A stretch of 32,000 bases of DNA from Vibrio vulnificus CMCP6 (GCF_000039765.1 NC_004459.3:2631127-2663126), one strand, 5' to 3'; shown: positions 1 to 32,000, numbered from the stretch's first letter. Program-made: numbers and translations. The notes: generated by a model from the sequence alone, not told the origin.

Positions 1-1
1 C

Positions 2-940
2 TACGGTTTACCGTGGCCATGCTGGGGCACTCCAGAAATGAAGCACCCGGGAACCCACATTCTTTACGATACATCGAAACCTGTTGCACAGGGTGGTGGT
101 ACCTTCCGTACACGTTTCGGCGTTGAGTTTGAAGGCAAGAGTCTGCTGGCCGATGGCAGCTACTCGAAAGACAGTGACATTCAAGATGGCTACCCAGAGT
201 TCAGTGACAAACTGCTAAAACAACTGGGTTGGTGGGACGATCTGACTGCAGAAGAGAAAGTGCTCGCGGAAGGCAAAAACTGGAAAACCGACCTTTCAGG
301 GGGTATCCAGCGTGTTGCCATCAAGCATGGCTGTATTCCTTTTGGTAACGGTAAAGCACGGACTATCGTGTGGGAGTTCCCAGATCGTGTGCCTCTGCAT
401 CGTGAGCCTCTTTACACGCCACGTCGTGATTTGATTGCCGATTACCCAACATGGGATGACGCAGCTTCAATCTACCGTCTGCCAACGCTGTATAAGTCGA
501 TTCAAGACCAAGATAAGTCGCAAGAGTATCCGATCATCCTCACTTCTGGCCGCTTGGTGGAATACGAAGGGGGCGGTGAAGAAACCCGTTCGAACCCTTG
601 GTTGGCAGAACTGCAGCAAGAAATGTTCGTGGAAGTAAACCCGAAAGACGCCAACGATTTGGGCTTCAAAGATGGCGACATGGTTTGGGTTGAAGGGGCA
701 GAGAAAGGCCGTATTCATGTTAAAGCCATGGTGACACGCCGTGTTAGACCAGGAATGGCATTCATTCCATTCCACTTTGGCGGCAAGTTCCAAGGTGAAG
801 ACTTACGCAACAAGTACCCAGAAGGTACGGATCCGTACGTGATTGGTGAATCAGCAAACATCGCCACCACCTACGGTTACGATCCTGTCACTCAGATGCA
901 GGAAACCAAAGTCACCCTCTGTAACATTCGTAAAGCGTAA
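2..940 (+). CDS. fdhA: Formate dehydrogenase catalytic (molybdopterin) alpha subunit, C-terminal ~312 aa; the 5' end lies outside the window
   Basis: The reading frame is open from the window edge (pos 2: YGLPWPCWGTPEMKHPGT...), so the ATG at 38 is internal. The C-terminal molybdopterin-binding-type sequence is present (ILTSGRLVEYEGGGEETR, MQETKVTLCNIRKA). It is followed directly by FeS and cytochrome b subunits. Confidence 0.85.
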   Translation, partial: YGLPWPCWGTPEMKHPGTHILYDTSKPVAQGGGTFRTRFGVEFEGKSLLADGSYSKDSDIQDGYPEFSDKLLKQLGWWDDLTAEEKVLAEGKNWKTDLSGGIQRVAIKHGCIPFGNGKARTIVWEFPDRVPLHREPLYTPRRDLIADYPTWDDAASIYRLPTLYKSIQDQDKSQEYPIILTSGRLVEYEGGGEETRSNPWLAELQQEMFVEVNPKDANDLGFKDGDMVWVEGAEKGRIHVKAMVTRRVRPGMAFIPFHFGGKFQGEDLRNKYPEGTDPYVIGESANIATTYGYDPVTQMQETKVTLCNIRKA

Positions 941-951
941 GGAGTCTTGAA

Positions 952-1560
952 ATGGCTAGAATGAAATTCCTCTGCGACACCAAACGCTGCATCGAATGCA
1001 ACGGTTGTGTGACCGCTTGTAAAAATGAAAACGACGACGCATTAGAGTGGGGCATTCAGCGCCGCCGCGTTGTTACCTTGAACGATGGTGAACCGGGCGA
1101 AAACTCCATCTCAGTGGCCTGTATGCACTGTACCGATGCCCCTTGTATGGCGGTTTGTCCTGCAGACTGTTTTGAACATACCGAAGATGGCATTGTGCTC
1201 CACAACAAAGATCTGTGTATTGGTTGTGGTTACTGCCTGTTTGCTTGCCCATTTGGTGCGCCTCAGTTCCCGAAACAAGCCTCATTTGGCGAGCGTGGCA
1301 AAATGGACAAATGCACCTTCTGCGCCGGTGGTCCAAACACCGAACCGGGCTCAGAAGAAGAGCGTCTGAAGTATGGTGCCAACCGTATCGCAGAAGGCAA
1401 ACTGCCAATGTGTGCTTCGCTGTGTTCAACTAAGGCCCTCTTGGCAGGTGATGCAGAGAAAATCTCCGACATCTTCCGTCAACGTGTCGTGGAACGTGGT
1501 GCAAAAGAGGCCGGTTGGACCAACGGTGAAGATCTATCCTACGATGCAACTCGCAGCTAA
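952..1560 (+). CDS. fdhB: Formate dehydrogenase iron-sulfur (4x[4Fe-4S] ferredoxin-type) beta subunit
   Basis: AAGGAG sits 7 nt before the ATG. There are multiple CxxCxxCxxxCP clusters (CIECNGCVTAC, CMHCTDAPCMAVCP, CIGCGYCLFACP, CTFC...C). Its position between the alpha and cytochrome b subunits fits. Confidence 0.9.
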   Translation: MARMKFLCDTKRCIECNGCVTACKNENDDALEWGIQRRRVVTLNDGEPGENSISVACMHCTDAPCMAVCPADCFEHTEDGIVLHNKDLCIGCGYCLFACPFGAPQFPKQASFGERGKMDKCTFCAGGPNTEPGSEEERLKYGANRIAEGKLPMCASLCSTKALLAGDAEKISDIFRQRVVERGAKEAGWTNGEDLSYDATRS

Positions 1561-1574
1561 GTTTGGAGAGAGTC

Positions 1575-2633
1575 ATGTTACAAGCGCTTAAACGTGGTTC
1601 TCTTGCAGTACTGTCTTTTTGGACAGTACTGCTGTTGACCTTAAGCTTTACCACGGTGGCACAAGAAAAAGAGAACTCTGTCGATCAAACGGAAATGACG
1701 CAATTAGCCGGGGCCGATTTTTGGCGTCAAGTTAGGGCAGGTGAGGCGGGTTACACCACGTCGACCTTTCCTGAGCACGGCGTGCTTATCAGTACCCCAG
1801 GTCAAACTTGGTATCTGTTAAAAGAAAAATGGATGTCGCCTGCCGGAGCAATCGCCATTTTTGGCAGCATTGCGATGGTGATCATGGCGTATGTGTTTGT
1901 TGGCCCTTTGATGCTCAGCAAACCTCGCACAGGGAAAAAGATCAAACGCTGGTCACGATGGGATCGCGCGCTTCACTGGAGCATGGCGTTTACCTTTCTC
2001 ACCCTTGCGTTTAGCGGTTTGATGTTGGTGTATGGTAAGCACTTCTTAAAACCTTACGTTCCTTCTGAAATTTGGGGTTTTGTTATTCTGCTTGCCAAGC
2101 AATACCACAACTACATGGGGCCATTGTTCTTCATTTTGCTGACCTTTATCTTGCTGAAATGGTGGCGTAAATCCATTCCAACAATGACGGATGTACGTTG
2201 GTTTATGAAGCTCGGTGGCATGGTAGGCAAACACAAAGGCACCCATCCATCGGCAGGTTTTTCTAACGGTGGTGAGAAAGCGATCTACTGGTTATTGATT
2301 TTCTTTGGTGTGTTTGTCGCGGCCAGTGGCCTGATCCTAGATTTCCCAATCTTTGGTCAAACACGCCGTGATATGGAGCTTTCTAACCTTGTGCACATGA
2401 TTTCGGCTTTGATCCTTATCTGCGGATTTATCTTCCATATCTACATTGGCTTGTTTGGCATGGAAGGGGCACTCGAAGGCATGGTGACTGGTGAAGTGGA
2501 TGAAACATGGGCTAAAGAACATCATGATTTGTGGTATGCAGAAATGATGGAGAAAGAGCAGCAGAGCGGCTCTCAACCCTCTAGCACCAACGAGCAAGCG
2601 AAGGTAGGAGGTCATCGTGAACAAACCTCATAA
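1575..2633 (+). CDS. fdhC: Formate dehydrogenase cytochrome b (membrane anchor) gamma subunit with an N-terminal signal/periplasmic extension
   Basis: The track ORF starts at a TTG at 1563. I prefer the ATG at 1575 (MLQALKRG...), which has GGAGAG just upstream. The protein has multiple hydrophobic helices with conserved His residues (HWSMAF, HNYMGP, HMISALILICGFIFHIYIG), typical of FdnI-like cytochrome b. Operon context supports the call. Confidence 0.8.
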   Translation: MLQALKRGSLAVLSFWTVLLLTLSFTTVAQEKENSVDQTEMTQLAGADFWRQVRAGEAGYTTSTFPEHGVLISTPGQTWYLLKEKWMSPAGAIAIFGSIAMVIMAYVFVGPLMLSKPRTGKKIKRWSRWDRALHWSMAFTFLTLAFSGLMLVYGKHFLKPYVPSEIWGFVILLAKQYHNYMGPLFFILLTFILLKWWRKSIPTMTDVRWFMKLGGMVGKHKGTHPSAGFSNGGEKAIYWLLIFFGVFVAASGLILDFPIFGQTRRDMELSNLVHMISALILICGFIFHIYIGLFGMEGALEGMVTGEVDETWAKEHHDLWYAEMMEKEQQSGSQPSSTNEQAKVGGHREQTS

Positions 2634-3045
2634 GGGTATTTGGATTGCTTACATCCTCAGCTGTTTAACACCATTTACTTTCTTACTCTCTGGTGTTATC
2701 GCGATTGTTTATGCAGGGTATCGATTGGATAAAAACCAAGATGGTGACGTTGTTAATTCACACTACTATGGATTAATTCGAACCTTCTTCCTTTATCTCA
2801 CGTTTTTCGTTGTCTTGATCGTCACCGTAGCAACCTCGAACGGTGTACTGGTCGGCGTCAGTGAATACTGGGTCAACAGTACGGTTTTGGACAATGTACT
2901 CAACAGCGTTGCCTACGCGATTCCCTACGTGGGTATGCTGTTTGCAGCGCTAGCGATATTGGTTTGGTTCTTGCGCATGTACCAAGGCATGGTTCAGCTA
3001 AGCAACAATCAACCGCATAGACCATCGACAGGTCCAAACTTATAG
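2617..3045 (+). CDS. Small polytopic membrane protein of unknown function (142 aa), last gene of the fdh transcription unit
   Basis: The GTG start at 2617 is preceded by a strong AGGAGG (about 2605-2611). It overlaps the fdhC end by 17 nt. I see three or four hydrophobic segments. A terminator follows directly. Confidence 0.6.
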   Translation: MNKPHKGIWIAYILSCLTPFTFLLSGVIAIVYAGYRLDKNQDGDVVNSHYYGLIRTFFLYLTFFVVLIVTVATSNGVLVGVSEYWVNSTVLDNVLNSVAYAIPYVGMLFAALAILVWFLRMYQGMVQLSNNQPHRPSTGPNL

Positions 3046-3071
3046 AAAAGAGCAAACCGAGAAATAGCAAA

Positions 3072-3096
3072 ATCCCCTCAACTGAGGGGATTTTTT
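3072..3096. terminator. Bidirectional Rho-independent terminator between the convergent fdh unit and the hydrolase gene
   Basis: Stem CCCCTC (3074-3079), loop AACT, stem GAGGGG (3084-3089). A T-run follows at 3091-3096 on the plus strand, and a T-rich run follows on the minus strand. Confidence 0.8.
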
Positions 3097-4616
3097 CAAT
3101 GTCCTCCGCAATGATGCCAGATTTTTTGTGCACTCAACTCATACGTACCAGTAAGCTGTTCGGTCTTAAGGTACCGTTTTTCATCATCGCTATACCCAGA
3201 TTGTATCGCTACCAGTTCACTGAAAGACCCGGTACCAGCACACTTAAGGTACCCACCTTCTATGTGCGGGCTGACATCTCTGTCATCAATATCATACTCT
3301 CGTCCAAATCGATCGGTAACCACGAGTTTAGCGGTAAGATCGAAGGGCGCTTCAAGATCGTAAATGCCTGCAATTTCACCCAACAGAAAAGATCCCGCTG
3401 GCGGAATAGCAAGGCATTCTTGCACTTGAAGGTGATACGGCTGTTGGCCATCAGGTATGGTGAGCGGAATAAGTACAGGGTTCTTCTTGGAGACAACAAG
3501 TTCTCTCTCACTAGTGATATAAGGACTACCAGCATCTTCAACCGCTCGATAGTAGTTACCACATGCACCATAGAAATCGAAAAAATAATCTACGTTCGAT
3601 AAGCCACAATAGTCCCTGCTTTCTAAACTGTCGACAAAGGCAATTTTCGGTGGGCGATGCGCTTTCAAGTAGTTTTCTGAGTATTCGAAGCGAATATCAA
3701 ATAAGTAATCTTCCATTGCTGGAGATTTGACGCTATCCAGCGCTTTGTCTACCGCGTCTTTGATCATCTGTTTGGTTTGTTGATTGGTAAGATATATTTC
3801 CACCAATCCATGTCCCAAACTATCTTTATCGCTTGTCGGGATACTTATGTTTGGAAACGGTACTGAACCAATTCCAGTAAAGTTCAATCCGTTTATGACA
3901 TGATCTTTGTCCGATAGAATGTAGTCGCCGTTAAGCGTCGGAGAAGCGGGGGCAATATGGATAACTTTAATATTCGTTTCATCATAGCCCAAACGCTGAT
4001 TGACATAATGGAATGACTCATTTACCCAAAGGTTGCCCTGTGAATGGGCCAAATAAATCAGTTTTTTACCTTGCCAAGTCTGTGAGTCATTACGAAGACG
4101 ATGTTTCATTCGAACCTCGTCAGTGTTGATATCACTCCCCGCCAAAGACGCCAAACCTTCCAAAAACTCATGAATAATCTCGTTGATACCTCGGCTTAAG
4201 GTATCATTCACGAAGGCAAGGAAACCTTTTACTAGTGAGTCAATTTTTTTAATGATTGGGCTGTTATTTCTACCGCTTACGACATCCCAAAAAGCTTCCC
4301 ATCGCTCAAACTGCTTTTGCTCCAGCTCGTTAGTTCGTTGATCGAAGGTCTCAGCAAAGTCGGCTAGTACATCAATCCCCCTTTCTTTGTAATTGGAGTC
4401 GTTGTAGAACAGAGCGTATTCAACCGGTTGACCTCGATATTGTTGGATGGCAAGAGTACTTTTTATCTCTTTCAATCCCAAAGATGCTTCTTTTCGTGAG
4501 GTTGCAACTCCGTTAAAAAAAGCGATAGTGTAACCTTGAATTTGGCAAGAACTTGCTATTACTTCAGTCGACAGAAGAGATAGCAGTAATGGAGATAAAG
4601 CAAAATATTTACTCAC
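3096..4616 (-). CDS. Exported two-domain serine hydrolase (alpha/beta-hydrolase, lipase/esterase-like N-terminal half; unknown Cys-containing C-terminal half), 506 aa
   Basis: GTG start at 4614-4616 with GGAGG (4627-4631) 9 nt upstream, and an 8-nt overlap with the upstream lipoprotein stop. Signal peptide MSKYFALSPLLLSLLSTEVIASS. IAFFNGV strand. Nucleophile elbow A-H-S-Q-G (Ser192, nt 4035-4049). Candidate Asp/His residues in SDKDHV and DSLGHG. Six Cys in the mature part. No family is assignable by eye. Confidence 0.7.
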   Translation of the reverse strand: MSKYFALSPLLLSLLSTEVIASSCQIQGYTIAFFNGVATSRKEASLGLKEIKSTLAIQQYRGQPVEYALFYNDSNYKERGIDVLADFAETFDQRTNELEQKQFERWEAFWDVVSGRNNSPIIKKIDSLVKGFLAFVNDTLSRGINEIIHEFLEGLASLAGSDINTDEVRMKHRLRNDSQTWQGKKLIYLAHSQGNLWVNESFHYVNQRLGYDETNIKVIHIAPASPTLNGDYILSDKDHVINGLNFTGIGSVPFPNISIPTSDKDSLGHGLVEIYLTNQQTKQMIKDAVDKALDSVKSPAMEDYLFDIRFEYSENYLKAHRPPKIAFVDSLESRDYCGLSNVDYFFDFYGACGNYYRAVEDAGSPYITSERELVVSKKNPVLIPLTIPDGQQPYHLQVQECLAIPPAGSFLLGEIAGIYDLEAPFDLTAKLVVTDRFGREYDIDDRDVSPHIEGGYLKCAGTGSFSELVAIQSGYSDDEKRYLKTEQLTGTYELSAQKIWHHCGGH

Positions 4617-5214
4617 AATATTTGGCCTCCGGATTCAGCAGTGTTCCCCCAGAGCCATTGAGTAATCGATTATAGGCAAGAAAAGCAAGTGTGCGTTCCT
4701 TAGTATTGTAGGTTAAGGCAGTGATCGTCCTAGACGTTTGAGTAATATCCCTTACTTGAACTCCAACAAATTCATAACACGCGATAACTTTAAAATCTTC
4801 TTTTGCTATTTCAAGCGCTTTGTGTTCATTTTCCTCTGTGTTATCACTAAAGTCATAGTGGAGATTTTCTTGAGTGCTTCTTGCGTCCTTTTTGAGAGCC
4901 TTACGAACAGGCTCTGTTACTTCTAACACATCAATAAACGCTTCGATATCATCTCGAATGCCATCTTGGTTAGTATCTGGTCCTGTCAACGAGTCAGAGC
5001 GATCTAACAAAGGCTCATAGCGTTCATAAATCACCGTTAGCTGGTCGTTAATGGTTTTCTGACTCTTTAGTGTTGCAATAAGCTCATCTGTTTTTTCAAT
5101 TTGAATGGATGGCGTTGCCGTAGCTGGGGAAGGTGATGTAGAGCGGCTTTCGCCGGATGAGTTACAACCAGCAACGCTGGCTACAACTAGCATTGTAATT
5201 AGAGTACGTGTCAT
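4609..5214 (-). CDS. Lipoprotein, copy A (201 aa), translationally coupled to the hydrolase
   Basis: ATG at 5214 with GAGG about 7 nt upstream. Lipobox VAG|C in MTRTLITMLVVASVAGCNSS, with Asn at +2. An S/T/P-rich linker follows. EF-hand-like loop DTNQDGIRDDIE. The TAA stop (4609-4611) lies inside the hydrolase start region. Confidence 0.8.
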   Translation of the reverse strand: MTRTLITMLVVASVAGCNSSGESRSTSPSPATATPSIQIEKTDELIATLKSQKTINDQLTVIYERYEPLLDRSDSLTGPDTNQDGIRDDIEAFIDVLEVTEPVRKALKKDARSTQENLHYDFSDNTEENEHKALEIAKEDFKVIACYEFVGVQVRDITQTSRTITALTYNTKERTLAFLAYNRLLNGSGGTLLNPEAKYCE

Positions 5215-5259
5215 TGTTATGCCTCAAGTAAACTAAGAAGCATGTAGTGTAAGTAGATG

Positions 5260-5288
5260 ATTTTAATAATGATAATTATGATTTTCTA
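5260..5288 (-). promoter_or_regulatory. Putative sigma70 promoter (TAGAAA-N17-TAAAAT) with an embedded Fur-box-like operator, upstream of lipoprotein copy A
   Basis: On the minus strand the -35 is TAGAAA (5283-5288) and the -10 is TAAAAT (5260-5265). The 19-mer AATAATGATAATTATGATT (5265-5283) matches the Fur consensus GATAATGATAATCATTATC at 15/19 positions by hand alignment. Confidence 0.5.
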
Positions 5289-5343
5289 TAAGGAAATTAG
5301 AATTCGTTATTAACTAATTGAAGGCACAGTTGGTGCCAACTTC

Positions 5344-5949
5344 TCACTCACAATATTTTTCCTCTGGAGAAAGCAGCGTAGAGCCAGTGCCGCTCAACAA
5401 TCTGTTATATGCTAAGTAAGCTAAAGTTCTTGCCTTTGTGTTATACGTTAACGCTCTAACTGTTCGAGAAATTTGCGTACTATCCTCAACGGGAACTTTT
5501 AAATAGTCATAGCAAGCAAGAACCTTGTTATACTTCTCGGATATCTTATAAGAAAGCCTTTCATTTTCATCAGTGGCACTTTCAAAGTCGTGGCTGATAG
5601 CTTCTTGGCTATACCGAGCTTTTTGCTTAAGTACATTACGAACAGGCTCTGCTACTTCTAACGCATCAATAAACGCTTCGACGTCATCTCGAATGCCATC
5701 TTGGTTAGTATCTGGTCCTGTCAAGGAGTCAGAGCGATCTAACAAGGGCTCATAGCGCTCATAAATCACCATTAGCTGGTCGTTAATGGTTTTCTGACTC
5801 TTTAGTGTTGCAATCAGCTCATCTGTTTTTTCAATTTGAATGGATGGCGTTGCCGAAGCTGGGGAAGGGGATGTAGAACGGCTATCGTCGGATGAGTTGC
5901 AACCAGCAATGCTGGCTACAACTAGCATTGTCATTAGAGTGCGTGTCAT
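5344..5949 (-). CDS. Lipoprotein, copy B (201 aa), tandem paralogue of copy A with a diverged central segment
   Basis: Same lipobox (VASIAGCNSS). The N-terminal ~105 aa are nearly identical to copy A. Residues ~106-160 are strongly diverged and the C-terminal ~40 aa are moderately conserved. It has its own copy of the upstream promoter region. Confidence 0.8.
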   Translation of the reverse strand: MTRTLMTMLVVASIAGCNSSDDSRSTSPSPASATPSIQIEKTDELIATLKSQKTINDQLMVIYERYEPLLDRSDSLTGPDTNQDGIRDDVEAFIDALEVAEPVRNVLKQKARYSQEAISHDFESATDENERLSYKISEKYNKVLACYDYLKVPVEDSTQISRTVRALTYNTKARTLAYLAYNRLLSGTGSTLLSPEEKYCE

Positions 5950-5994
5950 TGTTATGCCTCAAGTAAACTAAGAAGCATGCAGTGTAAGTAGATG

Positions 5995-6023
5995 ATTTTA
6001 ATAATGATAATTATGATTTTCTA
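5995..6023 (-). promoter_or_regulatory. Second copy of the same promoter and Fur-box-like operator, upstream of lipoprotein copy B
   Basis: The sequence is identical at offset +735: Fur-like 19-mer at 6000-6018, -10 at 5995-6000, -35 at 6018-6023. Confidence 0.5.
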
Positions 6024-6096
6024 TACCGTTATTAGTAGGTGTTATCGTGTTTGTATCAAAGCCGAATGATGGCATTTAACGTGAACCGATTGTTGT

Positions 6097-6113
6097 TGCA
6101 CGCAGAAGGTGCG
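6097..6113 (+). promoter_or_regulatory. NtrC-type enhancer-like palindrome upstream of amt
   Basis: TGCACGCAGAAGGTGCG has the form TGCAC-N7-GTGCg, 9/10 to the TGCAC-N7-GTGCA half-sites. Further GGTGCA and GTGCAC half-sites occur at 6122-6150. The site is about 140 bp upstream of the sigma54-like element. Confidence 0.45.
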
Positions 6114-6253
6114 CTTTCTTTTGGTGCAACTGAACTAATAAAGTGCACATTTACTTCAATTCAAGTTCTATCCCGAGCTAAGTATCGCTCTGCTAGTGAA
6201 ATAAATTACGTATATTCAATTGGATAGAATTTATTTATCAAATTGATAATAAT

Positions 6254-6269
6254 TGGAATGCTCCTTGCT
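6254..6269 (+). promoter_or_regulatory. Sigma54 (-24/-12) type promoter candidate for amt
   Basis: TGGAATGCTCCTTGCT has correct GG-N10-GC spacing and resembles TGGCAC-N5-TTGCW. It lies 100 nt upstream of the amt ATG. Confidence 0.5.
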
Positions 6270-6324
6270 CTATCTCACATTCGACGTATTTTCTCACCAA
6301 CATGGTGATATCAAACTTTACTGA

Positions 6325-6341
6325 TGCACAGGATAAGTGCA
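6325..6341 (+). promoter_or_regulatory. Perfect TGCAC-N7-GTGCA palindrome in the amt leader
   Basis: TGCACAGGATAAGTGCA lies downstream of the sigma54-like element and about 28 nt upstream of the ATG. Confidence 0.35.
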
Positions 6342-6368
6342 CTACAAAAATAACGGAGAGATCGAATA

Positions 6369-7589
6369 ATGAGCGATACTGCCAGTCAGGTTCACGGAGC
6401 CGTTCAAACCCTGACACAAAGTTCAGACACCTTATTTTTATTGCTTGGCGCTATCATGGTGTTCCTTATGCACGCCGGATTCGCTTTCTTAGAAGTTGGA
6501 ACGGTGAGACATAAAAACCAAGTTAATGCCCTGGTTAAAATCTTAGCGGATTTTGGCATTTCCACTTTGGCGTACTTCTTTATCGGCTATTGGGTCGCCT
6601 ATGGGGCGCATTTTTTTGCCGATGCGGAAACGTTAGCTCAAGGTAACGGCTATGAGTTGGTGAAGTTCTTTTTCTTGCTGACCTTTGCTGCAGCCATTCC
6701 TGCCATTGTTTCGGGGGGTATTGCCGAGCGAGCGCGTTTTTATCCCGTTTTGATTGCGACATTCTTCACCGTGGGGATTGTCTATCCTCTGTTTGAGGGC
6801 ATTATTTGGAACGGAAATTTCGGTATTCAAGCTTGGTTTGAAGCCACCTTTGGTGTCGGTTTCCATGATTTCGCAGGATCTGTGGTTGTGCATGGTGTCG
6901 GAGGATGGATTGCACTGGTTGCGGTGATTTTCTTAGGCATGCGCCGAGGACGTGTGCGTGCAGGGAAACACACTAACTTTGCCCCTTCAAATATTCCTTT
7001 TCTCGCCTTAGGAGCGTGGATCCTGTGCGTCGGTTGGTTTGGGTTTAACGTGATGTCTGCACAAACACTGAATGGCATCAGTGGTTTGGTTGCAATGAAC
7101 TCACTGATGGCGATGGCGGGCGGGATTGTCGCCGCGCTCATCGCTGGCAAAAATGACCCGGGCTTTATTCACAACGGACCACTTGCAGGATTGGTCGCTG
7201 TGTGTGCAGGATCGGATCTCATGCATCCTCTTGGCGCTTTGGTGACGGGTTCGGTCGCCGGTGTTCTGTTTGTTTACTTGTTTACCTACTTGCAAAACAA
7301 AACCAAAATTGATGATGTGTTGGGTGTTTGGCCACTTCATGGTGTCTGTGGCGCTTGGGGCGGTATTGCAGCTGGCATCTTTGGCCAATCCTCACTCGGT
7401 GGGCTAGGGGGCGTCAGTTTCACCGTTCAGCTCTTGGGTACGCTTTTGGGCATTTCGGTTGCTCTGATTGGCGCTGGTATTGTCTATGGTGCGATTAACC
7501 GCCTCAGCGGCTTGCGACTCTCTCAAGAAGATGAATTTAATGGCGCAGACTTAGCTATTCATAAGATCTCTTCCGTTAACGCTGAGTAG
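6369..7589 (+). CDS. amt: Ammonium transporter (Amt family), 406 aa, with no adjacent glnK
   Basis: GGAGAG RBS. About 11 hydrophobic helices. Amt-type motifs are present (FAFLEVG, DFAGSVVVHGVGGW, WFGFN, DDVLGVWPLHGVCGAWGG). Confidence 0.9.
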   Translation: MSDTASQVHGAVQTLTQSSDTLFLLLGAIMVFLMHAGFAFLEVGTVRHKNQVNALVKILADFGISTLAYFFIGYWVAYGAHFFADAETLAQGNGYELVKFFFLLTFAAAIPAIVSGGIAERARFYPVLIATFFTVGIVYPLFEGIIWNGNFGIQAWFEATFGVGFHDFAGSVVVHGVGGWIALVAVIFLGMRRGRVRAGKHTNFAPSNIPFLALGAWILCVGWFGFNVMSAQTLNGISGLVAMNSLMAMAGGIVAALIAGKNDPGFIHNGPLAGLVAVCAGSDLMHPLGALVTGSVAGVLFVYLFTYLQNKTKIDDVLGVWPLHGVCGAWGGIAAGIFGQSSLGGLGGVSFTVQLLGTLLGISVALIGAGIVYGAINRLSGLRLSQEDEFNGADLAIHKISSVNAE

Positions 7590-7606
7590 AATCAAACTTC
7601 TTATAA

Positions 7607-7636
7607 GGGCGGCGGCATTGCGTCGCTCTTTTCTCT
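7607..7636 (+). terminator. Probable Rho-independent terminator of amt
   Basis: Stem GGGCGGCG (7607-7614) pairs with CGTCGCTC (7621-7628), including two G-U pairs. The loop is GCATTG. TTTTCTCTCC follows. Confidence 0.5.
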
Positions 7637-7763
7637 CCATTTTTGCCTTATCTCTCAAAACCGTATCTTACTCCGAATATTTAAGACTATGGTCTAATCC
7701 TCATAACTACTGTTGTTTTTCGTTCAGTGGTAAGCTGTGACAAAAGAACTACAAGGATAGGTT

Positions 7764-8501
7764 ATGAACTTCCCATATCGAAATATCGTCGTATTGACCG
7801 GAGCTGGAATTTCCGCAGAGTCAGGTATTCAAACCTTTCGAGCACAAGATGGACTGTGGGAAAACCATCGTATTGAAGATGTCGCAACTCCGGAAGGTTT
7901 CGCCAGAGACCCCGATTTAGTCCAAGACTTCTACAATCAACGTCGTAAAAAACTGCAAGACCCTAATATAGAACCGAATGCCGCACACCTCGCACTTGGC
8001 CGACTCGAAGCGGAGCTCGACGGTCAGGTAACGATCGTGACTCAGAACATCGATAATTTGCACGAACGTGGTGGTAACAAGAATATTATTCATATGCATG
8101 GTGAGTTGCTCAAATCTCGCTGCAGTGTCTCAAACCAAGTGATTGAGGAAACGGGGGATATTCTGACAGGGGATCTTTGTCATTGTTGCCAGATGCCATC
8201 GCAGATGCGTCCTCATGTTGTTTGGTTTGGTGAAATGCCTCTGAGAATGGGGGAGATATACTCAGCGTTAGAAACCGCCGACCTGTTTATCTCAATTGGC
8301 ACGTCCGGGGTGGTTTATCCCGCCGCCGGATTTGTCCATGACGCCAAAATGCACGGCGCACACACGATTGAAATTAACCTTGAACCCAGTGCGATCGAAA
8401 GTGAGTTTGTGGAAAAACGCTACGGTAAGGCGAGTGTTGAAGTGCCTAAGTTGGTCGAGGAGCTGCTTGCGCATTTAGAGAGTAACGTTGAAAGCGCATA
8501 A
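7764..8501 (+). CDS. cobB: NAD-dependent protein deacylase, Sir2 family (CobB)
   Basis: [14 protein letters not shown] Rossmann/NAD motif, [13 protein letters not shown].., a zinc-ribbon Cys pair (C..C....CHCC), and [10 protein letters not shown]. Confidence 0.9.
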
Positions 8502-8521
8502 TGCCCGTTGAAAGAAGGATC

Positions 8522-8551
8522 AAAAAAAGCGGCCACAGCCGCTTTTTCTTT
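8522..8551. terminator. Bidirectional terminator between cobB and the distal potD
   Basis: A7 run, then GCGGC (8529-8533), loop CACA, GCCGC (8538-8542), then a T-run. Confidence 0.8.
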
Positions 8552-8564
8552 TTAACCAATAAAA

Positions 8565-9602
8565 TTAGTTATTTACTTTGAGTTTTTGGAAGTACTCATC
8601 GTAAAGTACACTGGCTTCACCGACTTCGTCTTGCCACACACCATTATCCATCACAGATTGTGGAGGGAAGATGTTTTGATCTTCGGCAAACTCTTTAGGG
8701 AGCAGTTTGTAAGCGGTTTTCACAGGGGTTGGATAACCGATTTCCATCGCAATTTTTGCCGCATTTTCTGGGCGTAGAAGGAAGTCGATCATCTTGTGTG
8801 CGGCTTCAGTATTTTTCGCACCCGCTGGAATGGCTAAGCTATCCATCCAGAAAATTGCACCTTTCTCAGGCCAGATGATGTCAATTTTTGCACCTTCTTG
8901 ACGGGCCATGTACGCAGAGCCATTCCAAAGCATACCCAGTGAAACTTCACCCGCTAGATAGGGATTGGCAGGGAAATCTGAGTTGAACACCAATACATTC
9001 GGGATCAGTTTTTTCAGCTCTTCATACGCGGCTTTGATCTCGTCAGGGTTGGTTGTGTTTGGCGAGTAACCCAGCTTTGAAAGCGCGATGTGGAACACTT
9101 CACGTGCATCGTCCATCAACATCAATTGACCAGCCCACTGAGTATCCCAAAGATCTCCCCAGTTTTTTACTGAGCTCTTGTCCAGCATGTCAACATTGAT
9201 ACCAATACCAGTCGCCCCCCAAATGTATGGAATAGAGTAGTCATTACCTGGGTCAAATGGCTTGTCTAGATAGTTCGCGTCTAGTTCGGCAAAGTGAGAC
9301 AGCTTGGCTTTATCCACTTTTTGTAGCATTCCTTCTTTACGCATCTTAGAAACAAAATAAGTAGAAGGAACGACCAGATCATAGCCACTGCCTTGAGTCT
9401 TTAACTTTGCGTACATGCTCTCGTTAGACTCGTAGGTTGAATAGATGACTTTGATACCCGTTTCTTTAGTGAAATCTTCTAACACTTCACTTGGGATATA
9501 CTCAGACCAGTTGTAGAAATACAGTTCTTGATCTGCTGCAAATGAAGAAGTTGAAAAAAAAGTAGCAGCACACAATGCGCCGGTATACAGTGCTTTTTTC
9601 AT
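8565..9602 (-). CDS. potD: Spermidine/putrescine-binding periplasmic protein, distal paralogue
   Basis: The track ORF starts at 9617. I prefer the ATG at 9602 (MKKALYTGALCAATFFSTSSFA), which gives a normal signal peptide. Strong similarity to the neighbouring PotD (YSTYESNE.MYAKLKT, DLVVPSTYFVSKMR, MLWNGSA). Confidence 0.85.
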   Translation of the reverse strand: MKKALYTGALCAATFFSTSSFAADQELYFYNWSEYIPSEVLEDFTKETGIKVIYSTYESNESMYAKLKTQGSGYDLVVPSTYFVSKMRKEGMLQKVDKAKLSHFAELDANYLDKPFDPGNDYSIPYIWGATGIGINVDMLDKSSVKNWGDLWDTQWAGQLMLMDDAREVFHIALSKLGYSPNTTNPDEIKAAYEELKKLIPNVLVFNSDFPANPYLAGEVSLGMLWNGSAYMARQEGAKIDIIWPEKGAIFWMDSLAIPAGAKNTEAAHKMIDFLLRPENAAKIAMEIGYPTPVKTAYKLLPKEFAEDQNIFPPQSVMDNGVWQDEVGEASVLYDEYFQKLKVNN

Positions 9603-9690
9603 TACTGTTCCGCTCATATCAGCGTGCCCTAAAGGGCAGGTGGTTATATAAAAACTGACGATGAGGTATCGCCAGAAAAAACAGCCTCGG

Positions 9691-9699
9691 ATTATATCA
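9691..9699 (-). promoter_or_regulatory. Extended -10 promoter candidate (TGaTATAAT) for the distal potD
   Basis: The minus strand reads CTGATATAAT (9700 to 9691), immediately downstream of the potD-proximal terminator and about 85-90 nt upstream of the ATG at 9602. Confidence 0.4.
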
Positions 9700-9705
9700 G
9701 CTAAG

Positions 9706-9735
9706 TAAAAAAATAGGCAGCTTTCCGCTGCCTAT
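9706..9735 (-). terminator. Rho-independent terminator after the proximal potD
   Basis: On the minus strand: ATAGGCAG-cggaaag-CTGCCTAT (9713-9735), followed by a T7 run. Confidence 0.75.
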
Positions 9736-9763
9736 ATGATGAGTAATGAAGCAATTGTGCTGA

Positions 9764-10795
9764 TTATTGGCCAGCTTTAAGCTTCATGAAGTAGTCTTCG
9801 TACTTCACTGTTTTGTCACCAACGGCGTCTTGCCACTCTACGCGGTCAAGATCTTCTTGTGACGGGAACAGTGGCGCAACATCTTTGAACTTCGCGTTTG
9901 ACTCAGCAACAGCGGTCAAGTAACCCGTGTCGTTAGAGATTTGCTCTGCAATTTCTGGACGAAGTAGGAAATCGATCATCTTGTGCGCCGCATCCACGTT
10001 TTTCGCACCAGAACTAATTGCAAAGTTATCTACCCAACCAATGCCGCCTTCTTTAGGGAAAACAAGCGTTAGAGGTAAACCTTCTTTTTGTGCTGCCGCC
10101 GCACTGCCGTTCCAAAGCATGCCAACGCCAACTTCGCCAGACATGTATGGTGCGCCTGGGTTGTCAGAGTTGAATACCAATACGTTTGGCATTAACTTTT
10201 GCAGTTCTGCGTACGCTTCATCGATTTGTTTTTCATCGGTGGTGTTACCCGAATAACCCAATTTGCGTAGCGCGATATGGAACACTTCACGAGTGTCGTC
10301 CATCAACATGACTTGGCCCTTAAGCTCAGGTTTCCATAGGTCTGCCCAGCTTTGGAAGTCATTTGGATCGTACATATCGGTGTTCACAGCAAGACCCGTG
10401 ATCGCAACAACGTGTGGGATAGAGTAGTCGTTGTTTGGATCGTAAGGTTTATCTAGATAGTTCTTATCTAAGTTTTTGAAGTTTGTTAGCTTCGATTTAT
10501 CAATCTTCTGCAACATACCTTCATCACGCATCTTAGATACGAAGTAGGTAGAAGGTACTACCAGATCATAGCCTTGGTTGTGCGTTTTCAACTTGGCGTA
10601 CAAGGTTTCGTTCGACTCGTAAGTCGAGTAAATCACCTTGATACCTGTTTCTTTCGTAAATTGCTCTAGGATATTACTGTTGATGTAAGGACCCCAGTTC
10701 ATAAATACCAATTCTTTATCTTCCGCTGCAACCGAACCAGAAAACAGTGAAAGCGCACATGCACTACCAGCTAATAAAGTAGCCCATTTTTTCAT
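9764..10795 (-). CDS. potD: Spermidine/putrescine-binding periplasmic protein, proximal paralogue
   Basis: Signal peptide MKKWATLLAGSACALSLFSGSVAA. PotD-type sequence throughout. It follows potC. Confidence 0.9.
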   Translation of the reverse strand: MKKWATLLAGSACALSLFSGSVAAEDKELVFMNWGPYINSNILEQFTKETGIKVIYSTYESNETLYAKLKTHNQGYDLVVPSTYFVSKMRDEGMLQKIDKSKLTNFKNLDKNYLDKPYDPNNDYSIPHVVAITGLAVNTDMYDPNDFQSWADLWKPELKGQVMLMDDTREVFHIALRKLGYSGNTTDEKQIDEAYAELQKLMPNVLVFNSDNPGAPYMSGEVGVGMLWNGSAAAAQKEGLPLTLVFPKEGGIGWVDNFAISSGAKNVDAAHKMIDFLLRPEIAEQISNDTGYLTAVAESNAKFKDVAPLFPSQEDLDRVEWQDAVGDKTVKYEDYFMKLKAGQ

Positions 10796-10838
10796 TTACG
10801 TTAGCTCCAAACCAAACGTTGCCCGAAGGCATTCCGAT

Positions 10839-10868
10839 AAAAAAACAGAATGGTGAATCACCATTCTG
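10839..10868 (-). terminator. Strong terminator-like hairpin inside the pot cluster, between potC and potD
   Basis: On the minus strand: CAGAATGGTG-att-CACCATTCTG (a perfect 10-bp stem, 10846-10868), followed by TTTTTTT. Confidence 0.6.
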
Positions 10869-10898
10869 CTTCGCGTTTAAACACAACCAGAAGGCGGT

Positions 10899-11669
10899 TT
10901 ATTTAACTTTTTCTCTCGCAAGGATTTGCGAGGTAATCACCAATACGAGTGACACGACCAGCATGACGGTTGCCAATGCGTTGACTTCTGGAGAGATACC
11001 CACTTTAACCATTGAGTAGATTTTCAGTGATAGAATCTCATAAGTCGGGCCCGTTACAAACGAGCTGATGATAACGTCATCTAAAGATAGGGTAAAACTC
11101 AGCAACCAACCAGCTGCAACCGCAGGTTTCGCCAATGGCAGAATAATTTGCTTTAGAATCACCCATTCGCTTGCACCAAGGTCTTTTGCTGCTTCAAGCA
11201 TTTTCACATCAAAACCGTTTAAGCGGCTATAAACCGTGACCACAACAAATGGCAAACAGAAGGTGATGTGCGCAACCAAAAGCGTAAAGAAACCCAATTG
11301 CGCACCCAGCACAAGAAACAGCGCCAATAGCGAAATAGCCATCACAATATCTGGAGACATCATTACGACAAACAGCATACCGTTGACTGCACTTTTGCCT
11401 TTGAACTGGTAGCGGAATAGGGCAACCGCCGTCAAACTGCCGATAATCGTTGCTGCAGTTGCTGAAAAAATCGCAACGTTAAACGAGTGCCATGCAGCTT
11501 GCATCAAGCTGTCGTTATTCACTAGCGCGTGATACCACTTGGTGGTGAATCCGCCCCATTTCATACCAAACTTGTTTTCGTTAAACGAGTTGGCGATCAA
11601 TACGATGATTGGTAAATACAGAAACGCATAAACCAACGTCATAAAGCTAAATCTAACTGTACGCCCCAT
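10899..11669 (-). CDS. potC: Spermidine/putrescine ABC transporter permease PotC
   Basis: Six hydrophobic helices. EAA-loop-type motif ([12 protein letters not shown]). TAATG overlap with potB. Confidence 0.9.
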   Translation of the reverse strand: MGRTVRFSFMTLVYAFLYLPIIVLIANSFNENKFGMKWGGFTTKWYHALVNNDSLMQAAWHSFNVAIFSATAATIIGSLTAVALFRYQFKGKSAVNGMLFVVMMSPDIVMAISLLALFLVLGAQLGFFTLLVAHITFCLPFVVVTVYSRLNGFDVKMLEAAKDLGASEWVILKQIILPLAKPAVAAGWLLSFTLSLDDVIISSFVTGPTYEILSLKIYSMVKVGISPEVNALATVMLVVSLVLVITSQILAREKVK

Positions 11670-12526
11670 TAGTCCAGCTCCACTTTCTTATTCAACAATT
11701 TACCCGCGCGATAGTAGGCATAAAGCATAATCGCCATTGCGATGGTCAGCGCGATACTGGTCGCAGCCCCAAATGGCCAATCACGTGCATTGAGCACTTG
11801 GCTCTTAATGACGTTACCAATCAGCAAGTTTTTCGCACCGCCAAGCAAGTCTGAAATGTAGAACATGCCCAGAGCAGGGAGGAGAACTAACAAACAACCG
11901 CCGATAATGCCAGGCATTGTCAATGGCAGAATGACCTTTGTTAGCGTCTGGAACTTATTTGCACCTAGGTCTTTTGCCGCTTCGATATACGTGTCGTCCA
12001 GCTTTTCAATGGCTGAGTACAACGGCAAAATCATGAATGGCAGCAAAATGTACACTAAACCAATCATAACTGCGGTTTCGGTAAACATAATGCGCATAGG
12101 CGTATCAATAAGACCAATGCTCAATAGCGCTTTATTGAGAATGCCTTGCGTACCCAACACGATTTTTAGGCCGTAGGTACGGATCAGGGAGTTGGTCCAG
12201 AAAGGCACAATCACCAAAAACAGCATAAATGGACGCCATTTGTGTGGCATTTTCGCCACAATGTAAGCAAATGGGTAGCCCACAACCAAACAGATAAGGG
12301 TTGCCACAATCGCCATGTAGAAGGAGTGCAGCAACACTTTCACGTACAAAGGATCGAGCAAACGCGCGTAGTTATCCAATGTAAACGTCATTTCAATGAG
12401 GTTGGCTTCATCACGCGTCAGAAAACTGGTGCCAATGATCATCAGGTTTGGAATAAGAACAAAAAGAACCAACCAACCAACAATCAGCGTGATAATGGCG
12501 TTTTGAAGACTAAATTTCTTGCTCAT
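11669..12526 (-). CDS. potB: Spermidine/putrescine ABC transporter permease PotB
   Basis: Polytopic permease with an EAA motif ([12 protein letters not shown]). Overlaps the potA end by 17 nt. Confidence 0.9.
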
Positions 12527-13652
12527 CGCTTAGCACCACTTCCCAGCTTTCAACCCAAGTAATGGCGACTTTTTGTCCTAAAGAGTGGTCCACATCAGGA
12601 TCATCTTCGTTAAAGAACTCGCTTACCATTACACGCATGCCAGATTCCGTTTCAATAACAGAATCAAGAGTCATCCCTTTGTAAGTACGCTCGGTAACAT
12701 GACCGACAATACCTTTCTCTTCGGATTCTTTGATCTCTTCAATACGTAAGTCTTCTGGACGAAGTAGCACTTGCAGTTTCTGACCTTCCGTTACCGGTTG
12801 ATCGAAGTAAACCACTGAGTCGACGCCTTCAATCTCAGCACGAATACGGTTTTCATCAAGGCGTTCTTTGGCCGTTGCTTCAAACACGTTGATTTCGCCG
12901 ATAAAGCGCGCAACAAATAAGTTTTTCGGATCTTCGTAGATTTCACGAGGAGAGCCATCTTGCTCGATAACGCCTGAGCGCATGACGATAATGCGGTCTG
13001 ACATCGATAGTGCTTCTTCCTGATCGTGCGTCACGAAAATAAAGGTGATGCCAAGCTGTCGCTGTAGCTGCTTAAGCTCAATCTGCATTTGCTTACGTAA
13101 TTTGTAATCAAGCGCTGATAGGGATTCATCAAGTAATAGTACTTTTGGTTTGTTCACCACAGCACGCGCAATTGCAATACGCTGCTGTTGACCACCAGAA
13201 AGCTGATGAGGTTTACGCTGAGCCATGCTCTCTAGACGAACCATTTTAAGCGCGTCCATTACGCGAGGTTCGATTTCAGCAGCAGGGACCTTCTGCATGC
13301 GTAAGCCAAACGCAACATTATCAAACACAGTCATATGTGGGAACAATGCGTAACTTTGGAATACCGTGTTGACATGCCTTTGTTCTGCAGGAACGTTAGT
13401 GACATCCTGATTGTCGATCGTAATTTGGCCATTATCTGCAGTTTCAAAACCTGCGATCATGCGTAAAACGGTTGTTTTACCACAGCCAGAAGGACCTAGA
13501 ATCGTTAAAAATTCACCGTGATTAACGTCCAGGTTTAAATTACCGATGATTTCCTTACCATCGAAACTCTTACTGATACCAGATAAACGGATTACTGGTT
13601 GTCCTGCATTTTGTTTAGCGTTCAACGTCTGTATTTCTCCCACATTGGCCAA
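12510..13652 (-). CDS. potA: Spermidine/putrescine ABC transporter ATPase PotA
   Basis: Walker [10 protein letters not shown], signature LSGGQQQR, Walker [12 protein letters not shown]. Near-colinear with E. coli PotA as I recall it. The start is uncertain: TTG at 13652 or GTG at 13643. Confidence 0.9.
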
Positions 13653-13927
13653 CTAACAAGTATGACCTGTAGTAATTCACAATAAGGCGCGCATGATAAT
13701 CACCAAAAGTGTGAATTCAAAGTATTTTCTCATCCCGAAACAGAAAAAGTTTTGTAGGTAAAAATGACGATTACTTACCATACTGTTATTAGGATTATTC
13801 GGCTTTCACAAGTAATTGAATGGAGACCAAAATATCCCGTTACAAACTAATCTGTCGCCTATAGATTTCAAGTGGTTAATTATCAATCAAAATGCGAATA
13901 AAGCAAGATATACATAGAGAAACAGAG

Positions 13928-13955
13928 TTTAGCTAAAGAGAGATTTCAGTATAAT
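13928..13955 (+). promoter_or_regulatory. Weak sigma70 promoter candidate for the 14015 gene
   Basis: Perfect TATAAT at 13950-13955, about 60 nt upstream of the ATG. The -35 is poor (TTTAGC, 16-nt spacer). Confidence 0.3.
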
Positions 13956-14014
13956 GAACGTCCTTCTATTAATGCAGATTTTACAGAGGATAAGTAAGTC
14001 AGCTTAGGATAACT

Positions 14015-14812
14015 ATGAAAAACGAATTCGAAAAAGAGATTAACATTGGCGGTACTATTGAAAGTGCGCTCTCTGGTCAATATGAGCTGAGTGCTGGAGC
14101 CGTTTTTAGTGAAGCTTGGAAGAAAACGATGTCGCATTTCTTCAGCTTTTCTCCAGCTATCGTGCTGTTACTCGCGCTACAGTTGCTGATTTTCTATATC
14201 GCACTTCAACTGCAACTTGGTGAGCCGAGTGTGATCCTTGATGCCATCGTCAATCCCGATTTACTGACTGAACAAATTGTTTCGGCTATTTATGTAGCAA
14301 ACTTCAGCTACGAAGTGATTAGCGCGCCGATTTTTGCCGGTGTCAGCTTGATGGCGATGAGCCATGCCGCAGGTTTACAGACGAAAACTCGCCACATCAG
14401 CAAAGGGCTTCAATACACGATTCCCGTTATTCTTGCCACCTTGTTCAGCTTGATGCTTCAAGGCTTACTGGGCATGATTTTTCCTTTGCTTTCACTTTAT
14501 CTTTCAATGGCGTTTAGTCACTCGATTCTGCTTATCTGCGAAAAGAATGTTCCACCAATGCAATCTCTGCTGCTTTCTTTACGTGCGATCAACCGTAAAA
14601 TTCTAGTCGTATCAGGTTTGTACCTGCTGGTGATGGTGATGTTTGCGGTAGCAACGATCTTTTATGGCATCGGGTTGATTTTTGTTTTGCCATTTTTCTT
14701 CCATCTCAAAGGTATTCTCTACCGCGAGATGTTTGGTATCCGTTTGAAAATAGTGGCTACCTCCGGTTCCGACGACAATAACGATAACAATTCACAGGTA
14801 TTTAATGCTTAA
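14015..14812 (+). CDS. Polytopic inner-membrane protein of unknown function (265 aa)
   Basis: About six hydrophobic segments. Acidic/Asn-rich tail (SGSDDNNDNNSQ). 8-nt overlap with the next gene. Confidence 0.6.
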   Translation: MKNEFEKEINIGGTIESALSGQYELSAGAVFSEAWKKTMSHFFSFSPAIVLLLALQLLIFYIALQLQLGEPSVILDAIVNPDLLTEQIVSAIYVANFSYEVISAPIFAGVSLMAMSHAAGLQTKTRHISKGLQYTIPVILATLFSLMLQGLLGMIFPLLSLYLSMAFSHSILLICEKNVPPMQSLLLSLRAINRKILVVSGLYLLVMVMFAVATIFYGIGLIFVLPFFFHLKGILYREMFGIRLKIVATSGSDDNNDNNSQVFNA

Positions 14813-15593
14813 CCCATCACAATCTACATTTTTAAAAGTGACCGCTGTTGCGGCTTTTGTTGCTTTCTCTGCTGTCGGTCCTTATGTGTTCTATCGAGAC
14901 CATCAACCTAAAGAACAAGTGCAAGCTATTGAGTCTTTACCTGACTTCGCTGCGATTCAAAGTGTCGCCGAGAAAAAAAGGGCCTTTTTCGACTATCTAA
15001 GACCTATGGTGGCACTGGAAAACCAACGCGTGCTTGAAGAGCGTTCTTTTCTAGAATCTTTGGATATAGCCAACTTATCGGAAAAGCAGAACGCTCGACT
15101 CGACAAGTTAGCCTCTCGTTACAATGTCACACTTTCAGCGGAAGAAGCTAATGAAGACTCTTTGAATGAATTGATGTTAAGAGTCAATGTGTTGCCAGAA
15201 GCGCTCGTCATGATTCAAGCCGCCAACGAGTCCGCTTGGGGAACTTCGCGCTTTGCTCGTCAAGCAAACAATCTCTTTGGCCAGTGGTGCTATACCCCAG
15301 GATGTGGTGTGGTTCCACTTGAACGTAATCAAGGTGCTTTCCACGAAGTGGCGAAGTTTTCTTCGGTTCAAGATTCGGTTCATGGCTATTTTATGAACGT
15401 TAATCGTAATCGTGCATACAGAGAGCTGCGTGAGATTCGCGCCACTCTTGATATGCAAGGTCGCGATCTACAAAGCGTCTCCGTGGCGACAGAACTGACG
15501 AATGGCCTGCTTTCCTATTCAGAGAGAGGGCAGGATTATGTTGATGATCTGCAAGCGATGATCCGCCACAATGCAGAATTTTGGACAAACTAA
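14805..15593 (+). CDS. bax: Bax-like protein with a glucosaminidase (FlgJ C-terminal/LytD-type) domain
   Basis: N-terminal membrane anchor or signal. Glucosaminidase-type motif QAANESAWGTSRFARQANNLFGQW. Confidence 0.7.
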   Translation: MLNPSQSTFLKVTAVAAFVAFSAVGPYVFYRDHQPKEQVQAIESLPDFAAIQSVAEKKRAFFDYLRPMVALENQRVLEERSFLESLDIANLSEKQNARLDKLASRYNVTLSAEEANEDSLNELMLRVNVLPEALVMIQAANESAWGTSRFARQANNLFGQWCYTPGCGVVPLERNQGAFHEVAKFSSVQDSVHGYFMNVNRNRAYRELREIRATLDMQGRDLQSVSVATELTNGLLSYSERGQDYVDDLQAMIRHNAEFWTN

Positions 15594-15611
15594 AACAATA
15601 AGAGAAATAGA

Positions 15612-16274
15612 ATGAGAAAGATTGGCCTCACCTTACTCTGTACTGCCTTATCCTCTTTCGTGGTGACACCCGTCGCTGCGCAAGAATACATGTTTACCTA
15701 CTCAAAGCTCTTCTCTCAATTAAAAAACAATACCAAAGAGGGGCATGAAGACGTTAAGGTCGGCATTTTTTTCGTTAATCCTCAAACCAAACAGCTTTGT
15801 GATATTGAAAAAGCGTGGATGGAAAAGGAGGAGCATTACGAAGAATTTATGATTCCCGCATCAAAAGAGTTACCGCTGCCAATAGACAACAACCTCAAGT
15901 CAGCAAATCCACTGGTTTTTGTTCAGACACCGCAAGATATGCGCTGTGACTACTCGCTCGTTGTAATGACCAAGCAGCCATTACAAGGAAAAGTGACGTA
16001 TGCGCAGCTAGAGCCACTCATGCCACAGATGAAAACCATGTTGGATGATTTAGGCGGCATGTTTTCTAGCTGGTTTACGCCTGATGTAGAAGGGGTGACA
16101 ATGGAGTTCGCCGATCAATTAAACGACATGATTACCTTCTCCAATGGGCAGAAAAAAGCGATCATCAACGGTAAGGTACAAGTGGCACTTAGTGAGATAG
16201 GCGAAGCGGGCTATATGGTGTTACCACAGCCCACTATGCGCGTTTTGCCTTACTTACCTGCGGCAAAGAAATAA
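15612..16274 (+). CDS. Secreted protein of unknown function (220 aa)
   Basis: Signal peptide MRKIGLTLLCTALSSFVVTPVAAQ. No motif recognised. Confidence 0.55.
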   Translation: MRKIGLTLLCTALSSFVVTPVAAQEYMFTYSKLFSQLKNNTKEGHEDVKVGIFFVNPQTKQLCDIEKAWMEKEEHYEEFMIPASKELPLPIDNNLKSANPLVFVQTPQDMRCDYSLVVMTKQPLQGKVTYAQLEPLMPQMKTMLDDLGGMFSSWFTPDVEGVTMEFADQLNDMITFSNGQKKAIINGKVQVALSEIGEAGYMVLPQPTMRVLPYLPAAKK

Positions 16275-16295
16275 TGAGTTGAACACTCAAGTGAT

Positions 16296-16335
16296 AAAAT
16301 AAAGGCTACCAACATGGTAGCCTTTATTGTGTTTG
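16296..16335. terminator. Bidirectional terminator between the 15612 gene and ttcA
   Basis: AAAGGCTACCA (16301-16311), loop ACA, TGGTAGCCTTT (16315-16325). T-rich runs follow on both strands. Confidence 0.8.
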
Positions 16336-16343
16336 TAAGCTGA

Positions 16344-17276
16344 TTAAATATTGGTCACATCTAGCTTTAAGCTTGGATCAAACTCTTGCACCATATCTTC
16401 ATCCTCGACGGTTGCAACAGGCATTTCTTCTTTGTCGAAACCGATATCACCACCGTTAATCACGCCTGAATCTTTGTTGATCGATTTAAAATCAAACAAC
16501 TCAAAATCCGCTAAATGGCTTGGCACCACATTCTGCATTGCACGGAACATTGTCTCAATACGACCTGGGAAACGCTTATCCCAGTCATTCAGCATCTGTT
16601 TGATATTTTGACGCTGCAAGTTTGGCTGAGAGCCACATAGGTTACATGGAATGATAGGGTAGCCAGCCATATCTGAATATTTGATGATGTCTTTCTCACG
16701 GCAGTATGCCAGTGGACGAATCACAACGTGTTCGCCATTATCTGAAACCAACTTAGGTGGCATGCCTTTCATTTTTCCACCGTAGAACATGTTTAGAAAT
16801 AAGGTTTCCAAAATGTCGTCGCGATGATGGCCTAGCGCAATTTTTGTTGCACCGAGTTCTTTGGCTGTGCGGTACAAAATACCACGACGTAGTCGAGAGC
16901 AAAGTGAACAGGTCGTTTTACCTTCAGGGATCTTATCTTGAACAATCGAGTAAGTATCTTCTTCTACGATCTTATATTCCACACCTAAGCTTTCTAGGTA
17001 TTCAGGCAGTACATGCGCTGGAAAGCCCGGCTGCTTTTGGTCTAGGTTAACAGCGACAAGAGAAAAGGAGATTGGGGCACTTTTTTGTAAGCTAATCAGG
17101 ATGTCCAACATGGTAAAGCTGTCTTTACCACCAGACAAACACACCATAATACGGTCACCGTCTTCGATCATGTTGAAGTCAGCAATCGCTTGGCCTGTAT
17201 TACGACGAATACGCTTTTGTAACTTGTTGAAGTTATATTGTTGAGCTTTAGTGCGCTCTTGAATTTGCTCTGTCAT
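16344..17276 (-). CDS. ttcA: tRNA 2-thiocytidine(32) synthetase TtcA
   Basis: PP-loop SGGKDS. CxxC pairs (CSLCSRL, CNLCGSQ). Length and sequence are typical of TtcA. Confidence 0.9.
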
Positions 17277-17354
17277 CGGCTGTTAGTCTTAAAACACATC
17301 AAAATAAATGAAGTGCGTATGATACGGATAAATTTCCAAGATGCCAGTACCGGA

Positions 17355-17383
17355 CAAAAAAATCCCGGGCTAATTACCCGGGA
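17355..17383 (-). terminator. Rho-independent terminator of uspE
   Basis: On the minus strand: TCCCGGG-taattag-CCCGGGA, followed by a T8 run. Confidence 0.8.
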
Positions 17384-17390
17384 GTTTGAG

Positions 17391-18338
17391 TTATGAAGCC
17401 GTCGTTGGATCTAATGGACTCACGTAGCCTTTTGGTTTCAGCGCTAAAACGTCACAGTTGATTTTATCGATCACATGCTCGGCGGTGTTACCGATGAAGA
17501 CGGCAGAAAGGCCAGTACGCCCCGTGGTTCCAAGAATCACCATTGCTGCATTCAGCTTTTCGGCGGCAGAAGGAATGACATCCTCTGGTAAGCCTTGTTC
17601 TACAATAGTGTGTTCTTCATCAATACCATGCTGCTGTCTCAGTGCTTTCATGGCTGTTAGATGATGCCCACGAACAGCATCTGTATAGGTTGTCGGATCA
17701 AACTCTGGTAGCTCAATAGTAATATTGGCTGGCGTCACTGGGTACGCATTGACAAGGTACGCTTCCGCATCCAAACGGTTCGTGATCTCTTTTAGTCTTT
17801 CAACCATACTATTGTTCAATTCAAGGTGAGTTTCGTTTTCAGAACCAACGTGGACTGAAGCAAGAATATTGGCATGCTCAGGCCAATCCGCATTTTTGAT
17901 CAGCAACACAGGGATAGGGCACTTGCGTAATAAATGCCAATCAGTAGGTGTAAAGATAACCGACTCAAGAACGTCGTGTTTACGAGTTCCTTTAATCAAA
18001 ATGTCGTGGCCGCTGGCAAAGACCTCAGCAATGATTGCTTCATACGGACGATTATGCCAAATCACTTTAATTTCGAATTCTACGGAGTCATCGAGATAGG
18101 GCTCTGCAATTTTCTTCAACCACTGCTCACGTTGGTAAATCACACCCCGTCTCATCGCGTCACGCTCATCAATGGATAACATTGATGTCATGTCGTACGA
18201 GAAATCATAAATCGATAGAAAGAAGGTTATGTGACTTTTTGAAACGCTCTTCCTAGCAAGTTGAACTGCTCTTGCTAACGCAGGTTGCTCATCTTTATTG
18301 ATGTCTGCAACAACGAGGATTTTACTGTAAATACTCAT
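17391..18338 (-). CDS. uspE: Universal stress protein E (tandem Usp domains)
   Basis: 315 aa with two Usp-like halves (ILVVAD..., VILGTTGRTGLSAVFIGNTAEHVI). Position next to fnr fits. Confidence 0.85.
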   Translation of the reverse strand: MSIYSKILVVADINKDEQPALARAVQLARKSVSKSHITFFLSIYDFSYDMTSMLSIDERDAMRRGVIYQREQWLKKIAEPYLDDSVEFEIKVIWHNRPYEAIIAEVFASGHDILIKGTRKHDVLESVIFTPTDWHLLRKCPIPVLLIKNADWPEHANILASVHVGSENETHLELNNSMVERLKEITNRLDAEAYLVNAYPVTPANITIELPEFDPTTYTDAVRGHHLTAMKALRQQHGIDEEHTIVEQGLPEDVIPSAAEKLNAAMVILGTTGRTGLSAVFIGNTAEHVIDKINCDVLALKPKGYVSPLDPTTAS

Positions 18339-18420
18339 ATCTCAGCCCACTTATGTTGTAGAACCATATGAATACTTTAGCGTAGAAAAGAGAGAAATAT
18401 TAGGACATTAGGAAGATAAT

Positions 18421-18458
18421 GAAGAAAAACATGACGTAGCTCAGGGTTGAGCTACGTC
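18421..18458 (-). terminator. Rho-independent terminator of fnr
   Basis: 11-bp stem GACGTAGCTCA/TGAGCTACGTC (18433-18458), followed on the minus strand by ATGTTTTTCTTC. Confidence 0.8.
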
Positions 18459-18469
18459 GCAGTAGAGAT

Positions 18470-19216
18470 TTACTCTTTTGATACGCCAGCAAGTTCCATC
18501 AGTGCATCGTGGTCAAGAATCGTAATGTACTTACCTTTTACACTAAGAATCTCTGACTTCTGGAAACGGCCAAGAAGGCGGCTGATCGTTTCGACAGTAA
18601 GACCTAGGTAATTACCAATATCACCACGAGTCATGGTCAAACGAAACTCACGCGGACTAAAGCCACGTTGCGAGAAACGGGTAGATAGATTGTACAAAAA
18701 TGCGGCTAAACGCTCTTCTGCATTCTTCTTCGAAAGTAACAAAATCATTTCTTGGTCACCTTTGATTTCATTACTCATCAGGCGCATGATTTGTTGACGA
18801 AGCTTAGGCATCTTTCCTGAAAGGTCATCAAGAATTTCGTAAGGAATCTCACAAACCATTGAAGTTTCTAGTGCCTGAGCAAAACTAGGGTGGCTATCAC
18901 CTGTAATTGCATCAAAACCAACTAAATCTCCAGCCAAGTGGAAAGCCGTAATCTGCTCATCACCCTGCTCGGTAATTGTGTAGCTTTTAATCGTACCAGA
19001 ACGAATTGCGTAAAGAGATTTTAGATCATCACCGGCTTTGAATAACTCTTGGCCTTTTTGGATCGGCTTTTTACGTTCGATAATTTGATCGAGTTGATCC
19101 AATTCAGCTTCGTTTAATGTAAACGGAATACACAGTTGGCTGATACTACAATCTTGACAATGAATCGCACAACCACCTGATTGGATGCGCTTTGTCGCAG
19201 GTTTTTCAGAAATCAT
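18470..19216 (-). CDS. fnr: Oxygen-sensing transcription factor FNR (CRP/FNR family)
   Basis: N-terminal Cys cluster ([16 protein letters not shown]) plus Cys122. C-terminal HTH with the E--SR recognition motif (TVETISRLL). Confidence 0.95.
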
Positions 19217-19232
19217 AACAACCTTTCACTAT

Positions 19233-19246
19233 TTGATATACGTCAA
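19233..19246 (-). promoter_or_regulatory. FNR box in the fnr leader/promoter (probable autoregulation)
   Basis: TTGATATACGTCAA matches TTGAT-N4-ATCAA at 9/10 positions. It lies 17-30 nt upstream of the fnr ATG. Confidence 0.6.
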
Positions 19247-19302
19247 TATTTTAGCACTGGTTAATACTAAAGGATAGTAAAAAAAAGTGCGTCATCTTCA
19301 GG

Positions 19303-19980
19303 TTAGTTGATCAAGTGTAACAATTTTAGTGCGTCGTAAGCGGTGTAAAGACCATAGATCATGAGCATTAACGCAGTGATATGTCGAAATGTTAACGATG
19401 ACTGAAGCTTTGCAATAAATCGCGCACCGACGCCAACAAGTAACATAGCTGGCAGAGTTCCAAATCCAAAAGCCAGCATGATAATCGCACCATTGTAATA
19501 ACTACCAGATACCGCCGACCACGTCAGTGCAGAATAGACTAAACCACATGGTAACCATCCCCAAACAAAGCCATAAGGGAATGCTTGTAAGGGATGTTGA
19601 ATAGGTAGGAGGCGAGCGGTTATTGGTTTGATCCATCCCCATATAGATTGCCCAGCTTTTTCGACGAACAAGAGTGCATTCCATATCTTGGAGATATACA
19701 GAGCAACGAGAATCATGAAAAATGCCGCAATCAACCTTAGCCAAGCTAAAGACTGATTTAAGCCACTGAGCTCAGCTAATGATGAGACAGCTCCACCAAT
19801 CAATGCACCAAATAATGCATAGCTAGTGAGGCGTCCAAGATTATAAAGAAGGGTGTTGCGAATAGGAGAGGCTTGTTGCTGTCCTAGATTAAGTAAAGAA
19901 GCGATACCGCCGCACATTCCAATGCAATGACCGGCCCCGGCAAGGCCGATCATAAAGGCTCCAATAACATCTGGTGCCAT
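19303..19980 (-). CDS. DsbD_2 / TauE-like polytopic membrane protein with TM Cys motifs, coupled to ccoS
   Basis: The ATG at 19980 overlaps the ccoS TGA (TGATG); the track shows a TTG one codon earlier. Motifs GAGHCIGMCGG and WGWLPCG sit within hydrophobic helices. Confidence 0.7.
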   Translation of the reverse strand: MAPDVIGAFMIGLAGAGHCIGMCGGIASLLNLGQQQASPIRNTLLYNLGRLTSYALFGALIGGAVSSLAELSGLNQSLAWLRLIAAFFMILVALYISKIWNALLFVEKAGQSIWGWIKPITARLLPIQHPLQAFPYGFVWGWLPCGLVYSALTWSAVSGSYYNGAIIMLAFGFGTLPAMLLVGVGARFIAKLQSSLTFRHITALMLMIYGLYTAYDALKLLHLIN

Positions 19981-20150
19981 CAAGATTTCTCTTTTTCCGT
20001 CGGCTTGACATGCTCTTCATCGAACAAAATGTTACTGCCTTGCCTTTCGAGATCTTCAAACTGCTCGCTTTTTACCGCCCAAAGAAATATCGCTACAGCA
20101 ACACAAACCAACACAATTGCAATTGGGATAAGAAGATACAAACTTTCCAT
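19980..20150 (-). CDS. ccoS: cbb3 oxidase maturation protein CcoS/FixS (56 aa); not in the ORF track
   Basis: Hand translation: MESLYLLIPIAIVLVCVAVAIFLWAVKSEQFEDLERQGSNILFDEEHVKPTEKEKS. Single TM helix, FixS-like WA.KSGQ[FY]DD-type motif. The ATG lies 3 nt after the ccoI stop. Confidence 0.85.
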   Translation of the reverse strand: MESLYLLIPIAIVLVCVAVAIFLWAVKSEQFEDLERQGSNILFDEEHVKPTEKEKS

Positions 20151-20153
20151 TGT

Positions 20154-22523
20154 TTACTTTCCACGCTCTTTGAGCAGTCTTAAGGAGTTAGAGACCACTA
20201 TTATAGAGCTACCAGACATTCCTACAACCGCAATATAAGGCGCAACCAAACCAGCGACAGCCAAAGGTAGAATCAATAGGTTATAACCCAATGACCAAGC
20301 GAGATTTTCCTTTATGATTCGTCGAGCTCTTAACGCCAACTCTCGAGCCTCTAGGAGCTTATCTAAACGATCCCCAAGCAGCGTCATATCAGCAGACGCC
20401 TTAGCGACATCAGTACCACTGCCCATTGCTACAGATAAATGCGCACCAGCTAGTGTTGGAGCATCGTTGATGCCGTCACCAACCATCATCGTGATATCGT
20501 TCTCTTCCAATCCTTTGAGATACGCTAGTTTATCCTCCGGTTTCGCTGACGCGATAACGTGCTCAATTCCAACGGCCTTTGCGACACCCTCAGCATTGGC
20601 AGCCGAGTCTCCCGTTAACAAAGTGGTTTTGATACCTGCTTGGGCAAACTTTTCAATGAGCTTGTGGCTCTCTTTCCGAACTGGATCATGGTAATAGAAT
20701 GTTGCCACATGCTTACCATCAATGGACATATAAACCGCATTTTTTTCTAATGCGGCTCTACCTAGAACGAACGCCGCGCTGCCAATGTTTATCGCCTTAT
20801 TATCCCAAGTTCCGGAAATGCCGGAGCCAATGATGTTGACCACATCACTAACCTGGAAATCTGTATCAAAATAAGGTTTGAAAGCACGGGCAATAGGGTG
20901 ATTGGCATGGCTTTCTAAGCTAGCTGCTAACGCAAGACACGTTCCTTTATTGAACTCATCGAAGGTTTTTGTATCTTCGATTTCAATGTCGCCTTTGGTC
21001 AGCGTGCCTGTTTTATCGATCACTAAATGGTTAACTTTACACAAGGTTTCAAATACATGTCCTTTTCGCAATAGGATACCAAAGTTACCCATTCGAGACG
21101 TGGCGCACGTTAGTGCCGTTGGTGTTGCAAGAGAAAGCGCGCATGGGCAAGTCGCCACAAGAACAGACAGCATAATCCAAAATGCGTCCTCAGGTTTTGT
21201 TTGGTGCCAATAGAACCAAGTGGCTGCGGAAATAAGCAAAATAGCACCAACAAAATAACGCGCCACTACGTCTGCCACTTCGGCAATTTTGGGCTTAGAG
21301 TGCTGCGCTTCATCTTGAAGCCGAACGATATTAGAAATCACCGAATCCGCTTTCGAGCTCGTTACCTGCAAAACAAACGACTCATCGCCATTGAGGGTAC
21401 CAGCAAAAACAGCGTCATCAGCGCGCTTGACGACATGCACTGATTCTCCAGTTAGCATTGATTCGTCAATATGGATTCGTCCTTCAACGACAAAACCATC
21501 GGCGGGTATATGCTCACCGGGTAAAACTCGGACTTGATCACCAATTTTTAAGCTCTTTACCGGCACTTGCTTGCCATCCAACGTTGTGGCGATAGCAGGA
21601 ATCAGTTTAAGCAAATTACCACTTGCAGCCGCCGCTTTTCGACGAGCTCGCATTTCTAAAAAGCGCCCAACTAACAAGAAAAAAGTGAACATTGAGATGG
21701 ACTCAAAAAACACTTCCCCTTGTTCTGTGACGGTTGCCACTAAGCTCGCACAATATGCAAAAATCAAGGCAATGGATACAGGCACATCCATCCCCAAGGT
21801 TCTTCCTTTAATACTGCGCCAAGCATTTAGGTAAAATGGTAGGGCAGAGTAAAGCAACACTGGTGTTGCAAAAATCAAACTCACCCAACGAAAGTAATTC
21901 TTAAACTCTGGTTCAAGATCGCCAAAAACTTCCAAATACAATGCAACGGCCAGCATCATCACTTGCATTGTCGCCAGTCCCGCTATGCCGAGTCGATAAA
22001 GATACTGCTTCATCGTCGCATGATATGAGGCCTCTTGTTTATCCGCTTCAAAAGGGGCGGCTTTGTAGCCTAGAGCATGAATGCCGGAAAGAAGCTCACT
22101 CAGTTTTGTTTTGGATTTATCCCAAGAGAGCAGTGCTCGATTCGTGGTGGTATTTACCTTAATTGACACCACACCCGTTTGACCATTCACTTGTTTTTCA
22201 ATTAACCACGCGCACGCCGCACAAGAAACGCCTTCTAAAGAAAGCATCACTTCACAATAATTGTCGTTGCTGCGCACAAACTCGGCTTGAACTTCCTCGT
22301 TGTCGTAATGAATGAGGGCCTTGAGTTGCTCAGGCACCAACTCCACTTTTTCTGCTGGCGCGGTTCGATATTGGTAATAAGAAACGAGGCCATTATCCAC
22401 GATTGTTTGCGCCACGGTCTCACAACCTGGGCAACACATTTCGCGAGTTTCACCTAAGATTTCAACTTTAAAATCCGTGTTGACCGGTACATCTTCACCA
22501 CAGTGATAACAGGATTGTGTCAT
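20154..22523 (-). CDS. ccoI: Copper-translocating P1B-type ATPase CcoI/FixI
   Basis: N-terminal CYHCGE...CCPGC metal-binding region, an HMA-like domain (CAACA), the CPC motif in a TM helix (ATCPCAL), DKTGTLT phosphorylation site, and GDGINDAP hinge. Confidence 0.9.
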   Translation of the reverse strand: MTQSCYHCGEDVPVNTDFKVEILGETREMCCPGCETVAQTIVDNGLVSYYQYRTAPAEKVELVPEQLKALIHYDNEEVQAEFVRSNDNYCEVMLSLEGVSCAACAWLIEKQVNGQTGVVSIKVNTTTNRALLSWDKSKTKLSELLSGIHALGYKAAPFEADKQEASYHATMKQYLYRLGIAGLATMQVMMLAVALYLEVFGDLEPEFKNYFRWVSLIFATPVLLYSALPFYLNAWRSIKGRTLGMDVPVSIALIFAYCASLVATVTEQGEVFFESISMFTFFLLVGRFLEMRARRKAAAASGNLLKLIPAIATTLDGKQVPVKSLKIGDQVRVLPGEHIPADGFVVEGRIHIDESMLTGESVHVVKRADDAVFAGTLNGDESFVLQVTSSKADSVISNIVRLQDEAQHSKPKIAEVADVVARYFVGAILLISAATWFYWHQTKPEDAFWIMLSVLVATCPCALSLATPTALTCATSRMGNFGILLRKGHVFETLCKVNHLVIDKTGTLTKGDIEIEDTKTFDEFNKGTCLALAASLESHANHPIARAFKPYFDTDFQVSDVVNIIGSGISGTWDNKAINIGSAAFVLGRAALEKNAVYMSIDGKHVATFYYHDPVRKESHKLIEKFAQAGIKTTLLTGDSAANAEGVAKAVGIEHVIASAKPEDKLAYLKGLEENDITMMVGDGINDAPTLAGAHLSVAMGSGTDVAKASADMTLLGDRLDKLLEARELALRARRIIKENLAWSLGYNLLILPLAVAGLVAPYIAVVGMSGSSIIVVSNSLRLLKERGK

Positions 22524-22527
22524 AGTC

Positions 22528-23004
22528 TTAGTTCATCAAAACAGTTGCGGAAGAAGGGAAAGTAACGCGACCTTGAACTAACCACTTTTGGTCATGTGGT
22601 TGAAGCTCAATAAACCAAGGCCCTTCCATTTTGTGATCCAGCGATAAGCGATAGACACCTTTGGCATCCGCCGTGAGCAATTGTGTGAAATCTCGGTCGG
22701 GTAGAGTGCGATGTGTAAATGTTGCGGTCAACGCAGGAAAATGAGGAAGATCACCTTTGCTGAATTCGATAACAATGACATTGTTATCTGAAGAAACGGT
22801 GGCATTCAACCCCAGTTCTTTCGCGACATTCAGTTTACTAATGTCTATATTGATCCCTTTACCTTTTTTATAGTAATCCTCCGCGACAAGAGAGACTGAG
22901 TTTTGTGAAAAAATTACCACTGTCACGATCGTCCACACTACCACTGTCAGTGGCAAAATGATCAGAAACCACGGCCAAAACTGTTTATACCAAGGCTTTA
23001 CCAT
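22528..23004 (-). CDS. ccoH: CcoH/FixH cbb3 assembly protein
   Basis: N-terminal PWYKQFWPWFLI... TM helix followed by a periplasmic domain. Position between ccoP and ccoI fits. Confidence 0.8.
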   Translation of the reverse strand: MVKPWYKQFWPWFLIILPLTVVVWTIVTVVIFSQNSVSLVAEDYYKKGKGINIDISKLNVAKELGLNATVSSDNNVIVIEFSKGDLPHFPALTATFTHRTLPDRDFTQLLTADAKGVYRLSLDHKMEGPWFIELQPHDQKWLVQGRVTFPSSATVLMN

Positions 23005-23043
23005 AAAAAAGTTCTCAACAACTAAATGAAAGATAAGGGCTTT

Positions 23044-23080
23044 AATTTAAAGGAAAGACAGCCCCTTAAAAAGGGGCTGT
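23044..23080 (-). terminator. Hairpin/partial terminator between ccoP and ccoH
   Basis: ACAGCCCCTT-ttt-AAGGGGCTGT (23058-23080), followed on the minus strand by CTTTCCTTTAAATT. Confidence 0.5.
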
Positions 23081-23090
23081 TATTGAAATG

Positions 23091-24068
23091 TTACTTATTA
23101 TTTTCGCCGTTGCTTAGGCTCCAAACATACGCTGAAACAAGCTGAACTTTGTCCTCGCCTAGAATGTCTTTCCAGGCTGGCATGACACCAGAACGTCCGT
23201 TCATAACGGTTTCAGTAATGTCTGCGCGAGAATCACCAAACAACCAATCTTTGTCTGTTAGATCAGGCGCACCTACTGCTGGGTTACCTTTACCATCAGT
23301 ACCGTGACACGCTGCACAGACAACGAAACGAGCTTTACCTGCTTCGGCTTCTCGCGCATTCACTTTACGACCAGACAAACTCAAAACGTAGCTCACAACT
23401 TCTTCTACGCCTTGCTCACCAAGTGCATCTTTCCACGCTGGCATTTGGCCAATACGACCATGCATGATTGTTGTTACGATAGCTTGAGGTTCACCACCGT
23501 ACAACCAAGCATTGTCTGTAAGGTTAGGGAAACCTTTCTGACCGCGCGCATCGGAACCATGACACTGAGAACAGTTTTGTAGGAATAGGCGTTGGCCTAC
23601 CTTTAACGCCTCATCATCACCTGCAATAGCTGGGATAGGGCGTAAGCCGTTGTCATCAAACGCCAAGCGACGGAATGCTTCACCAAAGTATGCATCAGCA
23701 TCATCCAACTCTTTTGCGTATTGGTTCAGTTGTTTGTTTGATTGAGCGTTGGCGATGGCTTGCTTAGACTCTTCAACCGTTCGAACTGTCTGAGCAGAAC
23801 TTTGCCAACCCAAAACACCTTTAAAATTACCCAAGCCTGGGAACAGGGTTAGGTAAACCGCTGCAAAAATAAATGTACCTACGAACAAGTAAGTCCACCA
23901 TTTTGGCAGTGGGTTATTTAGCTCGCGAATACCGTCGTACTCGTGGCCCATATCTGCACCTTCTTCCACGCCCATTTTATCTTTAGCGCACCAGTAAAGA
24001 AGTACAGCACAGCCAACAAGCGTACCGACAGTAATCACGATAATCCAGAGACTCCAGAATGTAGTCAT
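23091..24068 (-). CDS. ccoP: cbb3 oxidase dihaem cytochrome c subunit CcoP
   Basis: N-terminal TM helix. Two CxxCH motifs (CSQCHG, CAACHG). Confidence 0.95.
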   Translation of the reverse strand: MTTFWSLWIIVITVGTLVGCAVLLYWCAKDKMGVEEGADMGHEYDGIRELNNPLPKWWTYLFVGTFIFAAVYLTLFPGLGNFKGVLGWQSSAQTVRTVEESKQAIANAQSNKQLNQYAKELDDADAYFGEAFRRLAFDDNGLRPIPAIAGDDEALKVGQRLFLQNCSQCHGSDARGQKGFPNLTDNAWLYGGEPQAIVTTIMHGRIGQMPAWKDALGEQGVEEVVSYVLSLSGRKVNAREAEAGKARFVVCAACHGTDGKGNPAVGAPDLTDKDWLFGDSRADITETVMNGRSGVMPAWKDILGEDKVQLVSAYVWSLSNGENNK

Positions 24069-24241
24069 TACTTCGTCACTCCTTGTTTAGTTGGGCTAGA
24101 TTTCTCTTCATCAGCAAAAACAAGGTTGGCGGCCTCATCAAAACTCGCTTTACGCTTTTTGCTGTATGCCCAAGCAACAATGCCAATAAAACTAACGAAA
24201 AGTACAACGGTATAAATACTGTGAATTGTACCGAAATCCAT
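24068..24241 (-). CDS. ccoQ: cbb3 oxidase small subunit CcoQ (57 aa); not in the ORF track
   Basis: Hand translation: MDFGTIHSIYTVVLFVSFIGIVAWAYSKKRKASFDEAANLVFADEEKSSPTKQGVTK. Single TM helix. TAATG overlap with ccoP. Confidence 0.85.
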   Translation of the reverse strand: MDFGTIHSIYTVVLFVSFIGIVAWAYSKKRKASFDEAANLVFADEEKSSPTKQGVTK

Positions 24242-24252
24242 GATATGCCCCC

Positions 24253-24873
24253 TTATTTCATCGCATGACCAAGAGACTGAAGGTAAGCGATGATGGCATC
24301 CATCTCCGTTTTTCCTTCAACATCTTTGGATGCGTTTGCAATCTGCTCATCAGTGTATGGAACACCAAACTGATTACGGAACACTTCCAATTTTTTCTGG
24401 GTCAATTTGCCATCTAGTACGTTCTCAGCTAGCCATGGGAAACCAGGCATGTTTGATTCAGGTACTAGCTCACGAGGGTCTAACAAGTGAACGCGATGCC
24501 ACTCATCTGAGTAACGACCACCAACACGTGCCAAATCAGGGCCTGTACGCTTAGAACCCCAAAGGAAAGGGTGCTCCCAAACGCTTTCACCAGCGACTGA
24601 GTAATGACCGTATCGTTCTGTTTCTGAACGGAAAGGACGAATCATTTGACTATGGCAAACGTTACAGCCTTCACGGATGTAAATATCGCGACCTTCCATC
24701 TCTAGAGCAGAATAAGCACGTAGATTTTCTACAGGCTCAGTTGTTTGTTTTTGGAAAATCAACGGTGTGATCTCAACAAGAGCACCCCAACTGATTGCAA
24801 AAACGATAAAGATAGCCAACAAACCGACATTACGTTCAATGATCTCGTGGCGATTATTAGAATTAGAACTCAT
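24253..24873 (-). CDS. ccoO: cbb3 oxidase monohaem cytochrome c subunit CcoO
   Basis: TM anchor, [12 protein letters not shown] haem motif, typical length. Confidence 0.95.
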
Positions 24874-24885
24874 TCTTCAATCTCC

Positions 24886-26319
24886 TTATGCCGGCTGTGC
24901 AACTGCTTTTAAGCTTTGCTTAGGTGCAGTCACTGTTTTGTACGTGTTGTATGCCATTAGGAACATACCCGATAGGAAGATGAAACCACCTAAGAAACGT
25001 ACGAAGTAGAATGGGTAAGAAGCCTCAACAGATTCCACGAAGCTGTAAGTCAACGTACCGTCAGAGTTGACTGCACGCCACATCAGACCCTGCATAACAC
25101 CAGAGATCCACATTGCAACGATGTACAGTACTGTACCGATAGTCGCCAACCAGAAGTGAACATTGATTAGGCTTACTGAGTACATGCGCTCTTGGTTAAA
25201 TAGGCGAGGGATCAAGTGGTAAACCGAACCGATTGATACCATTGCAACCCAACCCAACGCACCTGAGTGAACGTGACCAACAGTCCAGTCGGTGTAGTGT
25301 GACAATGCGTTCACCGTCTTAATTGACATCATAGGACCTTCGAAAGTCGACATGCCATAGAAAGAAAGTGAAACGATCAAGAAACGCAAAATTGGGTCGT
25401 AACGTAGCTTATGCCACGCACCAGACAGGGTCATAATACCGTTGATCATACCACCCCAAGATGGAGCGAATAGAACCAAAGACATAACCATACCTAGAGA
25501 CTGAGTCCAGTCAGGTAGTGCTGTGTAATGTAAGTGGTGAGGACCAGCCCAGATATACAAAGAAACAAGAGCCCAGAAGTGGACAATTGACAAACGGTAT
25601 GAGTAAACAGGACGCTCAGCTTGCTTTGGTACAAAGTAGTACATCATACCAAGGAAACCCGCTGTAAGAAGGAAACCTACCGCATTGTGACCGTACCACC
25701 ATTGAACCATCGCATCTACTGCACCTGAGTAAATCGAGTAAGATTTACCAAGTGAAACAGGGATTGCCATGCTGTTCACAATGTGAAGCACTGCCACGGT
25801 AATGATAAAGGCACCAAAGAACCAGTTTGCTACGTAAATGTGAGAAGTATTACGTTTCACTAAGGTTCCAAAGAAAACAACCGCGTATGAAACCCATACG
25901 ACTGCGATTGCAATATCAATTGGCCATTCAAGTTCTGCATATTCTTTACCGGAGGTTAAACCCAGTGGCAAAGTGATTGCAGCGGCAAGAATAATAGCCT
26001 GCCAACCCCAGAAGGTGAAGGCGACGAGAGGACCACCAAATAGACGAGTTTGACAGGTGCGCTGTACAACATAGTATGACGTTGCGAACAAGGCACTTGT
26101 ACCAAACGCGAAAATGACCGCGTTAGTATGCAGGGGACGTAAACGACTGTACGTCAACCACGGCGTATCAAAGTTGAGCTGTGGCCATACTAATTGAGCG
26201 GCAATCAAAACACCAACAGCCATGCCAACAATACCCCATAAAATGGTCACAAGGGTAAATTGACGAACGACTGTATAGTTGTAGTTTTGTTCAAGCTGCT
26301 TTTCTTGGCTCATTTGCAT
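24886..26319 (-). CDS. ccoN: cbb3 oxidase catalytic subunit CcoN
   Basis: 12+ TM helices. Haem-copper oxidase His ligands (HFWALV...[16 protein letters not shown]). Confidence 0.95.
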
Positions 26320-26468
26320 GCTTCCAATTTCTAATTAACTACACTTTACTTCCAACACGACTTGCGTCGTAACACCACCCAAATCAACTCAAGAAATACT
26401 GCGTTATCATCACTTTATTCCTCTTGCCGACTTTAAGAAAAAGTGGCATTTTCAGTGGCACACTATAC

Positions 26469-26485
26469 TTGAATTAACAATTCAA
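26469..26485. promoter_or_regulatory. 17-bp near-perfect palindrome in the ccoN / 26570 divergent intergenic region; binding factor unknown
   Basis: TTGAATTAACAATTCAA, with 7 of 8 arm positions complementary around a central A. It lies 150-166 bp upstream of the ccoN ATG. Confidence 0.35.
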
Positions 26486-26569
26486 TGACAGAGTAGTAAC
26501 CTTACTGACGCTCTGGAAATCATCTTTTATTTAAAAACTTTGAAGTTTGTAACAAGGAAAACTGAAAAA

Positions 26570-26926
26570 ATGCCGGCACAAAAGTTAACAAAGGCAAGGC
26601 TTGCACAAATATTAATCATGCTCACGATATTAGTGGTGGCGTTTATATGGAGGTCGTTGAGTTATCAACCGCTGGAAGAGATTGATTGTTCACAAAAAGA
26701 ACGATGCGAGTTAACACTTGATAACAGTAAAATGATTATTTATCGCGCTAGCCACCAAATTAAGATCCAAACAGATAAAAACAATAATTTAAAAATTGAT
26801 TTAGATCAAAATAAAGCATCAAATATACCATTCAGCGATAACATCATTTTATTAGATGCAAGCACTGCTACATCAATAAAAATACGTAATAAAGACAATA
26901 CGACCATTGCGGTTATTGTTCTATAA
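26570..26926 (+). CDS. Small AT-rich single-pass membrane protein of unknown function
   Basis: The track ORF starts at a TTG at 26540. I prefer the ATG at 26570 (AAGGAAA upstream). One TM helix (LAQILIMLTILVVAFIW). The remainder is Asn/Lys/Ile-rich. Confidence 0.5.
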   Translation: MPAQKLTKARLAQILIMLTILVVAFIWRSLSYQPLEEIDCSQKERCELTLDNSKMIIYRASHQIKIQTDKNNNLKIDLDQNKASNIPFSDNIILLDASTATSIKIRNKDNTTIAVIVL

Positions 26927-27041
26927 ATCAGACTTGGCACGCGTTGTTATAGACTGGTTCAGTACTTCTCATTCAAATTAATAGAAGTGGAGTACTAGAT
27001 TGGTATAAAGTAAGGGGAGTTTTAGAAATCGTTACTACGTG

Positions 27042-28241
27042 ATGCTTTGCCAATCTGTTATTAGTCATTTGACCAACGAAGAACACGCTGTCGCTGCAAT
27101 CAAAGAGCAGATCGCTCATGATCACTTAGCGATGCTCATTTGCTACTATACCGAAGAGTATTCTAGCCATAAACTTCAACATTCTTTCCGACAACATTTT
27201 CCTGCGATTCCTGTACATGGTGCAAGTTCATGTCGCGCGATCATGACCGATAAGGGATTTCACCCAGGGCCTGTTGTTGGTGTTTTTGCTATCTATGACA
27301 GTGGTAGCAACGCTTATGGCACTGGGATATCAGACATCGACGAAAGCAGTGACAGCGTCACGGAAATTGTATTTAAAACGTTGGATATGGCACTTCACAA
27401 TGCAGACCGAGTTGGGGAAGTACCTAGTCTGATCTTACTTCATGCGACTCCAGGGAATGAGGAGTCAATCATCGAAGCTATTGACCAAAAGTTTGGAACT
27501 TTAGTACCTATTATCGGCGGAAGCGCAGCCGACAATCAGGTCAAAGGAAACTGGTCTATTTTCACAACGCAGGGAACAAGCATAAAAGGCATTAGCCTCA
27601 CGGTATTTTTCTCTTCACAATCTATCTTCACTGCGTTTAGTGCAGGCCACACGCCAACAGAATTATCGGGGCTCGTTACGAAAGTCAGCGATAGAGTTCT
27701 ACTGGAGATTGATGGTAAACCCGCAAGTTCCGTGTACAAAGATTGGACCAAAATTCATCTTGATGAGTACAACCAAGAACAATTGATCTTTGATATTGCA
27801 ACTGCGTATCCGTTAGGGCGAGTTGCAGGGCAGCTCTACGATTATCCTTACTTTAAGCTTTCACACCCAGTCAGAGAAACGACTGAAAATGGTATTGAAC
27901 TCTTTTCTACCGTCGATCTGGGAGAGCGCATCTACCTCATGCAGGGATGTAAAGATCAGCTTATCAGCCGAGCAGCACGAGTTATCAATGCGGCATTTTG
28001 GCAAAAACTAGAAGACTCTCGAAAAATAGGTGTTATTAACATTTTTTGTGCAGGCCCTATGATTCACTTAAAACACGATATCGACAGTGTTTTGAAACAA
28101 CTTCTAGATGAATTAGATGATAAACCTTTTATTTGCCCGTTTACTTTCGGCGAGCAGGGGCGCTTCGTTGGCGGTGAAAACGGGCACGGTAACTTAATGA
28201 TTTCTTCAGCTATTTTCCATTCACCGGATGAAAGTAAATAA
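27042..28241 (+). CDS. FIST-domain sensor protein (NosP-like)
   Basis: About 400 aa and soluble, with the two-lobed FIST_N/FIST_C-type layout (GGSAADN..., FGEQG... near the C-terminus). It is coupled to a hybrid kinase. Position next to cco matches my recollection of V. cholerae nosP (VC1444). Confidence 0.65.
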   Translation: MLCQSVISHLTNEEHAVAAIKEQIAHDHLAMLICYYTEEYSSHKLQHSFRQHFPAIPVHGASSCRAIMTDKGFHPGPVVGVFAIYDSGSNAYGTGISDIDESSDSVTEIVFKTLDMALHNADRVGEVPSLILLHATPGNEESIIEAIDQKFGTLVPIIGGSAADNQVKGNWSIFTTQGTSIKGISLTVFFSSQSIFTAFSAGHTPTELSGLVTKVSDRVLLEIDGKPASSVYKDWTKIHLDEYNQEQLIFDIATAYPLGRVAGQLYDYPYFKLSHPVRETTENGIELFSTVDLGERIYLMQGCKDQLISRAARVINAAFWQKLEDSRKIGVINIFCAGPMIHLKHDIDSVLKQLLDELDDKPFICPFTFGEQGRFVGGENGHGNLMISSAIFHSPDESK

Positions 28242-29952
28242 CATGACAACGTTTGAAAAAGAAGCCCTTCACGACGCATTAGTTGAGCTTAAAAAGAGTA
28301 GGGAACTCGAAAAACGACTAGCTGAAGAAAACAAAGCCATCCTCAGCGCAATCTCTGCAATGAGTGAAGCAAAAAATCGTCACGAAATCTTCTTAGGCCT
28401 CAATAATGTATTGAAGAAATACATCAACTTTGATGATTTTGTGGTCCTTACCCGGCACTGCGATAAAGAGAGTTTCGCAACGTTGCTCACGACAAACCAA
28501 GTGTTCAATAATACAACTTGGTGTGATGGAAAAAAATTTAGCCGAGTGCTCAATGGCGAATGCATCATTCTATTCGAACCCACCGAGTTGTCAGAGTTTA
28601 AACAGCTCAACAGCTTTATCAAAAGCCACATTAACTCTGTTTTATTAACGGGTATTGATGCTCAGGTCACACAATCCGTTATTCTCCTGATCGGTAATAC
28701 AAAAGGGCAGTTCAGTATTGAAGCGAAAGAAACTCTCAAGCGCTTTTTGCCTTTGATAGAACGAGCTGTTATTGATATCGAAAACAAAGAGAAGTTACAA
28801 CGTATCGTTGAATTAAGGACCCGAGAATTGGCATTGGCCAGGGAAGAGTCTGAACGAGCCAACCGAGCAAAATCCGAGTTTCTAGCCATGATGAGCCATG
28901 AGTTAAGAACACCATTGAACTCTGTTTTGGGAATGCTGGATGTTCTCAAACAGTCCGACATGTCAGCAGGTCACATCAACTTGCTCTCCCATATGGAAAG
29001 TTCGGCAGGGCTTTTACTGGCAATCATCAGCGACATACTTGACCTATCCAAAATTGAATCTGGCGAATTTTCCCTTTCACCTCAATGGATTAACATAAAT
29101 GACACTGTCACTTTTGTGGTATCGCAACAGCAATTAGTCGCGGCGACAAAAGGGCTCAATATTGAACTCAGCATCGAACTTGACGACAAGCGTCACTATT
29201 GGCTTGATCCCAGCCGATTGTCTCAAGTGTTATTTAATCTCATTGGTAACGCGGTGAAGTTTACTCAGCAAGGCCAGATTGATATTCGTGTGAACCTAGA
29301 GAATGATGAGTTATCTATCTCTGTCATAGACACCGGGATTGGCATTGAGAAAGACAAAATTAGCTCTTTGTTCACTGCGTTTAAACAAGCAGATAGTTCA
29401 ATCACCAGAAAATTTGGAGGAACGGGTCTAGGGCTTGCTATTACAAAACATTTGGTTGAACTCATGTCAGGAACGGTTCGTGTTTCTAGTCAGTTTGGCA
29501 AGGGCTCGACATTCGTTGTGAAAATTCCGGTTAAAAGCCGCAAGCTAATTCGTTTGAGCCAAGACGGCACGACTAACAAACGCGACAGAGCATTGAATGT
29601 TTTAGTCGTAGAAGATACACATTCCAATCAAATGGTTATCCAACTGCTTTTAAACAAACTTGGCCACAACGTGTTTATTGCCAACAATGGCAGCGAAGCG
29701 ATAGAGTTCATCGAGTCCAACACTGAGTCACTGGATGTGGTGTTTATGGATGTGTCAATGCCAGTCATGGATGGACTCACAGCAACTAAAATTCTACGAG
29801 CAAAGGGATTTGAAGTGCCAATTATCGCTTTAACAGCCCATGCCTTAGCCAGCGATAAACAAAATTGCCTAGACGTTGGCATGGACAGTTTCGTTGCCAA
29901 GCCTGTACGAAAACAAGAACTTGCCAACGCAATCGAAGCCTTAATCGTATAA
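28228..29952 (+). CDS. Soluble hybrid sensor histidine kinase (coiled coil + GAF-like region, HisKA, HATPase_c, receiver); VpsS-like
   Basis: H-box MSHELRTPLNSVLG. N/G boxes (LIGNAVKFT, DTGIGI, GGTGLGLAI). Receiver domain with DVSMPVMDG and KP. No TM segment and no Hpt domain. An alternative start at 28243 lies 1 nt after the FIST stop. Confidence 0.85.
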   Translation: MKVNNMTTFEKEALHDALVELKKSRELEKRLAEENKAILSAISAMSEAKNRHEIFLGLNNVLKKYINFDDFVVLTRHCDKESFATLLTTNQVFNNTTWCDGKKFSRVLNGECIILFEPTELSEFKQLNSFIKSHINSVLLTGIDAQVTQSVILLIGNTKGQFSIEAKETLKRFLPLIERAVIDIENKEKLQRIVELRTRELALAREESERANRAKSEFLAMMSHELRTPLNSVLGMLDVLKQSDMSAGHINLLSHMESSAGLLLAIISDILDLSKIESGEFSLSPQWININDTVTFVVSQQQLVAATKGLNIELSIELDDKRHYWLDPSRLSQVLFNLIGNAVKFTQQGQIDIRVNLENDELSISVIDTGIGIEKDKISSLFTAFKQADSSITRKFGGTGLGLAITKHLVELMSGTVRVSSQFGKGSTFVVKIPVKSRKLIRLSQDGTTNKRDRALNVLVVEDTHSNQMVIQLLLNKLGHNVFIANNGSEAIEFIESNTESLDVVFMDVSMPVMDGLTATKILRAKGFEVPIIALTAHALASDKQNCLDVGMDSFVAKPVRKQELANAIEALIV

Positions 29953-29954
29953 CC

Positions 29955-29995
29955 AATATAGAACCTTAAATCTTTGATTAATAAGGTTCTATATT
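29955..29995 (+). terminator. AT-rich perfect 14-bp inverted repeat directly after the kinase stop; possible terminator
   Basis: AATATAGAACCTTA (29955-29968) pairs with TAAGGTTCTATATT (29982-29995). The 13-nt loop contains AATC/GATT. Only a weak T-run follows (ATTTTAT). Confidence 0.35.
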
Positions 29996-30197
29996 AGGTA
30001 TTTTATGGTAAATACGAATTATGTTTAATCATGAATAAGCGCAACAATATCAATAAAGGGTGGTAGAGGTTCAAACATTTCACGTAGCGTTATATTTAAT
30101 TTAACATAATATACATAATGCGCACTTAGCTAACGCTTCCGTAGGGCTACCAATCCACATAGCCAAGCCACCGCAAACCATTGAAATTGCGTACAAA

Positions 30198-31415
30198 TCA
30201 CATAGACAATGTTAAGCGTCCGGGCATTCTTGCTTGAATATCTTTAAGCGATGTTCCTGGCATTTGTACTTGAGCAAACCAATATGGTTTGTGTTTTTCT
30301 ACGAATGCATTGCTGTGCTGTAATCCATCATAGATTGAGAATGCCCGACTTTGTGCTAATGCAGCTCCTGCAATACTTCTTTCTTCAACAGGCACATTGT
30401 CTATATCTTCAATCACAGCATTTTTGATAAACATTGCATTTGCTGGCCAATCCATGGACTCCAAGACTCGTTTGGCTAGTTGTCCCTCAAGTTCGAAAAT
30501 AATTTTGGGTAAAAAAGACATATTGGCGACGACCTCTGCACAAGCGTAATACTCTTCACGCATATCTTGCTCACGGTATTTGAGCATCATCTCAACTAAA
30601 GCATCTTCAAATGTATGTGTAAAATGGTTTGATGCGAGAAACTGACCAACCGTTCTCAACACACCAATCAAGATGCCTGCATCGGGCTCTTTGAAATTTG
30701 CATCTTGTAAGCGCATTCTAGTGACATTCGCGGTGACTATCATGTGTTGCCACATTTTAGGAGCAATCAACTTGGTATTCGCATCGGACCATTTGAGCAT
30801 CGGCCTAGCCATCAGAACAGGGAAAAGTAAACGGCAATTTTCTATGCCCATCTGCCCTATTGCTATTTTCGCATCAGTCGCACTTTTTGATGATTTCCCT
30901 ATGCGTTCGCAGAATTTGGGGTTTGTAACGAGATCTAAAACGCTTGAACTAAGCTGATGACTCAAGGTTGTCAAAGTACTCAACTTGGAGAAACTCAAGG
31001 ATGGTGAGTAAGCAAACGAAGCAAGATGATCAAAGTTGGGTATACCATTGAACAATTTATCTATAGGCGTATTGAGTAGTTTCTCAATCATCATGTGCTC
31101 AGCATGGCGGGTAACATCCACAACGACACGTTTATGGGTATTTTGTCTTGCTTTTACCTGTTCACGCCGCTCAACCACTTTTGCCTGCTCACATTCTAAT
31201 AAAATGCGTTGATTGCGAGTGATACGCTCATCTTCAGAAAAAATAACGTCTTCGCAATAGCGACCTTGTAAACTAAGTAGGTTATCAACGTTAGACTGAT
31301 CGAGAATGTATTTCATACTCACTAACCACTTGGCATGTCTAACATTAACCTCATTTGCCACTTGTTCCGCTGTTTCAATCGCTTCTTGTGTATACCGTCT
31401 GTTGGCGAGTAGCAA
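30198..31415 (-). CDS. HDOD-like domain protein with a long N-terminal extension (405 aa from TTG)
   Basis: The central/C-terminal part resembles HDOD (LVTNPKF...AKIAIGQMGIENCRLL..., ILIGVLRTVGQ). The start is uncertain: TTG at 31415, with the first ATG at codon 34. Confidence 0.5.
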   Translation of the reverse strand: MLLANRRYTQEAIETAEQVANEVNVRHAKWLVSMKYILDQSNVDNLLSLQGRYCEDVIFSEDERITRNQRILLECEQAKVVERREQVKARQNTHKRVVVDVTRHAEHMMIEKLLNTPIDKLFNGIPNFDHLASFAYSPSLSFSKLSTLTTLSHQLSSSVLDLVTNPKFCERIGKSSKSATDAKIAIGQMGIENCRLLFPVLMARPMLKWSDANTKLIAPKMWQHMIVTANVTRMRLQDANFKEPDAGILIGVLRTVGQFLASNHFTHTFEDALVEMMLKYREQDMREEYYACAEVVANMSFLPKIIFELEGQLAKRVLESMDWPANAMFIKNAVIEDIDNVPVEERSIAGAALAQSRAFSIYDGLQHSNAFVEKHKPYWFAQVQMPGTSLKDIQARMPGRLTLSM

Positions 31416-31617
31416 ATCTGTATCCCTTTAAAGATTTATCACTAGTTTTAGTTTATTCCATAGAGACCAAAAATGAGAAACCAAAGTGATATTGCTTCCA
31501 TTATTTAATCTTGAAATTGCCTACTCTGTCACTATAAGTCACTGACGACAATCGTTCTTGAACATCACATTGAGTAGTAAACGTTCACAACACACCATGT
31601 TTTCAATCAATTATTAA

Positions 31618-31944
31618 TTAGCTCGAGATGTGAATGACAATCATTCGTTCCGGTACCTTATAGCGAAATTTACTGCCGACTTTGATTGTTTGCTTCGCAA
31701 AGCGACATATTTTGGCATCCCCCGTCCCATTGACCTTCTCAACCACCGCATGCTTGTCAGTGTGATTAAAATAAACGACAACGTCGCAATAGCCCGAATA
31801 GTGGACAAATTCTTTGTCGATTTTCTTTTGTACTGACTTTTTTAGCTTTAACGCTATTGGGTTACGAGTGGAATCATCGGCATGAATTGCACTTGGATAG
31901 AAAAGTAAAAGAGATGAAATAAGAAAAGTGACACTGTATCGCAT
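31618..31944 (-). CDS. Small secreted protein of unknown function (108 aa)
   Basis: Signal peptide MRYSVTFLISSLLLFYPSAIHA. No recognisable motif. Confidence 0.45.
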   Translation of the reverse strand: MRYSVTFLISSLLLFYPSAIHADDSTRNPIALKLKKSVQKKIDKEFVHYSGYCDVVVYFNHTDKHAVVEKVNGTGDAKICRFAKQTIKVGSKFRYKVPERMIVIHISS

Positions 31945-32000
31945 ATTTTTTCCAAATGAAAATACAATACAGTGCTCAGACTGGATGATATACGTCGATT

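What the first reader, a model, noticed from the sequence alone, without database searches (positions are those of the whole stretch)
3096..6025. Low-GC three-gene islet: Sec-exported two-domain serine hydrolase translationally coupled to a lipoprotein that exists as two tandem, diverged copies
Seen in the sequence:
- A minus-strand block sits between the convergent fdh unit (bidirectional terminator 3072-3096) and the amt control region. The 60-nt lines I sampled are roughly 33-45% GC, against about 50% in a sampled fdh line.
- It encodes a 506-aa protein with a Sec-type signal peptide. The N-terminal half looks like an alpha/beta hydrolase: an IAFFNGV strand, an AHSQG elbow at Ser192, a DSLGHG His candidate, and a ~100-aa helical insertion before the nucleophile. 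The ~200-aa Cys-containing C-terminal half has no motif I recognise.
- It encodes a 201-aa lipoprotein (VAG|C lipobox, Asn+2). Its TAA (4609-4611) overlaps the hydrolase GTG (4614-4616), and the hydrolase SD GGAGG is embedded in the lipoprotein's last codons.
- It encodes a second copy of the lipoprotein with its own promoter.

Inference: obligatory co-translation of an exported serine hydrolase with an envelope lipoprotein, plus an extra diverged lipoprotein, is the logic of lipase-type toxin/immunity pairs with orphan immunity genes (Tle/Tli-like). Here, however, the enzyme has its own Sec signal, and the window contains no hcp/vgrG/PAAR, Rhs or CDI context. That would make it a T6SS-independent variant.

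Alternatives: a lipid-anchored Lif-like steric foldase, or an outer-membrane docking partner for a secreted lipase/haemolysin. I cannot place either protein in a named family by eye.
Basis: partly seen in the sequence, partly recalled or inferred. Interest (0 to 1): 0.8.

Follow-up and report, generated by a model that had tools for sequence, protein, structure and literature searches.

The report
Exported hydrolase with swappable lipoprotein antidotes
Vibrio vulnificus carries an uncharacterised two-gene module, an exported cutinase-like serine hydrolase coupled to an outer-membrane lipoprotein, whose variation between strains looks like a toxin/antidote weapon that needs no type VI secretion system; no experiment has tested this.

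Summary
Three minus-strand genes lie between fdh and amtB: two 201-aa lipoproteins and a 506-aa Sec-exported hydrolase. The hydrolase GTG overlaps the proximal lipoprotein stop codon.

No Pfam, NCBIfam, PADLOC or PDB-sequence match exists for any of the three. The hydrolase core models as a cutinase-like α/β-hydrolase with an invariant AHSQGN elbow. The lipoprotein is a confident all-α fold with no solved relative.

The pair is adjacent on the same strand in nearly every one of 79 species-level loci, from Vibrionaceae to Comamonadaceae, Campylobacterota, Myxococcota and Planctomycetota. No T6SS gene or other recurrent gene is linked.

V. vulnificus strains carry 1–3 lipoprotein genes at this site. 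A sharply bounded ~470-nt cassette (lipoprotein codons ~100–201 plus hydrolase codons 1–57) is 50–73 % identical between strains; the flanks are 90–100 % identical. Each hydrolase N-terminal type has its own proximal lipoprotein type, and "extra" copies match other strains' proximal type. Orphan modules elsewhere are a lipoprotein plus a hydrolase N-terminal fragment. V. harveyi keeps the lipoprotein without the enzyme.

Best reading (confidence about 0.6): a T6SS-independent hydrolase toxin with allele-specific lipoprotein immunity. Toxicity, substrate and delivery route are untested. Two natural lipoprotein–hydrolase fusions are a caveat.

The parts
3096..4616 (-). Hydrolase gene (506 aa, GTG start). 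It has a Sec signal peptide (residues 1-21), a cutinase-like alpha/beta-hydrolase domain (about 24-300) and a Vibrionaceae-specific beta-rich C-terminal half (about 301-506).
   Evidence: ORF. Homologues and invariant residues. Structure model. Cutinases are the best PDB folds. The C-terminal half is unrelated to the DUF2135-like domain of other relatives.
3717..4547 (-). Catalytic domain (residues 24-300). It contains the FFNGV oxyanion loop (33-37), the DFAETFDQR helix of the cap, the AHSQGN nucleophile elbow (Ser192, codon 4041-4043), HIAPASP (220-226), Asp238 (3903-3905) and Gly-His269 (3810-3812).
   Evidence: These residues are invariant or near-invariant columns in 55 sequences. pLDDT exceeds 90 for the core strands. 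Assigning them to the triad and oxyanion hole is inference from the alpha/beta-hydrolase fold.
4450..4915 (-). Hypervariable specificity cassette. It is one contiguous segment covering lipoprotein A codons ~100-201 and hydrolase codons 1-57 (signal peptide, strand beta1, helix alpha1 at residues 41-55 = 4452-4496).
   Evidence: DNA identity between V. vulnificus haplotypes is 50-73% here and 90-100% on both sides.
4609..5214 (-). Proximal lipoprotein A (cassette type alpha), predicted cognate partner or immunity protein of this hydrolase allele. Features: lipobox Cys17 (5164-5166), Ser/Pro/Thr-rich tether (18-40), all-alpha domain (41-201), EF-hand-like loop D80-E91 (4942-4977), Cys146/Cys200 pair.
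   Evidence: ORF. Family alignment and invariant columns. Model pLDDT exceeds 90 for residues 40-201. No PDB fold or sequence relative.
5344..5949 (-). Distal lipoprotein B (cassette type beta), predicted orphan immunity gene. Its C-terminal half is 98% identical to the hydrolase-proximal lipoprotein of strains L085/L086, and 94% identical to a V. cidicii lipoprotein.
5215..5290 (-). Promoter/5'UTR copy in front of lipoprotein A (TAGAAA-17-TAAAAT at 5288-5260). It is part of the duplicated unit.
5950..6025 (-). Promoter/5'UTR copy in front of lipoprotein B (TAGAAA-17-TAAAAT at 6023-5995).
3069..3094 (.). Hairpin terminator shared with the convergent fdh-side unit. It marks the end of the module.
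   Evidence: 11-bp stem followed by a T-run.

Best explanation
The module is a self-contained toxin/immunity system that uses the general Sec pathway rather than a T6SS.

**The enzyme.** The 506-aa protein is exported to the periplasm. Its catalytic domain is a minimal cutinase-like serine esterase. The predicted triad is Ser192-Asp238-His269, with the oxyanion hole formed by the FFNGV loop and Gln193, under a ~100-residue helical cap. It most likely cleaves ester bonds of envelope lipids.

**The lipoprotein.** It is lipid-anchored, probably in the outer membrane (Asn at +2), on a flexible Ser/Pro/Thr tether. It is an all-alpha, disulfide-containing protein with a probable Ca2+-binding loop. 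Its variable C-terminal half docks onto the exposed face of hydrolase helix alpha1, which follows directly after the oxyanion loop, and keeps the enzyme harmless. Translational coupling supplies partner and enzyme together.

**Attack and defence.** The enzyme leaves the cell by an unidentified route (T2SS or vesicles). It damages neighbours that lack a matching lipoprotein. Specificity is encoded in one recombining cassette (lipoprotein C-half plus hydrolase N-terminus). Strains accumulate promoter-equipped orphan lipoproteins that match other strains' enzymes.

**Shown here:** gene anatomy; conservation of the pair; fold class; invariant residues; cassette boundaries; co-switching of the two variable parts; identity of orphans with cognates elsewhere; retention of the lipoprotein without the enzyme.

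**Inferred:** physical binding and inhibition; lipid substrate; toxicity; export beyond the periplasm; entry into target cells.
For: 1. **Pair conserved.** A lipoprotein homologue lies directly adjacent on the same strand in nearly every one of 79 species-level loci across several phyla (the few exceptions are in-frame fusions, L033 and L073, or contig ends), usually overlapping the hydrolase start.
2. **Exported serine hydrolase.** It has a signal peptide and invariant FFNG / AHSQGN / HIAPASP / GH motifs. The confident alpha/beta core has cutinases as best PDB matches (E 2e-3, prob 0.97).
3. **Copy-number polymorphism at one chromosomal site.** V. vulnificus strains carry 1, 2 or 3 lipoprotein genes there.
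4. **Discrete specificity types.** Five C-half types occur among 29 V. vulnificus cluster representatives. N-halves have median 95% identity and C-halves 59%.
5. **Sharp cassette.** Identity is 50-73% across ~470 nt spanning the lipoprotein C-half and hydrolase codons 1-57. Flanks are 90-100% identical, and hydrolase residues 58-506 are 96-100% identical.
6. **Cognate/orphan logic.**
   - The window is beta-alpha-hydrolase; L085/L086 are alpha-gamma-beta-hydrolase'; L084 is delta-hydrolase''.
   - The L017 orphan lipoprotein is 99-100% identical to the L007 cognate. The attached hydrolase fragment matches the L007 enzyme (97%), not the intact enzyme of its own genome (72%).
   - L021 fragment 2 matches L023 (97%).
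7. **Same hot spot in unrelated clades.** Hydrolases with 92-98% identical cores differ at columns spaced i, i+3/4, i+7 of helix alpha1. This includes genes where the lipoprotein lies downstream, ~900 nt away. Where alpha1 is unchanged, the lipoprotein C-half is 96% identical.
8. **Arrays of up to 5 intact lipoproteins** sit beside one hydrolase. Orphans keep the lipobox, the Ca-loop motif and the Cys pair.
9. **V. harveyi keeps an intact lipoprotein** with only the first 10 codons of the hydrolase remaining.
10. **No T6SS, Rhs, CDI or other recurrent neighbour**.
Against: - No experiment shows toxicity, binding or lipase activity. The substrate is unknown.
- Two natural single-chain fusions, lipoprotein domain followed by hydrolase, exist in L001/P0062 and the Phycisphaeraceae locus L033. 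They fit an in-cis chaperone, pro-domain or anchor more naturally than an antidote. They remain compatible with toxin-immunity complexes that travel together, as colicins do, or with dual-role Tli (10.1101/2023.03.28.534661).
- No delivery or uptake route is identifiable. The accessory domains have no known homologues.
- The classical polymorphic-toxin criterion, a shared N-terminal region with alternative C-terminal toxin domains, was tested and not met.
- The alpha1 to lipoprotein C-half correlation over all loci is modest and the pairs are not independent (Spearman 0.38, p = 0.03).
- In architecture (a) the two variable parts are physically contiguous, so co-switching there could reflect linkage alone.
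Confidence: 0.6

Rival explanations
1. Dedicated chaperone/anchor model, either Lif-like or pro-domain-like. The lipoprotein folds, tethers and/or transiently masks a secreted lipase or haemolysin-type virulence enzyme during its passage through the producer's periplasm. It has no role in inter-bacterial immunity. The extra copies are by-products of recombination.
For: - The two genes show strict co-occurrence and translational coupling.
- Natural fusions place the lipoprotein domain N-terminal to the hydrolase in one polypeptide, like an intramolecular chaperone or pro-domain.
- There is precedent for adjacent membrane-anchored helical partners of Sec/T2SS lipases, such as Lif (established knowledge).
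- There is precedent for a Tli that is required to activate its Tle (10.1101/2023.03.28.534661).
Against: - It does not explain the discrete, deeply diverged specificity types within one species.
- It does not explain why orphans are identical to other strains' cognates.
- It does not explain arrays of up to five intact copies.
- It does not explain retention of an intact lipoprotein after deletion of the enzyme in V. harveyi.
- There is no sequence or fold similarity to Lif: no Pfam Lipase_chap hit and no PDB hit.
Confidence: 0.2
2. Surface-variation model. The lipoprotein C-half is exposed and diversifies under pressure from phages, grazers or host immunity. The hydrolase helix alpha1 co-evolves merely to keep binding its docking partner. 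Multiple copies provide antigenic variety.
For: - The lipoprotein has a variable half next to a conserved half, and multi-copy arrays each carry their own promoter.
- The lipoprotein fold is unknown, so surface exposure cannot be excluded.
Against: - The variable types are few and discrete, and are shared across strains and even with V. cidicii. This fits balanced specificity groups better than open-ended antigenic drift.
- Orphan modules carry matching hydrolase N-terminal fragments.
- The same hot spot on the enzyme recurs in phylogenetically distant, free-living freshwater taxa.
- There are no phase-variation repeats or invertible elements in the locus.
Confidence: 0.08
3. Housekeeping envelope-remodelling enzyme, for example a lipid, lipoprotein or peptidoglycan O-acyl esterase. 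A regulatory lipoprotein controls its activity in the producer's own envelope.
For: - It is a periplasmic serine esterase with a lipoprotein partner.
- Polar invariant residues in the cap helix (D86, E89, Q93, R94) could bind a polar head group or glycan.
- The surrounding genes are ordinary chromosomal genes.
Against: - Distribution is patchy: 171 hits among 185,579 species genomes.
- It occurs on a plasmid and next to transposases.
- The enzyme is frequently a pseudogene (L015, L034, L047, L052, L075).
- Copy number and alleles are polymorphic within a species.
- None of these features is typical of housekeeping functions.
Confidence: 0.07

Closest known systems
T6SS lipase effectors and their immunity proteins (Tle1-4 / Tli; e.g. 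V. cholerae TseL-TsiV1, E. cloacae Tle-Tli)
   Same: - The enzyme is a GxSxG alpha/beta-hydrolase that acts, or would act, in the periplasm.
- The neighbouring gene encodes a periplasm-facing lipoprotein partner.
- Immunity genes can occur in several copies.
- Tli can be both antidote and activator (10.1101/2023.03.28.534661). That would reconcile the natural fusions seen here.
   Different: - There is no match to any Pfam model at E <= 1, so none to those I recall for Tle families, and no PDB sequence relative.
- The enzyme has its own Sec signal.
- No T6SS genes, PAAR/VgrG or adaptor lie in this window or in 80+ related loci.
- The immunity gene lies upstream and overlaps the toxin start.
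- Polymorphism is limited to one helix of the enzyme.
Nuclease colicins/pyocins with Im proteins (E2/E7/E8/E9-type)
   Same: - A conserved catalytic domain is paired with allele-specific, helical immunity proteins.
- These are thought to bind a variable exosite next to the active site.
- Specificity groups are discrete, and strains hold extra immunity genes.
- Toxin and immunity travel as a complex. (All from established knowledge.)
   Different: - The chemistry differs: an esterase rather than a nuclease.
- Export is by Sec, not by lysis-protein release.
- The immunity protein is a lipoprotein in the envelope, not a cytoplasmic protein.
- No recognisable receptor-binding or translocation domain is present.
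CDI (CdiA-CT/CdiI) and Rhs orphan toxin/immunity modules
   Same: - Displaced 'orphan' modules accumulate beside the active gene.
- They are bounded by a conserved sequence that permits homologous recombination.
- Orphans in one strain equal active modules in another.
   Different: - The layout is the mirror image. Here the variable part is the N-terminus of the enzyme plus the 3' half of the upstream immunity gene.
- The catalytic domain itself is not exchanged.
- The test for alternative C-terminal toxin domains was negative.
Lipase-specific foldases (Lif: LipH/LimA) and other membrane-anchored T2SS substrate chaperones
   Same: - A Sec-exported lipolytic enzyme is encoded next to a membrane-anchored, mostly helical partner.
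- The two are co-expressed.
   Different: - There is no homology to Lif in sequence or fold.
- The anchor is a lipobox rather than a transmembrane helix.
- The partner is multi-copy, polymorphic and retained without the enzyme.
Cutinases (fungal/bacterial minimal alpha/beta-hydrolases, G-Y-S-Q-G elbow)
   Same: - They are the best structural matches (2czq, 4pse, 5ajh, 1xzd).
- Both have an S-Q-G nucleophile elbow and a compact five-strand core.
   Different: - Sequence identity is only about 10%, with low TM-scores.
- This enzyme has a ~100-residue helical cap inserted before the nucleophile strand.
- It carries additional invariant motifs (DFAETFDQR, HIAPASP) and extra C- or N-terminal domains.

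Membership tests
Tle1-Tle5 T6SS lipase effectors | Sequence membership in a Tle family. From memory, their Pfam models include DUF2235 (Tle1), Lipase_3 (Tle2), DUF3274 (Tle3) and PLD (Tle5). | tested here: not met
   No Pfam or NCBIfam family matched at E <= 1 other than chance-level hits. The family profile has no PDB sequence relatives.
Tle1-Tle5 T6SS lipase effectors | Genetic linkage to T6SS components (vgrG, hcp, PAAR, adaptors), and absence of a Sec signal on the effector. | tested here: not met
   The window holds only housekeeping genes. No recurrent neighbour appears in 80+ loci. A Sec signal or lipobox is present on the hydrolases.
Tle1-Tle5 T6SS lipase effectors | Phospholipase activity that is toxic in the periplasm and neutralised by the adjacent Tli. 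| not testable with these tools
   This requires expression and enzymology.
Lif lipase-specific foldases | Lipase_chap (PF03280) homology, or the extended helical Lif fold. | tested here: not met
   There is no Pfam hit. Foldseek of the confident lipoprotein model finds nothing at E < 3 in PDB. The profile against PDB sequences finds nothing below E 0.4.
Lif lipase-specific foldases | The partner is required for folding or activity of the lipase. | not testable with these tools
   This needs refolding or secretion assays. The natural fusions keep the possibility open.
Classical polymorphic toxin systems (Zhang et al. 2012, PMC3482391) | A conserved N-terminal trafficking region is joined to alternative C-terminal toxin domains. 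| tested here: not met
   The N-extension of P0068 has only 13 relatives among 1.84 billion representatives. All full-length ones end in the same hydrolase domain. A second N-extension (L053) found nothing.
Classical polymorphic toxin systems (Zhang et al. 2012, PMC3482391) | An adjacent, cognate, variable immunity gene, with orphan modules generated by recombination. | tested here: met
   Searches show co-switching cassettes, orphans equal to cognates elsewhere, and orphan modules carrying hydrolase fragments.
Alpha/beta-hydrolase superfamily, cutinase-like | A nucleophile elbow (G/A-x-S-x-G) after a central beta strand, Ser-Asp-His order, and an alpha/beta core. | tested here: met
   AHSQGN, D238 and H269 are conserved in that order. 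The model core has pLDDT above 90. Cutinases are the top PDB hits, with prob up to 0.97. Triad geometry was not inspected because no coordinates were available.
Bacterial lipoproteins (Lgt/LspA substrates) | An N-terminal signal peptide ending in a lipobox [LVI][ASTVI][GAS]C. | tested here: met
   VAGC and IAGC occur in the two window copies. Lipoboxes are present in nearly all of 111 family members, orphans included.

The most novel reading that the evidence does not exclude
This is a widespread, previously undescribed class of Sec-dependent, T6SS-independent antibacterial esterase toxins. Strain specificity is encoded by a small 'mirror-image' cassette: one exposed face of the helix next to the oxyanion hole, plus the C-terminal half of an upstream outer-membrane lipoprotein. 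The toxin domain itself is not swapped. Cells collect promoter-equipped orphan lipoproteins as a record of the enemy variants they can resist. Delivery would use general routes, T2SS or outer-membrane vesicles. That would make it a lipid-targeting bacteriocin system of Gram-negative bacteria with a new immunity fold.
Probability: 0.5. Interest if true: 0.85.

Novelty: new variant of a known kind. Interest (0 to 1): 0.74.

Why it matters
Lipase-type antibacterial toxins of Gram-negative bacteria are known almost only as cargo of type VI, IV or VII secretion machines. A self-contained, Sec-exported hydrolase/lipoprotein module would add a new delivery logic and two new protein families to inter-bacterial warfare. 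It is found from marine vibrios, including the pathogens V. vulnificus, V. parahaemolyticus and Photobacterium damselae, to freshwater Comamonadaceae.

The very small specificity determinant, one helix face against half of a helical lipoprotein, gives a compact system for studying how toxin-immunity specificity evolves. It could also serve as a strain-typing or kin-discrimination marker in Vibrio populations.

The analysis also corrects a propagated annotation error. The lipoprotein family is named 'chromosome partitioning protein ParA' in hundreds of records.

Tried and rejected
- **Curated libraries.** Pfam, NCBIfam and PADLOC scans of all three proteins and of distant relatives gave nothing meaningful.
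- **Profile searches against PDB sequences.** The hydrolase profile hit only a de novo designed repeat protein by chance. The lipoprotein profile found nothing below E 0.4.
- **Polymorphic-toxin test on the N-terminal extensions.** The L053 extension found no relatives in the word-indexed database. The P0068 extension found 13 relatives, all joined to the same hydrolase. The classical criterion is rejected.
- **Vibrionaceae C-terminal half as a diverged DUF2135/YfaP-like domain.** Rejected: hhalign probability 0.1%.
- **A conserved third gene (secretion, lysis, receptor, T6SS).** None was found. The apparent clusters were genus-level synteny or spurious high-GC frames.
- **Positive selection by dN/dS.** Not demonstrable. 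Synonymous sites in the variable half are saturated (pS 0.76-0.82), so only ancient divergence or recombination can be claimed.
- **Literature.** Six full-text searches, including by protein accession, found no paper on either protein.

Full report
**1. What is in the window**

- hydrolase, 3096-4616, 506 aa, GTG start;
- lipoprotein A, 4609-5214, 201 aa;
- lipoprotein B, 5344-5949, 201 aa.

The end of lipoprotein A reads AAA TAT TGT GAG TAA. The hydrolase GTG lies inside it (8-nt overlap), and GGAGG sits 9 nt upstream of the GTG.

Each lipoprotein gene is preceded by the same ~76-nt leader, which carries an identical promoter-like TAGAAA-17-TAAAAT. A strong hairpin terminator follows the hydrolase (3094-3069).

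GC is 0.36-0.46 across 3400-6400 and 0.45-0.52 in the flanking fdh and amtB genes. The dip is real but modest.

The sequence is Vibrio vulnificus. It is identical to CMCP6 and MO6-24/O proteins AAO10945.2 and ADV86521.1. The remainder of the window is housekeeping: pot ABC transporter, Fnr-like regulator, cbb3 oxidase, P-type ATPase. It has no T6SS, Rhs, CDI or T2SS genes.

**2. The proteins belong to no described family**

Pfam, NCBIfam and PADLOC give no significant hit for any of the three. Family profiles find no relative among PDB sequences. Six literature searches, including by accession, found nothing. Public records call the hydrolase 'hypothetical'. They call the lipoprotein 'chromosome partitioning protein ParA'; no ParA or ATPase model matched it in any library, so the name looks like a propagated error.

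*Hydrolase.* An alignment of 55 homologues shows a conserved domain at residues ~24-300. Its invariant residues are N35-G36 (FFNGV), D86/E89/F91/Q93/R94 (DFAETFDQR), A190-H-S192-Q-G-N-L, H220/A222-P-A (HIAPASP) and G268-H269. D238 is near-invariant.

The AlphaFold model has pLDDT above 90 in the core strands. It also has a lower-confidence helical cap (helices 82-181) inserted before the nucleophile strand. The best PDB matches are cutinases (2czq E 2e-3, prob 0.97; also 4pse, 5ajh, 1xzd). These share the S-Q-G elbow. TM-scores are low.

I infer a Ser192-Asp238-His269 esterase of the minimal, cutinase-like alpha/beta-hydrolase type. The substrate is unknown.

The C-terminal ~200 residues are specific to Vibrionaceae. 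They are unrelated to the ~130-residue 'DUF2135/YfaP-like' C-terminal domain of other relatives (hhalign probability 0.1%).

*Lipoprotein.* It models confidently (pLDDT above 90 for residues 40-201) as an all-alpha bundle behind a disordered Ser/Pro/Thr tether. Foldseek finds nothing below E = 3 in PDB.

Its invariant residues include a loop, G78-x-D80-x-N82-x-D84-G85-I-R-D88-D-x-E91, that fits the EF-hand/DxDxDG Ca2+-loop pattern. This is inference from the motif. Two further Cys residues (C146, C200) are nearly universal in the family.

**3. The pair is an ancient, self-contained module**

A scan of one genome per species found 171 relatives. I analysed 79 loci.

HMM searches of six-frame ORFs found a lipoprotein homologue directly adjacent, on the same strand, in nearly every locus. 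The few exceptions are in-frame fusions (L033, L073) or loci cut by contig ends. The taxa include Vibrionaceae, Moritella, Shewanella, Moraxellaceae, Pseudomonas, many Comamonadaceae and Oxalobacteraceae, Sphingomonas, Campylobacterota, a Polyangiaceae MAG and a Phycisphaeraceae MAG.

Cupriavidus and Marinobacter relatives show the same overlapping lipoprotein-then-hydrolase arrangement. So does V. parahaemolyticus.

Two architectures exist:
- (a) The lipoprotein is followed by a hydrolase that carries a C-terminal accessory domain, as in this window.
- (b) A protein with its own Sec signal or lipobox and a 120-550-aa Cys-rich N-terminal extension ends in the hydrolase domain. It is followed by one to five tandem lipoprotein genes.

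No third gene recurs across genera. One locus is on a Vibrio plasmid (L028), and one sits between transposases.

**4. Population signature in V. vulnificus**

The same slot between amtB and fdh holds one (L084), two (window) or three (L085, L086) lipoprotein genes.

The window's two copies are mosaics:
- leader plus codons 1-100 are 92-97% identical in DNA (dS 0.14);
- at codon ~100 identity drops abruptly to 53-68%, with saturated synonymous sites.

Among 29 V. vulnificus cluster representatives there are five discrete C-half types. Median identity is 95% for N-halves and 59% for C-halves. Type beta is shared with V. cidicii (94%).

The three hydrolase alleles examined are 96-100% identical over residues 58-506. 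They are only 28-60% identical over residues 1-57, which cover the signal peptide, strand beta1 and helix alpha1.

At DNA level this defines one contiguous ~470-nt cassette, window ~4450-4915. It is 50-73% identical between haplotypes, while both flanks are 90-100% identical.

Gene order differs between haplotypes:
- window: beta-alpha-hydrolase;
- L085/L086: alpha-gamma-beta-hydrolase';
- L084: delta-hydrolase''.

So each hydrolase N-terminal type has its own proximal lipoprotein type. The 'extra' copy in one strain is the proximal copy of another strain.

**5. The same pattern recurs in unrelated clades**

Hydrolases whose cores are 92-98% identical differ mainly at alignment columns 51/52, 55/56, 59/60 and 63. 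That spacing corresponds to one face of helix alpha1. The pattern includes architecture (b) genes, where the lipoprotein gene is ~900 nt away, so linkage alone cannot explain it.

- Where alpha1 differs, the partner's C-half is 56-73% identical.
- Where alpha1 is unchanged (L082/L062), the partner's C-half is 96% identical.

Over 34 pairs with 80-99% core identity, mean identities are core 88, alpha1 61, lipoprotein N-part 89 and C-half 76. Alpha1 correlates with the C-half (Spearman 0.38, p = 0.03). Core identity does not (0.06). The pairs are not independent.

Orphan modules consist of a lipoprotein plus an N-terminal fragment of the hydrolase:
- V. chagasii L017 has an orphan lipoprotein 99-100% identical to the cognate of strain L007. 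The attached fragment is 97% identical to L007's enzyme and 72% to its own intact enzyme.
- Polaromonas L021 has three such modules in a row, each with a different alpha1. One matches L023.

Orphan lipoproteins are intact, with lipobox, Ca-loop motif and Cys pair.

In three V. harveyi assemblies the lipoprotein is intact, but only the first 10 codons of the hydrolase remain.

**6. Interpretation**

These features fit cognate toxin/immunity pairs with orphan immunity genes:
- allele-specific co-variation of two short surfaces;
- discrete, balanced types;
- orphans that equal cognates elsewhere;
- accumulation of intact partner genes;
- partner retention after enzyme loss;
- patchy and mobile distribution.

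They resemble a mirror image of CDI/Rhs orphan modules and the exosite specificity of colicin DNase/Im pairs.

Helix alpha1 directly follows the oxyanion loop. A lipoprotein docked there could plausibly block the active site (inference).

The enzymes carry Sec signals, and no T6SS is linked. The system would therefore be T6SS-independent.

**7. What argues against, and what is unknown**

- Nothing shows toxicity, binding, substrate or delivery.
- Two natural fusions place the lipoprotein domain N-terminal to the hydrolase in one lipoprotein chain. In P0062 (752 aa) the lipoprotein-like region is 33% identical, E = 1e-17. L033 is 613 aa. This suits a chaperone, pro-domain or anchor role.
- The fusions can be reconciled if enzyme and partner travel as a complex. 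They can also be reconciled if the partner has a dual role, as reported for E. cloacae Tli (10.1101/2023.03.28.534661).
- The classical polymorphic-toxin criterion, a shared N-terminus with alternative toxin domains, was tested and not met.
- dN/dS above 1 cannot be shown because synonymous sites are saturated.

**8. Verdict**

The system works like Tle/Tli or colicin/Im pairs, but it is not a member of those families. It is best described as a new variant of a known kind.

Confidence in the toxin/immunity mechanism is about 0.6. The main rival, a dedicated chaperone/anchor, is at about 0.2.

Noticed in passing
window 4609-5214 and 5344-5949; proteins P0105-P0224: The lipoprotein family is annotated in hundreds of NCBI/UniRef records as 'chromosome partitioning protein ParA', and occasionally as 'ATPase', 'chromosome segregation ATPase' or 'UPF0325 protein YaeH'. 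It is a 200-aa lipobox protein and matched no ParA/ATPase model in Pfam or NCBIfam. This looks like a propagated mis-annotation.
   Followed up: partly
L001 2889-5147 (P0062, 752 aa) and L033 ~5407-7233 (613 aa, Phycisphaeraceae MAG): These are natural single-chain fusions: lipobox, then the lipoprotein-like domain, then the hydrolase, then a DUF2135-like domain. There is no internal signal peptide. L073 looks like a deletion-generated fusion of a truncated hydrolase to the tail of a lipoprotein.
   Followed up: partly
L087/L088/L089 (V. harveyi), lipoprotein at 4001-4591 (L087): An intact orphan lipoprotein is followed by only 10 codons of the hydrolase (MNKLTSVLLL*). The downstream context differs between strains: a 1256-aa protein with no Pfam hit, an MPN635_N protein, or OST-HTH plus a reverse transcriptase. 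Two DUF6795 genes lie upstream.
   Followed up: partly
L021 3473-8360 (Polaromonas MAG): Four lipoprotein genes alternate with three truncated hydrolases and one intact hydrolase. The lipoprotein tethers carry poly-Gly runs of variable length, up to ~16 Gly.
   Followed up: partly
L028 (Vibrio sp. F13 plasmid unnamed1, 162,840 bp): A distant copy of the module lies on a plasmid. Its lipoprotein lacks the canonical GxDxNxxGIRDD loop; it reads 'SVTNNEAIRDD' instead.
   Followed up: no
window 2617-3045 (+): A 142-aa very hydrophobic ORF lies directly after the formate dehydrogenase cytochrome b subunit gene and overlaps its end. It has no Pfam hit. A gene of the same length is called at the corresponding position in the other V. 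vulnificus strains examined (L084-L086).
   Followed up: no
window 14015-14812 (+): A 265-aa ORF with no Pfam hit overlaps the start of a glucosaminidase-domain protein (14805-15593). That protein is followed by a DUF2987 protein (15612-16274). This may be an uncharacterised cell-wall operon.
   Followed up: no
P0275 (3710 aa, metagenomic): A giant protein contains nine repeats that resemble a Cys-rich segment (query residues ~126-191) of the N-terminal extension of architecture (b) hydrolases. That segment may be a reusable binding module.
   Followed up: no
L011 and L015 (Vibrio sp. nBUS_14 chromosome 1); L012 and L014 (V. pectenicida): Each genome holds two copies of the module at different sites. 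In L015 the hydrolase is split by a frameshift. In L014 the hydrolase core is joined to a different C-terminal region (549 aa).
   Followed up: no
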